Shown here piece after piece: positions 1-64,000 of a DNA stretch of 64,000 bases. This DNA is from an uncultured delta proteobacterium (GTDB lineage: Bacteria > Desulfobacterota > Desulfobacteria > Desulfobacterales > Desulfosalsimonadaceae). Under the pieces are notes generated by a model that saw only the letters and a program-made list of their open reading frames with translations, ran no database searches and had not been told where the DNA came from. Both the position numbers and the translations under genes were made by a program. Each line of letters opens with the position of its first letter. Position 1 is the first letter of the stretch. Where the stretch lies: NCBI GenBank assembly GCA_963826785.1, contig CAWGYD010000001.1:816472-880471 (forward strand), read 5' to 3'.

Positions 1-999
1 CAGGCAGGCCTTGCACAATGCGGCAATGTGATTTCCGGGCCTGAACTTGACCGGATGTCTGACCAGGATCTTTCCGACAGAATCAAGGATGTGCAGATAT
101 TCGCCCGTGTCGTCCCCGAGCAGAAGCTGCGCATCGTCAGTGCGCTGAAGGCAAACGGAGAGGTGGTGGCCATGACCGGGGATGGCGTTAATGACGCCCC
201 CGCCCTCAAGGCAGCGCATATCGGCATTGCCATGGGCGGCCGGGGAACGGATGTGGCCCGCGAGGCGGCCTCGCTGGTCCTGCTCGACGATGATTTTTCC
301 TCCATTGTGGCCGCTATTCGGCTTGGCCGGCGTATTTTCGACAATATCAAGAAGGCCGTCGCGTTTATTCTGGCGGTGCATGTGCCCATTGCCGGCCTGT
401 CCATGATCCCGGTCTTTTTTGCCGACTGGCCGTTGCTCCTTTTGCCGGTCCACATCGTTTTTCTGGAACTGATCATCGACCCCTCGTGCTCTCTTATTTT
501 TGAGGCCGAGCATGCCGAAGCCGATGTGATGAACCGGCCGCCCAGGAAACCGGATGAGCGGCTCTTCTCCATGCAGACCATCGGTATTGCCGTGATGCAG
601 GGCCTGAGCACACTTGCGGTCTGTCTGGGTGTTTTCATGCTCGCCCGCAGCAGCCATTCAGCCGGGGCCGCCCGGGCCCTGACTTTTGTGACCCTGGTGA
701 TGGCCTTTCTAATGATTATTCTGGTCAACCGGTCCTGGACAAGATCCCTGTTCGAGATGCTGCGTACGCCCAATGCCGCCCTTCACTGGGTGGTATTGGG
801 CACCAGCGTTTTCCTCGCTGTTGTCCTGTCAGTCCCTTTTGCCCGGCGAATTTTTCATTTCGCTCCCCTTCACCCGACGGATCTTATCATCAGTCTCGGG
901 GCCGGCCTGCTCTGCGTTTTGTGGTTCGAGCTGGTCAAGTTCGCCAGAAAGCGCCGCAAACCGGCCCTGCATTATGACAACCGGAGTGCCGCTCAGTAG
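1..999 (+). CDS. Cation-translocating P-type ATPase (Ca2+/Mg2+ type), C-terminal part; 5' end lies outside the window
   Basis: [33 protein letters not shown] hinge motif, C-terminal TM helices; frame open from base 1. Confidence 0.95.
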
Positions 1000-1413
1000 A
1001 CCGCCGTCCTGTCCAAAAAACTTTCCGGTTCGTGGAGAAAGTCTATCGACTCCATACGCAGCCTCTTATTTTCTTTGCAATGATTCTGCTTGTGCTGGTG
1101 GGGCATCTGGTTGTGGATTAAAGCGGGAAGTGCGGCCCGGCTTCTGTGCATAAATCAGCATACTGAAAGGCCATGGCCGTTATGCCCGCGGTGGAAGAAA
1201 ATAGCATGTACAAGACAATTACGGGGTAGGGATGAAGAAGGAAATACTTGCTTTCTGCATGACCTGGTCCCCGCCGGCAGTCGCTTTTTATTGTCACAGT
1301 GGTTTTCATATTCCAGAGGGCTAAAAGGGGTCTTGATTGCTATATCCGAACGAGGGCCTCCGGCACCCAGGTCGATTCTTTTAATCACAACTTCAACGGA
1401 ATAAGAGGAAAAG

Positions 1414-1962
1414 ATGAAGCCATCTTTAAAAACCAATGATTCCAGAAAATTAACACTCAATAAGAAGCAGTACTACCGATTTCATGTCTCAAGTCTTCAC
1501 CTCAGTTCGGCTTTCGGCAGTGATTGGTTTGGATTGAAGGCGGAAGCATTCGCCAGGTTTTTTGGGACGCCGACTTTTCTCATCTCCCAGACCGTGTTGG
1601 TGGGGATCTGGATCATCTCAAACGCGCTGGGCATTACCCATTTTGATGTTTACCCCTTCATTCTGCTCAATCTGGCATTCAGCCTGCAGGCGGCTTATGC
1701 GGCCCCCCTTATCCTTCTGGCGCAGACGCGGCAGGCAGATCGGGACAAGGCGCTCTCCGAGTCTGATGCCCAACATCGTGAAGCCCTGGCCCAAGCTGCC
1801 GAGCAGCGTCAGATCATTGCCGAACAGCATTCAGCCCGCATTGTCGAGTTGGTCCAGCAGAATACCGATCTGACCGAAATGATCAAGAAAATGAGTCAGC
1901 ATATCGAATCGCTGACAGTCGAGCTGCACCGCACCGTCATTGCAGAAAGAAACGCTGATTAA
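1414..1962 (+). CDS. DUF1003 family membrane protein
   Basis: FDVYPFILLNLAFSLQAAYAAPLILLAQTRQ signature followed by a coiled coil. Confidence 0.9.
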   Translation: MKPSLKTNDSRKLTLNKKQYYRFHVSSLHLSSAFGSDWFGLKAEAFARFFGTPTFLISQTVLVGIWIISNALGITHFDVYPFILLNLAFSLQAAYAAPLILLAQTRQADRDKALSESDAQHREALAQAAEQRQIIAEQHSARIVELVQQNTDLTEMIKKMSQHIESLTVELHRTVIAERNAD

Positions 1963-1970
1963 TCTTTTCG

Positions 1971-2768
1971 TCAAGAATGATTTTGGTCCACTCGGCTCAC
2001 CCGCAAAAGAGGATCCTGTCGGTAATATTCCTTAAGCACCCGATAGAGTTCAGGCGCATGTTGGTGCATTTGCCGGGGTTGATCGAAAAACTGTTCTGTG
2101 GCTACAGCAAAGAATTCAGCTTCATTGGTCGCACCATAAGAATCGAGAAATGATTTTTTTCCATGCTGGGCGTCATGCCTGAGGCGGAGATATTCAAGGG
2201 AACATATTTTCACCCAATCCTTGTATTCCTTGCGGTCCCGCATCGGCGGGGTGCCGTCGGCCGCGCCATCGAGCATATCCAGCTTGTGGGCGAATTCATG
2301 ATATATGACATTGTGGCCCAGCTCCGGATGGCGTCCGCCCTTTAGCGCAGCATCCCAGATAATGATGACAGGCCCTTGCCGGAAGGCCTGCCCGATAACG
2401 GGCCGGCTGATTTCCACAGGCGCCACGACATTTTCAAAAAAGCCCGGATGATGCTGAGGCGGAATGACCGTAGAGGGGTAAACGATGATAGATTGAACAT
2501 TCCGATAATAGTCATGAGGGATCCCCAGCAGCAATAGACAAGCCTGGGCGGATATGGTGACCCGTATCTCATCGCTAAGCACCAGCCCCCCGGCCCCCTC
2601 CCAGTTTTTTTCGGCGATGAAAACTTGAATCAAAGCACGCAACTGTGCGCGTTCATCAGAATTCAGCATGCAATAATGAGCCACATTATGCTGGATAATG
2701 GCTTCCCATGAGGAAGGAAATGGAGTTGCCATTAATTTTTTGCGCCGACCATGATCAAAAAAGCGCAT
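1971..2768 (-). CDS. MtfA-like zinc peptidase (M90 family)
   Basis: HNVIYHEFAHKLD, YGATNEAEFFAVATEQFF. Confidence 0.92.
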   Translation of the reverse strand: MRFFDHGRRKKLMATPFPSSWEAIIQHNVAHYCMLNSDERAQLRALIQVFIAEKNWEGAGGLVLSDEIRVTISAQACLLLLGIPHDYYRNVQSIIVYPSTVIPPQHHPGFFENVVAPVEISRPVIGQAFRQGPVIIIWDAALKGGRHPELGHNVIYHEFAHKLDMLDGAADGTPPMRDRKEYKDWVKICSLEYLRLRHDAQHGKKSFLDSYGATNEAEFFAVATEQFFDQPRQMHQHAPELYRVLKEYYRQDPLLRVSRVDQNHS

Positions 2769-2893
2769 GTTTTGATCCTCATCAAATTTAATTGAAACAG
2801 AAACCGGGAAAGATTGAATCTGTTCACTCTTTTACAAGATGCCAAATATCCAGGCAATAATTATCGAAGATTATGATAGAGACTGTATTCGAT

Positions 2894-2932
2894 AGGCGAC
2901 CCTCTTAGCTTGAAAGAGAAGAGGGTCGCCTT
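2894..2932 (-). terminator. Hairpin, likely terminator of the nucleotidase gene
   Basis: aggcgaccctctt ... aagagggtcgcct inverted repeat just past the stop at 2944. Confidence 0.55.
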
Positions 2933-2943
2933 GGAAAAAATAC

Positions 2944-5136
2944 TTATGGCGTCACATAGGTTACCCGCCCAAGGGCAGTCCCTTCGGGGCCATAGACAAC
3001 CGCGGGAACGGCGCCGCCGAATGTCGGGAGATAGTTGAGCAGGGCCATCCATTCCTTGAGTTCCATCACGCCGGCATCAGGAGTGGCATCGATGCGGTAG
3101 TTGATGAAGTCGGCTGACGCAAGGGGCGTTCCATCCGCCTTTTTGGGCTCAAGAGGGAATCCGTAGCCGGTAACCACGTTGAGCATCTGCAGGGCATAGA
3201 GGTCGACGGCTATGTGGTAGAGCCTGTCCGGATCAAATGGGTTGATAAATACCGGTGTACCGGTGCAGAACGGGTCGGCCGGCGAATAGAGGTACACGGC
3301 CTGAACCCCGTGAAAACTCGCCGCCTGGGAAGGATCATAGACGATGTTGAGCCCCGAAAAATTCAGGTAATAATCCGACCCGATCATCCGGGAAAGCGTC
3401 ATCCCGACCTCGCACATGGTGTAGACTTCCATGCCGTTCAAGTATGCATGCATTAATGGGTAACCGGGAGGGGATGTCTGGTAGGGGGAAATCCCCAGGG
3501 GCAGGCAGTTGTAGGTGTCCATAAAGGATATCACCCCCGTGTTTCCGGCAAGGATCGGATCACGGATCACCCCGCTGGGCACAACACCGATCTCGACGGG
3601 GCTGGCCGGATAATTAAACGGCGCCACTGCATTGGCCACGTTTCGCACCGCGTCCGCGCAGAGGCTGCCCAGTCCGGTCACCTGGAAGGGGGCAAGATTA
3701 AGGTCGAAGCCGGTGGTGGAGACGGGATCGCTCAATGTCGGCAGGCCGGAATCGGTAAGCGTCGCATCGATGGCGGCATTATAACCTGCCACCATCCCCT
3801 GAACAGTGGAATTCCCCGGCACCGTATCGTTTACATCCAGCAGGTTTAACTCAAACCCCACCACCCGGTCCAGGTCCGGGCTGAAGATTGCATCAAGCCG
3901 GCTCAAGTACTCGCCATACTCGCCGGGAGAAAAGATGATGGTGTTGGAACCGCCTGTCACCACCGCCTCATGAGTGGCCGTGTGGAAGTGCCCGGAAGCA
4001 ATGATATCGATACCGGAGACATTTTCGGCCAGGTCGGCATCGTCTCCGGTCCCGTTGTTTTCCACTCCGCCGTGGGACAGGACCACCACCAGATCAACCC
4101 CGTCGTTGTCTCGCAGATCGTTGACGCAACTCTGGATGAATGCATAATCGTGATTGAAGGTCACCGGCGTAGCCACGGGGGCCTTTTCATCTGAATCGGG
4201 GCCTGTCAGCCCGAGAAGTCCGATTTTGATGCCGTTGGGCAGTGTCATGATCTTCTTGCTGACGATTGTGCCTGACGGAAGATAATCGAGTGCTGAACCA
4301 TTTGAAGCCATATTAGAAGCCACGATGGGCACCGAAAATCCGTTAGCCAGCCCGTTTCCCAGCAGCATCGCCAATCCCTGGGGCCCCCAGTCGAATTCAT
4401 GGTTGCCGAGGGTGACCGCATCGTATCCCATCGCCTGGAAAAACTGGAGAATAATGGGATTGTCGGCGGCAAGATCATAGGCGGTTCCCATGAAGAAATC
4501 CCCGGAATCAAACAGCAGCGTGGGGATTCCAGCCGCTGCCTGACTCTGCCGGACCATGCCGATCAAGGTCGCCAGCCGGGCGAATCCGCCCCGGATGCCG
4601 TCATCGTTTAGAGTAAGCGGGGTGTAATCAATAAACGGTCCATACCCGCTGGCATGGTCATGGACATCTGAGGTCTGCATGATCGTGAACTGCAGATCAT
4701 TCTTCCCCGCCAGAATGACTTTGACCGTATCGGTCCCGGTAAAGGTGTCTGTATCGGTCAGGCTGCCGGAGACCGTTAGTGTCTGGAGCCCCAAAAATAA
4801 ATGGTCTTGAAGCTCCTGGCGGTCGAATTTGACCATCAGGTCGGGAACGCCGTCCTCGTCATAGTCGCCGATGCAGGTCGGCTCGGATTTAGCGGATATG
4901 TCGGTCCCGTTCGCTTTCAGGGCGACCGTGTTGACATCGATATCGGCGACATCGTAAGTATCAGGCAGCTCGATATAGGCGGTTACATTGTTGCCATTTG
5001 AATTCAGGATGATGGTTTTGGGGTTCAGGTCCACTACCGAAGAGATGATACCGGCCGCTGCATCAGCCGGATGCATTCCGGTGAACGCGGCAAAATACAA
5101 AATGCCAAGCGCCAGTGTTGTAATCGCTTTTTTCAT
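2944..5136 (-). CDS. Exported bifunctional metallophosphatase / 5'-nucleotidase with an extra N-terminal Ca-binding-like domain
   Basis: Signal peptide; TSDVH, DSGDFF, LGNHEFD, LSHGG and GHFH metallophosphoesterase motifs; 5'-NT C-domain (GVIRDPI, FSGL); N-domain with DYDEDGVPDLMVKFD; GGAGG RBS before ATG 5136. Confidence 0.9.
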   Translation of the reverse strand: MKKAITTLALGILYFAAFTGMHPADAAAGIISSVVDLNPKTIILNSNGNNVTAYIELPDTYDVADIDVNTVALKANGTDISAKSEPTCIGDYDEDGVPDLMVKFDRQELQDHLFLGLQTLTVSGSLTDTDTFTGTDTVKVILAGKNDLQFTIMQTSDVHDHASGYGPFIDYTPLTLNDDGIRGGFARLATLIGMVRQSQAAAGIPTLLFDSGDFFMGTAYDLAADNPIILQFFQAMGYDAVTLGNHEFDWGPQGLAMLLGNGLANGFSVPIVASNMASNGSALDYLPSGTIVSKKIMTLPNGIKIGLLGLTGPDSDEKAPVATPVTFNHDYAFIQSCVNDLRDNDGVDLVVVLSHGGVENNGTGDDADLAENVSGIDIIASGHFHTATHEAVVTGGSNTIIFSPGEYGEYLSRLDAIFSPDLDRVVGFELNLLDVNDTVPGNSTVQGMVAGYNAAIDATLTDSGLPTLSDPVSTTGFDLNLAPFQVTGLGSLCADAVRNVANAVAPFNYPASPVEIGVVPSGVIRDPILAGNTGVISFMDTYNCLPLGISPYQTSPPGYPLMHAYLNGMEVYTMCEVGMTLSRMIGSDYYLNFSGLNIVYDPSQAASFHGVQAVYLYSPADPFCTGTPVFINPFDPDRLYHIAVDLYALQMLNVVTGYGFPLEPKKADGTPLASADFINYRIDATPDAGVMELKEWMALLNYLPTFGGAVPAVVYGPEGTALGRVTYVTP

Positions 5137-5371
5137 AAGATACCTCCATTTGCGGACCTTCATAGTCCGCCATCATGTGATTGGCAAAAAAAACGAAATC
5201 TGATAAAGATCCGCCTGTCTGCCTTGCGGGGGGATCCCGGGTATGCGGATTAGATACAGGAAGAAATCGTGTGTATAGAATATTTCTGGTGTTCATTTCA
5301 TTTCTTTCCTTTGATTCAAACCAATCGTAAAAACCATAACCGACAGAAAAGGACTTTGTCGGTTTCAGGAA

Positions 5372-5409
5372 AATAAAAAAGCCGGGCGCTTTTCAGGCAA
5401 CCCGGCTTT
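5372..5409 (-). terminator. Intrinsic terminator overlapping the riboswitch 3' strand (expression platform)
   Basis: Minus strand AAAGCCGGG-ttgcctgaaaagcg-CCCGGCTTT followed by TTTATTT. Confidence 0.75.
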
Positions 5410-5468
5410 CTAAATAGATCCGTGGCTTTCCGTCTCCGAATTACATTCGGAGTTGGCTTTTTCTGATC
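5392..5468 (-). ncRNA. c-di-GMP-I (GEMM-I) riboswitch
   Basis: Minus strand tcagaaaaaGCCAACTCCGAATGTAATTCGGAGACGGAAAGCCACGGATCT...AAAGCCGGGTTGCCtga: GNRA-capped P2, GACGGAAAG core, P3, P1 tcag/ctga. Confidence 0.88.
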
Positions 5469-5658
5469 TGTCGAGACGATATATTATGTGGTATTTCAAT
5501 TATGAGGTACTGATAAGCAATATGTCAAATATCCATTGTGCTAAGCGAATGGGGAAAGGTATGCAATATCAAGGGCTCAGATCATTGACAGGCTGGCATA
5601 GCGACGCCCTTGCGGGCACATTCCCAACTTAGTGAATCACTTATCTCACATGCGGAAA

Positions 5659-6297
5659 ATGGCAAATCAAAGGTCAGGTCGGCGAAAGTATTACGATATC
5701 TTTTCCCACTTCTATGATGGATTTATAAGGCTGCATTCCCGCAATGACAATGCGGAAACCCGCGCCTTTTTAGTCGATTCGGCAGGGCTTGAGGGCCAGA
5801 AAAGCCCCGGCGTCCTGGATGTCTGCTGCGGCACCGGATCGGTGATTCTGGCGTTTGCGGAGCGGTTTGCCGAGATTGTACCCGTGGGCTGTGATTTTTC
5901 CCGGGGCATGCTGCGCCGGGCGCAGGAGAAGGACGCTTCCGGCAGACTGATCCTGGTGGAGGGGGATGCCGCGGCGCTGCCGTTTGAAAGCGACCTGTTC
6001 GATGCGGTCTGCTGCTCCCATGCGCTCTATGAACTGAAAGGCCGGGCCAGGGAAGCGGCGCTTTTTGAAATGCGGCGGGTGGTCAAGCCCGGCGGCCGGG
6101 TGCTGATCATGGAGCATGAAGTCCCGGCCAAATTGTGGGTCAGGGTTCTGTTTCACATCCGGATGCGGATGGTGGGGTCAAAGGAGGCTTCCGCGTTTTT
6201 AAGGCAGGGCAGGGCGGCCTTCGAGAAAATCTTTGCCGAAGTCTCCCTGTCGCACACCCCGTCCGGAAAAAGCCGGCTGTTTACGTGCCGGAAATAA
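5659..6297 (+). CDS. Class I SAM-dependent methyltransferase (UbiE-like)
   Basis: VLDVCCGTG, GDAAALPFESDLFD, EMRRVVKPGG. Confidence 0.9.
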   Translation: MANQRSGRRKYYDIFSHFYDGFIRLHSRNDNAETRAFLVDSAGLEGQKSPGVLDVCCGTGSVILAFAERFAEIVPVGCDFSRGMLRRAQEKDASGRLILVEGDAAALPFESDLFDAVCCSHALYELKGRAREAALFEMRRVVKPGGRVLIMEHEVPAKLWVRVLFHIRMRMVGSKEASAFLRQGRAAFEKIFAEVSLSHTPSGKSRLFTCRK

Positions 6298-6382
6298 GCA
6301 ATTCGCGTTTTGCCGCCCACATCAAAAAATCCGCCTGACCGACACCCGAAGGGCTTTTTAAACTTCCGGCTTGCATCATTTA

Positions 6383-6396
6383 TGAGTATATGCTTA
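6383..6396. promoter_or_regulatory. TGAGCATATGCTCA-type palindromic operator, copy 1
   Basis: TGAGTATATGCTTA upstream of the DUF364 gene; motif recurs at 8349, 13794, 19677, 19727 and 19843. Confidence 0.6.
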
Positions 6397-6477
6397 TTAT
6401 TCAAAATCAGTATCGAGAAAACAGTTACATCCCCGGTTTCGGTTTCAAAATTTCTGAAAGGTACGATCGAAAAATCA

Positions 6478-7194
6478 ATGGATATTTATGAGCAATTGAA
6501 ACAGGCGCTGAAAGAACAGATCCGCACCCGCCACCTTGCCGGAAAGCGGATTCACGTCAACTGCCGCGCCCTTTCCGCCCGGGAGGCCATCGGCGACCCC
6601 GAGCACGACGATTACCCCATCATCAAGGGCAAAGAATCGATGGTGGAGGCCGAGTTCTGCGGCGCCAGGGGCCAGGCGTTCTCTGATGATTTTGAAAACA
6701 CCACCCTCGATATCGAGGATCTGCTCAGTCTCGATCTGGATTCGAACCGATCCAGGGCCACGTTTGTCGCCGCTTTGAATGCGATTTACCGGCATCTCGG
6801 ACTGATCGAAAAGACGGTGCACTGCCGGGACCAGGAGCCCGTGGAATGCGCCTCGCATCTTTCCGACATCATCGCCCCGGGGAAAAGGGTGCTTCTGGTG
6901 GGGCACCAGCCCAGATTTCTGGAAGCGCTTTCGGCAGGCAATCGGGTGCGGGCGGTGGATATGGATGCAGGCAATATCGGCAAAGCATTTTCCGGCATCA
7001 TCATAGAGCCGCCGGAAAACACCGATGATGCCATCGGGTGGGCGGATTTGATCTTCGCCACCGGCTCAACCCTGGTAAACGGCACTATTACGGTGCTTTT
7101 GAACCAGGATACGCCGGTGATCTTTTACGGGGTGAGTATTTCAGCGGCGGCCAGGATTTTGGGCCTTAATGTCTACTGCCGGTGCGGTCATTGA
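6478..7194 (+). CDS. DUF364 / Rossmann-like putative heavy-metal chelation protein
   Basis: EAIGDPEHDDYPIIKGKE, FVAALNA, TVHCRD..C, ATGSTLVNGTI. Confidence 0.8.
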   Translation: MDIYEQLKQALKEQIRTRHLAGKRIHVNCRALSAREAIGDPEHDDYPIIKGKESMVEAEFCGARGQAFSDDFENTTLDIEDLLSLDLDSNRSRATFVAALNAIYRHLGLIEKTVHCRDQEPVECASHLSDIIAPGKRVLLVGHQPRFLEALSAGNRVRAVDMDAGNIGKAFSGIIIEPPENTDDAIGWADLIFATGSTLVNGTITVLLNQDTPVIFYGVSISAAARILGLNVYCRCGH

Positions 7195-7216
7195 TGGATG
7201 CCAGAAAGGATTTCAA

Positions 7217-7570
7217 ATGAAATGTCAAAAATGCGAAGTGGAGATAAAGGCGGATGACGCCATGGAAATCCATGGACAGGTCGTCTGCGAAGATTGTTAT
7301 ATCGATATGATGGCAAAACCGAAAACCTGTGATCCATGGGCGGTTTACAGCGCCAAAAACCTGGAGTCCCTGTCCGGCTCCAATATAACGGAATCACAGC
7401 AGGCGATCATCGATTATCTGGAAAAAAACGGGCCGACTCCGCCGGAAAAACTCGCCTCCGATCTGAACCTGAGCCTCTCCGAGTTCGAGCGGGAAATGGC
7501 CGCCCTGCGGCACATGGAAAAAATACGGGCCCAGCTGCAGGAAGGCCGCAAGGTGATCTGCCTCTGGTAG
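7217..7570 (+). CDS. Conserved hypothetical protein with N-terminal CxxC...CxxC Zn ribbon and C-terminal winged-HTH-like region
   Basis: CQKC...CEDC, CDPWAV, EFEREMAALRHMEK; RBS AAGGA. Confidence 0.75.
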   Translation: MKCQKCEVEIKADDAMEIHGQVVCEDCYIDMMAKPKTCDPWAVYSAKNLESLSGSNITESQQAIIDYLEKNGPTPPEKLASDLNLSLSEFEREMAALRHMEKIRAQLQEGRKVICLW

Positions 7571-7722
7571 CGGCGATTCGCAAATCCGGTACCGCAAAAT
7601 TCCCCGCCAGGGGCGCACTTGTCAGTGGCGACGCTATATGGCGTTCAATGTGCCCTTATGGGCGCGGGACACGACGAACGGGTTGTTCAAGAAATGACGC
7701 CGCAGAGAACCCGTAATCGGAC

Positions 7723-8274
7723 TCACGACAGATCGATCTCCAGGTCCCGGTGGATCTTTTTCATCCATTCGGGTATTTTCCGGTCGTCCGCTTTGTAAAA
7801 AGGCTGCACATAGGGCTTGATGTCGATAATGGGGCTGCCGTCCACCGCGTCCAGTCCCTTTACGTTCAGCACATTGCCGTTGCGGCCGAGCAGCGGTACG
7901 GCCGACACCAGCACGGGATTGGGCCGGGCCGGGCTGCAGGTGGCGAAAATTCCCTGCAGGGGCAGGTCTTTGCGCCCCATGGGGTGCACCTTCTGAAGTT
8001 CCCGGCGCCCCGGTTCCACCAGGTGCGGCCAGTAAAGCACCAGGATGTGCGAAAAATCCTCGATGCCGTCCAGCAGGGCCGTCCATTTCGAAAAGATGAT
8101 CAGTTCGCTGGTGCCCGCTTTGACCTTTTCGTGGTTTTCGCGGATTTTTTCAATCCGCTCCTCAAGCGCAATTCCTGATTCGCCCGCCGTCAGAAAGGGC
8201 TTTTTGATGCTGCTGCTCACCCGGCCGATGGGGGTCAGCTGCATTTCCGGCCAGTTGTTCTGAATGTCGTCCAT
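7723..8274 (-). CDS. tsaA: TsaA/TrmO-family tRNA m6t6A37 methyltransferase-like protein
   Basis: PIGRV, FSHILVLYW, GIFATCSPARPNP, GLDAVDGSPIIDIKPY. Confidence 0.88.
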   Translation of the reverse strand: MDDIQNNWPEMQLTPIGRVSSSIKKPFLTAGESGIALEERIEKIRENHEKVKAGTSELIIFSKWTALLDGIEDFSHILVLYWPHLVEPGRRELQKVHPMGRKDLPLQGIFATCSPARPNPVLVSAVPLLGRNGNVLNVKGLDAVDGSPIIDIKPYVQPFYKADDRKIPEWMKKIHRDLEIDLS

Positions 8275-8348
8275 TCGGAATTCTCCTTTGAAGAATATTG
8301 ATCAACATCATAAATATTGGCAGAGTTTGACTTGAAATTCAAGTTTTA

Positions 8349-8362
8349 TGAGCATATGCTTA
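8349..8362. promoter_or_regulatory. Palindromic operator, copy 2 (between divergent tsaA and the MBL gene)
   Basis: TGAGCATATGCTTA. Confidence 0.7.
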
Positions 8363-8456
8363 AAAACTAAGCATAGCACGCGAAGGGGGAAAAAGAAATT
8401 TCTGGTCATCGGCGCAGATGCCGCAGGAGTCACGGGCAACACAGAAGGATCCGTTC

Positions 8457-9143
8457 ATGAAAATCACCATCCTCTATGACAATACCGCATGGGATAAAGA
8501 TCTGATCGCCGACTGGGGCTTTGCCTGCCTGGTGGAGGCCCACGGCCGGTGCGTATTGTTTGACACCGGCGCCAGGTGGCCCATTCTTGATACGAACATG
8601 AAGACACTCGGCATCGATTCTTCCCGGATCGACTGCGTCTTTATCTCGCATGACCACTGGGACCACACCGGCGGGCTTGCCGGGATGCTCAAGCAAATCC
8701 GGGTTCCGGTCTATGTCCCCGATTCCTTCAAGGGCGCCGGCAATATCGACGGCGCAGTCAGCATCCTGGAATCGCAGGCGATCGGTGAACATATTTTCTC
8801 CACGGGGGAGCTCAAGCACATCGAGCAGGCGCTTGTCATCCAAAACGGGGATGAACTGGTCGTGGTGGCCGGGTGCGCCCACCCGGGCGTGGGAGAGATT
8901 CTCGCAGCCGCATCGGAATTCGGAACTGTCGCCCACCTGGTCGGCGGATTGCACGGGTTTGATCAATTTTCCCTGGCCAATGATCTGAAAAGCATCTGCC
9001 CCACCCACTGCACCCGGCACATCCGGGAGATTGCCGCCTACTGCCCGGACAAATACATCCCCGGCGGCGCAGGAAAGGTCATTTCAATTGATCAGACCGG
9101 CGGAATCAACCCGGACGCTAAACAGGCAGTAAATCCTCCATGA
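8457..9143 (+). CDS. MBL-fold metallo-hydrolase (MJ0448-like family)
   Basis: LFDTG, SHDHWDHTGG, GCAHPG, GGLH, PTHCT. Confidence 0.9.
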   Translation: MKITILYDNTAWDKDLIADWGFACLVEAHGRCVLFDTGARWPILDTNMKTLGIDSSRIDCVFISHDHWDHTGGLAGMLKQIRVPVYVPDSFKGAGNIDGAVSILESQAIGEHIFSTGELKHIEQALVIQNGDELVVVAGCAHPGVGEILAAASEFGTVAHLVGGLHGFDQFSLANDLKSICPTHCTRHIREIAAYCPDKYIPGGAGKVISIDQTGGINPDAKQAVNPP

Positions 9144-9664
9144 GAAAAGGATATGTCCAAATCTATACCGGCGACGGCAAAGGAAAAACCACGGCAGCCC
9201 TGGGTCTGGCCCTTCGTGCGGCCGGCGCCGGCCTGAAAGTCTATTTCGGCCAGTTCTTAAAGAAATGGGACTACTGCGAGTTAAAAGCCCCGGAGCGCTG
9301 CGCAGACCTGATCACCATCGAGCAGTTCGGCAGCGGTGAACACATCATCGGCGCCCCCAAACCGCAGGACATCGAAGCCGCCCGGCGCGGCGTGTCCGCG
9401 GTCCGCGAGGCCATGGCCTCCGGCAGATGCGACATGGTGGTCATGGACGAGGCCGGCGTGGCCGAACACTTCGGCGTCATCCCAACCGGCGAGATCCTGA
9501 AGATCATCAGAGAAAAGCCGGACAGCATGGAGCTGGTCATCACCGGCCGATGGGTTTCGGAACAAATCCTCGTCGCGGCCGACCTGGTCACCGAAATGAA
9601 AATGATCCGCCACTACTACAACAAACCCCTGTGCGCCCGGGCGCGCAAAGGGATCGAAAACTGA
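9140..9664 (+). CDS. cobO: Cob(I)yrinic acid a,c-diamide adenosyltransferase (CobO/BtuR)
   Basis: YTGDGKGKTTAALG, QFLK, ELVITGR, ADLVTEM, ARKGIE. Confidence 0.92.
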   Translation: MRKGYVQIYTGDGKGKTTAALGLALRAAGAGLKVYFGQFLKKWDYCELKAPERCADLITIEQFGSGEHIIGAPKPQDIEAARRGVSAVREAMASGRCDMVVMDEAGVAEHFGVIPTGEILKIIREKPDSMELVITGRWVSEQILVAADLVTEMKMIRHYYNKPLCARARKGIEN

Positions 9665-10004
9665 TTGTCGGCCCCTGAGACCCGGAACCGCCCCTTCCGA
9701 TTTGTCCTTCCTGGGATGCCGGAGTTTCCAAAATTTCCTTCTTCAAAGCACCAGATCTGTTTGCCCCCGCGTAAAAATATCTCTTTAAATCGATATGTTT
9801 AATTGATATGCTCGAAGCAAAAGACAGAAGAAAATGACCATTTGGTCATTTACCATGAAAGCAACATATTGGAGAATGTGATATCGAGAACTTTTTCTGA
9901 ATATCACCCTTCTGAAGTGAGATATTGACCGAATTCGCTCGATATGAAGATTTCGTAAGCGAATTGGCTGTAAAATTAATGAGCGATTAGTACATTCATT
10001 TCTT

Positions 10005-10011
10005 GTTGGGC
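10005..10011 (+). other. GTTGGGC core site at the head of the cassette array (attI-like or truncated attC)
   Basis: Same GTTRRRY core as the three attC sites, 21 bp before the first cassette ATG, with no matching RYYYAAC arm upstream. Confidence 0.5.
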
Positions 10012-10032
10012 GTATAAACAAGGGAGGGAAAT

Positions 10033-10557
10033 ATGATCGACATTTCGTTTGAAATCGGTGGGAAGAAAGTTAATCCCAACAATATAGGTGATGCGCTTGA
10101 AAAAGCAATTCTGCAATCAGTAGTCGAAAATATTACAAAGAAACTTAGCACTGTTCGTTGCGCAGAGCATGGTCGTCAACCTCAAGTGAAAGTGAAGGGG
10201 CATAGTACTGATAAATTATCATTTGAAGTCAAAGGGTGTTGCCAGACACTCATTGACAACTCTCTCAAAAAATTAAGGAAAATATCAGGAGAAAACAATG
10301 AATGGTCCGCCGGAAGTACCTCCTCATGTCAAGCTCGCTCAAGAAAAGGCCGAATGGGATGCAAAACAAAAGGAAAAAACAAAATCTCAATATGTTGTTA
10401 TCACCGACATAGACATCCCATTCACGAAGCTTATAGGGTTTCTGGTAAAATTGGCAATTGCGGCCGTTCCTGCCGGTATAATTTTTGGCATTTTATGGAT
10501 GATACTTGCAACAGTATTTTTTGGTGGGGCAATGAAGTAGCAATCCAATTTGATTAA
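10033..10557 (+). CDS. Integron cassette ORF: small Cys-containing hypothetical protein (~82 aa; C-terminal read-through probably spurious)
   Basis: GGGAGG RBS, low GC, CAEHG..GCC; the 3' half overlaps the next ORF. Confidence 0.5.
   Translation: MIDISFEIGGKKVNPNNIGDALEKAILQSVVENITKKLSTVRCAEHGRQPQVKVKGHSTDKLSFEVKGCCQTLIDNSLKKLRKISGENNEWSAGSTSSCQARSRKGRMGCKTKGKNKISICCYHRHRHPIHEAYRVSGKIGNCGRSCRYNFWHFMDDTCNSIFWWGNEVAIQFD
10298..10540 (+). CDS. Integron cassette ORF: small membrane protein
   Basis: AGGAG RBS; VVITDIDIPF plus a C-terminal TM segment; attC follows. Confidence 0.65.
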   Translation: MNGPPEVPPHVKLAQEKAEWDAKQKEKTKSQYVVITDIDIPFTKLIGFLVKLAIAAVPAGIIFGILWMILATVFFGGAMK

Positions 10558-10601
10558 CCTATATTTGAAAGCGTCCTAATACTAACAAACTGAACGGAGT
10601 C

Positions 10602-10674
10602 GCCGAACGATCGGTTGCACATGGATTGCAATTCCGCTGCACTCCATTGCAAACCGTGAACCGAAGCGTTGGGC
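10602..10674 (+). repeat. Integron attC site 1
   Basis: GCCGAAC ... cggttgcacatggattgcaa / ttgcaaaccgtgaaccg ... GTTGGGC imperfect palindrome with extrahelical bases. Confidence 0.85.
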
Positions 10675-10694
10675 TTGAAATGAAAAGTTTGCTC

Positions 10695-11312
10695 ATGAGT
10701 AATGATATTCAAGCTATTTTTGAAAATATAAAGACTCAGTACGGAGATGTTGCAAGCTGGGCAGTATGGAAACGTCATAGAGGCAATAGTTTGGTATCGA
10801 ATATGGAAATAGAAGGTCTTTTTGATTTAGACATCAATTCTGAAATATTAGACCAGCTCAATAATAATATCATTATGGTTGGTTACAACTTTTCAATACC
10901 GCTGAATAATCCACCGAGATTTCATAATTTCCACACCTACAATGGTGCAAATATGAAACATAAGACCTTATGGAATGCATCAAAAATAAGATATGCTTTA
11001 ACAGGCACTCCGTGTTATGGAGCATACATGACTGATATAATAAAAAACTATGTTGAATCTAAATCGGAAAATGTGAAAACAGCCGACATTGATAACGACT
11101 TTAGGGTATTCCGCAAGGAACTTAAAACCTTACAATCTGATAAACCAACCATTATCGCTTTTGGAAGTAAAGTGTATAATTTGTTAAATAAACATTTAAA
11201 ATCTTATGAATATTCAAAATTAATTGGTGTAACACACTATGCTCATTACGGTGATGGCTGCGCAACTCATGAAGGATACAGAGCAAAAGTACTAGACCAA
11301 TTATCAAAATAA
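10695..11312 (+). CDS. Integron cassette ORF: uracil-DNA-glycosylase-like fold protein (tentative)
   Basis: AT-rich ORF between attC1 and attC2; IMVGYN, YMTDIIK, IIAFG and HYAHY resemble UDG-superfamily motifs. Confidence 0.6.
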   Translation: MSNDIQAIFENIKTQYGDVASWAVWKRHRGNSLVSNMEIEGLFDLDINSEILDQLNNNIIMVGYNFSIPLNNPPRFHNFHTYNGANMKHKTLWNASKIRYALTGTPCYGAYMTDIIKNYVESKSENVKTADIDNDFRVFRKELKTLQSDKPTIIAFGSKVYNLLNKHLKSYEYSKLIGVTHYAHYGDGCATHEGYRAKVLDQLSK

Positions 11313-11318
11313 ATGATG

Positions 11319-11406
11319 GCCCAACCACCGTCTCAACCAGATGCCGGATACTATGCGGTTTTTTAGCTGGCGTCCTTGGCGGCGCTGGTTAGCCGGAATG
11401 TTGGGC
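11319..11406 (+). repeat. Integron attC site 2
   Basis: GCCCAAC ... aaccag / ctggtt ... GTTGGGC, 6 bp after the stop codon. Confidence 0.8.
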
Positions 11407-11455
11407 GTTAAGGCAGGTACGGTTCAGAGAGCTATAAACGGAGGAGAACGCGCCT

Positions 11456-12139
11456 ATGAAAGAACGCGAGATGGAGGATCTTCTGTGGGAGCATCCCGAA
11501 AAGCTCCTCAACGAGCCGCTGAAGCAATTTCGCCGGCAGCCTCGGCGGCCCGGGATTGGACGAGCGGACCTAGTATTTACGGATAGGCTCGACCGTCTTC
11601 TCGTGATCGAAATAAAGCACGGCACTCTACCGCGGGGCGCGGTCCCGCAGGTGATCGATTATTTCGGCATGATGAAGAGGGAATTCCCCGATCGTCCGGT
11701 GGAAATGATGGTGGTTGCTAACGTGATTCCTGCCGAACGGCGAATCTCGTGCGAGCAGCATCACATTGAGCCGCGCGAGATCAGTGACAAAAAGTTTCGG
11801 GACGTCGCGAATGAAGTCGGCTACCTCATCCAGTCTGAACAGGGTCAATCGGCCGAACCGGTTGCCGTTGGCAATACACAGCCGGTCCCGTCAGGCCGCC
11901 TCGTCACAACACCCCCCGCCACTCCACACCCCCTCAAGGGCGAGGCCAAAGGGTTAGCGCGGAGCGGGATGCCGAGGTACGATGCGAATGGACGGATGTC
12001 CCCGGAGCGGAAGCGTCGAGTGGCCCTGAGGAAGGCGTTTGCAGCGAAAGGTTTGAGAATCGGGGCTGACCGCATTGATCCCCTCATCATGGCGGGGCTA
12101 TCGGACGACGAGATTATTCGCCGTCTGACCAACGTCTAA
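11456..12139 (+). CDS. Integron cassette ORF: NucS/DUF91-like PD-(D/E)xK endonuclease with a C-terminal extension
   Basis: EREMEDLL, GRADLVF, VIEIK, QVIDY; GGAG RBS. Confidence 0.75.
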   Translation: MKEREMEDLLWEHPEKLLNEPLKQFRRQPRRPGIGRADLVFTDRLDRLLVIEIKHGTLPRGAVPQVIDYFGMMKREFPDRPVEMMVVANVIPAERRISCEQHHIEPREISDKKFRDVANEVGYLIQSEQGQSAEPVAVGNTQPVPSGRLVTTPPATPHPLKGEAKGLARSGMPRYDANGRMSPERKRRVALRKAFAAKGLRIGADRIDPLIMAGLSDDEIIRRLTNV

Positions 12140-12192
12140 GCCAAGGACGATAGGCGGTGTCGGGTTTGCGAAGAGTCATACCAATTCGGATC

Positions 12193-12252
12193 GCCCAACA
12201 AGTCTAATGCAGCCGGCGCAAAAAGCAGCGCGGCTGATTAGCAGCGTTGGGC
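12193..12252 (+). repeat. Integron attC site 3 (60 bp)
   Basis: GCCCAAC aagtCTAATgCAGCCGgCGC-aaaaagca-GCGCGGCTGATTAG cagc GTTGGGC. Confidence 0.9.
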
Positions 12253-12360
12253 TCTTATATGCTGCGAGCTGGGATTCCGGGGACACCTTACTAAATTCCA
12301 ACCAGAAAATGCACCGAATAAAACCGGCGATAAATGGTGGTCAAATTTTAATTTTTGCTA

Positions 12361-12627
12361 TCAGGGTAGGTTTCTATAAATATCTTTTCGGTGACCGATC
12401 CTGACAACCAGTATTAAGAGGTCATCCTCTTGAATCTCATAAATTATCCGATAATCTCCCACACGGATTTTGTGAAAAGGATTGTCGCCCTTCATTTTGG
12501 TTGTATCCGGATTTGGAGGGCCTTCAGTCAGGCTGTCAATTTTCTCGGCGATACGCTTTCTGTCAGCTTTCGGGATTTTTTTGAGCGTTCCTGCAGCAGA
12601 CCTTTTGACCTCTATCCGATAACTCAA
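12361..12627 (-). CDS. Type II toxin, RelE/ParE family
   Basis: YRIEV, KIRVGDYRIIYEI, VRIGHRKDIYR. Confidence 0.93.
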   Translation of the reverse strand: MSYRIEVKRSAAGTLKKIPKADRKRIAEKIDSLTEGPPNPDTTKMKGDNPFHKIRVGDYRIIYEIQEDDLLILVVRIGHRKDIYRNLP

Positions 12628-12875
12628 AGTTCAAGGTCCTTTTTCAACTCTTCCCAGGGTATTGGATCACCTGGTTCTTTTTTGGCCTTCCAGGCATCCT
12701 CGATATCTATTTGATCTTCTAATTCCTGCAATAGTTTAAGTTCCTTCATCGAAACAAGAGCGGCAATCGGCTCCCCCCGGCGTGTCAGAACAAATGATTC
12801 ATTTCCGAAGGCAACTCTGTTGATGATGTTTGAAAACTTTTTTCTGGCGTCGGCGGTCGTGATTTTGTTGAGCAT
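12624..12875 (-). CDS. Type II antitoxin, Phd/YefM family
   Basis: ARKKFSNIINRV, LTRRGEPIAALVS; 4-bp overlap with the toxin. Confidence 0.92.
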   Translation of the reverse strand: MLNKITTADARKKFSNIINRVAFGNESFVLTRRGEPIAALVSMKELKLLQELEDQIDIEDAWKAKKEPGDPIPWEELKKDLEL

Positions 12876-12890
12876 AACAAGCACCTCAAA

Positions 12891-12914
12891 TGTACAATTT
12901 GGTTAATTTGTACA
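12891..12914. promoter_or_regulatory. Putative TA autorepression operator (two TGTACA palindromes)
   Basis: TGTACA at 12891 and 12909 just upstream of the antitoxin; same core as yefM-type operators. Confidence 0.55.
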
Positions 12915-13140
12915 AAATGTAAATATATATTCGTAAATTGTCAACCAATACAATCGATCACCTCAATGAATCTGCACGCGCAATAGCGGAGGCGGAAAAC
13001 CGGGAAATCCGGCTGTATGAGAAATACAAAGCGCATTGCAGCTACGGTGTATATATTCTAAGAAAGCTGGATCCGCAAAACGCCGGCACAAATTCTTCTG
13101 GCACATGAACCCTTGCTGCATCAATGAATGGAGTGACGCC

Positions 13141-13674
13141 ATGTTTATCGAACTTGCCACCAGACGCAGAAGCATTCGACAGTTCCAGAATCGGCCAATT
13201 GAAAAGGAAAAGGTCGATTTGCTCCTCGAGGCGGCCCTGCGGTCGCCTTCTTCCCGCGGACTCAACCCCTGGCGGTTTATCGTGGTGGACGATCCCAGAA
13301 TCATTGCAAACCTGTCTGCGGCCAAACCCCACGGAGCGGCTTTTTTGAAAAATGCCCCCCTTGCCGTGGTGATCTGTGCCGAGCCGGAAATTTCGGACGT
13401 GTGGGTGGAGGACGCGGCCATCGCATCGATTTTTGTTCACCTGGCGGCAACCGATCTGGGGCTGGGCAGCTGCTGGATCCAGATCCGGGGCCGCGACCAC
13501 GATGCAAAGCAGTCGGCGGGCGCCTTTATCGCCGGACTTCTGGGCATCCCGGAAGGGGTCGAAGTCGAATCGATCATGGCCATCGGCTATGCCGCCGAGG
13601 AAAAAGCGGCCCATCCCACAGACCGCCTGCTCTACGACAGGGTGAGTTACAACGCCTATGGCCGCACGCGCTGA
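13141..13674 (+). CDS. Nitroreductase family protein
   Basis: RRSIRQF, SPSSRGLNPWRF, LGLGSCWIQ. Confidence 0.93.
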   Translation: MFIELATRRRSIRQFQNRPIEKEKVDLLLEAALRSPSSRGLNPWRFIVVDDPRIIANLSAAKPHGAAFLKNAPLAVVICAEPEISDVWVEDAAIASIFVHLAATDLGLGSCWIQIRGRDHDAKQSAGAFIAGLLGIPEGVEVESIMAIGYAAEEKAAHPTDRLLYDRVSYNAYGRTR

Positions 13675-13761
13675 TATGCCCGTCAGCTTATAGGCATTGA
13701 ACGCGCGCGCCGGGAAGTGCCAGGGGGGGCTTAAAATTTTCATCGGATCATCATTTTCAGG

Positions 13762-13807
13762 TTGACAACAAAATCTTTTTCCGGTTATTTTTTCGAGCAT
13801 ATGCACA
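13762..13807 (+). promoter_or_regulatory. Sigma70-type promoter immediately followed by operator copy 3
   Basis: TTGACA-N18-TATTTT then CGAGCATATGCACA (13794-13807). Confidence 0.65.
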
Positions 13808-13928
13808 ATATGAAATTGTGCGGGTAAGCCGTTTTTTGCTGTCCTGATCGATGCGCCTGTGAAAGGCGTTGCCCAATTTTTGTGATCAAGCGGCAGCATT
13901 ATTCAAAATAGTAATTATAGCCAATTTC

Positions 13929-13977
13929 AAGCCACGAAGGCCGTATTCCGATGGATCGGGTCTTCGTGGCTTTTTTT
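13929..13977 (+). terminator. Leader terminator upstream of the TonB receptor (possible attenuator)
   Basis: AAGCCACGAAGGCC...GGTCTTCGTGGCTT plus T-tract, located between promoter and start codon. Confidence 0.65.
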
Positions 13978-14033
13978 GTGCGCAGAACCCGGATCCGATT
14001 GACATGCAAACTGATACGGAAAGGTACTGTGAC

Positions 14034-15986
14034 ATGAAAAAATTGAAGCACCTGCTGGCGGCCATGATGATTTTTTTATCCGGCGCCGGCGGTATGGACG
14101 TTCATGCGGAGGAGGCCGCGGCCCAAAGCGTTGAACTGGAGGAAATCAAAATCACGGCATCGCCCATCATCGAGGGAAACCAGGTGGACCGGTATGCCGC
14201 TCCGAAAACCGTGGTCAGCCAAACCCAGATCGAGGACCTGAATGCACAGGATCTGAGCGCTGCGCTTCGAATGTCGCCCGGGGTGAACATTTCCCGCTAC
14301 AATCCGGTGGGGGCGTTCGGCGGCGGGGAGGGGGGCGCCGTGTTCATCCGCGGGATGGGCTCCAGCCGGCCGGGCGCGGAAATCAAGACCTATGTGGACG
14401 GCGTCCCCATGTACATGAGCGTGTGGAACCATCCGCTGCTCGACCTGCTGGCCGTGGACCCGGCCGCGGCCATCGAGGTCTACAAATCCCCCCAGCCCCA
14501 GTATTTCGGCAATGCGGCCGCAGCCATCAATATTGTCCCCAAACAGAAAACGACCCCGGGCTTCACCACACATGCGGAACTGGCGGGCGGCAGCTTCGGC
14601 ACCGCCGTGGGACGTGCGGAGACCGGCGGAAGGGTCGATCGGTTCGATTACTACCTGGGCGGGGGATACCGGCGTTCAGACGGGCACCGGGACCATAGCG
14701 AAGGCAAAACCGGCAACGTGTTCGGCCGCACGGGATACGAGATGTCTCAAAACTGGGACCTCTACTTTTTCGGGCTGTATACGGATAATTCCGCCGAGGA
14801 CCCGGGGGCGAAGGGTGCAAAACCGGCCGAACGGCTGGGAACGTATGAGACCCGCGCCTGGCTGGCCAGCATGACCCTGTCCAACCACTATGCCCATGCG
14901 AACGGATATCTGAAGGTCTACCGCAACGCCGGGGAGGGGGACTGGCTCGATCAGCCGTATGATGAAAATCTCAGGGAGGACCTGTACAACGACTTCAGGT
15001 TTTACGGTATTAAGGCCAAAGAGACGTTTGGGTTCGGGGAAGGGGGCGAACTGATCACCGGCCTGGACTGGGAGAATACCCAGGGGGACTACAATGAAGC
15101 GCTCAGCGACGGCACCTCGGATCGATGGGACGGTGAAGATTTTTCTCTGCTGATGCCCTATGCGGCCTTAAGCCAGCGTTTCGGTGATGAAAATGGCTGC
15201 TATGTTATTCCCTCGGCAGGGGCTCGGTATTATGACCATACGGATTTCGAAGCTAAATGGGCCCCCTTTGCCGGCCTGGTGGTCGGCTACGGAAACATCA
15301 AGACCCATGCGGGATATTCGCGGGGCGTAGTCTATCCGGGTCTGGATGTGGTGGTCTTTTCCGAAAAGGTGATCCCCATGCTGGCAGACACCTGGAAAAA
15401 CCTGGACCCGGAAATCGTGGACCATTATGAAGCCGGAATATCGTACCTGCTCGGGGAAAAGGCCGCTGTCGACCTGACCTGGTTTTACAATGACGGAAAA
15501 GACCGGTACGTGGTGGTCCCCCCGCCGCCGCCCCCGCCCGTTTACGCCAATATCGGCGAATATGTCACCCGGGGAGTCGAAGCGGATCTGCAGTACTATC
15601 CGGACGTAAACCTGTCTTTCTTTTTCGGGGCCACCCTGATGGACACGGATCCGTCCGATCTGCCCTATGCGCCGGAGGTTACCCTTTCCGCAGGTGCCAA
15701 CTGGCGGTTTCTTAAATGTTTCACACTCAACCTGGACGGCCAGTATCTCGATGACATGACGGTGAATTCCCAGGCCCGGCGGGCCGGCGCGGAAAACACA
15801 AACCGGGTGGACAGCTACTTCATTTTAAATGGCAAGCTTTCCCGGGAATTTCAACTGGCCGGTTCAAAGCTGTCTGGAAGTGTTTTCGTGGCCGGAGAGA
15901 ATCTGACCGACACGGATTATGAATACCAGCCCGGCTATCCCATGCCCGGCATCAACGGCATGGCCGGCGTTACCCTGACGTTCTGA
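14034..15986 (+). CDS. TonB-dependent outer-membrane receptor
   Basis: Signal peptide, plug (IRGMG, VDGVP, IEVYK), ENLTD, C-terminal Phe. Confidence 0.93.
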   Translation: MKKLKHLLAAMMIFLSGAGGMDVHAEEAAAQSVELEEIKITASPIIEGNQVDRYAAPKTVVSQTQIEDLNAQDLSAALRMSPGVNISRYNPVGAFGGGEGGAVFIRGMGSSRPGAEIKTYVDGVPMYMSVWNHPLLDLLAVDPAAAIEVYKSPQPQYFGNAAAAINIVPKQKTTPGFTTHAELAGGSFGTAVGRAETGGRVDRFDYYLGGGYRRSDGHRDHSEGKTGNVFGRTGYEMSQNWDLYFFGLYTDNSAEDPGAKGAKPAERLGTYETRAWLASMTLSNHYAHANGYLKVYRNAGEGDWLDQPYDENLREDLYNDFRFYGIKAKETFGFGEGGELITGLDWENTQGDYNEALSDGTSDRWDGEDFSLLMPYAALSQRFGDENGCYVIPSAGARYYDHTDFEAKWAPFAGLVVGYGNIKTHAGYSRGVVYPGLDVVVFSEKVIPMLADTWKNLDPEIVDHYEAGISYLLGEKAAVDLTWFYNDGKDRYVVVPPPPPPPVYANIGEYVTRGVEADLQYYPDVNLSFFFGATLMDTDPSDLPYAPEVTLSAGANWRFLKCFTLNLDGQYLDDMTVNSQARRAGAENTNRVDSYFILNGKLSREFQLAGSKLSGSVFVAGENLTDTDYEYQPGYPMPGINGMAGVTLTF

Positions 15987-16000
15987 AGAGGAGGATTCAA

Positions 16001-17632
16001 ATGTTTGAGAAAGGAAATATTTTTACCGATTCGAACAAATTTCCAGGTCTCACCGTATCTGTGGAAGCGGAAGCCGGGATTCAGCATCTCCCGGCATCAC
16101 TGGATTCCCGCCTTTGCAGGAATGACGGCAAAGACATACGCCCCCCTTTCGGAAAGGAAGGAAGGGGGGGATTTTACGCAAGCACGCTTTGGCTGTGTCT
16201 TTTCATCCTGCTGGCGTGGGCATCGTCTGCTGCCGGGCACGGCATCGAGGTCCCCGTGATCGTGGACACGGACGGCGCCCTGGATGATATCCGGGCGGTG
16301 GCCATGCTGCTGAACACCAGCGGTAGTGTGCGGTTGATCGTCACCTCCGACGGCGTCCTGTCCCCGGAATCGGCCAAAACGAATATGAACCGGGTGCTAA
16401 AGGCCCTGGATCGCAGCGATATCCCCGTGGCAACGGGCCGCGGGCTTACGGCCGATCCACCGCCTTTCAGGGCATTCAACCAGTCTTTGATTCCCGCTTC
16501 ATCATCGCCCCCGGAAACCGGGCCGCCCGCAGAAAAGGTCATCCGGGAAACGCTTTCGGAAACCGATGAGGTCATCTACCTATGTCTAGGCCCCATGACC
16601 AACCTGGCCGACGCCTTGAACGCCGATCCCGGGGCGGCCAAAAAGATTAACCGGGTGATCTACCTGGGCGATGCCCCGGATTCGGCGCATCCGGGATGGA
16701 ATACCCTTCGGGATGAGGCCTCGGCGCGGGCGGTGTTTGCATCAGGCGTTCCCGTTTACGCCATCGCCCTGCCGGATGACGAATATCTGGGATTTGACCA
16801 GCGGACATATGAAGGGATCTGCAGGATATCGACCCCTGCGGCCCGCCTGCTGTGCCAAATACATGCAGCAGACGCCGTCCAGGCGCGGATTGCCGAAAAT
16901 CATCTGCGCATCTGGGATGAAATGGCGGTGATGTACATGAACCGTCCGGAATATTTCAGCTATGATGTCTTTTCAGGCGGGGGCGGCTACCGCCGGGTGG
17001 GCCATGCGGACCTGGCGGCCATCCGCGCGGCTTACCTGAAACTCCTGGAAAATCCGGCCGATTTTCATCTGCACGCGCGAGAAAGCGTGGTATTGCGCGA
17101 ATTTCCCGCCGATCCCGGCCTGTTCCGGGATGATGTCGCCCCCCGGGCGGCGGAAATCATCAATGCCCACGGCCTGGAAGAGTGGAAAGCCTGTCTGCTG
17201 ACCAATGAACTGCACCGGCACCTGGGCATCTATTCTCTGGTGGGGGCCAAGATGGGCATCTACGCCCGGGAATTGCTCGAGGCGCCCTTTGACACCCTCA
17301 CGGTCGTCTCCCATGCGGGATCAGCGCCGCCGTTGAGCTGCCTGAACGACGGGCTGCAGGTGTCCACCGGCGCCAGCCTCGGCAGGGGGACCATTAGCGT
17401 AAATCCCGATGGGCATCAACCTGCGGCGGAATTCATCTATCGCGGCATGGTCCTTACGCTGACCCTCAAGCCGGAATATGTGAAACAGATCCGGGCGGAC
17501 ATCTCGGCGGCCCTGGACCGGTTCGGGACCACCAGCCCGGCGTATTTCGCACATGTCCGCAGCCTTTCCATCGATTACTGGCGAAAGTTCGACCGCACCC
17601 GAATGTTTGATGCCGCCTGGCAGCGCCAATAG
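16001..17632 (+). CDS. Nucleoside-hydrolase-like domain fused to an FmdE domain; N-terminus contains in-frame repeat sequence
   Basis: VIVDTDGALDD, LGPMTNLA, WN, WDE; C-terminal ELHRHLG, SCLNDGLQVSTGASLG. Confidence 0.8.
   Translation: MFEKGNIFTDSNKFPGLTVSVEAEAGIQHLPASLDSRLCRNDGKDIRPPFGKEGRGGFYASTLWLCLFILLAWASSAAGHGIEVPVIVDTDGALDDIRAVAMLLNTSGSVRLIVTSDGVLSPESAKTNMNRVLKALDRSDIPVATGRGLTADPPPFRAFNQSLIPASSSPPETGPPAEKVIRETLSETDEVIYLCLGPMTNLADALNADPGAAKKINRVIYLGDAPDSAHPGWNTLRDEASARAVFASGVPVYAIALPDDEYLGFDQRTYEGICRISTPAARLLCQIHAADAVQARIAENHLRIWDEMAVMYMNRPEYFSYDVFSGGGGYRRVGHADLAAIRAAYLKLLENPADFHLHARESVVLREFPADPGLFRDDVAPRAAEIINAHGLEEWKACLLTNELHRHLGIYSLVGAKMGIYARELLEAPFDTLTVVSHAGSAPPLSCLNDGLQVSTGASLGRGTISVNPDGHQPAAEFIYRGMVLTLTLKPEYVKQIRADISAALDRFGTTSPAYFAHVRSLSIDYWRKFDRTRMFDAAWQRQ
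16061..16175 (+). repeat. Two short REP/RPE-like repeats inside the 5' coding region
   Basis: CTGGATTCCCGCCTTTGCAGGAATGAC (16100-16126) and CCCCCCTTTCGGAAAGGAAGGAAGGGGGGGATTT (16141-16174). Confidence 0.6.
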
Positions 17633-17646
17633 CGGCAGTTCGATGA

Positions 17647-18021
17647 TCAGCCCTTGATTACCCGGATGCCGCTTTTTGCTGCCGCCTGCTGACGGATGTT
17701 TTTCAGCTGCTCGGCAAGGTCCATGCAGTGGCCCCTTAAAAATCGGGGGTCACCTTCCTGGAGGGGATCGATATTCCGGTAAAAGTATTGAAAAATGGGG
17801 CCGGAATGGCGCTGATTCAGTTTTTGAAGCAAAAGGGCCAGCCGGCGGGCGGTGGAGAAATATTGACCGATGTCGATGGTATCGGAAACCACATGATGGA
17901 GAAGATCGGTGAGTTCCCTGCATGAAGAGGGGTCTGAGCGCATGGCCATTTCCGAATGCGAAAGGGCCTGCGTCCATTTTTGCTTAAGTTCGGCAATGGT
18001 GACCGGTGTCATGCCGTTCAT
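17647..18021 (-). CDS. Hypothetical helical protein
   Basis: 124-aa ORF with RBS-like GGAC; no family recognised. Confidence 0.55.
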   Translation of the reverse strand: MNGMTPVTIAELKQKWTQALSHSEMAMRSDPSSCRELTDLLHHVVSDTIDIGQYFSTARRLALLLQKLNQRHSGPIFQYFYRNIDPLQEGDPRFLRGHCMDLAEQLKNIRQQAAAKSGIRVIKG

Positions 18022-18147
18022 GGTTTTGTCCCCGGAGAGGTTGGTAAACCCGCCGCGGATCGCGAGAAATCGAAAGACGGAGGTAGATTTTCTTCTGATT
18101 TCTTTATAAGATCCGCGACAGGTACACCAATGGAGGAAACATATGCA

Positions 18148-19468
18148 CTACATCTCTGTTTCCGGGTGAAACACATTGACTTCTTTTAAATCATCGCCCA
18201 GGTACTCACGTTCGTTGGGCCCCAGGATGCCCAATGACAGGCAGATCAGGGTCCACAGGTGAACCACACTGTAATGACCGCCGTAATGCTCGCTCAGTTC
18301 ATGAATCTGTGCGTGGCAATTATGGCATCCGGCAATGCAGTAAGTGGCGCCGGTGGCCTGGATCTGTTCGTCTTTCAACCGGCCGTATTCCAGCCGGGCT
18401 TCCTTGTAGCCGGATTGCAGAAAACCGCCGCCGCCCCCGCAGCAGTAATTATTGGATCGGTTGGGGGTCATGTCGATGAAGTTTTCTTCCCCCACCACCG
18501 ATTTCACCACGTAATCGCAGATCTTCGGCGATTGGATCTCCGTAGCTCTTGCGGACGATCTGGCAGGGATCCTGAACCGTGAACTTGATCTTTAAATCCC
18601 GGTTCCAGTCGGAGTTGACTTTGAGCTTTCCTTCCCGGATCCATTTGGCATAATATTCATAGATGTTTTTAACGTCGAAGCGATGCTCGATATTGAATTT
18701 TTTCAGTCCGGCCCGGACTGCGAAGGTGACGTGCCCTCACTCTGTATTGAGAAAGGTCTTGCACCCCAGTTCATGGGCCTGGTCCGTGGCCGTCTGGACG
18801 ATGTGTTTCCAGGCGTCGTTGTCGGCCAGAAACATGCAGTAGTTTTCGCCGGCCCATCCTTTGGAACCGTAGGTCCAGTTCGCTCCCACCAGATGCAGGA
18901 TTTTCCAGAGGGGCACCATTTCGTCGGGTTCCGTCACCGGTTCACGGGAATTCTGGTTCAGGAAGAACTCGGCCCCCTGTTTGTCGATGGGCGCCTCCAT
19001 TTTGGCAAATTCCGGCTGGGCTTCCCGGTATTCCTCCAGCACATCTTCCACCACGAATTGGAAGTCATCCGGAGTGGTTCCCATGGCGCTGCAGCTTTCC
19101 GTGTTCAGGGCCATGTCGCACGATCCCAGGATCCCCTTGGGCCGGCTCTCCCGGGGCCAGGTGGTCCGGGCATTGAACACCAGTTGGGGAATATCGATCT
19201 TCATGGGGCAGACATGAACGCACCGCTGGCACATGCTGCACATCCAGACCCAGGGGGTGCTGGTAATCTCTTCATCCATTCCAAGGGCGGCCATGCGCAG
19301 AAACTTGCGCGGGTCCATTCCCTCCAGCCCGGTGGCCGGGCATCCTGCGGCACAGGCGCCGCAGGTGAGGCAAAGATTGAGATTGCCGCCCTCGGGCAAT
19401 AGCGCTTTCACCTTGTCCATGAAGGTGCTCTTTTTTGCGCCGCCGAGCTTGATGGTGTCTGTTTTCAT
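18148..19468 (-). CDS. Selenocysteine-containing (Fe-S)-binding oxidoreductase (4Fe-4S dicluster plus CCG domains, HdrD/GlpC-like); in-frame UGA at 18737-18739 and a +1 frameshift near 18513
   Basis: CLTCGACAAGCP and CSMCQRCVHVCP; reading through UGA gives NTE-U-GH (ECGH position) and stays open to QDPCQ; after one extra base it continues YVVKSVV..CCGGGGG..CHNC. Confidence 0.85.
18702..18724 (-). promoter_or_regulatory. Bacterial SECIS-like hairpin
   Basis: Minus strand TTCgcAGTCC-GGGCC-GGACTGAA; G-containing loop starts about 23 nt after the UGA. Confidence 0.75.
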
Positions 19469-19676
19469 CTTTTCTCCTGTTTTAGCGGTCCATCATAAAA
19501 ATGGTTTCGAAAAGGGATGTTCTGAATAAAATCCAGTATTCAAAATAGACGGTCTCGAAAAAGCCGGTTTTCACTAAATATCTGTCTTACTCAATAAGTA
19601 CTTGTTATTTCAGTATTTATGCCTTTGCGACAATGGCGGCGACTACGCTTGCCAGACTTTTAACGACTTCGGCAAA

Positions 19677-19718
19677 TAAGCATATGCTCAAAATAAAATT
19701 GCAGGCATCTGCTTGTCA
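19677..19718 (-). promoter_or_regulatory. Sigma70-type promoter plus operator copy 4 for the selenoprotein gene
   Basis: Minus strand TTGACA-N18-TATTTT-TGAGCATATGCTTA; same layout as at 13762. Confidence 0.7.
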
Positions 19719-19842
19719 AGGGGTTTTTATCATATGCTCAAAAAAAGAAGAGGTGAGACTCGATGACATCGAAATCGGATGCCATTGTGGTATTTTTTGA
19801 AAATATGGATTGAATTCGACCCCGCAGTGAATATTTTGATAT

Positions 19843-19856
19843 TGAGCATATGCCCA
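19843..19856. promoter_or_regulatory. Operator copy upstream of the orpR-like gene
   Basis: TGAGCATATGCCCA after TTGAAT...TATTTT; a weaker copy at 19727-19740. Confidence 0.65.
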
Positions 19857-19938
19857 AAAAATTGTAAGCTGATCAAAAAAGGTCAAGTGCAGCGGGCACG
19901 ATCAAGAATTGGAAATATACGAATAAACCGCTAATAAA

Positions 19939-21324
19939 ATGCCCAAAAACGACAATATGGATCAAAATACGACTCGGATCATCCTGGAGAGCATCTCAGA
20001 CGGTGTATTCACGGTTGATCCCAACTGGAAAATCACCTCCTTCAACCGGGCCGCCGAAGAAATCACCGGGATTTGTCGCTCGGAAGCCATCGGGCGGCAC
20101 TGCTGGGAGGTGTTTCGTTCCAATATGTGCGAGGGCGACTGCGCCCTGAAACGGACCATGAAAGAGAACAAGTCGTTCGTCAGCACGGCGACGTATATCA
20201 TCAACAGCCAGAAAAAACGGATTCCGATCACCGTCTCCACATCGCCCTTGAAAAACAGCGACGGCGAAATCCTCGGCGGTGTGGAAACATTTCGCGACCA
20301 CAGCCTGGTGGAGGAACTGCGCAAAGCGCTTTCCGCCCGATTCCAGATGGGAGATATGGTGAGCAGCAGCCCGGCCATGATAAAAATTTTCAATATTCTT
20401 CCCCAGGTGGCCCAAAGCGACTCAACGGTCCTGATTGAAGGTGAAACCGGCACCGGCAAGGAACTGGCGGCAAGGGCGATCCACAACGCCAGTCCCCGAA
20501 GAAACAAGCCGTTTGTCGCCATCAACTGCGGCGCCCTTCCGGATACCCTGCTTGAATCGGAGCTGTTCGGTTACAAGGCCGGCGCATTCACGAACGCCGT
20601 CAAGGACAAACCGGGGCATTTCGCCATGGCGGAAGGCGGAACGATCTTTCTGGACGAAATAGGGGATACCAGTCCGGCTTTTCAGGTGCGACTCCTGCGG
20701 GTTCTGGAGGAGAAAGCGTACCAGCCCCTGGGCGGCATCAAAAAAACAGCCGCGGATATCCGCATCATTACGGCAACCAACAAGGTTCTTTTGGAAATGG
20801 TGGAAGAAGGAACCTTTCGCCAGGACCTCTTTTATCGCATCAATGTGGTCCGTATCGGGCTTCCGCCGCTTCGGGAGCGGATGGAGGACATTCCGCTTCT
20901 GGTCGAATATTTCATCGGCAAGTTCAACCGGATCAAAGGAAAAGCCGTCAGCGGAATGGTGCACGAGGCGCTGGAAAGGCTCATGTCTCATAATTTTCCC
21001 GGCAATATCCGGGAACTGGAAAATATCCTGGAACATGCTTTCGTCCTTTGCTCGGAAGGCGATATCGGCTTGCCGCATTTTCCCGGACACCTGTCGTCAC
21101 CGGCTCTTGTTAAGGATAATCGCATTTTTGTGTCTGACCCCATAAAGGCTGCGGAAATAGAGGTCATCACAGAGGCGTTGAAACGGAACCGCTACAATCG
21201 GCGGGCTGCGGCCGCTGATCTTGGAATGCACAAAAGCACGCTTTTCCGCAAAATTCATAAACTCGGCATCCATCTCCCGGAAGCGGACGGGCGCTCCGAA
21301 CGCTCCAGCCAATCGCCCTCATAA
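19939..21324 (+). CDS. PAS-containing sigma54-dependent activator (OrpR-like)
   Basis: PAS with CWEVFRSNMCEGDC; GETGTGKE, ESELFG, GAFTNA, LDEIGD, FRQDLFYR; Fis-type HTH; adjacent to orp-type genes. Confidence 0.9.
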   Translation: MPKNDNMDQNTTRIILESISDGVFTVDPNWKITSFNRAAEEITGICRSEAIGRHCWEVFRSNMCEGDCALKRTMKENKSFVSTATYIINSQKKRIPITVSTSPLKNSDGEILGGVETFRDHSLVEELRKALSARFQMGDMVSSSPAMIKIFNILPQVAQSDSTVLIEGETGTGKELAARAIHNASPRRNKPFVAINCGALPDTLLESELFGYKAGAFTNAVKDKPGHFAMAEGGTIFLDEIGDTSPAFQVRLLRVLEEKAYQPLGGIKKTAADIRIITATNKVLLEMVEEGTFRQDLFYRINVVRIGLPPLRERMEDIPLLVEYFIGKFNRIKGKAVSGMVHEALERLMSHNFPGNIRELENILEHAFVLCSEGDIGLPHFPGHLSSPALVKDNRIFVSDPIKAAEIEVITEALKRNRYNRRAAAADLGMHKSTLFRKIHKLGIHLPEADGRSERSSQSPS

Positions 21325-21325
21325 C

Positions 21326-21363
21326 GACGCATGGTTGCGACCATACGGTCGCATCGTTGCGCC
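21326..21363. promoter_or_regulatory. Tandem activator-binding sites (UAS)
   Basis: GACGCATGGTTGCGAC and GTCGCATCGTTGCGCC, about 100 bp upstream of the sigma54 promoter across an AT-rich spacer. Confidence 0.6.
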
Positions 21364-21448
21364 TGTCGATGGAGTCTCCATCTTTAAAAATCTCGCCGTT
21401 CTTTTTTAAATATTTGATATGATATTATATATTTACTTACAAATCATA

Positions 21449-21464
21449 TGGCACGCTTGATGCA
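21449..21464 (+). promoter_or_regulatory. Sigma54 -24/-12 promoter of the orp-like operon
   Basis: TGGCACGCTTGATGCA (GG-N10-GC). Confidence 0.8.
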
Positions 21465-21493
21465 AACTTGAAGATGAGAGGAGAGCTTCCGGT

Positions 21494-22030
21494 ATGAGAA
21501 TCGCACTGACAGTCTGGGAAGACCGGATTTCACCGGTCTTTGATGCAGCAACGACGCTGCTGATCGTCGATCTGGTGGAGGAAGGCTTGACCGATCGGCA
21601 TTTGGCGACGCTCCCCCGGAGGGGTTCAGCGCAGCAAGCCGGGATACTGAAACAGCTCGGGGTATCGATTCTGATCTGCGGGGCCATTTCGGAAGGGCAC
21701 GCAAACAATATCGCTTTCAGCGGCATCGAGCTGATACCTTTTATTTCCGGAAAAACCGAGAACATCCTTGAGGCGTTTGCAAGCGGGGAGCCGATTATAC
21801 CGGCATTTTCCATGCCGGGATGCGGCGGACCCTGCCGCAGACGTATGATGAAACATGAGGAGGTGATGAATATGCCGAAAAAAGATGGAACCGGGCCTGC
21901 GGGCAAGGGGCCAGCCACTGGAAAAGCCCGTGGCGGATGCAGATCCGGGAAGGTCGGAGGAAAAGGCAGAGGTCCTGGACGCGGCCAGGGTCGCAAATCC
22001 GGGCAGAATCAGGACCCGCGCCCGGAATAA
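21494..22030 (+). CDS. NifB/NifX-family FeMo-cofactor-binding protein reading in frame into a Gly/Arg-rich DUF5320-like tail (internal start at 21872)
   Basis: RISPVFD, LICGAIS, FSMPGC; internal GAGGAGGT RBS then MPKKDGTGPAGKGP. Confidence 0.8.
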   Translation: MRIALTVWEDRISPVFDAATTLLIVDLVEEGLTDRHLATLPRRGSAQQAGILKQLGVSILICGAISEGHANNIAFSGIELIPFISGKTENILEAFASGEPIIPAFSMPGCGGPCRRRMMKHEEVMNMPKKDGTGPAGKGPATGKARGGCRSGKVGGKGRGPGRGQGRKSGQNQDPRPE

Positions 22031-22061
22031 AAAAATCAATCTCAGTGACGGAGGATACATC

Positions 22062-22385
22062 ATGCCAGGATATGACAGAAGCGGCCCGCTCGGCACCGGG
22101 CCCATGACCGGCAGAAGGCGCGGTCTGTGCAACAACACATTCGCACAATTTCGTCCCGGCTTTGGAAGAGGCCCGGGACTGGCAAGGGGATTCCGGGGCG
22201 GTTCGGGACCCGATTTGAGAGGCGGTTTCGGCAGGTGGTTCGGCCGGCAGCCAATGGATTACAACCAAAATCCGGATGACTCTGCGCATGAACTTCAAAC
22301 ATTGAAAGTCCAGGTGAATTCGTTGAAAGATTCGCTTGAGGCGGTCATCAGAAGGCTTGCTGATCTGGGAAAAAACGAAAATTAG
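22062..22385 (+). CDS. DUF5320 family protein
   Basis: MPGYDRSGPLGTGPMTGRRRGLC, Gly/Arg-rich, C-terminal coiled coil; GGAGG RBS. Confidence 0.85.
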   Translation: MPGYDRSGPLGTGPMTGRRRGLCNNTFAQFRPGFGRGPGLARGFRGGSGPDLRGGFGRWFGRQPMDYNQNPDDSAHELQTLKVQVNSLKDSLEAVIRRLADLGKNEN

Positions 22386-22415
22386 GCGAATCCATTCAAG
22401 TTATCTTATCCATGC

Positions 22416-22447
22416 GAAACGCAAGGGCGCTAAAACCCTTGCGTTTC
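22416..22447. terminator. 12-bp perfect intercistronic hairpin
   Basis: GAAACGCAAGGG-cgctaaaa-CCCTTGCGTTTC. Confidence 0.5.
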
Positions 22448-22472
22448 AGGTGAGGTTTTTGCGGGGAAAGAA

Positions 22473-22856
22473 ATGACCCAGGTACTTCTGGTCACTGGCG
22501 ACGAGACACATTTTTCTTACATGTGTTCCGTGTTTGCCGAAAAAGAAATGAAAACAGTGTGTGTCCATTCCGGTTCCGAGGCGCTTTCGACTGCGGCGGG
22601 CCGAGGTTTTGACCTGATCGTCGCCGATGAACACCTGCCGGACATGACCGGTCTTGAACTGGCGGCAAAGACGCTATCCGAAAACCCCTTCACCCATTTT
22701 GCGGTTGTCAGCACGCTTTCCGACGGGGAGTTCCACGAGTCCAGCGAAGGCATGGGGATCCTGATGCAGCTTTCGCCCTCTCCCGGAAAAGAAGAAGCCG
22801 AAGAACTGGTGAATCATCTCAATAGGGTTCTCCTGCTGACGCATAAAATAAATTAA
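22473..22856 (+). CDS. Single-domain receiver-like protein (atypical)
   Basis: DLIVADEHLPDMTGLEL; lacks the canonical KP. Confidence 0.8.
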   Translation: MTQVLLVTGDETHFSYMCSVFAEKEMKTVCVHSGSEALSTAAGRGFDLIVADEHLPDMTGLELAAKTLSENPFTHFAVVSTLSDGEFHESSEGMGILMQLSPSPGKEEAEELVNHLNRVLLLTHKIN

Positions 22857-22948
22857 AGTGGAGGACTTGATCGCCGGGAAACTGCAGGAAATCCAAAATG
22901 ATCAGGTATGCGGCGGAGGCGTCGGCCATTGACAAAAAGGAGGATCAA

Positions 22949-23305
22949 ATGAAAATTGCAGTGACATCCCAGGGTAAAAGCCTTGACTCGCCCATCGACC
23001 CACGCTTCGGAAGGGCTCCCTATTTTTTGATCGTGGATACGGAAAGTCTCGAGTTTGAAGTCGTGGACAATTCCGTCAATATGGGCGCGTTCAAGGGGGC
23101 CGGTATTCAGGCGGCGGCTTCGGTGAGTAAAAATGGCGCCAGGGCCTTACTGACCGGTTACTGCGGGCCCAAAGCGTTCCAGGCACTGGAAGCGGCGAAA
23201 ATCAAGGTGGCGAGCGACGTTTCCGGCACGGTCAGGGAAGCCGTGGCGGCGTTTAACCAGGGGAAGGTATCGTTTGCCTATGCCCCCAATGTGGCGGCGC
23301 GCTGA
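22949..23305 (+). CDS. NifB/NifX-family protein (orange-protein-like)
   Basis: MKIAVTS, DPRFGRA, GAGIQAA, LTGYCGPKAF; AGGAGG RBS. Confidence 0.9.
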   Translation: MKIAVTSQGKSLDSPIDPRFGRAPYFLIVDTESLEFEVVDNSVNMGAFKGAGIQAAASVSKNGARALLTGYCGPKAFQALEAAKIKVASDVSGTVREAVAAFNQGKVSFAYAPNVAAR

Positions 23306-23351
23306 TAATGCGTCCCGGAAATCCTATGTGTATTAAAAAAAGGACCAGACC

Positions 23352-24194
23352 ATGAAGATGCATACTTCTGAAGGGATCGGAATCATGGAGAAACCGCCGG
23401 AAAAGGATCCGGATGAGTTGGCGCGGCAATCGCTGACCCGGATCAGGCATAAACTCCTTGTCATGAGCGGCAAGGGGGGCGTGGGAAAGACAAGCGTTTC
23501 GGTCAACCTGGCCATTGCCCTGGCCGGCAGGGGATACAAGGTCGGCCTGATGGACGTGGATGTTCACGGTCCCGATATCCCGCGGATGCTCGGCCTGAAA
23601 GGAATGATCGGCGGTGATGACAGTGGAAAGCTTCTCCCCTTGCATTATTCCGATCATTTATCCGCGATTTCAATTGAATCGCTCATGCCTGACAAGGATG
23701 CCGCCGTGATCTGGCGGGGACCGGTCAAGCATTCCCTCATCCGCCAGTTTATCGGGGATGTGGCGTGGGGAGATCTCGATTACCTGATCATCGATTCCCC
23801 GCCGGGAACGGGTGATGAACCGCTGACCGTCGCTCAGTTGGTCAAGGATGCGCAAGCCGTCATCGTCACCACTCCCCAGGAAGTCGCGTTGGCGGACGTC
23901 CGGAAATCGATCAATTTCTGCAAAAAGATGGGAATGGTAATTTTCGGGCTGGTGGAAAACATGAGCGGCCTGACCTGCCCCCACTGCGGCAAAGTGGTCG
24001 AAATATTCGGGGCCGGAGGCGGCGAGCATACCGCGGCCGACGCGGCAATCCCGTTTCTCGGCCGCATTCCTTTCGATCCGAATATGGTCAATTGCGGTGA
24101 TAACGGGATTTCCTATCAAGAACGGTATGGGGAATCGCCCGTTACCGCTGCATTTGCCAAAATAGCTGAAAATATAAGAGCAACCCTGAAATAA
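23352..24194 (+). CDS. Mrp/NBP35 Fe-S carrier ATPase
   Basis: SGKGGVGKT, DVDVHGP, WRGP, DSPPGTGDE, ENMS..CPHC. Confidence 0.95.
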   Translation: MKMHTSEGIGIMEKPPEKDPDELARQSLTRIRHKLLVMSGKGGVGKTSVSVNLAIALAGRGYKVGLMDVDVHGPDIPRMLGLKGMIGGDDSGKLLPLHYSDHLSAISIESLMPDKDAAVIWRGPVKHSLIRQFIGDVAWGDLDYLIIDSPPGTGDEPLTVAQLVKDAQAVIVTTPQEVALADVRKSINFCKKMGMVIFGLVENMSGLTCPHCGKVVEIFGAGGGEHTAADAAIPFLGRIPFDPNMVNCGDNGISYQERYGESPVTAAFAKIAENIRATLK

Positions 24195-24217
24195 ACTTCA
24201 AAAAGTGACGGAAAGGA

Positions 24218-24568
24218 ATGAAAATGAAAAAAGTGGCGATTGTCGGATGCGGGGCTTACATGGAAAGCGGGTACGGGTGCCCCGGGGAATGGCGCTGTCT
24301 GAAAGCGGCCGCCCTGGGAGAAGGTAAATTCGAGGACCCTTCTTCGGTTGTGGCGTTTGTCAAATGTGAATGCCCGGGCCGGGCACTTGCGCCGAACACG
24401 GGGATGGCGATGAAGCTTTCGGAAATGAAACCGGATGCCATTTATTTGAGTTCCTGCTTGGTTAACGCAAAACCGGGATGCCCGTACGCCACTGCCGAGG
24501 AAATGGCAGAGATTCTCCAGAACAAGACCGGCGTTCCCGTTATCCTGGGAACGCATGAATATCACTGA
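24218..24568 (+). CDS. CGGC-domain-like Cys-rich protein
   Basis: GCPGEWRC, CECPG, SSC..PGCPY, GTH C-terminus. Confidence 0.8.
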   Translation: MKMKKVAIVGCGAYMESGYGCPGEWRCLKAAALGEGKFEDPSSVVAFVKCECPGRALAPNTGMAMKLSEMKPDAIYLSSCLVNAKPGCPYATAEEMAEILQNKTGVPVILGTHEYH

Positions 24569-24588
24569 AGGCAAAAAAGGAGAATCGG

Positions 24589-25434
24589 ATGATCATCAGT
24601 GTGGCCAGCGGTAAAGGCGGCACGGGAAAGACGACGATCGCCACCAACCTGGCCTTGTCTTGTGGAGGCGATGTCCAGTTTTTGGATTGCGATGTGGAAG
24701 AACCAAACGCGCATCTTTTTATCCGTCCAGATGTCCGGGAGATCATTGCCGTCAGCACGCCCGTTCCGGAGGTGGACATGGAAAAATGCACCCTCTGCGG
24801 GAAATGCAGTGAAATATGCCAATTTAATGCCATTGTGGTCCTCGGAGAAACTGTTTTGCCCTTCCCTGAACTCTGCCACAGCTGCGGCGGATGCATGTTG
24901 GTATGCCCGGAAAAAGCCATTTTGGAAACAGGCAGGGAACTCGGTGTCATTGAGCGCGGCAGCCGCAACGGAATGGAATTCATCCACGGGAAACTGCGGA
25001 TCGGCGAGGCGATGGCCCCGCCGCTCATCCGTAAAGTGCGGGAATACCAAAGGCCGGACATCCTGACGATCATCGATGCGCCGCCCGGCACCTCCTGCCC
25101 GGTGATCACCTCAATGCGGGGCGCGGATTTCGTGCTGTTGGTGACGGAGCCCACCCCGTTTGGCCTTCACGATCTGAAACTTGCGGTCGGGGCGGTCGAA
25201 ATTCTCGGAATTCCTTGCGGACTGGTGATCAACCGTTCCGATATGGGCGATGACCATGTCCGGGAGTATGCCGAATCGGAGGGTTTACCTATCCTGATGG
25301 AGATCCCGTTTGACCGGAAAATAGCGGAAGCCTATTCCAGGGGTGAAATGATTATCGACGCCATCAGCGGATGGAAGGAACGTTTTCTGGATCTGCACCG
25401 GCGCATCGAGAGTATCGTCACGCAGAAATCGTAA
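24589..25434 (+). CDS. MinD/ParA-type ATPase with inserted 2x[4Fe-4S] ferredoxin (Orp-complex ATPase)
   Basis: SGKGGTGKT, DCDVEEPN, CTLCGKC..C, CHSCGGC..CP, DAPPGTSCP, VTEPTPFG. Confidence 0.93.
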   Translation: MIISVASGKGGTGKTTIATNLALSCGGDVQFLDCDVEEPNAHLFIRPDVREIIAVSTPVPEVDMEKCTLCGKCSEICQFNAIVVLGETVLPFPELCHSCGGCMLVCPEKAILETGRELGVIERGSRNGMEFIHGKLRIGEAMAPPLIRKVREYQRPDILTIIDAPPGTSCPVITSMRGADFVLLVTEPTPFGLHDLKLAVGAVEILGIPCGLVINRSDMGDDHVREYAESEGLPILMEIPFDRKIAEAYSRGEMIIDAISGWKERFLDLHRRIESIVTQKS

Positions 25435-25533
25435 CCGGGGAAACGACATAAAAGGCCATGAACACGGCTATGGTGCACTTGAAAAGAAACTGTCCGCTTT
25501 TTGGAAATTGGAAAAAAAGAACCCATAGCAGAT

Positions 25534-26613
25534 ATGAATACGGAAGAAGTCGATACCATCATCATCGGGGGCGGCCTCAGCGGGATTTATGCGGCCTCTC
25601 TGATGGCGGCAAGGAAGAAATCTATAGTTTTGCTTGAGGCCCGTTCCCGTGTCGGGGGAAGGATTTTGAGTTTGGAGCACCAGGGCTTTTTTGCTGATCT
25701 GGGACCATCCTGGTATTGGCCCATGGTCAATCCAAAGGTAGCCGCGCTGATACAGGAACTGGGCATTAAAGGATATCCTCAGTTCGAAACAGGACTGGGT
25801 CGACTTCAGGCCAGGGATGGTCATGCCGAAACCATTGCAGGTTATCCGATGGATCCACCCGGATGGCGGCTTATCGGTGGAATGATCTCCCTTGTTAAGG
25901 GGCTTTGCGCTCGGATTCCCGAAGATATCATTAGACTGAATCATCCGGTCAGCGAAATTGAACGGCTGGGCAATGGCGTCCGGGTCACAGTGGGGCGTCA
26001 TGACCAGGAGCCCAAATGCCGGCTGAAGGCATCCAGAATCATTCTTGCCATGCCGCCCCGGCTTGCGGCTCGCTCCATTTTGTTTACACCTGATTTATCC
26101 TACGATCTTATCCAGGCAATGTTAAAATCGAGCACCTGGATGGCAGGACATGCAAAGTTCTTTGCCCTTTATGATAAGGCGGATTGGCGAAAAATGGGCC
26201 TTTCCGGGCAGGGGTTCAGCATGTGCGGCCCCCTGGCGGAGATCCATGACGGATCCAGTGAAGCAAACAGCCCCTATGGGCTGACCGGATTTGTCGGCAT
26301 CCCGGCTTTGCGGCGTAACAATAGAAAAGACATGATCCAGTCCATCCTCAATCAGCTCACCCTTCTTTACGGATATGGGGCGGGACAGCCGATCCAAATT
26401 TATTATCAGGATTGGGCAAAAGAAGAATTTACAGCCACCGAATATGACCAGCGGTCTGCCCACAATCACCCGGAGTTCTGCCCGCCTTCCGGGAAAACGA
26501 GCATCTGGGGCGGCATGTTTCACTTTGCCGGCACTGAAACCGCGGACCATTTCGGCGGTTACCTCGAAGGCGCATTATCCAGCGCTGAACGCGCATCTTC
26601 TTTTTCTTTGTAA
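25534..26613 (+). CDS. Flavin monoamine oxidase family protein
   Basis: GGGLSG, LEARSRVGGR, DLGPSW, FAGTET..GGYLEGA. Confidence 0.9.
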   Translation: MNTEEVDTIIIGGGLSGIYAASLMAARKKSIVLLEARSRVGGRILSLEHQGFFADLGPSWYWPMVNPKVAALIQELGIKGYPQFETGLGRLQARDGHAETIAGYPMDPPGWRLIGGMISLVKGLCARIPEDIIRLNHPVSEIERLGNGVRVTVGRHDQEPKCRLKASRIILAMPPRLAARSILFTPDLSYDLIQAMLKSSTWMAGHAKFFALYDKADWRKMGLSGQGFSMCGPLAEIHDGSSEANSPYGLTGFVGIPALRRNNRKDMIQSILNQLTLLYGYGAGQPIQIYYQDWAKEEFTATEYDQRSAHNHPEFCPPSGKTSIWGGMFHFAGTETADHFGGYLEGALSSAERASSFSL

Positions 26614-26624
26614 TGTCATTCGGA

Positions 26625-29150
26625 TCAGCTGCGCTTTTCCAGAATTTCCCGGACCTTTTTCGCGAATGCTTTGACGGAAAACGGTTTCTGAATAAAGTTT
26701 ACCCCTTTATTCAGTACGCCGTGTTGGGCGATGGCCTCGGCGGTATATCCGGACATGAACAGGTGCCGGATTCCCTGCTGTAGCGGCAAAATGGCCGCTA
26801 TCAGTTCCCTGCCGTTCATCTCCGGCATGACAACATCTGTGATCAGCAGATGAATCGGGCTCGTATGGCGTTCGGCAATGACGATCGCCTCGGAGGGCTT
26901 CTGGGTGGCAAGGACGGTATAGCCATATTTTTTCAGGATATTGACCGTCAATTTCAAGATTGAGCCTTCATCCTCCACCAGCAGTATCGTCTCAGTGCCG
27001 TTTAAGTGGTTCTCTTCCGGCTTTTCAGTTTGCGCAGCGGTTTGCCCGTCTGCCCGCGGCAGGTAAATCTTTGCAGTGGTCCCTTTTCCGGATTCGCTGT
27101 AAACATAGATGAACCCGTTGTTTTGCTTGACCACGCCGTAAACCGTGGATAGTCCCAGACCGGTTCCTTTGCCCACCTCTTTTGTCGTGAAAAAAGGTTC
27201 GAATATGTGTTCGATGATACCTCTGTCCATCCCCGACCCGGTGTCACTCACTGCGATCATGGCATAATCGCCCGGGACAAGGCCCGCGTGCGATTTGCAG
27301 TGAATCTGGTCGAATGAGATATTTGTCGTTTCGATAATCACCCGGCCTACCCCGGCAATTGCATCTTTCGCATTGACCAGGAGGTTGGCCAGGATCTGGT
27401 CCACCTGGGCCGGATCAATTTTCACCGGCCAGAGATTTACCCCTGGTTTCCACGCCAGCTCGATGCCTTCTCCGATAATTCGCCTGAGCATCTTGAGCAT
27501 ACCGGAAATGGTATCATTGATATCCAGTACTACGGGATTGATGGCCTGCCGGCGGGCAAACGCCAGAAGCTGACGGGTGAGGTCCGCAGAGCGCCTTGCG
27601 GCTTTCTGGATTTCCAGCAGGTCCTCATAGATCGGATCAGCTTGATTCGCCTGGTCTATCGCCATTTCAGCATGTCCGATGATGACCCCGAGCATGTTGT
27701 TGAAATCGTGCGCCACGCCTCCGGCCAGCCGGCCCACGGATTCCATTTTCTGGGCCTGGGACAATTTCGCCTCAAGAAGTTTGCGATCCGTAATGTCTTT
27801 GGTGATATTAAAAAAATGCGGTGCCCCATCCAAATCGATAATGGACAATGACATCAAGCCGTCGATGATTTCTCCGTTTTTCAGGCGGAAGCGAGATTCA
27901 AAATTTTTTACTGAGCCTTCTGTTTTCACTTTTTCAATGACCATTTCCCGGTCCCGGGGATTCTCCCAGATATTGATATCAAGGGCCGTTTTGGCGATGA
28001 GATCTTCTTCAGTGTACCCGGTCACATTATAAAATTCCTGGTTTGCCATTACCATCATGCCGTCGCTGCACCTGGTGATGGCAACCGGGTCGGGATTGGT
28101 CATGAAGACTTTTCTAAATTTTTCTTTACTTGATCGAAGTGCCATCTCAACCCGCTTGCGCTCGGAAACATCCCGGGTCAGGGCGAGGATGCTTTCGGGT
28201 TTGCCCTCGGCATCCCGGATAAAAGAGAACGTGTTTTCCAGCCAGACGACTGAGCCGTCCTTTTTGTATTCCTGCAGTTCCAGGACACGTGACCGGTTCG
28301 GGTCTGCTGTTCCCGATGCCTCCAGTCGCATCTCTTCATCAAACACTTCGTAAATGATCCGGAGCGACTCCGGGGTCATGATCTGATCCAGAGTCTGCTC
28401 CATGGCCTCTTCAGCAGTGTACCCGCGTACCCTGTAGATGGAGGGGCTGACATAGGTGAATCGAAGATTCATGTCGACTACGCTGATGACATTGGCCATG
28501 TGGTCCGCGATCAGCCGGTATTTTTCCTCTGATTTTTGCAGATCTTCCAGCAGCGCATCTTTTTGGGCGATAATTTCACTCAGCTGGGACCGGCTCTGGG
28601 CCAGAGATGAAATCAATCCGGCAAAACCGGCGTAGAATGTCTTGGCTTTTTCAATGGTTTCGCGTCCCCATCGCGGGACCTTTTCGAGAGCTGAAAGATA
28701 CTCGTTTTCATCAAAACCATACTGCTGGGCAGCCTTGCGAAAAAATTCGGTATCCGGCGGATCCTCTTTCAGAAAGAACTGCCCGATAAACAGGGTTCCC
28801 ACTTGCCGATTTTCCACAATGACGGGCGTGACCATATCCCACATGTGATTCCTGCAGCGATAGGATTTGAATTTTCCGGGCTCCAAATCAATTGTCAGCT
28901 GCGTGTCGCTCTCTATGCACTTTTTTCGGGTTTCAGGATGAATCCTGTGGAATTTTGAACAGATTTCCTGCCACCCGACAGACGCCAGAATATTGCCGGA
29001 CAGGTCGAGAATGGCCCCCCCGATGCGGGTGAACTGGTAAAAGTCCTCAATCATTGTCTGCAATGTTTCCGCATCGATTATATCTGAAAGGTTGAGCGGC
29101 GGGTCTTGCAGGCGGTCTGCCGTGTCTTTCATTCTGTTTGATTTACTCAT
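26625..29150 (-). CDS. Hybrid sensor kinase (PocR-PAS-PAS-HK-REC)
   Basis: ICSKFHR..CIESD PocR; AHDFNN; NAKDA, DTGSG, FFTTK, GTGLGL; C-terminal REC. Confidence 0.93.
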
Positions 29151-29152
29151 TC

Positions 29153-32100
29153 TCAGGCCTCGATTACCTCCCGGACTTTGATCAGCAGCGTTTTTACGGA
29201 AAACGGCTTTTGAAGAAAATTAACCCCTTCATCCAGTACGCCATGGTGGACGATAGTGTTTGCCGTATATCCGGACATGAAAAGATGCTTCAATTCCGGA
29301 TATAGTGGCATAAGCGCATCCAGCAATTCTCTGCCATCCATTTCCGGCATCACCACATCCGTGACCAGCAGGTGAATATGCTCCGGGCTGCTTTTGGCCA
29401 GGACCATCGCCTCGCTCGGTTTCCGGGCCGCAAATACCGTGTACCCATGATTTTCCAGAATAGATTTTGCCATATTCAATATGGCCTCCTCGTCTTCCAC
29501 CAGCAGGATGGTTTCTGTACCGTTCAGTTGTGAGGCAACCGATCTTTTCGTTGCTGTTTTGACGGGTTGTCCTGCTCCGGGCAGATATATTTTGAAAACA
29601 GTCCCTTGTCCGGGTTCGCTGTAGACATTGATAAACCCGTTGTTCTGTTTGACAATGCCGTACACCGTGGCAAGTCCGAGTCCGGTCCCTTGTCCCACAT
29701 CCTTAGTAGTATAAAATGGCTCAAAAATGATGTCCCTCATTTCCTTGGGAATGCCCGAACCGGTGTCGCTCACTGCCATCATGACATATTTGCCCGGGAT
29801 GAAGCCGTTATGCGATTCACAGTAGATTTCGTCAAAAACCACTTTTTCCGTTTCAATGGTCACAGAGCCGACGCCTTTAATGGCATCTTTTGCATTGACC
29901 AGGAGATTGGCCAGGATCTGATCGACTTGAGACGGATCAATTTTCACCGGCCAGGGTTCCGGACATGGCAGCCACACCAGTTCGATGTCTTCTCCGATCA
30001 TCCGTCTCAGCATTTTCAGCATGCTCGAAATCGTCTCATTAATATCAAGAAGAACAGGCAGAGCGACCTGTTTTCGGGCAAACCCTAGAAGCTGCCGGGT
30101 CAGAAGCGCTGAGCGCTGGGCGGCATTTAAGACTTCCTGCAGTTCCCCGATGATGGGTCGGGTCAGATCCCTGCGCTCCAGCATCATTTCGGTATGCCCG
30201 ATGATAACGCCCAGCATGTTGTTGAAGTCATGGGCAATTCCGCCGGCCAGCCGGCCCACGGATTCCATTTTCTGGGCATGCCGGAACTGCTCCTGAAGCA
30301 CCCGCTGATCGGTGATGTCCCGGGCGGAGGACAATCCACCGACCGGTTCTCCGTTTTCATTTTTCAGCACCTTGCACCACCAGGCCAGAAGCCTTTTCTT
30401 CCCATCTTTCCGGCGCTGCCAGCTCTCCAAATGGATCACCTCCTCCTTGACGTCAAACAACGGCTGCGCCCGGTCATAGGTGTCCTGTTCCCCCTCGAAA
30501 TAGAACGCGGCTTCCCTGCCGATGACATCATCACCGAAAAAGGCATAGCCGGCCGGGTTCGCCCAGGTATAGACCTTGTTGATATCCACTTCCATGACAA
30601 TATCGGGAATGGCGGACAAGAGCGCTGCCTGGCGGCTGGTTAAGTTACGGAGCGTCTCTTCCGCCCGCTTTTGGCCCACAATCTCCCAGGTGGCATCTGC
30701 AAGATGGGAGATGATTTCGATATCCTTTTCAGTGTAATCCTCGGGCTTGTTGCCCACCCCCAGGATGGCAACGACGAGATCGTCCCTGATAATGGGGACC
30801 ACAAGCTCCCGCACGACGGTGGCGTGTCCCTCGGGCATCCCCTTTTTGTGCAAAAGGATATTATGATCGTTGTGGATGACCGGCCTGCGCGCATGAACGC
30901 AATCCACCCACACGCCGGCATTGTCGATGTCGTAATGCAACCCTTTGCCCTCGGCCTTGCAGAATTCATTCAGTGTGCGGGTGGACCAGGTCTGAAGCGA
31001 AATGGTTTTTTGGTCGGGTTCGAGAAAATGATAGAATCCGATGGGGCTGCGGGTCATGGAACCCAGTTCATCCAGTGTTTTCTGCAGCAGTTCCCCGAGA
31101 GAGTGGTCATTGGCATATTCCAGCAGGCAGAGTCTTGCATGGATCAGGTTTTCGATTTCACGCTCGCGAACCTGATCCCGGAATACCAGCACCACACCGG
31201 CAATCTCACCCTCGGCGTCCCGGATGGGGGCGCCGCTGTCCGTGATCGGGATCTCGTCTCCTGCTTTTGTGACCAAAAGGGTATGATTGGCCAGGCCCAC
31301 CACCCGCCCGCTCTTCAATACTTTTTGGATCGGGTTTTCCGCCATTTCCCGCGTCTTTTCGCTGATAATGCTGAAAACCGATTCGATGGGGTTCCCCTGC
31401 GCGTCCTTTTCCGTCCATCCCGTCAGCTGCTCGGCGATCGGGTTGATCCGGCGCACCCGCCCCTGAACATCCGTGGTGATCACTGCATCGCCAATGCTGT
31501 ATAATGTTGTCTTGAATTCCTCATGGGTCTCGACGCGCTCCTTCTCGGCGGCATAAAGTGCCTCGAATGTCCTTTTTCCCCTGTGCTTGTAGTAGAAAGA
31601 GAGACCGGCACCCGACAGAAGAATCAGCATGAGGGTGAGAAACCCGATCAGATAGGTCTCCCGGCGAACGTCCGCAAAGATCTCATCTGAATCGATTTTA
31701 CAGATCATGCACCAGGAGGCGCCCGGAATGCTGCGGATATCGGTCAGCACGGCCACGTCCCGGTAATCCCTGCCTTCAAACAGCCCGGTTTGCCCCATTA
31801 CCGCGCGGGTGGCGGGAAGGTCGGATGCCGACACCGGCTTTGTCAGGGAAAGGGGCGGTTCGGATCGATGGCGAAGGCGGTTCAAGAACAGCACGTTGTT
31901 GCCTTCTTTTCGCACCAGGAGGGATTCTCCGCTCCTGCTGGGCAGGGGCCAGGATTGAATCATCGGGTAAAGAAACGTTTCCGGGTTCACCCGCAGGATG
32001 AGAACGGCCAGCGGACGGTTTTGATCATCCATAATCGGCGCGGCCACATCCAGATGCACCTGGCCGCAGACCGGGCAGCGGAAGAAATCACCGAAGAAAG

Positions 32101-32575
32101 CATCATCGGAAGATACGGCAAAATGAACCAGCTCGAGGGACTGGGGCTCAAGTTTGGTCAGGCGGGGATCCAGGGAGAGCAGAATGCGGCCGTCAGGGCC
32201 GGCCAGCATTATATTTTCATAGTCATACATGTCCTGCAGCATGCTGAGGCCAGTCCGCATATCCGCGCGCAGGGCCGAATCATTCGGATGAAGGATGAAC
32301 TGGTGGACCGCATCGCGAACAAAAGGGGAGGCGGAATGAAGCCTTGCATCGGAGATGCGCTCTTTTCTCCATGAGATGATCTGATCGCTTTTCAGATCTG
32401 CAATGGCTTTCAGGTCGTGATATTTTTCATCCCTGATGAGGTCGGTTTCATGTTTCTGGAATAGATATCCGGCTGCGATAAATGCAATGGCAACCACGGC
32501 AAACAGCAGCATCAACCACCGTTTGGAATCGCCATCGTTTTCCGGTGGTGCCCGGTTTTCGCTGGTCATATCCAA
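29153..32575 (-). CDS. Membrane hybrid sensor kinase (Cache-like, PAS, GAF, PAS, HK, REC)
   Basis: Two TM helices, SIGDAVI PAS, GAF, AHDFNN, GTGLGL, REC. Confidence 0.93.
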   Translation of the reverse strand: MDMTSENRAPPENDGDSKRWLMLLFAVVAIAFIAAGYLFQKHETDLIRDEKYHDLKAIADLKSDQIISWRKERISDARLHSASPFVRDAVHQFILHPNDSALRADMRTGLSMLQDMYDYENIMLAGPDGRILLSLDPRLTKLEPQSLELVHFAVSSDDAFFGDFFRCPVCGQVHLDVAAPIMDDQNRPLAVLILRVNPETFLYPMIQSWPLPSRSGESLLVRKEGNNVLFLNRLRHRSEPPLSLTKPVSASDLPATRAVMGQTGLFEGRDYRDVAVLTDIRSIPGASWCMICKIDSDEIFADVRRETYLIGFLTLMLILLSGAGLSFYYKHRGKRTFEALYAAEKERVETHEEFKTTLYSIGDAVITTDVQGRVRRINPIAEQLTGWTEKDAQGNPIESVFSIISEKTREMAENPIQKVLKSGRVVGLANHTLLVTKAGDEIPITDSGAPIRDAEGEIAGVVLVFRDQVREREIENLIHARLCLLEYANDHSLGELLQKTLDELGSMTRSPIGFYHFLEPDQKTISLQTWSTRTLNEFCKAEGKGLHYDIDNAGVWVDCVHARRPVIHNDHNILLHKKGMPEGHATVVRELVVPIIRDDLVVAILGVGNKPEDYTEKDIEIISHLADATWEIVGQKRAEETLRNLTSRQAALLSAIPDIVMEVDINKVYTWANPAGYAFFGDDVIGREAAFYFEGEQDTYDRAQPLFDVKEEVIHLESWQRRKDGKKRLLAWWCKVLKNENGEPVGGLSSARDITDQRVLQEQFRHAQKMESVGRLAGGIAHDFNNMLGVIIGHTEMMLERRDLTRPIIGELQEVLNAAQRSALLTRQLLGFARKQVALPVLLDINETISSMLKMLRRMIGEDIELVWLPCPEPWPVKIDPSQVDQILANLLVNAKDAIKGVGSVTIETEKVVFDEIYCESHNGFIPGKYVMMAVSDTGSGIPKEMRDIIFEPFYTTKDVGQGTGLGLATVYGIVKQNNGFINVYSEPGQGTVFKIYLPGAGQPVKTATKRSVASQLNGTETILLVEDEEAILNMAKSILENHGYTVFAARKPSEAMVLAKSSPEHIHLLVTDVVMPEMDGRELLDALMPLYPELKHLFMSGYTANTIVHHGVLDEGVNFLQKPFSVKTLLIKVREVIEA

Positions 32576-33113
32576 ATCTCTCCTAAGGGTAAACTTTAAA
32601 TTTTATTATATATTTTTAATACAACTTAAGATTGGACAAAGTCAACGGGATAAAAAATAGTGAGGAGAAGCTGTCATCTTCTTCGTTACAAATATCACGA
32701 TTCGGATATGTTTGGTTACCCAAGCCGAACGACGAGACTGATGCGCCAATATACATCGGTGACCCACCTTACAGTCGGCAAGAGATGCCGCTATCGAAAA
32801 GGTCTGAGAAAGAATATCTGAAAAATCTCATTTCTCACACCAATGGTGATTTTGAACCAGCCATTAATATCTTCTGGCCTTTGCCAGTCTCACTTATATC
32901 ACCTGCACAAAAAATATGGCATCAAGCATCGATAAATTTAACCTGCGACCAGCAATCCTCAGATCTAAACATTGTTAATGTTTCCTTCCATATAAGAATT
33001 TTCCTGTTTAAAAGGAAAATTCCTCCCGAAAAATGTTTTTGAGGCTTGAACCGTGTTCTCTTATTTGTGATAAGTTATTTAATTTATTCTAATTACACTG
33101 AAATAAATTGGTT

Positions 33114-33129
33114 TGGCACAGGTTTTGTA
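33114..33129 (+). promoter_or_regulatory. Sigma54-like promoter (variant -12)
   Basis: TGGCACAGGTTTTGTA after an AT-rich tract. Confidence 0.5.
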
Positions 33130-33205
33130 AGTTTGTCCTTCAATCCATAGAATATCCTTTTGAAGCAGCAGCCGAACTTCATTGTACTTGGGACGGGAGA
33201 ATTTT

Positions 33206-34936
33206 GTGAAAACCACTTTTGCCAGAAAAAAAATGATTTTTCTGATTCGCCTGCTAGTGATCGTCACCACTGCTTATTTCATTCTTTTCACCCCTTCCAG
33301 CAACCAAATGCAATTTTGGGGCTATATCTTTATAGGGGTTTATGTATCAACCAACTGTTTGGTCGCGCTACTTCCCAATCGTCTTTTTTACCAGGATAAA
33401 TTATTTTACACGCTTATTCTCTGCGATAGCATTATGTTACCGGCAGGAATTTACCTTTCCGGGTATGTCGGGTCCGACTTATACCTGATGTATTTTTTCA
33501 TTATCTCACTGACCACAATGGGGGCTCGCTTTGAGTATTTAATGCTCAATACCATCATTTTTTCGATTATTTATGGATCAATTCTATACCAAAACGGGAT
33601 GCTGGCGGGTTTGTCTGCCGTTAGTTACGGCCTAAGGATACCATTTATCATTTCAATCACCACATTTTACGGCTTTCTCGTTACTACCCGGATAAAGGAT
33701 AAGGAAGACAAGATTCGTGAAATACAAGAAAGATATGAGCAGATCGTCCAGGCGACTGATGTGTTGATCTGCATTGTCGACGATAGAGCCAGACTGATCT
33801 TTGCCAATCAAAAATTCGTCACCATGTACAGCAGGGTAGAAGATAATAAAATTCTCGGAAAATTCTTCTCTGACTTTCATTCACCCGGGGATTCAAAAGA
33901 TACAATAGACTATATTCATGCGGTGTATCAAACAAACAAACAGGTTCAGTATGAAGCTTACGATCCATCAAATCAAAGATGGTTTTCAAATACGCTTAGT
34001 CCTGTAAGAAATCCCAATGATCGAAACGTTTATGCAGTCAGTATTATATCGAAAGATATTACAGAACGGATTAAAAGAGAAAAGCAGCTCAATGATACCA
34101 TCATACTGCTCAGACGGACCCGGGATCAGCTGATTCAAAAGGATAAAATGGCTGCACTCGGCCGTATGGCCTCCGGCATTGCGCATGAAATCAGGAATCC
34201 ATTGGAAATCATTTCCATGGGAATGGATTATATCGACTATAACATTCCGAATGATAACGTTATGCTTCGGCAATCCATAGAAAAAATCTATAATGCGATA
34301 ACCCGCGCCAATAACATTATCAGAGATGTTCTATCTTTTTCTCGAAAATCAATTGTAAAAATATCAAATATCCCACTTATTCCCCTGCTGGACAACACGC
34401 TTTCTCTTACCAAGCATAACCTGCGGAAAACCGGAATCACTCTCAAGCGCGAATACGCATCTGAAACAATGGAAGTCGCAGCGGATCACAATATGCTGCA
34501 GCAGGTATTTTTGAACCTGATCAACAATGCCGTTGATGCAATGCAAAACCGGGCAGAAAAACAATTAACGATTCGCGTTTACAAACAGAAAGTATATCAG
34601 ATCGACTATAAGGCCGGCCGCCGGCGATCCGATTTCTTTAAAATTGGGGATGAAATTGTGGTGGTGGAAATTTCAGACACCGGAAGAGGGATACCTAAAA
34701 GCGAACTTCCCAAAATTTTTGAACCATTCTTTACGACTAAATCTACCAGTGGGGGCACAGGATTAGGCCTCAGCCTCTGTCATATGATCATTGACAGATT
34801 AAAGGGCGTTATTGATGTCGAGAGCAGTTTAGAAAAGGGGAGTACCTTTTCTGTAAAGATTCTGCCTGCAACTAAAAAACCAAAGATCAGAACAGGAATT
34901 GAAAATGCAGCCCAAATGGAAAATCGTCTTAATTGA
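33206..34936 (+). CDS. Membrane PAS sensor histidine kinase
   Basis: 5-6 TM helices, PAS, AHEIRNPL, NAVDA, DTGRG, GTGLGL; GGGAGA RBS before GTG. Confidence 0.92.
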   Translation: MKTTFARKKMIFLIRLLVIVTTAYFILFTPSSNQMQFWGYIFIGVYVSTNCLVALLPNRLFYQDKLFYTLILCDSIMLPAGIYLSGYVGSDLYLMYFFIISLTTMGARFEYLMLNTIIFSIIYGSILYQNGMLAGLSAVSYGLRIPFIISITTFYGFLVTTRIKDKEDKIREIQERYEQIVQATDVLICIVDDRARLIFANQKFVTMYSRVEDNKILGKFFSDFHSPGDSKDTIDYIHAVYQTNKQVQYEAYDPSNQRWFSNTLSPVRNPNDRNVYAVSIISKDITERIKREKQLNDTIILLRRTRDQLIQKDKMAALGRMASGIAHEIRNPLEIISMGMDYIDYNIPNDNVMLRQSIEKIYNAITRANNIIRDVLSFSRKSIVKISNIPLIPLLDNTLSLTKHNLRKTGITLKREYASETMEVAADHNMLQQVFLNLINNAVDAMQNRAEKQLTIRVYKQKVYQIDYKAGRRRSDFFKIGDEIVVVEISDTGRGIPKSELPKIFEPFFTTKSTSGGTGLGLSLCHMIIDRLKGVIDVESSLEKGSTFSVKILPATKKPKIRTGIENAAQMENRLN

Positions 34937-35309
34937 TGATGAAGAGGATTTTTGTTTTTTTGTCCGGGAGAACCTGAAGAACAGCGGTCTTTTTGATGTA
35001 TTCATTGCAACAAACGGGAAATACGGCATCGGATTGGCAATAACAGAAAAGCCCGACATTATTCTTCTGGATCTGGTCATGCCGGACATGTCCGGGGAAG
35101 ATGTCGCAGATATGCTAAAAAGGTCACCGGAAACCTCAAGCATACCCATTTTATACCTCACAGCCCTGGCAACTGATGATGACATTGAAGATATTACCAT
35201 TGGAAATCGATATATTCTTGCCAAACCGGTAAGAACAAAGAAACTTATCGATACGGTTCAAAAAATTTTGTTGGATTCGCAGACGCGTTCAATCTCTATC
35301 TCGAATTGA
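34905..35309 (+). CDS. Single-domain response regulator
   Basis: IDDE, LLDLVMP, LTA, KP. Confidence 0.92.
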   Translation: MQPKWKIVLIDDEEDFCFFVRENLKNSGLFDVFIATNGKYGIGLAITEKPDIILLDLVMPDMSGEDVADMLKRSPETSSIPILYLTALATDDDIEDITIGNRYILAKPVRTKKLIDTVQKILLDSQTRSISISN

Positions 35310-35517
35310 ATTTTCATTTCCGTTTTTTACAGTTATGCGTGCGGGGTAATCGGCGTTTGTGTATACGTCATGAATTTTTCCAATCTTTCCTTCCGTATGG
35401 GAATTTTTCCTGCAACACAAGAAATCTGCTCCAAGTACAATTATTTCGTGATTGATTTTTCACGTGCTTATTGGAGTAACGATTTGGAAATACATAATGT
35501 TATTAATTTAAAAGTGT

Positions 35518-35533
35518 TGGCATAAATTTTGTA
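35518..35533 (+). promoter_or_regulatory. Sigma54-like promoter (variant -12)
   Basis: TGGCATAAATTTTGTA; same TTGTA variant as at 33114. Confidence 0.45.
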
Positions 35534-35577
35534 AGGTAGTCATTTAGGGAATGAAGAATTTTAACCAGGAGATCGAC

Positions 35578-36774
35578 ATGGCCCCTCAATGTGCGGAAGG
35601 AAAGCTGGAAAACATGGATGATAATTTGGCAAAGCAAGATGCATTGCCCGAAGAGACGTTTATTGGCAAAACCAGTGAGGTCAAGGAGAAGATCATGCCT
35701 GAATTGGCGTTTATAGAGAAAGAATCCCGGATCAGGAGCGCTAATCCGATAAAGATTTTGGTCGTGGACGATGAATCCGCTATTCGGAAAATGCTCACGC
35801 ACCTTTTGGAGAAGGAGGGGTATGACTGCGTTACCGCCGAAAATGCCGGATCAGCCATTCGCTACCTGTCCGCTCATTCGGTCGATATGGTGATCAGCGA
35901 TGTTTCCATGCCGGGAAAAACCGGGATAGAACTTCTAAAGCATATCAAAATAAACTTTCCGACGATTGCCACCATCATCATGACAGGGGTCGGCAGCCAG
36001 AATATTGCCGAAACTGCAATCTCCATGGGCGCATACGGCTATCTGTATAAGCCATTTCAGAAGCGCCAGGTCTTGGCCAATATTTCAGATGCATTACGCC
36101 GCAGGTCAATGGATCTTCAAAGCCAGTTTGAAATGGAGCATCTGGAGCAGATCATCGATGAAAATAAGCGCGATCTCTCCACCTTTAATGATAAAATCAC
36201 AAAAATTCTTGAGAGCATCATCCGGGCCATGTCCATGGCAATTGAATCAAGGGACCCATATACCGCCGGTCATCAGCACCGGGTGGGAAGACTGGCTGCG
36301 GTGGTCGCTTCTGAAATGGGTTTTTCCGAGGAACAGACCCAGTATATCCGAATGGCCGGCATTATTCACGATTTGGGCAAAATTTCGGTGCCGGCCGAGA
36401 TCCTGAGCAAGCCGGGCAGGCTCACCGAATCCGAGATGAACATCATCAAGGACCATCCCCGGATCGGCTATCAGATCTTAAAAGAGATCGAATTTCCTTA
36501 TCCCCTGGCCCAGATCGTTTATCAGCATCATGAGCGGATAGACGGTTCAGGATACCCCCAGGGACTTACCGGAGACGAGATTCTCCCCGAATCCAAAATC
36601 CTGGCGGTGGCGGATGTGGTGGAGGCCATGATGTCGCACCGGCCCTACCGGCCATCTCTGGGGATCGAGGCGGCCCTTGGGGAAATTAAGAAACACAGGG
36701 GCGTATGCTTCGATCCGGCGGCGGTGGACGCTTGCTGCCGGGTATTTTCAAACGACAGCTTTCAATTCGAATGA
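35578..36774 (+). CDS. REC-HD-GYP cyclic dinucleotide phosphodiesterase (RpfG-like)
   Basis: REC; RDPYTAGH, HDLGK, HHERIDGSGYP, ADVVEAM..RPYR. Confidence 0.95.
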   Translation: MAPQCAEGKLENMDDNLAKQDALPEETFIGKTSEVKEKIMPELAFIEKESRIRSANPIKILVVDDESAIRKMLTHLLEKEGYDCVTAENAGSAIRYLSAHSVDMVISDVSMPGKTGIELLKHIKINFPTIATIIMTGVGSQNIAETAISMGAYGYLYKPFQKRQVLANISDALRRRSMDLQSQFEMEHLEQIIDENKRDLSTFNDKITKILESIIRAMSMAIESRDPYTAGHQHRVGRLAAVVASEMGFSEEQTQYIRMAGIIHDLGKISVPAEILSKPGRLTESEMNIIKDHPRIGYQILKEIEFPYPLAQIVYQHHERIDGSGYPQGLTGDEILPESKILAVADVVEAMMSHRPYRPSLGIEAALGEIKKHRGVCFDPAAVDACCRVFSNDSFQFE

Positions 36775-36986
36775 TCATCAAAAAAGATCAGCGGATCAAG
36801 ACCATTTTCGACAGGCATCAGCTGTTTGACCAGGTGAAAGCGGTTATGAACGTTGAAGTATAAGCATAATTTCTTGCTCTCGGATCATCAGGGAAACATG
36901 TAATTAAGGGCTTTGCGATTGCGGTATGTGTTTTGTCTCTATTTCGGTTCAGCTTATCTTTAGAGTTGGTGTAACAGGAGGTAACC

Positions 36987-37241
36987 ATGGATGATGGTTC
37001 TGAAAAACAAAGAGTTTTAATTTTCACCCGTCAATTTGAGATTACGGGCAACCTTCATATCCTATACGGGGTCAGGCTGACCGACTATATGAATGAGTCA
37101 AAAGAATTCATAGCGTTAACGGATGTTGAAGTAAAACGTCCAGATAGTGAAGCGGTCGTATCCTCGTCTTTTTTAAATATAAATAAAGCAGATATTGAAA
37201 TTATCATGCCGGCGCATTTAGTGACGCAAACCACTCCCTGA
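36987..37241 (+). CDS. Small conserved protein (DUF6812-like)
   Basis: ITGNLH..RLTDYMN..FIALTD; GGAGGT RBS. Confidence 0.65.
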
Positions 37242-37266
37242 TGATGGGCAACTAAGGACACGTTCC

Positions 37267-39171
37267 ATGGCAAAATTAGATGAACTGTTCAGTGCCGCGA
37301 TTAACGTGAATGCATCTGATATACATATTGTAGCGGGTGAGCCCGTCATCATAAGGCATTTGGGAAAGTTGAAAAAAACTGACTGCGCGCCGCTGTCGAT
37401 GACGAAATGCCGGGAAGTTGTTTTTGAACTGTTGTCCGAGCCGCAGAAAAAAGAGTTTGAAGAAAAATTTCAACTGGATTTTGTGTATGAGATTTCCGGT
37501 ATTGGCCGTTTCCGGGGTAGCGTTATGCAGCATCAACGCGGGATGAGTGCCGTGTTTCGCGTTATTCCGCCGAAAATTATACCCCTGGATGCCCTCGGAT
37601 TACCGGACACTATAAATGAAATTCTGGATAATCATCAGGGGATCATACTGGTCACCGGCGCAACCGGGCAAGGCAAATCTACTACACTTGCGGCAATGAT
37701 CGATTATATCAATGAAAACCGCTCACACCATATACTGACGATCGAAGATCCGATTGAATTTGTCCATCCGTTCAAAAAAGGGGTGGTCAATCAACGACAA
37801 ATTGGAACCGGCACATTACAAGTAGCGGTTTTCGGAGTTTTGGCCAAAGACCGGTTTGCCCTTCCGGTGGATGTCCGGTTGTACCTGCCTAAAAAATGGA
37901 CCGATGATCCGGAGCGCTGCGACAAGGCAGGCATCCCTGAAACAGCGCGCACATTTCGCACCAAAGAGGAGCTTGCCCTTGAAATCGTCGCCCATGCCAG
38001 AGAAAATGATCTGCATTATGCCTGGGTGGGGGCTGACGGCGGATATGGAAAAGGTCCTGGATTTTGTATCGCCCTGGATCGGATGGGTGAACGCTTTGTA
38101 GTGGATCTGCACTCGGATTTTCGAGTTTATGTGGAAAAACCGAACCCCTATCTTCCTGTAAGCCGAAAAGGTCGGAAGTTTACCCGCTATCGTGTTGATG
38201 AAAAAAGCATAGAGGTCAAAGATGCTGTTGAACGGATGGGCCTTTCCGTCCAGCCCATTCTGGAAGTGAGAAATACCACGCGTGGAATACTCAAAATGCG
38301 GGCGTTGCGCATTCCCGTTTATATTTGGGAAAATGGAGACGGCATGATTCATCGGTATTCTCTCATTGCGACACAGACGCTGGGCAAAAATCCCGAAACA
38401 AAAATATCGCTCTCCAACGCGCCGGAAACGCTTGACCTGAAAACCATTGCATGGATGCAACTTCAACGATTCTGGGTAGAGCGGGCCTTTGAAGATGCAA
38501 AAAGCGAGTGCGGCATGGCCGATTACCAAGTCCGTAAATGGAGAGCGTGGCATCATCATATGGCTCTGGTGATGATGGCAATGCTGTTTATGCTCAATGA
38601 ACGGATAAGACACAAAGACACATATCCCCTGTTATCATGTTCGGACATTGAAGAACTTACCTATGCCAATGCATTAAAAAGCGCGCTTCGTCAGGACCCC
38701 GACGTTATCATGATCGGTGAACTCAGGGACCTGGAAACAATCTCAATGGCCATAACAGCTTCGGAAACCGGACATCTTGTCATTGGAACCCTGTCAACAT
38801 CCAGTGCCCATAAAACAGTGGAGCGGATCATCGATTCGTTTCCGGCAAAGGAACAGAATCAAATCCGATCGATGGTGAGCGAAACGTTGAAAGGCATTAT
38901 TACGCAACGCCTGGTGCCGGCAGTGGATGGCAGTAAAATGGAACTGGCTCTTGAAATTTTAATTGGCACATTGCCTATGGCCAACTTAATCCGAGATGAA
39001 AAGACCTACCAGATTCCATCCATGATGCAGACCAAAAAAAAAGAAGGAATGATCCTGATGGATGAATCACTGATGATGCTGATGCAGGATGGAAAAATTA
39101 CGGCAAAAGATGCCATGGCCAATGCGAATAAACCGGATAGATTCAAAACATATCTGGACAAAACAAACTGA
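37267..39171 (+). CDS. pilT: PilT-family ATPase interrupted in frame by an IS701-transposase fragment
   Basis: [25 protein letters not shown] | 280-aa insert | [22 protein letters not shown]. Confidence 0.9.
37819..38658 (+). mobile_element. Internal 840-bp fragment of an IS701-family transposase, without IS ends
   Basis: [75 protein letters not shown]. Confidence 0.9.
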
Positions 39172-39220
39172 ACCGGTCTGACAGCAAGTTCATATCCATA
39201 TCTATAACAGGGATGAATGA

Positions 39221-40264
39221 ATGACGAAACAGCTTCATCAATATTTCACGGAAATGGAAGAGAAGGGCGCAAGCGACCTGCATATGGTGATCGGATTGCC
39301 CCCCATGATCCGGCTCAACGGTGAACTGTTACCACTGGACCATCCAGTCATTACACCGGACTCGAACAGGGAGATTCTCTATGATATCCTGCTGCCCGAG
39401 CAACAGGCCCGGCTTGAGGAAAACCTCGATTTTGACATGGCCTATGAGCTTGAAAACGTCGGGCGGTTCCGGTGTAATTTTTTCTATCAGCACCGCGGCA
39501 TCGGTGCGGTATTCAGAATAATTCCTTCAAAAATATTGACTTTGGATGAGCTTTCGCTTCCCGAGGTTCTTAAAACCATTGCTGAATATCGGAAGGGCCT
39601 TGTTTTGGTTACCGGACCCACCGGAAGCGGGAAATCAACGACGCTGGCGGCGATCATCGATTACATCAATGACAGAAGGGACGCTCACATCATTACAATA
39701 GAAGACCCGCTTGAATTTGTTCATCAAAACAAAAAATGTCTGATTACACATCGCGAAATAGGCTCTCATGCGAGAAGTTTTGGTGAGGCATTAAAAGTTG
39801 CCAGCCGGGAAAATCCGGATATTATCCTTGTGGGCGAAATGCGGGATCTTGAAACAATTGCGCTCGCTTTGACCTGTGCGGAATTGGGCATCCTGGTATT
39901 CGGAACATTGCATACGAACAGTGCGGCACGAACCATAGACCGAATCATTAATGTCTTTCCCACAGACCAACAGGCCCAGATCAGGACCATGCTGTCCGAA
40001 TCCATCCTGGCGGTCATTGCTCAGCAGCTCATCAAAACCAAAACTGGCGGAAGGTGTGCGGCCAATGAAATCCTGATCGGCTCGACGGCCCTGGCCAATA
40101 TGATCAGGGAAGGGAAAATTTCGCAGATCGGTTCGCTTTTACAAACGGGCATTTCGAAGGGAATGCAAAGCATGGACAGCCATTTGTCGAGATTGGTCAA
40201 AGAAAATAAAATAACCAAGGAATCCGCATATGAAAAAGCCATCGAAAAAACGCTTTTTTTATAA
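39221..40264 (+). CDS. pilT: Type IV pilus retraction ATPase PilT/PilU, second intact copy
   Basis: ASDLH, GPTGSGKSTT, TIEDPLE, PDIILVGEMRD, GTLHT, GMQSMD. Confidence 0.93.
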   Translation: MTKQLHQYFTEMEEKGASDLHMVIGLPPMIRLNGELLPLDHPVITPDSNREILYDILLPEQQARLEENLDFDMAYELENVGRFRCNFFYQHRGIGAVFRIIPSKILTLDELSLPEVLKTIAEYRKGLVLVTGPTGSGKSTTLAAIIDYINDRRDAHIITIEDPLEFVHQNKKCLITHREIGSHARSFGEALKVASRENPDIILVGEMRDLETIALALTCAELGILVFGTLHTNSAARTIDRIINVFPTDQQAQIRTMLSESILAVIAQQLIKTKTGGRCAANEILIGSTALANMIREGKISQIGSLLQTGISKGMQSMDSHLSRLVKENKITKESAYEKAIEKTLFL

Positions 40265-40285
40265 GGACATGTCATCTTAGGAAAA

Positions 40286-42010
40286 TTGAAAATGGAAAAT
40301 CCAGCTTTTAATGAACTAAACATTGCGGCGCAAAGGCTTTTTGGGGCGCTTGAAAGCAATGGTTTTGATGCTGCCAGTAATTTTATAGATGAACTTGAGC
40401 AGTTGAACAACTGGCGTAAAAGCCTCTTGGATTTCACCAACGATTTGGCCGTTGCCATGGGTAGTTTTCACATTAACGATACGGCCACCAACAAGAGTCA
40501 TATTCATTCTTTTGTCAAAGGGATCAGCACCATCACCGCCATTCCGACCAAGGACAGCGATAAAAGTATCGTTATCCGACACCGCGGATTGAGCCCATCG
40601 GACAAACATACGGATCAGGAGTACTTTTTAAATAATGACTATGTGATATCCGTCGGAGATTGCGTTATTGATAACCAGCAACTGGATTATCTTGTAAAAT
40701 TCGGGATCATGGATGCCAAAGAGTTGGCCGAGCAATTGAAAAAAACATTTCAGTTTTTTCACATGGCAAACATTTACATCATCACCATCCGTTATAACAA
40801 CTGGGAACTCAAGGAGCAGCAAACGGTCCATGACGCGCTGATGGCATGGGGGCAATATTTTACGGGGTATAAGAAAGGGTTTGGTATTGTTTTAGATGAA
40901 ACCGGGCGGCCGAACGCCGGCCTGACGATTCTCGCGGGATTAAATAAACTGAAACTGGAAAAATTTCAGGCGGTGGCGGACAAGGTCCAGAAACTTGTGA
41001 GCCAGGACAAATCCGGGATGAGGTTTAAAGGCGTATACAGCTTATATGATGCCATTTTCGCTATTGACGAGTTGAAATCAAAATTTAAGAAATCGCCCAT
41101 CGAGATCAACAATGACAAATATATACAGGTATGGCAAAACTGCTTTGACAAAAACGGGCGGTTTAACCGAATTAAGTTTAATCAACACCGGCGTGTTTTT
41201 CAGGACTGGAAAAACGCCTTTTATGTCTTCTGGATGGATCTAAAATCCGTGATCATCGCTGAAGACAGGGAAACCATTCTCAACTGCATCATCCGGTTTA
41301 TCGCCGACAGCAAATTGCTCAATGAATATGTGGATTATATTCTTAAAGATTTTTATTATTACCCGTTGAATCTTCAATTCTCCGACAGGGATTCATTGTT
41401 TGTCGCCAACCTGCTGTTATTTAAGAACTACGTGAACATCTCCTATGACTTCGGTCATACGCCGGGGGAAGTCCTTTTTTCCGAGGACCCGTTAAATGAG
41501 GATTTGGTGGAACGGCTGCACACTGAAATCAATGACAAATGGGCGGAAAAATTTTTACAAAAGCATGTCACTGTCAAAAAAAACTTACATCAGGCGCTTA
41601 AAGAGATTGAAGAGCAGGACAATATCATGCCCCCTCCGTTTTTGATCAATGTGATGCGGGAGCTTTACATTTTTTTAACACTTGTTTGGGGCAAGGAGTT
41701 TAAATCGATTGTTTTAGATACGGTGAAAGAATATGCCAATCCAAAATCAGATCTTTACTGTTCTGAAAACAGCCCAAAGGTCCTTTTGCCGCTTTTGCAG
41801 TTTTTTCAGATTACCATTTTATGCCTGATCAAGCTGGGTGATGAAAGTGACGTCGATTTGTTAAATTCCATCCGGTTCAGGGAGACCGATTTTTTGTCCA
41901 TGAAAGGGGTTCTTCCGTCTGAATCATCGCCTCAAAAAAAATTGATTCACAAAATAATGAGCGTGGTAGCAGAGGGGGTCGTTTCAGTTGGGAAAAAACC
42001 GGGGCCTTAA
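40286..42010 (+). CDS. Large hypothetical protein (574 aa), co-oriented with the pilT pair
   Basis: Long AT-rich ORF starting 21 bp after the second pilT; no motif recognised. Confidence 0.8.
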   Translation: MKMENPAFNELNIAAQRLFGALESNGFDAASNFIDELEQLNNWRKSLLDFTNDLAVAMGSFHINDTATNKSHIHSFVKGISTITAIPTKDSDKSIVIRHRGLSPSDKHTDQEYFLNNDYVISVGDCVIDNQQLDYLVKFGIMDAKELAEQLKKTFQFFHMANIYIITIRYNNWELKEQQTVHDALMAWGQYFTGYKKGFGIVLDETGRPNAGLTILAGLNKLKLEKFQAVADKVQKLVSQDKSGMRFKGVYSLYDAIFAIDELKSKFKKSPIEINNDKYIQVWQNCFDKNGRFNRIKFNQHRRVFQDWKNAFYVFWMDLKSVIIAEDRETILNCIIRFIADSKLLNEYVDYILKDFYYYPLNLQFSDRDSLFVANLLLFKNYVNISYDFGHTPGEVLFSEDPLNEDLVERLHTEINDKWAEKFLQKHVTVKKNLHQALKEIEEQDNIMPPPFLINVMRELYIFLTLVWGKEFKSIVLDTVKEYANPKSDLYCSENSPKVLLPLLQFFQITILCLIKLGDESDVDLLNSIRFRETDFLSMKGVLPSESSPQKKLIHKIMSVVAEGVVSVGKKPGP

Positions 42011-42154
42011 GAGCAGAAACAGTCAATGGATATGCTGTTTTCGTGCTTTGTTCAATTGAGATAGTTCAATAATCCAAACGGCTCAGCGGTATGATAAATA
42101 AATTAATTTCAAGTGTTGAATTTGCCCAGAATCATGTAAGGCGCGCGGGTTCCC

Positions 42155-42451
42155 TCAATCTCCATATAGGTCCATTTCCGGATAATATTTCTCCGCGCAA
42201 CCCGGGCAGATACCATGGCTGAATTCGGCCCGTGAGTGTTCGCTGATATATGATTCAATCTGTATCCAATTACCACTTTCAGATCTTATCATTTTACAAT
42301 GCGAACAGATGGGGAGCAGTCCCTGCAATGTTTCAATACGATCCAGGGCGGCCTGCAGTTCCGCATTCCTTTTCGTCAATTTGCGCTGAAGATTGACCAG
42401 CTCATTATTCAGGCGGGACAATTCTTCATATGTATCTTCATGTTCGGTCAT
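42155..42451 (-). CDS. Coiled coil plus Cys/His-rich signalling tail protein
   Basis: EELSRLNNELVNLQR; LLPICSHCKMIR..W..IESY..FSHGICPGC. Confidence 0.8.
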   Translation of the reverse strand: MTEHEDTYEELSRLNNELVNLQRKLTKRNAELQAALDRIETLQGLLPICSHCKMIRSESGNWIQIESYISEHSRAEFSHGICPGCAEKYYPEMDLYGD

Positions 42452-42469
42452 TCCAATGCTCTCGTGATT

Positions 42470-42889
42470 TTATATGTTCGTCATGCGCTGCTGCATGATC
42501 ATCATTCCATTCAGGTAGGGTTTGATTTCCATAAATGCCTGATCGGGAATTTTTCTCTCCAACGCATGGGAATACCGTTTTAAGTTGTCCATTACCATTT
42601 TTGCGGATACACCATAAACCGGCAGACGTGTTTTCGCCCATTCCATTTCATTTTCGAGAATACCCCCGGCCGCAAATACCATTGCAGAACGAAGCATGCG
42701 GGTCACAAATCCCAGCCCGTTTCGTATCATCGGTTCTGCGTCGGCACCCATTGTAGATTGCGGATCATCCTCGGCCATGCAAATTTTGGCCACTTCCACC
42801 TCGACCTCGGCACAAACCACATCAAAACAGGCCAGGGACGCCTCTGATACCGCCTTCGAATCTTTAAACGGACTTTCATTTTCTGACAT
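42470..42889 (-). CDS. Hypothetical helical protein, possibly globin/phycobilin-binding-like
   Basis: 139 aa, overlaps the B12 gene end; EWAKTRLPVYGVS pattern. Confidence 0.6.
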   Translation of the reverse strand: MSENESPFKDSKAVSEASLACFDVVCAEVEVEVAKICMAEDDPQSTMGADAEPMIRNGLGFVTRMLRSAMVFAAGGILENEMEWAKTRLPVYGVSAKMVMDNLKRYSHALERKIPDQAFMEIKPYLNGMMIMQQRMTNI

Positions 42890-43565
42890 TTTTTATCCCG
42901 CTCTGTATCATTTCATCTGCCAAGCGAATGGCCTGCTGAGCGTCTGTTGCCGTTCCATCCGCCCCGATTTTTTGCCACATGGAATCCACATGTAGGAACG
43001 TATATCCCCCCACAAATATGGGGATATCTCCTGTTTGGGGCGAAGCATTTACGGCATGGATCAATTTTTTTGCATCCTCCAGTCGATCGTGCATGGTGAC
43101 GCTGACGGCAAGCAAATCATATTTCGTCGATTCCAGCACACTGACAATGCTTTCACTCGGTGTATTCGCACCAATATAATCCGTGTTCCATCCTTCCATC
43201 TCAAAGAAATCCGATAACATGCGCAGGCCCAGTTCATGAAGTTCACCCTGCACACAGGCGGCAAGCAATCGTCTTCCTTTTGCAGCGCCAGTGAATATTC
43301 TGGAATAGAGCATTGACATAATGAGTTGCGTCGCATTGGTGCAATAATGCTCCTGGCCAACCGATATCTTTCCGGATTCCCAGAGCCAGCCGACCTCGTA
43401 CTGGACCGGCTGGAAAACATACAGGTAAATATCTTTGATGCTGACACCTTTCTCCACTGCCTGCAAAATCAACTCTTTTGACTGACTTGTTTCGCGCGAG
43501 AGCAAGGCTTTCAGATACTTGCGGGACAATTCGGATAACGGCATATTCGGAGTGATGAACTTCAT
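42876..43565 (-). CDS. Stand-alone cobalamin-binding protein, CarH/AerR type
   Basis: W-x9-EH (WESGKISVGQEH), ExHxxG (GELHELG), SVT, VGG. Confidence 0.88.
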   Translation of the reverse strand: MKFITPNMPLSELSRKYLKALLSRETSQSKELILQAVEKGVSIKDIYLYVFQPVQYEVGWLWESGKISVGQEHYCTNATQLIMSMLYSRIFTGAAKGRRLLAACVQGELHELGLRMLSDFFEMEGWNTDYIGANTPSESIVSVLESTKYDLLAVSVTMHDRLEDAKKLIHAVNASPQTGDIPIFVGGYTFLHVDSMWQKIGADGTATDAQQAIRLADEMIQSGIKNVRK

Positions 43566-43700
43566 ACCTTGCGCAATATCAAAGATTTCGTCGTTTACAG
43601 GAGTAAGATCAAGGTTTCAAGCGTACGGCCACCACGAATATCATAGATTTTTAAACAGAAAAAGTAATCTTTATGAATATTGTTATAGAATTGAAGAATT

Positions 43701-43761
43701 CTTGCCAGTGTTTTTAACAATCCCGCCTTTTCTGCCTCATGAATACTGGATCTGGCAATCC
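43701..43761. repeat. Diverged third copy of the core of the 48101/58978 repeat
   Basis: TTGCCAG-N43-CTGGCAATCC with shared aatcc.gccttttctgcc. Confidence 0.7.
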
Positions 43762-43977
43762 GCAACGGGCGAATTAGCTTTTAATCGTGAAAAATGGGAG
43801 ACCAGTGTTTTGAAAATTCAGGATAGCCAAATAGGAAATGTTTTAAATTCAGGAATTCAGGCTCAAATAATTAACTCATTCGATAATAAATATTTAAAAA
43901 TATAATACTTAATTGCCAACCCGAATCACAGGGACTCACGAATTTTTGACACAGATCAAATGGGAAATATCATGTTT

Positions 43978-44082
43978 TGACATGATAAAGCTAAACCTGC
44001 CGTAAGGCAGGGACGGAAAGTCACGGGTCTTTTCGTTCTCGTCTTCAAATTGCGCCCCAAGAAGATAGCCGGACTGCCGATT
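43978..44082 (+). ncRNA. c-di-GMP-I (GEMM-I) riboswitch
   Basis: gataaaGCTAAACCTGCC-GTAA-GGCAGGGACGGAAAGTCACGGGTCT...AGATAGCCGGACTGCCG. Confidence 0.9.
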
Positions 44083-44165
44083 CCCCACACCCTTTCCGAC
44101 TTGCCTTTTCCGATACGAGGAGTTGGGGTGTATGGACTCACTTCTATCTCCAGGAGGAGACGAAT

Positions 44166-44783
44166 ATGGTCAGGACAATGTCAAAGTTCGGCTATTTTCT
44201 TGTTGCAGCGGCAATACTTGGCGGACTTGCAACGTCATCTTCGGCGAAAAGCCGCGCTGCAGATAAAGCGGGCCAGCACCCGGCCGGCAACCTGACAGAG
44301 GCCACGGAGTCTATCCCCGATGAGTTTACCGGGGCGCTGATCGGTAGCCTGGAGCAACGCGGCTTTCAGGTCAGCGTGGGCTTCGCCACGGAGACCGGTA
44401 ACGCCACCTATGTGGGCTTGTCCGCCAATGACGCCGCTATCATGGGGGGAGTCCCGAACGGGACCCTATTGGATACTGAGCTCAAGGGATCCGCAGATGT
44501 TTATGCGCCCGTGGACAAACCCGACAAGTTCAGCAAGTTCTTCGTGCATTTTTTTGCCAGTGACTGTGCCGTACTCGAGGGACTATCCAGTGACTGTGAA
44601 GCCGATCCCGTATCCGGCGGATCGAAGTGCTGCACCAGGATCAGCGGCATGTCGACAATAGGAGATCCGGTTCTGCAGGGCATGATCATGATTTCGCTGC
44701 GCAACTACATCTCCCCGGAAACGCAGAGCGGGCCGGATTCCTCCAGACTTTTGACACCGAGGATCATCACATTCAAGCCATAG
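44166..44783 (+). CDS. Exported Cys-containing hypothetical protein
   Basis: AGGAGG RBS, signal peptide; first gene after the riboswitch. Confidence 0.7.
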   Translation: MVRTMSKFGYFLVAAAILGGLATSSSAKSRAADKAGQHPAGNLTEATESIPDEFTGALIGSLEQRGFQVSVGFATETGNATYVGLSANDAAIMGGVPNGTLLDTELKGSADVYAPVDKPDKFSKFFVHFFASDCAVLEGLSSDCEADPVSGGSKCCTRISGMSTIGDPVLQGMIMISLRNYISPETQSGPDSSRLLTPRIITFKP

Positions 44784-44803
44784 CGGCTGAAGAGGTCTGC
44801 AAA

Positions 44804-47800
44804 ATGGAAAGAAAACGCATCCGTAAATCCTTTTTGACCCTGGGGTTGATTTGCCTTTCGGCTCTCTTGCTCCCCACGGCAGCCTTTGCCTGGAATCAGG
44901 CCACTCATGCCTATATCGCCGACCGGCTGAATGCGCACGTCGGGCATGACAACCTGCTTGAAATGTGGGGGAGCGTCGCGCCGGATTTCTTTAATTACAT
45001 CTTCGACCCGGCGGTCTGCCCCGGCTGGGTGTCGGATCAGACCCATGGAATGGTCTCCGATACCTTTCTGAAGGTATGGAATGCCGCAGACTCAGAGAAG
45101 GAAGCCGCCCTTGCCTACGGGTTCGTCAGCCACAATGAGGCCTGGGGCGCCGATCACATCGCCCATGAATCGAGCCTGACGCTCGGGTCCGGATGAAGGG
45201 TATGTCATCACCAAGGCCAGACTGCTGTTGAACGCGCCGGTGGATCCGACCACCCCCCACCCGACCTTCGACGAAGTCTTCACCGGGAATTTCGGCATGG
45301 AACCTGACGAGGCGCTGCTGATTGCCCATGCAATCACGGAATATGCCGTCGATATCCGGCTGGGGGGCGAGGTCGATCCCTCCCTCGGCCGGAAGCTGGC
45401 AAGGGCGGCCCGCGGTGAAACCAAGCGGTTTGCCGACCTGCTCGTCGCGGCTTTTGCTGCCGATTACGCAGCCTATTGCTTCGACGGCGACACTGCGACT
45501 GCCGCCTCCGTGTTGGTCGCCGCCGAGAAAAAGCATAGAGAGGACATGATCTATCTGGGTCGGGCGATTTCCCAACCTGAGCCGGTTGCGGTTCAACTGA
45601 TGGCCGGGCAGCTCGTGGCGATACTCCCCGACTTTTTGGGCACCCCGCTCCCTGCAAATACGCAGGCGATCATGGAAGCTGGAATTTCCACCGCCATGGT
45701 CCTTTGCGACGACTATCGGCCGGAGATTGAGGCAACGATCAAATTCGTGGCTGACAACCTGCGGGATCACTGGATTGTCTATGAATATCAAGGCAAAAAG
45801 GGGCCATCCGACTCCTGCAAGGCGCTCGAGCGCTGGGTCGCGTCGGACCTCTGTTCATCGTTTGATCCGCAGGCGCTGGCGGACCAGCTCCGCTCGGAAG
45901 ACACGCAGTGGCCGGACATCCCGACATCCATCACCTCGGACGTCGCCCTTACCGATGACGACAAGGCATTCCTCAAGCTTGCCGTGGAAGCCTACGTCTG
46001 GGGCTACGCGCCGATGACCATCTACAGACTGGAGCAGCAGAAAACCAACAGCCAGGCGCCCCTGAATCATTTCTACCATCCCACGCACCTGGCCCACTGG
46101 CAGCTCCCGTCGCCGGTGTCCGCTCCCAACATGGATGTGCTCTACAGCAGCGCATTCCTCGACCTTTCGCAGGGACCATTTGTCTTCACGATACCGTCTG
46201 TGGAAGGCTACTATGTGATCCAACTCGATGATGCGTACGGCAATTCCCAGGCCTCGCTGGGCAGCCGAACCCAGCCGGGCGGAGCGGCCGAAGAGTACCT
46301 GATCGTCGGTCCGTCGGACCCGGGCTACACCGACCCCGTCAGCTACCTGGGCCAGGGGTTCGATCAGCAGCATGTGCTTCCGGTGGACACGGAACACGCC
46401 TGGCTCATCGTGAGGATCCCCGTGAATCCATATGCGGAGCCCGGCTCGCCGATATCCCTCACCCAAAGCGACAGCTACCAGGCCAATGCCGCCTTCGACC
46501 TGACGCCGCTATCGAACCCGCAACCGGTCCCGCCCATGGACCCGGCGGTGGCGAAGGAATTCGAGGCGCCGCCCTCCGACGCGATGACCTTCTTCACGTG
46601 GCTGGGAATGGCCGTGAAGAACAGTCCTCTCCCCATGCAGGCGGCCTTCAGCAACGCGGTGCTACCGCCTTACCTGATGAGTCCCAGCCCCTCGGTGAGC
46701 GATGCGCAGCAGGCGCTGCTCGACTCTTTCCAACCCCTCGGGCTTGACGCTTCAGGCTTCCACCCAGAGGTTCTCGACTGCCGTCAGCGTGCGCTGCTGG
46801 AGGCCGGTATGGTCATCGGGGACTGCATCCTCAAAGCGGGACAGAACTTCATCACCGTCGGGCCACCCGAACAGAACTACTGGCACGTCATCGGCACCTC
46901 CAATATCGGCAAGTACCCTAACACGCCGAGCGGCTGGTCGGTGCGCTCGGTCGCGGCCTACGAGGGCGGCATCGCCAGTCTGGCGCCGGACGGCACTTAC
47001 CCCACCACGACCCACGATATCAACCGCGCTCGCATCAGGGGCGGCCGCGCCTATACCATTACCTTTGATGCACACAGCCTGCCACCCGTGAGCGAGGGCG
47101 GCTTCTGGAGCCTGACAATCTACTCCGACGACAGCGCGAGCGGCGTGCAGACAAACCTTCCCGCAGTCTCCTCCGCGGCCGTCCTCAACACGGCCTACTC
47201 ACAGCCCCCTGTCGATGCCACCTCAGTGGTGGACACGACGCACTTCTACAACCCTGATTACCAGGAGGACGACACCATCTATTTCGCAGTGTCCGGGGGC
47301 GGGATCGACGCGGAGCGCCCGTATTTTGTGATCGACGTGAGGTGCGGCGTCTTCCAGCTGAGTCGCGGCCCATGGACACCCGATCACAGCGGCATGGCGG
47401 CAATCACCGTGGATCCGTCCCTTGTCGGCAAGACGCTGATGACGGGGCTCGTCATCCCCGTTCATTCCCTGGGTTCGCAGCAGCTGCCGGCCGCCCCGCC
47501 CGCGCTCCGCGGCACCCAGCTGGCATTCGAGAAGGACGGCGATGGAAACAGCCTCCTGCGCCTCTACCTTCAGAACACCCCGCCAGCACTGCGCAGCAAC
47601 TGGCTGCCCATCCCGGACGGCGGGACGTTTCAGGCCATGTTCCGCCTCTACAACCCCACACCGGCAACCGAGCAGAGCGGCGAGGCTTCCGTCCTGTCCA
47701 GTACCACCATCCCCCTGACGACGGACGACCCCGACCTGGCGAAGCAGTACCCGCAGGAGCCGGTCAACGACTCGAACCGCTACGGCACCTTCGTATTCCC

Positions 47801-47822
47801 GCCCATCATGCCGATCGATTAG
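44804..47822 (+). CDS. Exported fusion of a Zn-dependent phospholipase C/S1-P1-like domain with DUF1254/DUF1214 domains; single frameshift near 45186
   Basis: AFA|WNQATHAYIA, WGSVAPDF, GFVSH..ADHIAH; removing one G in ctcgggtcc joins it to EAYVWGY, APNMDVLYS, GFWSLTIY, NWLPIP..FRLY. Confidence 0.75.
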
Positions 47823-47848
47823 GGAGTTATGGATTTACTTATCTCGCG

Positions 47849-47960
47849 TATAAAGGGTATGATGTGGCAGCATCCTTGGCGGTCGCTGCCAGGCGCTATG
47901 GAAAGCCGTACAGAATCAGAGTGGACAATGGCCCGGAATTTATATCAAAGGAATTGGATA
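47849..47960 (+). pseudogene. IS3-family transposase (rve core) remnant
   Basis: YGKPYRIRVDNGPEFISKELD. Confidence 0.75.
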
Positions 47961-48100
47961 TGTGTGGGCCTATGCCGTACATACACCGTATCTATTTCCG
48001 GACCCCCTCCAAGTTCCATAATCTTGCTATGTGTTCTCCCTCCGTTTTTCGAGCTTTTCCGCTCATTATGAGAACCAATGCGTCGGCCCCGGTTCATCCT

Positions 48101-48199
48101 TGCCAGCCCCTGGAGCAATCCTGCCTTTTCTGCCGCATAAAGACTGGATCTGGCAATCCTCAGCACCAGCAAAATGGGATTACTGGAAGCCTATAGCCG
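48101..48199 (+). repeat. ~100-bp direct repeat, left copy
   Basis: Identical to 58978-59077 except for one A. Confidence 0.92.
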
Positions 48200-48402
48200 T
48201 ATGGTGCAACTGAATGCAGCGCGCAGGGCATGCACCTTGTGGTCGCAATCCAGTCGATAGAGGTTGTTTTATTCGAAGCATTAGAGTGCATTTATACAAA
48301 GATGGCACCTAATCCGCTTGATTTTTCTTTCATGTTTTTTTATTTTAACATTTTGGGTTAAAATAAAATAAAAGAAAATCTTATTTTAGGTACGGGGGCG
48401 GA

Positions 48403-49572
48403 ATGAAGCGAGAACTCATAGGCAGATACGTTACCATATCGACGGTTGGTGAAAAGGCCCAAGCCTTCGTGCCTACACCACTGCCGCCGCATCCGCCCAT
48501 CGACTGGACACCGGAATTGCGCGGTAAGTTTGACCAGGCTCTGCTGGGACTCGGACGATTGGACAGCGTTTCGACCCTGCTGCCGGACACCTCGCTTTTC
48601 ATCTATATGTACGTCCGCAAGGAAGCGGTGCTCTCCTCCATGATCGAGGGGACCCAGTCGTCACTGTCTGATCTGCTGCTATTCGAACTGGATCAGGAGC
48701 CGGGTGTCCCGATGGATGACGTGAGGGAAGTCAGCAACTATGTCGCGGCCCTTGATCACGGGCTGCGCTTGATGAAAGATGGTCTGCCGCTATCGCTGCG
48801 GCTGTTCCGGGAGATTCATGGCGTGTTGTTGGCCGGGGGCAGGGGGCGCAATCAGATACCAGGTGAGTTCCGGCGAAGCCAGAACTGGATTGGCGGCACC
48901 CGGCCAGGGAATGCCGCCTTCGTGCCGCCTCCGGCCGAGGAGGTGCTGGAGTGCATGAGCAAGCTGGAGTTCTTCCTCCATGATCAGCCGGAACCAACGC
49001 CGGTACTGCTCAAGACGGCACTGGCCCATGTACAGTTCGAGACGATCCACCCGTTTCTGGATGGCAACGGCCGTCTGGGTCGTCTGCTGATCACGCTGCT
49101 TTTATGTGAACAAAAGGTGTTGCGTGAGCCGATGCTCTACCTTAGTCTCTATTTCAAGACGCACCGCCAGTATTACTATGAACTGCTTAACAACGTGCGT
49201 TTGACCGGTGACTGGGAAGGATGGCTCGATTTCTTCGCCGAGGCGGTTATCGTCACCGCTACCCAGGCGGTGGAAACCGCCCAAAAGCTTCTCAACCTGT
49301 CAAATCAGGATCGCGAGAAAATCAGCAATCTTGGCCGGGCGGCGGCATCGATCCTGCAGGTTCACCGGGCGCTGATGGAGCACCCCATCGCCACCTCGGG
49401 TTCACTGGTAGAGAAAATCGGCATCACACCGGCGACGGTCAATAAGGCGCTCGGCCATCTGCAGCAGCTCGGCATTGTGAAGGAGCTGACGGCCCGGAAG
49501 CGCAACCGACTGTTCAGTTATGCAGGATACATCGAGATCATGAGTCGCGGCACGGAGCTGCCGGAAAGGTAA
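48403..49572 (+). CDS. Fic-family protein with N-terminal DUF4172-like region and C-terminal HTH
   Basis: EAVLSSMIEG, HPFLDGNGRLGR. Confidence 0.93.
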   Translation: MKRELIGRYVTISTVGEKAQAFVPTPLPPHPPIDWTPELRGKFDQALLGLGRLDSVSTLLPDTSLFIYMYVRKEAVLSSMIEGTQSSLSDLLLFELDQEPGVPMDDVREVSNYVAALDHGLRLMKDGLPLSLRLFREIHGVLLAGGRGRNQIPGEFRRSQNWIGGTRPGNAAFVPPPAEEVLECMSKLEFFLHDQPEPTPVLLKTALAHVQFETIHPFLDGNGRLGRLLITLLLCEQKVLREPMLYLSLYFKTHRQYYYELLNNVRLTGDWEGWLDFFAEAVIVTATQAVETAQKLLNLSNQDREKISNLGRAAASILQVHRALMEHPIATSGSLVEKIGITPATVNKALGHLQQLGIVKELTARKRNRLFSYAGYIEIMSRGTELPER

Positions 49573-49859
49573 TTTGGAAAAGATGATAAAAAACACAGAA
49601 ATGATCATTCCATACACACCGGACATACCGGTTTGATGAAGTCGGATATTTTTTATCAAGCAGGGTTATCCCGATTAATATCTTGTGATCATCCGTCCAA
49701 ATGGGATTTCATTCCGCCCCGGGCAGACTGCTCGATCCGTTTTACAAGTGCGTGCAGCATCTGCAACGCCTCTTTTCCATCCTCATCCAAGAGAATTCTT
49801 TTCATTTCCTGAAATTCCTGTTCGGTCAACGTCACCACCATCAGAAGGCCTCCTTTTGC

Positions 49860-52800
49860 ATTTTTTTATCCACGCTATAAGCGAACATGGGAATATAGAT
49901 CAGCGTCAGCACGGTTCCGACCAGAAGCCCGCCCAACAGCCACATCGGCCAGGGGCGAGAGCCGTTCCAGCCCGACGGCCCATTCAAAAGCAATGGGGAT
50001 CATGCCGGCAATGGTGCCGAACGCGGTCATGAAGACCGGCCGGAAGCGCACCCGCACGCTTTCCAGGGCCGCCTCGAACGGTGAATTGTTTTCACTGCGG
50101 AATCCTGGTAAAAATCGATCAGCAGAATCGAATTTTTAATGATGATGCCGAACAGCAGCAGAATGCCCACCATGCTGGGCATGCAGCTCGGCTTGTTAAA
50201 GATCAGCATCCCCCAGGAGGCGCCGATCATGGCCAATGGCAATACCAGCACCATGACAATGGCCAGGCGCACCGATTGGTAAATGGCGACCAGCGCCATG
50301 AGCAGCAGGATCACACCCATGACCGATCGATTTGATCATCCGCCCGAAGGAGTCCTTCATCTGCGCGATGTCGCCTTCCTGACTGACCTCCACTCCTTGC
50401 AGGCCGGCCGATTTGAGCGCGGCCACGGCGTGTCTTCGGTCAGGATGGAAATGGCCCGCCCGCTGCGGTAGCCGGAAACGTCCAGCGAGTAAAGCATCTG
50501 GTTGCGTTCGATCTTGTTGGCGGTCATCCCGTAATCGATTTGCGCCAGGGCGCTCAAGGGCACGGGGCCTTTGGGCGTCTGGACGGGAATCAGGCGCAAT
50601 TGATCAAAGTTCCCGTCAAAGGGCCGGTTGAAATAGAGGCGCACGAACTGGTTCTGCATGGAGACCAGGTTCCCGCTTACCGTGACCGGAACGCCGGACA
50701 GGGGGAGCTGGGCGGCGATCTGTGCCGGCGTCATGCCATAGGCCAGGGCGCGATTGGTGTCGATGTTCAGCCGTGCCTCCATAAAATCGTTGTCCCAGCT
50801 GGTGTTGACCGAGGTTAAGCCTTTGACCGTTTCCAGTGCGGCCGCCGCCTTGGCCGCTGCCGCGGGCAGGACATGGTAGTCTTCCGCCAGCAGCCGGACG
50901 TCTATGGGCGCCTTGATGCTGGACATGGGTGTGGCCCCGAAATCATAGACATCGGCGGCTTTGACGTTTTGAAGAGTCGGCCAGCCGGGACCGGATCTCA
51001 TCCTCGATCCGCCAGATGCTTTTCTTTCGCTGGAACCGGTCAACACAATTGATGGTCATCATCGCCTCGGCGGGCAGCGAACCCGAGCCCAACGACAACA
51101 CGCCGGGTTCGGACCCGAAACTCACCGAACTCATGACCACTTCCGGCTGCTTGTGAAGCCAGTCCAGAAAGGGTGCCAGGCGTTTTTCCGCCGCATCCGT
51201 CGTCTCATTGGCGCTGAACCTGACATGGGCCTTGATAATGCCGGTATCCATGGGCGGCATCAGGTCCCGGCCGATCACCGGCATGATGCTTTTCACACTG
51301 ACGGCCAGCAGGACGACAACCCCGATGGTCATCAGAATCCGCCGCAAGCCGGAACGGCCCGGCAGGAAAATCGCAAAATGGCGAGATAGGGGCCGACCAG
51401 ACGTCCGAAGCTTTTTTCATAGAGCCGGTCGAGGGCCAGTTCGAACCGCGTCTTTGCCGTCCCTTTTCGGTAGAGGAAAAACGAGATGGCAGGAATAAAG
51501 GTAATGGATAAAAAGTAGGAAACCAGCAGGGCGATGATCAGGGTGGAGATCAGCGGGCCGAAAAATCTGCTGCGGAAAATCACCGGCAAAAAGAAACGGG
51601 AACATGATGGCCACGGTGGCCACGGTGCCGGCGAAAACCGGCGCGATCGACTTCCTTGGTGCCGGCGATAATGGCCGTGTTCAGATCCTGCTTCAACTCC
51701 ACCAGGTGCCGTTCGATATTTTCAAGGACCACCACCGCATCATCGACCAGCATCCCAAGGCCAGGATGATAGCGGTGTAAATGACGATGTTCAGTTCGCC
51801 GCCGCTCATCCAGATAATCGCCAGCGTGGCAAAAAACACCATGGGAATGGAGGCCAGGGCGGCGGCCACGGCCCGCAGGTTGCCCAAAAAAAGCAGAATG
51901 ACCAGCAAGGTGAAGATGATGGCATCCCGCAGGGCTTCCAGCATATTGGTATTGGCGGTGTTGATCAGGTTGCGCTGGGTGTCGGCCAGTTGAAAGCGGA
52001 TGTTGGGGTAGCGCGGTTTCAAAGTTATTGATCACCGCACGGCCTGCCTTGCTGGTGGCCAGCACCGATCCGCCCGGTGCGCGCTGAATCGCCAGGGCGA
52101 TGGCGGCCTTTCCGTTGCCCTCGTAGCCGGAAAAGCGCTTCTGGTGTTCCCATTTGACCTCGGCGATATCGCCCAGGCGCACGTTGGTCGCCACGGGCAG
52201 CATCCTCAGATCTTCGATGCGGTTGTGTTCCCCGTAAACGGTGAGGGTATAAAAGGAATCGGCGCCTTTGCTGAAACCGATGGGCGCATCCCGGTCCAGG
52301 GCGCGCACCGTGGCGCTGATTTTATCCAGGCTCAGCGCCATAGGCCTTGGCCTTGAAGGGATTGACATTGATGCTGATCGCGCTCTGGTAGCCGCCGAAT
52401 ATTTCCACGTTGCCGACATTCGGGTTGCGCAGCAGGGCGGGCTTGATGTCGCTTTCGGCGATTTTGCGCACATCATCCAGCGTCAGGCCGCCGCCGGCCG
52501 GTGACAGGGCGAACACATCCACCGGCAGAATATGGGAGCCGGCCGTGTAGATGGAAGGATTGACTTCCGGCGGCAGTTTGCCGCGCACTTTGTTGATGGC
52601 GTTGTTGACGTCCACGGCCGCCGGGCTCCAGCCCTTTGGCGTATTCGAATTCGGCCGTGACAATGGACATGCCGGCGATATTGACGGAGCTGACCTGCCG
52701 GATCTGGGAAAGGGTGGAGACCTCTTCTTCAATGGGCTTGGAAACCGTGGCGGCGACGACATTCGGGTGTGGCTCCGGGCACCTGGCTCATGACGATGAT

Positions 52801-52926
52801 CGTCGGCCGGTCGCTGTCCGGAAAAAGATTTTTGGGCATCTCGATCAAACCGTAGACGCCAAGCACGAAAAAACCGGCAATCAGGCTGTACAGCAGGTAT
52901 GGACGTTTGTGAAAGAAATCGAACAT
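49860..52926 (-). pseudogene. AcrB/CzcA-type RND permease broken by about a dozen single-base frameshifts
   Basis: Consecutive fragments in alternating frames: LFPDSDRP, AAVDVNNAI, GMLVDDAVVVLENIER, GIIIKNSILLIDF, RFRPVFMTA. Confidence 0.85.
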
Positions 52927-52936
52927 GCCGGTCCTC

Positions 52937-53216
52937 CTATAAATTGCTCTGAACCACGGGGACGCCCGTGGCCACCCGCAGGAGGATATCCGGCTTGGCG
53001 ATGATCACGGCTTTGCCTTCCAGATTTTCCGCAACGGTTACGCCTTCAACACCGCGGGCTTTGATATGCACCTCAATTCGCCGCGCTTTCCCGTCGGGGG
53101 TCAAAACAAATACCGATGAGGCGCTGTCCATGGTCAATATCGCATTAACGGGGAGCAACACATCATCGGCTTTGTAAACGACCACGCGCACATTGACAAA
53201 CTGGCCTTCAACCAGT
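52937..53216 (-). pseudogene. C-terminal fragment of an RND periplasmic adaptor
   Basis: GLVEGQFVNVRVV..LLPVNAIL..VFVL; no start of its own. Confidence 0.7.
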
Positions 53217-53781
53217 CCAATTCCGATCCGGGAGACCGTCCGGTTTTCACTTTGAGCGCCATATCATCACGGGTTTTGGCCAAAGACGCGCGCCTGGCTT
53301 CGATGGCCTTTTCAAGGCCCCGCAGGTAGGTCAAAGCGCTGTCTAATGAAACAACCGCAGCTTCCCGGCCGAGCAGATCAAGCTTCCGGTCGATTTCGGC
53401 CTTTTGATTCAATATTGCCGCCTTTTGTCGAAGGACGTAGAATTCCCTGACGTAAACGGGGGCATCGAGCGTTAATCCATAGCGCAGGATCTGCCGGGAA
53501 AACGGAATGGATTCGCCGCCCTGGACATTGACTTCCGTGGGGGACATGGGCCGCAGGTTGGTCGGGGAATTATAGGTCTCCGCCCGGCCGAACAAAGCCA
53601 CCCTGGGAAACAGGGCTGAAGTGGCCGCCTTTTGTTCAAGTGCGCTTTCATGGACGGACATCGCGCTGATTTCATAACCCGGCTGCCGCGCTGTCGCTTC
53701 CAAAAGATCGTTGATTCCAACCGCCCAGCTTTGCCCGACCCAGAGCAGGCAAAATACCACCACAGTGAAAAGCCGCTTCAT
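53217..53781 (-). pseudogene. N-terminal fragment of a TolC-family outer-membrane factor
   Basis: Signal peptide, SALFPRV, KVKTGRSP; ends at the junction with the adaptor fragment. Confidence 0.7.
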
Positions 53782-53789
53782 TTGAGCTC

Positions 53790-54905
53790 CTACATCAAAA
53801 AATTAAAGAGATAACCCACCAGCAGGATGCCCATACCGACAACGCCGATAAAGGTGGCAATCAAAGTCGGTTTGAGTACCTTGCGCAGAATGATCATTTC
53901 GGGCAGCGATAACGCGATCACCGACATCATGAACGCCAGGACGGTCCCCAGGGCCGCACCCTTGCTGAGCAGCGCCTGGACGATGGGGATAATGCCGGCG
54001 GCATTGGAATACATGGGAATGCCGATCAGCACCGACAACGGAACCGACCACCATGCCGATTTCCCCATGAAAGAGGCCATGATCCCCTGGGGAACGTATC
54101 CGTGTATGCCTGCGCCCACGGCAATCCCCAGCATGACATAGAGCCACACCTTGCCGACGATATCGCGCACGGCCTCAAAACCGTACCGAAGCCGCTCGGA
54201 CCAATCATTCGGGCCGTCTCCCATGTCGAGTTTTCCGGCCTGGATCTGAAAAACCCATTCTTCGAGATGCCGCTCCATTTTGAACCGCCCGATGACCCAG
54301 CCGGCAATGATGGCGATCATCAGACCCATCCCCATGTAAATTGCCGCCACCTGCCAGCCGAACAGGCCATAGAGCAGCACCAGGGCGATTTCGTTCACCA
54401 TGGGGGCGGCAATCAGAAACGAGAAGGTCACGCCCAGCGGTACGCCCGTGGTCACGAAACCGAGAAAAAGCGGTACGGCCGAACAGGAGCAGAATGGGGT
54501 AACAATCCCCAGGCCGGCGGCCAGCACATTGCCCACGGATTCGCGTTTACCGGCCAAAATGGCGCGGGTGCGCTCCGGAGTGAAGAACGAACGGATGATG
54601 CCCACGCCGAAGACCACCAGCGTCAGCAGCATGAGCACTTTCGGCGTTTCGAACACGAAAAACCAGACCGCGCTGCCGAGATGGCCGCTCATTGAGAAGC
54701 CCATCATGCCGGAAAGCAGTTGCGTAAGCAGATTGGCAAATTTTTCGAGATTCCAGTAAACCGGAAACCATACGGCAATCAGCAGTACGCTTGCTGCCAG
54801 GTACACTGCCATGTGCGATTGATGGGCGTCAGCCATCACGGAAGCGCTGTCCGTATTTTCAGCGTGGCAGCAACTATTTTTATCTTCCAATTGATCCGGG
54901 TCCAT
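53790..54905 (-). CDS. ArsP/DUF318-family permease
   Basis: TPFCSCSAVPLF, FLIAAPMVNE, GIPMYSNAAG, LSLPEMIIL. Confidence 0.9.
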   Translation of the reverse strand: MDPDQLEDKNSCCHAENTDSASVMADAHQSHMAVYLAASVLLIAVWFPVYWNLEKFANLLTQLLSGMMGFSMSGHLGSAVWFFVFETPKVLMLLTLVVFGVGIIRSFFTPERTRAILAGKRESVGNVLAAGLGIVTPFCSCSAVPLFLGFVTTGVPLGVTFSFLIAAPMVNEIALVLLYGLFGWQVAAIYMGMGLMIAIIAGWVIGRFKMERHLEEWVFQIQAGKLDMGDGPNDWSERLRYGFEAVRDIVGKVWLYVMLGIAVGAGIHGYVPQGIMASFMGKSAWWSVPLSVLIGIPMYSNAAGIIPIVQALLSKGAALGTVLAFMMSVIALSLPEMIILRKVLKPTLIATFIGVVGMGILLVGYLFNFLM

Positions 54906-55058
54906 GTCATCCTCTCTTTTCATTCGCGGAAATCGGTTTTATATATCGTTAAAACAGAATATAGGCTTGGCCATGCATGCATGTCAAACATTAAATATAG
55001 TTATTGACAACCAAAAAATGTACCTTTATATTCTTATTTAACGATTCAAGGAGTTCTG

Positions 55059-55427
55059 ATGAAGCCATTTATCAAAGTTATGAAAGCCTTATCCGACCCC
55101 ACCCGGATCAAAATGATGAAGATGCTCCAGCGACGCATGATGTGTGTATGCGAGATCCAGGCCCTGCTGGGAATCGCCCAGTCCACCGCCAGCAAGCACC
55201 TCCAGTTGCTGGAAGAGGCCGGGCTGGTCATTCACCACAAGGATGGATTATGGGTCAATTACACATTGTCTGACGGCGGTGATCATCCTTATGCGTCAAG
55301 CATGCTCGGCAACCTCCGGCACTGGTTGGAAGATGACCCGGAAATAGAGGCCCTGCAGGAGCAATTACCCCAAATCCACCGGGAAAATATCTGTTCCCGA
55401 AGTAATGATATCAAGATTCCGAAATAA
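55059..55427 (+). CDS. arsR: ArsR/SmtB transcriptional repressor
   Basis: KALSDPTRIKM, MCVCEI, QSTASKHL, GLWVNY. Confidence 0.9.
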   Translation: MKPFIKVMKALSDPTRIKMMKMLQRRMMCVCEIQALLGIAQSTASKHLQLLEEAGLVIHHKDGLWVNYTLSDGGDHPYASSMLGNLRHWLEDDPEIEALQEQLPQIHRENICSRSNDIKIPK

Positions 55428-55437
55428 TAGATTCAAA

Positions 55438-55944
55438 ATGGCTTATGATATCAAGCAGATAAGAATAGGCAAACACGATTTCGGCATTGTGGGATTAACC
55501 GGGGCCATTGCATCTGTTGCCCGGGCGCATAAAGGCGCAGAAGATTCCGTTATTGCCGAGGCCCTGTTTCAGATGCTTTCCAGAGACAATTATATCCCGG
55601 CAGAGGCGAAAGAGAATTACAAGGTGGCATTTTTAAGAGCATATCAGAAAGACCAGGGCCTGCCATTAACTGTCGAGGATGCCGCTAAAGAGGGACTGGT
55701 GGTCACAGTGGTCGGTCCCGGGTGCAGCATGTGCGATAAACTCGAACTTGATGTGATGAACATCCTTTCAAAGCTCAAACTTGCCGGCCGCGTCGATCAC
55801 ATCAGGGATTTGAAAGAAATCGCCCAAATGGGTATCATGGGGACGCCCGCGCTTTTGATTAATGGCGAGAAAAAGTGCGCGGGGTCCGTCCCGTCACAGT
55901 CACAACTCTTTGAATGGCTAAAACCATTTCAAAAAGAACAATAG
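55438..55944 (+). CDS. Thioredoxin-family protein with N-terminal extension
   Basis: GPGCSMC, GIMGTPALLING. Confidence 0.85.
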   Translation: MAYDIKQIRIGKHDFGIVGLTGAIASVARAHKGAEDSVIAEALFQMLSRDNYIPAEAKENYKVAFLRAYQKDQGLPLTVEDAAKEGLVVTVVGPGCSMCDKLELDVMNILSKLKLAGRVDHIRDLKEIAQMGIMGTPALLINGEKKCAGSVPSQSQLFEWLKPFQKEQ

Positions 55945-55954
55945 GGAGGCTGTC

Positions 55955-56188
55955 GTGGAAATTAAAGTGTTGGGGCCGGGCTGCCCCAAATGCATGAAAA
56001 CCGAAGAAATCGTAAAGGAAGCGGTGGCGGAATCCGGCATCGGTGCATCCGTGGAAAAAGTGAGCGACATGATGGAAATTGCCAGGCACGGCATCATGGG
56101 AACCCCCGCCGTGGTCATTGACGGCCAGGTGAAATCCGTCGGTAAGGTGCCCAAAAAAGCTGAAGTCCTGAAATGGATTAAAAAATAG
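55955..56188 (+). CDS. Small redox-active disulfide protein (thioredoxin_3)
   Basis: IKVLGPGCPKC, GIMGTPAVVIDG. Confidence 0.92.
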   Translation: MEIKVLGPGCPKCMKTEEIVKEAVAESGIGASVEKVSDMMEIARHGIMGTPAVVIDGQVKSVGKVPKKAEVLKWIKK

Positions 56189-56204
56189 TTTGAGAGAGGG
56201 TCCC

Positions 56205-56442
56205 ATGCTTCTGACGGGCTATACCAAGCGGATATTCCGGCCCGAGTGCAATTCCAGCTTCGAGTCCTTACATTGCATCGCCGCATTGAACCAGGATGTC
56301 ACCGAAACTCTGCCGTATCTGAATGCGGAATTAGGGGGCACGCAATATTTTGTCGATCCACCGGCGGTGATGTTTCATGTCTATGGCAAGATTATCAAGG
56401 TCAGCGGCAAGGAGATCGCGTTAAATGCATTAAAGGACGAAA
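56205..56442 (+). pseudogene. N-terminal fragment of an (Fe-S)-binding protein
   Basis: FRPEC..HCIA..LPYLNAELG..NALKDE; truncated at the junction with acr3. Confidence 0.6.
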
Positions 56443-56862
56443 ATCAGCCCCATTACCCTGATCGCTCTGCTGTTTACCATCCTGGTGATGTTTTCCCTTA
56501 AAGGCGAATACATCGTGGAACTGCCGCTGGATGTGGTCCGGGTGGCGATCCCCCTGTGCATTTACTTCATCATCATGTTTTTCGTATCTTTTTACCTGTC
56601 CCTGAAGGTCCGGGCCACCTATGAGCAGGCCACCACGCTCTCCTTTACGGCGGCCTCGAACAATTTCGAACTGGCCATCGCCGTGGCGGTATCCGTCTTT
56701 GGCATCAACTCGGGCCAGGCGTTTGCCGCAGTGATCGTCCCCTTGGTGGAAGTGCCGGTGCTGATTTCCCTGGTGAATGTGGCCCTTTGGTTTAAACGGA
56801 AATATTTCCCCTACGAACTGGCAACGCTCACAGGGGTATGCCATGTGAGCTGCAAGCCATAA
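56440..56862 (+). pseudogene. acr3: C-terminal fragment of an Acr3 arsenite efflux pump
   Basis: [46 protein letters not shown]. Confidence 0.85.
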
Positions 56863-56912
56863 TCCTGTCTGGCAAAAATCACCTGAATCTTTAATTTGGA
56901 GGTTTTATTTTC

Positions 56913-57365
56913 ATGCGGTTTATTTCAAAAAAGAGCGCTCTTTGTATTTTCCTGATTTCCATGCTGACGTTTATCTTTTCCGCTGCCGCGGCAGCGGAGG
57001 ACGGCCCTGCGGCCGACAACCAGAAACCCGACCATTATATGGTGGCCACCTATTTTCACAACACAGTCCGCTGCCCCACCTGCCATAAAATCGAAGAGCT
57101 GTCCGCGGAGACCATTCAGAACAACTTTACCGAAGCATTGAAAAACGGGACATTGGTCTGGCGGGTCATCAACGTGGATGAATCTGAAAATCAGCATTAC
57201 AACCAGGATTATCAGCTCTACACCAAATCGATCATCGTTTCGGAAGTCAAAGACGGCAAAGAGATCAGATGGAAAAACCTGGACAAGATCTGGACGCTGG
57301 TCCGGGATGATCAAAAATTTGAAGAGTATGTGACCTCGGAAGTTCAAGACTGGTTGAAAGAATAG
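56913..57365 (+). CDS. ArsF-like exported thioredoxin-fold protein
   Basis: Signal peptide, YFHNTVRCPTCHKIE, WKNLDKIW. Confidence 0.75.
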   Translation: MRFISKKSALCIFLISMLTFIFSAAAAAEDGPAADNQKPDHYMVATYFHNTVRCPTCHKIEELSAETIQNNFTEALKNGTLVWRVINVDESENQHYNQDYQLYTKSIIVSEVKDGKEIRWKNLDKIWTLVRDDQKFEEYVTSEVQDWLKE

Positions 57366-57367
57366 AT

Positions 57368-58063
57368 ATGGAAATGGGTTCGGTTCAGATCCTGTCGGCC
57401 GTGTGGCTGGGCATCCTGACTTCCATCAGCCCGTGCCCCCTGGCCACCAACATCGCCGCCACCACCTATATCGGCAAGCAGATCAATTCCCGGTATGCCA
57501 CCATTTTGGCTGCCATGGCCTACACCCTCGGCCGGATGCTGTCTTATATGGTCATCAGCATCCTGATCATTGCCGGGCTGATCTCCATTCCGGGGGTGGC
57601 CCGGTTTCTCCAACTGCACATGAATCAGGTCCTGGGGCCGATCCTGCTGGTCACCGGACTGTTCATTCTCGATCTGTTCAGGCTGAAGCTGCCGAATCTC
57701 TCCCTTGATGCCGGCCGGCTCCAGAAGATAGGGGAGAGCGGGCTGGTGGGCGGCGTGCTGCTGGGATTTTTATTTGCCCTGACGTTCTGCCCGGTTTCGG
57801 CCGCTCTCTTTTTCGGCAGCGTGATTCCTCTGGCGCTCAAATTCAACTCCCGGGTGATGCTCCCCTTCTGCTACGGGCTTGGCACTGCGGCGCCGGTGAT
57901 CGGCTCAGCCCTGATCATCGCCTACAGTAGCAGGCTTGCGGGTCAATTTTTCAACCGGCTCTCGGTGGCCGAGCGCTGGCTTCGCCGGATCACCGGAGCC
58001 CTTTTCATCCTGATCGGTCTCTATTTCTGCCTCAAGTACATTTTCGGGGTCATCAATTTCTGA
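57368..58063 (+). CDS. ArsG-like (DsbD/CcdA-type) membrane protein
   Basis: SISPCPLATNIAA, FCPVSAALFF. Confidence 0.8.
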   Translation: MEMGSVQILSAVWLGILTSISPCPLATNIAATTYIGKQINSRYATILAAMAYTLGRMLSYMVISILIIAGLISIPGVARFLQLHMNQVLGPILLVTGLFILDLFRLKLPNLSLDAGRLQKIGESGLVGGVLLGFLFALTFCPVSAALFFGSVIPLALKFNSRVMLPFCYGLGTAAPVIGSALIIAYSSRLAGQFFNRLSVAERWLRRITGALFILIGLYFCLKYIFGVINF

Positions 58064-58139
58064 AAAAAAAATTGAGGAAGAAAATCCGACAGGTACCGGA
58101 ACCATATTCAAATTTCTTTTTTGGAGGAGTTGTTTTCTC

Positions 58140-58859
58140 ATGCCAAGGATCAAAACCCGGCGTCTCCGAAATTCGGGGGCATTCCTTATCATTATTTTTG
58201 CTGTATTTGCGATAAATACTGCAGTTGCTGCACAGGACATTCCAGACCAGCTGAAAATACTCTCTTCCAAGCCCTATGCGCCCGTCATTAAAGTACTGGA
58301 TACAGAATCGAGTCTCGGTCCGCTGTCTTCAAATCCGCAAACAGTCACCCTGCAGGATCTCGTCCGCTACCATGGCCATCCCTGCGATGGTCTCGTCGTG
58401 GCCTCGGCAGCCATTGGTTATGGTTTTAAAATCCTCTTTCCGGATGGGATCATCGACAGGACGGACATGGTAGCAGCGGTTAATGGATCACCCTGCTATG
58501 GGGATGCGGCGGCATACTTGACGGGGGCGAGGACACGTTACCATACGCTGATCATTGACCAAAAACTGGAGGATACATGGATTTTGCACCGGAGGTCTAC
58601 CGGAAAAACAGTGGCCGTTAGCCTCCGGGAAGGCATCAAACCAAAGGAACTGCCCGGCCTGGAAAAGAAGCTCCGGTCGGAAGGTTGCGACATGCCCCTC
58701 ATTCGCCGCATACAGGATCTACAGTTCAAATATTCTGAGGCGGTGCTCGCGAGTCCGCCCCAAAAGATTTTCGAAATCAAAAACCTGTCCTCATTTCCCT
58801 ATAAATTCGGGCCAATCCGTTCCGATGCCACCAAGGCGGGATGTAGCAGCTCCCGATAA
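58140..58859 (+). CDS. Exported FmdE-family protein
   Basis: YHGHPCDGL, SPCYGDAAAYLTG. Confidence 0.75.
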   Translation: MPRIKTRRLRNSGAFLIIIFAVFAINTAVAAQDIPDQLKILSSKPYAPVIKVLDTESSLGPLSSNPQTVTLQDLVRYHGHPCDGLVVASAAIGYGFKILFPDGIIDRTDMVAAVNGSPCYGDAAAYLTGARTRYHTLIIDQKLEDTWILHRRSTGKTVAVSLREGIKPKELPGLEKKLRSEGCDMPLIRRIQDLQFKYSEAVLASPPQKIFEIKNLSSFPYKFGPIRSDATKAGCSSSR

Positions 58860-58977
58860 CTGATATTGTGCATCCACCTCATCTCAGAATGGGGTGGATG
58901 ATAACATCAGTCCAAATCAACCCATTTCCCTTTATGATAGCAAGAACCGAAATTTTCGCCCTTGTCACAACATAATC

Positions 58978-59077
58978 TGCCAGCCCCTGGAGCAAATCCT
59001 GCCTTTTCTGCCGCATAAAGACTGGATCTGGCAATCCTCAGCACCAGCAAAATGGGATTACTGGAAGCCTATAGCCG
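58978..59077 (+). repeat. ~100-bp direct repeat, right copy
   Basis: Matches 48101-48199. Confidence 0.92.
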
Positions 59078-59643
59078 AAATGCAAGCTCTTCCAGGGGCA
59101 GGAGTTTGGTGCTTCGAGTCCCTTCTGCTATTTTGCGGACCACGATGAACTGGCTGAAGTGGTACACAGCGGGCGCATGGATCTCTGCTCCAGTTTGAAA
59201 GTCTGACCGACCCCAAGATTAAAGAAAATGTGCCCCATTCGTCCGATCCGATGACTTTTGATATTTGCAAGATCGATCATTCCGAGCGTGAACAAAATGC
59301 ACATCTTTTGCGGCTTCATCGGGATCTCATCCGGAGCAGGCGGGAAGATGACGTGTTCAAAGCACAACGGACGGATTGAATGCATGGCGCGGTGATCGGG
59401 CCGGAAGCGTTCGCCATTCGTTTTGTGTCTTTCGAGGCGGAGTTTCGACTTCTGCTCACCCAATCGGCGCTGATCAGTTTCACCCGCCATACCATTTAAA
59501 GCCCTGAAAATGGCCATATGTGACCGATAATTCATATATGGCCATTTTTTTATGGCGGTTAACGGCTGTTCTGAAATCCCCCTATGGCTCATTTGATTGC
59601 AGTTTCAGGATGATGGGCATCTATTGCCTCCGCGTATGCGTCT

Positions 59644-59659
59644 TGGCACAAAGATTGAA
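59644..59659 (+). promoter_or_regulatory. Sigma54-like promoter of the stress cluster
   Basis: TGGCACAAAGATTGAA (variant -12). Confidence 0.45.
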
Positions 59660-59745
59660 TTCTAAATAGCATGAATACATGAATTGCCCGGAAAGGGTTT
59701 TCCGGGAACACCACCCAAAAGACAACAGGCAAAGGAGTAACTGCC

Positions 59746-60060
59746 ATGAAAAAAAGAAACAGGTCAATCGGCTATTTTGTCATTATGATGCTCATCCTCA
59801 CCTTTGCGGCCTGCGCAGCGACACCCAGGCAGGAAAGTACGGGCGACTACGTTGACGATTCGGTCATTACGGCCAAGGTCAAATCTCAGCTGGCCGCTGA
59901 TGATTTTCTCAAATCATTCCAGATCGGTGTCGAAACCTACAAGGGAACCGTTCAGCTCAGCGGTTTCGTGGATTCCGCACAGGCATCGGAAAAGGCCGCC
60001 CAAATCGCAGGCTCGGTTCCGGGTGTCAAAGCGGTTAAGAACAGCCTTGTCGTGAAATAA
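59746..60060 (+). CDS. BON-domain lipoprotein (OsmY-like)
   Basis: Lipobox FAAC, DDSVITAKVK, GTVQLSGFV. Confidence 0.92.
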   Translation: MKKRNRSIGYFVIMMLILTFAACAATPRQESTGDYVDDSVITAKVKSQLAADDFLKSFQIGVETYKGTVQLSGFVDSAQASEKAAQIAGSVPGVKAVKNSLVVK

Positions 60061-60102
60061 ACCGGCAGGAAATGATAGACGCAAATTGAAAGGGGGCGGC
60101 AA

Positions 60103-60252
60103 ATGTTGTGGATAACTGCGGTCATACTGGTCATTCTCTGGGGGCTGGGATTTGTGAGCAGTTACACGATGGGCGGGTTTCTCCACATCCTGCTGGTGTT
60201 TGCCATCGCCGCTGTGCTGGTCAGCCTCATTCAGGGGCGGAGAGTCATTTAG
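60103..60252 (+). CDS. lmo0937-family small membrane protein (not in the ORF track)
   Basis: MLWITAVILVILWGLGFVSSYTMGGFLHILLV...QGRR. Confidence 0.88.
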   Translation: MLWITAVILVILWGLGFVSSYTMGGFLHILLVFAIAAVLVSLIQGRRVI

Positions 60253-60308
60253 GCAGCCACCTTTATTCATCTTGATTGTGCCCTGTAAGGACGGGAAGGC
60301 CGGACCGG

Positions 60309-60533
60309 ATGAGAACAACCATAATTTTGGCAGTCATATTGATTGGTATCGGGATCGTAGCTTTCGGGTATCAGGGGATCACCTACACGACCCGGGAAAA
60401 GGTTGTCGATTTAGGACCGATTGAAATGACAGCGGAAAAAACAAAAACGATTCCCTTGCCGCCGATCGTCGGCGGTATCGCGCTGGCGGGCGGCCTCTCC
60501 CTGCTGGTTCTGGGAAGAAAAAAGACTGCATAA
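60309..60533 (+). CDS. Small membrane protein (DUF3185-like)
   Basis: YQGITYTTREKVVDLGP..PLPPIVGG. Confidence 0.75.
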   Translation: MRTTIILAVILIGIGIVAFGYQGITYTTREKVVDLGPIEMTAEKTKTIPLPPIVGGIALAGGLSLLVLGRKKTA

Positions 60534-60649
60534 ATGTTCAGGTGACGGATGGTAGCACGTTGATGCGAAATGAATGTTGGCAACAGCCGTTTCAAATGAA
60601 TATCGCTTGGCAGAGCCAGTATAACTCAACCACAAATAGGAGAATGACA

Positions 60650-60829
60650 ATGAAATCGAGCATAAAAGATAACGCGGAAGGCAAGCTGCACCAGGCAAAA
60701 GGTACGGTTAAGGAAGTCGCCGGGATTATTGCCGGAAATGAAGACCTGGAAGCCGAAGGCAAAGGGGAAAACCTTGATGGGGAAATCCAGGAAAAGCTTG
60801 GCCAGATCAAGAAGGTGATGGGCAAGTAG
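60650..60829 (+). CDS. CsbD-family stress protein
   Basis: EGKLHQAKGTVKE..LEAEGK..GEIQEKLG. Confidence 0.9.
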   Translation: MKSSIKDNAEGKLHQAKGTVKEVAGIIAGNEDLEAEGKGENLDGEIQEKLGQIKKVMGK

Positions 60830-60922
60830 ACGCGTTCGCCATAACCGCCGGCCGGGGCTTAGAATACCGGCTCAATTTAAAAGCAGGCGAACCAAAGTCG
60901 ACAGACGAAAAGGAGTTTTGAA

Positions 60923-61372
60923 ATGAAAAAGACGATTTATATGAAAGCACTCCCCCTTTTTCTGCTTTTGAGCATGTTTGCTCAACTATCGGGTTGCGGC
61001 ACGATCCTGCACCCCGAAAGAAGGGGGCAGAACAGCGGACGCATCGATGCGGGAATTGCGGTTCTGGATGGCGTCGGGCTCCTGTTTTTCCTCATCCCGG
61101 GCATCATTGCCTATGCCGTGGATTTTTCGACCGGCGCGATTTATCTTCCGGGCGGAAGCTACTCCTCCAACTTTGATCCCGATGGCATCAAGATCGTGCA
61201 TGTCGATCCGGCCGAACTAAACGAAAAGCGGATTAAAGAGATTCTTGTCCGGGAAACAGGGATATTGAAAACAGTTGATCTAAATCAGGCAGAGGTCTGG
61301 CCGTTAGAGGAATCCGCGGATGTCGGCGCGAAGTTTGCCGAGATGAAAATATCCGGCTTCCAGACCCGGTAA
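60923..61372 (+). CDS. Conserved lipoprotein of unknown function
   Basis: LSGCGTILHPERRGQ, IPGIIAYAVDFSTGAIYLP. Confidence 0.75.
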   Translation: MKKTIYMKALPLFLLLSMFAQLSGCGTILHPERRGQNSGRIDAGIAVLDGVGLLFFLIPGIIAYAVDFSTGAIYLPGGSYSSNFDPDGIKIVHVDPAELNEKRIKEILVRETGILKTVDLNQAEVWPLEESADVGAKFAEMKISGFQTR

Positions 61373-61480
61373 TTTTTAAATTACAGGCTTTTCAAGGATG
61401 AACACCCCTTCTCTCCCCTTGTATGGGGAATTAAAGGGGGGCGCCGCGAAGCGGGGCCGGAAACTTTCAAGGAGAAAGCG

Positions 61481-61768
61481 ATGAAAGCAAATCAGCAGAA
61501 GTTAGAACCCGAAAATATCGATCAGTTAATGGCTGAGGCCGATGAACTCATCCATCAGATTCATTCCGATGCTATCGAAGACATGGAAGAAGCGCATCGC
61601 CTGAAGTTTGAACAACACGCTCAAAAATTCAATGAGATCAAATCCGAGGTTCAGGAAAAGATGAAGCAAAAAGAAACATCAGACATCGGTTCAAGTGCCG
61701 AGGGGATGCACGAAGCCATCCAGGACATCGTGAAAGCCATGCGGGACTTGAAAGAAAAGCTTTTCTAA
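61481..61768 (+). CDS. Hypothetical helical protein
   Basis: AAGGAG RBS; 95 aa. Confidence 0.65.
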   Translation: MKANQQKLEPENIDQLMAEADELIHQIHSDAIEDMEEAHRLKFEQHAQKFNEIKSEVQEKMKQKETSDIGSSAEGMHEAIQDIVKAMRDLKEKLF

Positions 61769-61865
61769 AAAGGGGATCATGTAAAAAATAAAGAAAGATG
61801 CTGGATCAGAATGGCCGATGGTTCCACAAACAGCTAACCAAAGCGTTTGCGACAGGGTGGGTGCA

Positions 61866-62231
61866 ATGATCATCATACGAACAATTATGAACGTGCTTCC
61901 GGAAAAGCAGAAAGAGGTTCTGCAAACGCTTGTTTCGTTGATCGAGATACCGGAAAAAGAAGGTGGATGCCTGAGCTATAACATCTACTGCGATATCAGG
62001 GACAATCATGTTTTTAATCTGATTTCGGAATGGAAAACCCGAAAGCATCTGAATCATCACATGCGCACCGACAGATTCAGCGTTCTTCTCGGAACAAGGA
62101 GCCTTTTATGCGAACCATTGAAATTTCAAATTTATTCGATTTCAGGTGCTGAAGGAATCGAGGCGGTCAAATCGGTGAGAGAGAAAATGGAACTGATTGT
62201 TCCCATATTACCGCGGAAGGAAGACTGCTGA
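61866..62231 (+). CDS. ABM-family (putative quinol) monooxygenase
   Basis: EGGCLSY, SEWKTRKHLNHH. Confidence 0.8.
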   Translation: MIIIRTIMNVLPEKQKEVLQTLVSLIEIPEKEGGCLSYNIYCDIRDNHVFNLISEWKTRKHLNHHMRTDRFSVLLGTRSLLCEPLKFQIYSISGAEGIEAVKSVREKMELIVPILPRKEDC

Positions 62232-62317
62232 TATGAACGTTCTTCTGATTTCAAACAGATTTGATTCTCGAATCTTTAAAGACCGCTCCATTCATTCTTA
62301 AACGAAAAGAGGAAAAA

Positions 62318-62443
62318 ATGGGAGACAAAGGAAAAAAAGATAAAGACAAACGCGAAGATCAAAAAAACGACAAGCATACACTCAAGGAAAAGCGGAAGCA
62401 AAAAAAAGACAAGGATAAGACTGGGTGGGAAACTGAAAAATAA
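62318..62443 (+). CDS. Small Lys-rich peptide
   Basis: GAGG RBS; MGDKGKKDKDK.. Confidence 0.5.
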   Translation: MGDKGKKDKDKREDQKNDKHTLKEKRKQKKDKDKTGWETEK

Positions 62444-62466
62444 AAGCAACGCAAAAAGGCAGATCA

Positions 62467-64000
62467 ATGACATCTGTTATTAAGTATTATGAAGGGATCA
62501 ACTCGGTTGCCGTCATCGGCAACTATATGCCCCGCCAGTGCGGTATCGCAACCTTCACCACGGACCTGGTGGAGGCGTTGTCCGCGGAAGCCCCTGATAT
62601 AAAGTGCTGGGCGGCGGCCATGAACGACAAACCCGAGGGGTATCCCTACCCGGAAAAAGTCCGCTTTGAGATCAATCAGAATAAGTTGACGGATTATCGT
62701 ATCGCATCTCAATTTCTCAATATCAGTCAGCCGGATATTGTCTGCGTGCAACATGAATACGGCATCTTCGGGGGGCCGGCCGGCAGCCATCTGCTGAAAT
62801 TACTGGGTGATCTGCGCATGCCGGTGGTGACAACGCTGCACACGGTTTTAAAAGACCCCGCACCGGAATATCGTGCCGTGATGAGCAAACTGGCCGATCT
62901 GTCCGACAAACTGGTGGTGATGAGCCATAAGGCTTTTGATTTCCTTAAAGATGTTTATGCCGTGCCCGATGATAAAATCGTTTTTATCCATCATGGCATT
63001 CCGGATACGCCGTTTATTGACTCAAGCTTTTACAAAGACAAATTCGGTGTGGAAGGCAGAAAGGTACTGCTGACCTTCGGCTTGCTGTCCCCGAACAAGG
63101 GCATTGAAACGGTATTGCAGGCGCTGCCGGCGGTTATCAGAAAACACCCCGAAGTGGTCTATATCATCCTGGGCGCGACACATCCGAATATTTTGAAATT
63201 CCATGGAGATGAATACCGGATCATGCTGCAGCAGCTCGTGCGGAAACTCGGCATCGGGGCTCATGTCATTTTCCAGAATCGTTTTGTCGAAATAAAAGAA
63301 CTGTGTGAGTTTCTCGGCATCGCCGATATCTACGTCACCCCGTATCTTGAAGAAGCCCAGATTACTTCCGGTACCCTTGCCTATGCCATGGGCACGGGCA
63401 AAGCGGTCATTTCAACCCCATACTGGTATGCCACCGAGATGCTGGCCGAAAACCGGGGCCGGATCGTACCTTTCCGCAATCCGGATGCCATGGCGGAACA
63501 AATCATCGACCTTCTGGACAACGATATCGAGAGGCACGCCATGCGCAAAAAAGCCTATATGTTCACCCGTGACGCGGTTTGGAAGGAAGTATCCCGAAAA
63601 TATATCCAGGTTTTCAGTGAAGTGCGGCAAAACCGCACCAAAAATCCGCGTCCACGGCATTCCTATGTTGAAAACATAAAGGCCATCACGAATTTCGAAC
63701 TTCCGGAGATCAAGCTCAATCATTTAAGAGCCTTTACCGATGATACCGGTATCCTGCAGCATGCCAACTATACGATTCCGGATCGCTCTTTCGGTTACTG
63801 CACAGATGACAATGCCAGGGCGCTGCTGGTGGCCGCCATGGGCCAAAAATATTTGCCGGCAAACGGCTGGGATCTTGATATCCTCAGCGGTCATTATCTG
63901 GGTTTTCTTCTGTATGCCTATAATGAAGAAAACGGGCGGTTTCGAAATTTCATGACCTATTCGCGGCAGTGGATGGAGGAAATCGGGTCCGAGGATGCGC
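62467..64000 (+). CDS. Glycosyltransferase family 4 with C-terminal glycosidase-like domain; runs off the window
   Basis: PRQCGIATFT, QHEYGIFGG, FGLLSPNKG, SGTLAY, GYCTDDNARAL. Confidence 0.92.
   Translation, partial: MTSVIKYYEGINSVAVIGNYMPRQCGIATFTTDLVEALSAEAPDIKCWAAAMNDKPEGYPYPEKVRFEINQNKLTDYRIASQFLNISQPDIVCVQHEYGIFGGPAGSHLLKLLGDLRMPVVTTLHTVLKDPAPEYRAVMSKLADLSDKLVVMSHKAFDFLKDVYAVPDDKIVFIHHGIPDTPFIDSSFYKDKFGVEGRKVLLTFGLLSPNKGIETVLQALPAVIRKHPEVVYIILGATHPNILKFHGDEYRIMLQQLVRKLGIGAHVIFQNRFVEIKELCEFLGIADIYVTPYLEEAQITSGTLAYAMGTGKAVISTPYWYATEMLAENRGRIVPFRNPDAMAEQIIDLLDNDIERHAMRKKAYMFTRDAVWKEVSRKYIQVFSEVRQNRTKNPRPRHSYVENIKAITNFELPEIKLNHLRAFTDDTGILQHANYTIPDRSFGYCTDDNARALLVAAMGQKYLPANGWDLDILSGHYLGFLLYAYNEENGRFRNFMTYSRQWMEEIGSEDA

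Follow-up and report, generated by a model that had tools for sequence, protein, structure and literature searches.

How did the middle part of a transposase gene of the IS701 family come to lie, precisely and in frame, inside a gene for a PilT-like ATPase, and does the resulting fusion protein exist? The gene stands in the window, by which we mean the whole 64,000-nucleotide stretch of DNA that was analysed, taken from a genome of 4.43 Mb in 11 contigs. Our best reading is that the feature is a commonplace polymorphism for an IS701 insertion, which the assembly has represented wrongly.

A transposase core inside a PilT-like gene

On the plus strand, an unbroken frame at 37267-39171 encodes 634 residues (about 71.7 kDa) with no internal stop codon. 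The original prediction had seen in it two halves of PilT separated by 280 residues of an IS701-family transposase, and profile searches bear this out: the NCBIfam PilT model TIGR01420 scores 414 bits over two stretches (cut-off 319), and the IS701 transposase model NF033540 scores 190.5 bits (cut-off 150) at residues 185-445, spanning profile positions 117-362 of 363. With Pfam, T2SSE is likewise split over two stretches, and DDE_5 falls at residues 185-323. Walker A, the Asp box and Walker B are all intact in the PilT-like part. Its N-terminal portion (37267-37818, plus strand; residues 1-184) contains Walker A (GATGQGKS) and the Asp box (TIEDPIE) and is 80% identical to the orthologues of two related genomes (G011 and G013), and its C-terminal portion (38659-39171, plus strand), which holds the Walker B region, is 85-88% identical to the same orthologues. 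Between them lies the 840-bp internal piece of transposase gene (37819-38658, plus strand; residues 185-464).

A DUF6812 gene lies upstream of the fused frame (36987-37241, plus strand), and an intact canonical PilT paralogue with the His box GTLHT adjoins it (39221-40264, plus strand), an adjacency also seen in relatives. The wider cluster, conserved in relatives and occupying 36987-42010 of the window, comprises DUF6812, the PilT-like gene (with GTLST or GTLAT), canonical pilT and a gene for a 574-residue protein, which shows 65% identity in G013 and has no Pfam or NCBIfam match. Four further PilT-like genes are present in the genome; an extract of a study on Geobacter also reports several pilT paralogues there (PMC5065972).

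Orthologues were collected by a DNA search over 41 genomes, and the junction region was displayed for 11 related genomes. The uninterrupted allele is indeed present in relatives, the gene being unbroken in all 11. As predicted, excising 37819-38658 restores PilT: the rejoined sequence is colinear without gaps with 11 of 11 orthologues, no PilT residue is lost or gained, and the orthologue in G024 reads TTA/ACC at the join, which is the window sequence after excision. The rejoined protein has one private change. The interrupted copy had also been singled out for carrying GTLST in place of GTLHT. The GTLHT box is absent from it, but GTLST is normal in its orthologue group, where it occurs in 8 of the 11 orthologues and in 62 of 113 orthologue-length proteins (GTLAT in 35). 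The substitution is unconnected with the insert.

The closest full element to the insert (L007; 78% amino-acid identity) is 1518 bp long and has terminal inverted repeats (TIRs) and TTAA on both sides. Compared with it, the insert has lost 511 bp at the left and 161 bp at the right; against the five closest loci with both ends, the losses are 505-511 bp and 161-168 bp, both TIRs included. The original prediction had described an insert that lacks the N-terminal region with the first catalytic Asp, keeps ADGGYG and WVERAF and has neither terminal repeats nor a target duplication, and all of this stands. The first-Asp segment (LLIDES in L007) is missing, ADGGYG and WVERAFED are retained and, by the residue roles of the family, the DDE triad is incomplete. 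No TIR is found at the insert junctions, and the target 4-mer is present once, with no 4-bp duplication. Having neither the ends of the element nor its first catalytic Asp, the fusion, if real, could not transpose.

The insert shows no decay. It has no frameshift or stop and gives an uncorrected pN of 0.12-0.13 against a pS of 0.59-0.71. At columns that are otherwise invariant its private changes number 2, compared with 0-8 among 14 relatives. On the left the transposase of the relatives extends beyond the insert at all of 108 loci, and on the right at 118 of 119, so the insert ends mark no natural unit. The insert is a remnant of IS701 and not an element. The full-length donor envisaged by the original prediction was not found in the assembly (87.8% complete), where the only IS701 is a distant one of 29% identity; the ends of L007, searched against the same genome, gave no significant match.

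In the public protein collection the 634-residue fusion forms a cluster of one, from a single contig. A DDE domain occurs in 0 of the 119 other PilT matches listed and a PilT domain in 0 of the 25 other long transposase matches, and no second fusion to a host gene was seen among the 26 long transposase matches (3 of the other 25 were inspected in full). The exact pattern of the empty allele has 0 matches in metagenome_contigs, and the search for data from the same species found none. AlphaFold2, run on the fusion with a 6-row alignment, returned a mean pLDDT of 42.7 and a pTM of 0.27, values too low to be informative about the motor. If real, the fusion would probably be impaired as a hexameric motor by the 280 residues inserted between the Asp box and Walker B.

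Junction placement and target site

A conserved 4-bp target duplication is reported for the IS701 family in an extract of De Palmenaer et al. 2008 (PMC2266710). Our set of relatives comprises 123 loci from mixed sources. The insert was matched over its full length by 103, among which 32 have TIRs and identical 4-bp flanks. The 4-mers duplicated in the 32 full-length relatives are TTAG (11), CTAA (10), TTAA (7), CTAG (1) and others (3), so that 29 of 32 fit YTAR, although the 32 duplications are not independent because several share genomes. YTAR serves as a label for the IS701-group target; the counts were computed here. A literature search pairing IS701 with YTAR found nothing.

Five placements of the 840-bp excision yield a sensible PilT junction, but for three of them the donor would need Leu, Ile or Val ahead of the Gln. 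The residue preceding this Gln is Cys, Gly or Ser in 108 of 108 relatives, which excludes junction shifts of -2 to -4. Two placements are left. In one, the break falls inside TTAA and residue 184 is Leu, with TTA at 37816-37818 (plus strand) as bases 1-3 of the putative target and 38659 as the fourth; in the other, one base to the left (37818-38657), it falls inside TTAC and residue 184 is Phe. The exact junction 37819-38658 proposed in the original prediction thus works, but the placement with Phe is also permitted. Leu is the commoner residue 184 (68 of 88), Phe is found in the two closest orthologues by protein search, and TTAC is the duplicated target in 1 of the 32 relatives. We also considered IS200/IS605 or core recombination with TTAC at both junctions and rejected it: the two TTACs lie 841 bases apart, and a donor Leu before Gln occurs in 0 of 108 relatives.

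Sites of the type YTAR, counted with the positions directly at them, cover 2.8% of pilT, YTA[ACG] sites 5.5% and sites of the loosest motif 14%. In-register microhomology at the junctions amounts to at most 1 base, and the left and right flanks sum to exactly one empty site. Because the break lies within the TA-centred target 4-mer of the group, the starting event would most likely have been an ordinary IS701 insertion that preceded the loss of the ends, a conclusion for which we regard the sequence evidence as moderate. The earlier claim that the insert is not a transposition product is weakened accordingly, the break being inside a 4-mer of the type that this IS group duplicates.

A consensus artefact as the favoured origin

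We put at about 0.7 the probability that the end-less insert is a consensus artefact, made from reads with and without IS701. In some cells of the population, an intact IS701 of about 1.51 kb would have entered pilT at a target of the TTAA type. The draft contig would have carried the IS-bearing allele and many reads the empty one, and piecewise consensus or polishing would have swapped the stretches that span the junctions for empty-allele sequence. Both IS ends and one target copy would be lost in this way, and the middle, covered by IS reads only, would stay. The model predicts all three features that are observed directly: the IS ends are absent, the target is single, and neither the PilT halves nor the insert has decayed. 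The break at the target type of the IS group, flanks that total exactly one empty site and a fusion that is a database singleton, with no like PilT/DDE combination among the matches compared, also argue for it. The assembly has likely merged cells that carry an ordinary insertion with others that lack it, so there is probably no such fusion protein. Its open frame would then be luck, at about 1 in 18 (orientation and two frames), in a window that was flagged for being in frame. Of the two origins offered by the original prediction, the assembly chimera survives in this more specific form, whereas illegitimate recombination is weakened by the target-type site.

Haplotyping errors of assemblers, of the "Trigodet type", offer a precedent. 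Contigs from long-read metagenome assemblers can combine the sequences of the subpopulations, each in whole or in part, or can show a minor allele that rests on one read (bioRxiv 10.1101/2025.04.22.649783, section 8, Fig. 4A/B), and Racon calls non-overlapping windows independently and then splices them, according to an extract of its description (PMC5411768). End-less IS cores with a single target are not described in the titles and abstract openings covered by our literature search.

Several points count against the artefact. We infer the artefact itself, the assembler and the read type alike. The lengths (505-511 bases lost, 840 kept and 161-168 lost here, and 553 lost in a parallel copy, L173, described below) misfit one pass with 500-base windows, which we assume to be the usual consensus window size. 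A full donor is absent from the assembly (88% complete), Phe184 in the two closest orthologues would make the target TTAC, seen in 1 of 32 duplications, and the genome encodes Ku.

Trimmed copies elsewhere and the state of the assembly

A second end-less IS piece in the same assembly speaks for the artefact. This 1004-bp internal piece of an IS1634-like element (C6:387295-388298) lies within a GC-rich repeat, is identical at 982 of 1005 positions to the inside of a full copy at about C6:697222-698989, and lacks about 477 and 286 bp (ends read by eye). Its joined flanks align over the junction with other copies of the repeat at 75-80%. However, most of its differences from the full copy are synonymous (13, beside 7 non-synonymous ones, 2 stops and 1 gap), which points to a diverged variant as its source, and the piece could be a genuine remnant in decay.

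Close IS701 copies were listed exhaustively in three other long-contig MAGs. In G042, three of the five near-identical copies are full and two lack one end plus one target copy, which speaks for the artefact. One of the two, L173 (G042:C48:99767-100751), sits inside a multi-copy IS110 and keeps bases 1-985 of 1534, one end and one target copy being gone. With it excised, an 80-mer matches 5 of the 6 other host IS110 copies exactly (the sixth has an IS630-like element 13 bp away); 553 bases are lost, with no more than 1 base of microhomology. The other, L169, counts little as a parallel, its loss being merely 9 bases with 2 bases of microhomology. The remaining two MAGs weigh on the other side: in G041 a contig end interrupts one copy and the other 7 are full, with 0 of 7 internal copies trimmed, and in G043 the 13 matches comprise 11 full copies and 2 partial ones whose empty sites are unverifiable. 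Also in G043, the IS701 copies L184 and L185 have identical flanks inside a 3.7-kb repeated unit and are probably nested in another mobile element. A plasmid collection, sought as an isolate control, held no close IS701 relative.

A scan of the window's own genome for further end-less IS pieces gave no match with PF00665, PF13683, PF00872, PF13358, NF033516, PF13701 or PF05598. Matches were obtained with PF02371, PF03050, PF13751, NF033546 and PF01797, and those followed are full-length; contig C2 has one short decayed IS4-like remnant. No further end-less case was found in a library of 628 ORFs from the fetched loci.

We infer that the source is a long-read metagenome assembly. It is a rough one, which again favours the artefact: C2 opens with a 7.6-kb fold-back (C2:17-7595) of 99% identity that is probably an assembly artefact, and among 11 full-length copies of mobile elements the ORFs of 3 are broken.

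Other features of the window and genome were recorded in passing. An efflux-pump-like gene (49600-53100, minus strand), presumably AcrB-like, is fragmented over all three frames, likely by indel errors. A tiny integrase-like remnant at 47823-47980 (YRIRVDNGPEFISKELD), which we take to be IS3-like, marks the edge of a GC-rich block that contains an 864-residue ORF (45228-47822). Outside the window, a 2-kb element with an ORF of 580-610 residues occurs in three copies (C5:280845-282841, C5:304614-306613 and C10:16658-18641), and its ends match a 150-bp repeat with about 30 copies in the genome. A 500-bp element with palindromic ends (C1:528029-528619 and similar) and a shorter 290-bp form are present in several copies each and have C-rich and G-rich termini in common.

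A real allele and other origins

It is unlikely, though worth weighing seriously, that the allele is real. IS701 would then have inserted at TTAA, the transposase would have cleaved within the target copy at each end, and end joining of the Ku type would have sealed the flanks to a shortened middle piece (unless two deletions had the same effect). The position of the break at the target type and an insert free of frameshift and stop suit this course of events, and Ku is represented by two tandem domain matches above the Pfam cut-off (C3:288458-289691, minus strand). Truncated IS701 remnants do occur in other assemblies: among the 123 mixed-origin loci, 6 of the 106 left ends that could be assessed are truncated and 3 of 119 at the right, but the seven truncated loci look short and decayed or seem to adjoin a different IS. 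Both losses would also have to end within the target copies and sum to one target, no decay is seen, and selection to restore the frame would probably be weak, given the four other PilT-like genes. Biological deletion derivatives, moreover, typically keep their ends and lose the middle.

More doubtful still is the particular proposal that a real allele reflects an undescribed exit of IS701, with cuts in both TA-centred target copies and end joining around a trimmed middle. PiggyBac-like cutting chemistry forms the background to this idea. Were the route to exist, a gene knocked out by an IS would become one with a scarless domain insertion in frame, and the same route would have produced the IS1634-like piece and the copy in G042 that is trimmed on one side. 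An extract of a study of one IS701 member (PMC8944449) describes replicative transposition and does not mention end loss.

We consider it very improbable that illegitimate recombination placed a free internal transposase fragment in pilT with no earlier transposition. The lack of IS ends and of a duplication at the site, and of a donor copy in the assembly, would agree with such an event, but the site coincides with a target type expected at 3-6% of positions (14% for the loosest motif), and the junctions offer hardly any microhomology in register (1 base at most). That the 840 bp form a unit of their own, able to move or to splice itself out in the manner of an intein or intron, is scarcely credible despite the precise and in-frame insert, given that the transposase runs beyond both insert ends in relatives, that the insert starts with Gln and ends with Leu and has no Hint family match in Pfam (lacking intein splice residues, as originally stated), that Rfam yields 0 matches to group I or II introns or an IStron at E<=0.1 in 37200-39300, and that the 26 long matches contain no second fusion.

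Implications and comparison with known systems

If the consensus artefact is the right reading, the locus shows nothing more unusual than a polymorphic IS701 in a pilT gene that has several paralogues. Long-contig MAGs can then carry end-less IS cores with a clean target, which pass for plausible singleton domain fusions once they are in protein databases, and the signature of a kept middle, missing ends and a single target is easily screened. A real allele would instead represent a new path from IS insertion to in-frame domain insertion.

The locus resembles the described haplotyping errors of assemblers in that, at a conserved position, the contig includes some of the sequence specific to a subpopulation, or a minor allele; it differs in its trimmed IS ends and single target, which are not among the errors described in section 8 of that report (bioRxiv 10.1101/2025.04.22.649783). 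With the IS701 family (NF033540) the insert shares a core above the cut-off and a site of the 4-bp type that relatives duplicate. Unlike IS701 elements, it has no TIRs, duplication, first-Asp N-terminal part or C-terminal tail. The window gene is like the PilT/PilU retraction ATPases in keeping Walker A, the Asp box and Walker B, and it matches PDB 3jvu with E=1e-91, the join corresponding to residue 183 of the 3jvu chain with no loss. It departs from them in the 280 residues between the Asp box and Walker B and in the replacement of the first His-box histidine by Ser, which is usual for its orthologue group. MITEs and Ds, like the insert, are partial transposons at a target site, but they keep their ends and lose their middle, whereas the insert has kept its middle and lost both ends.
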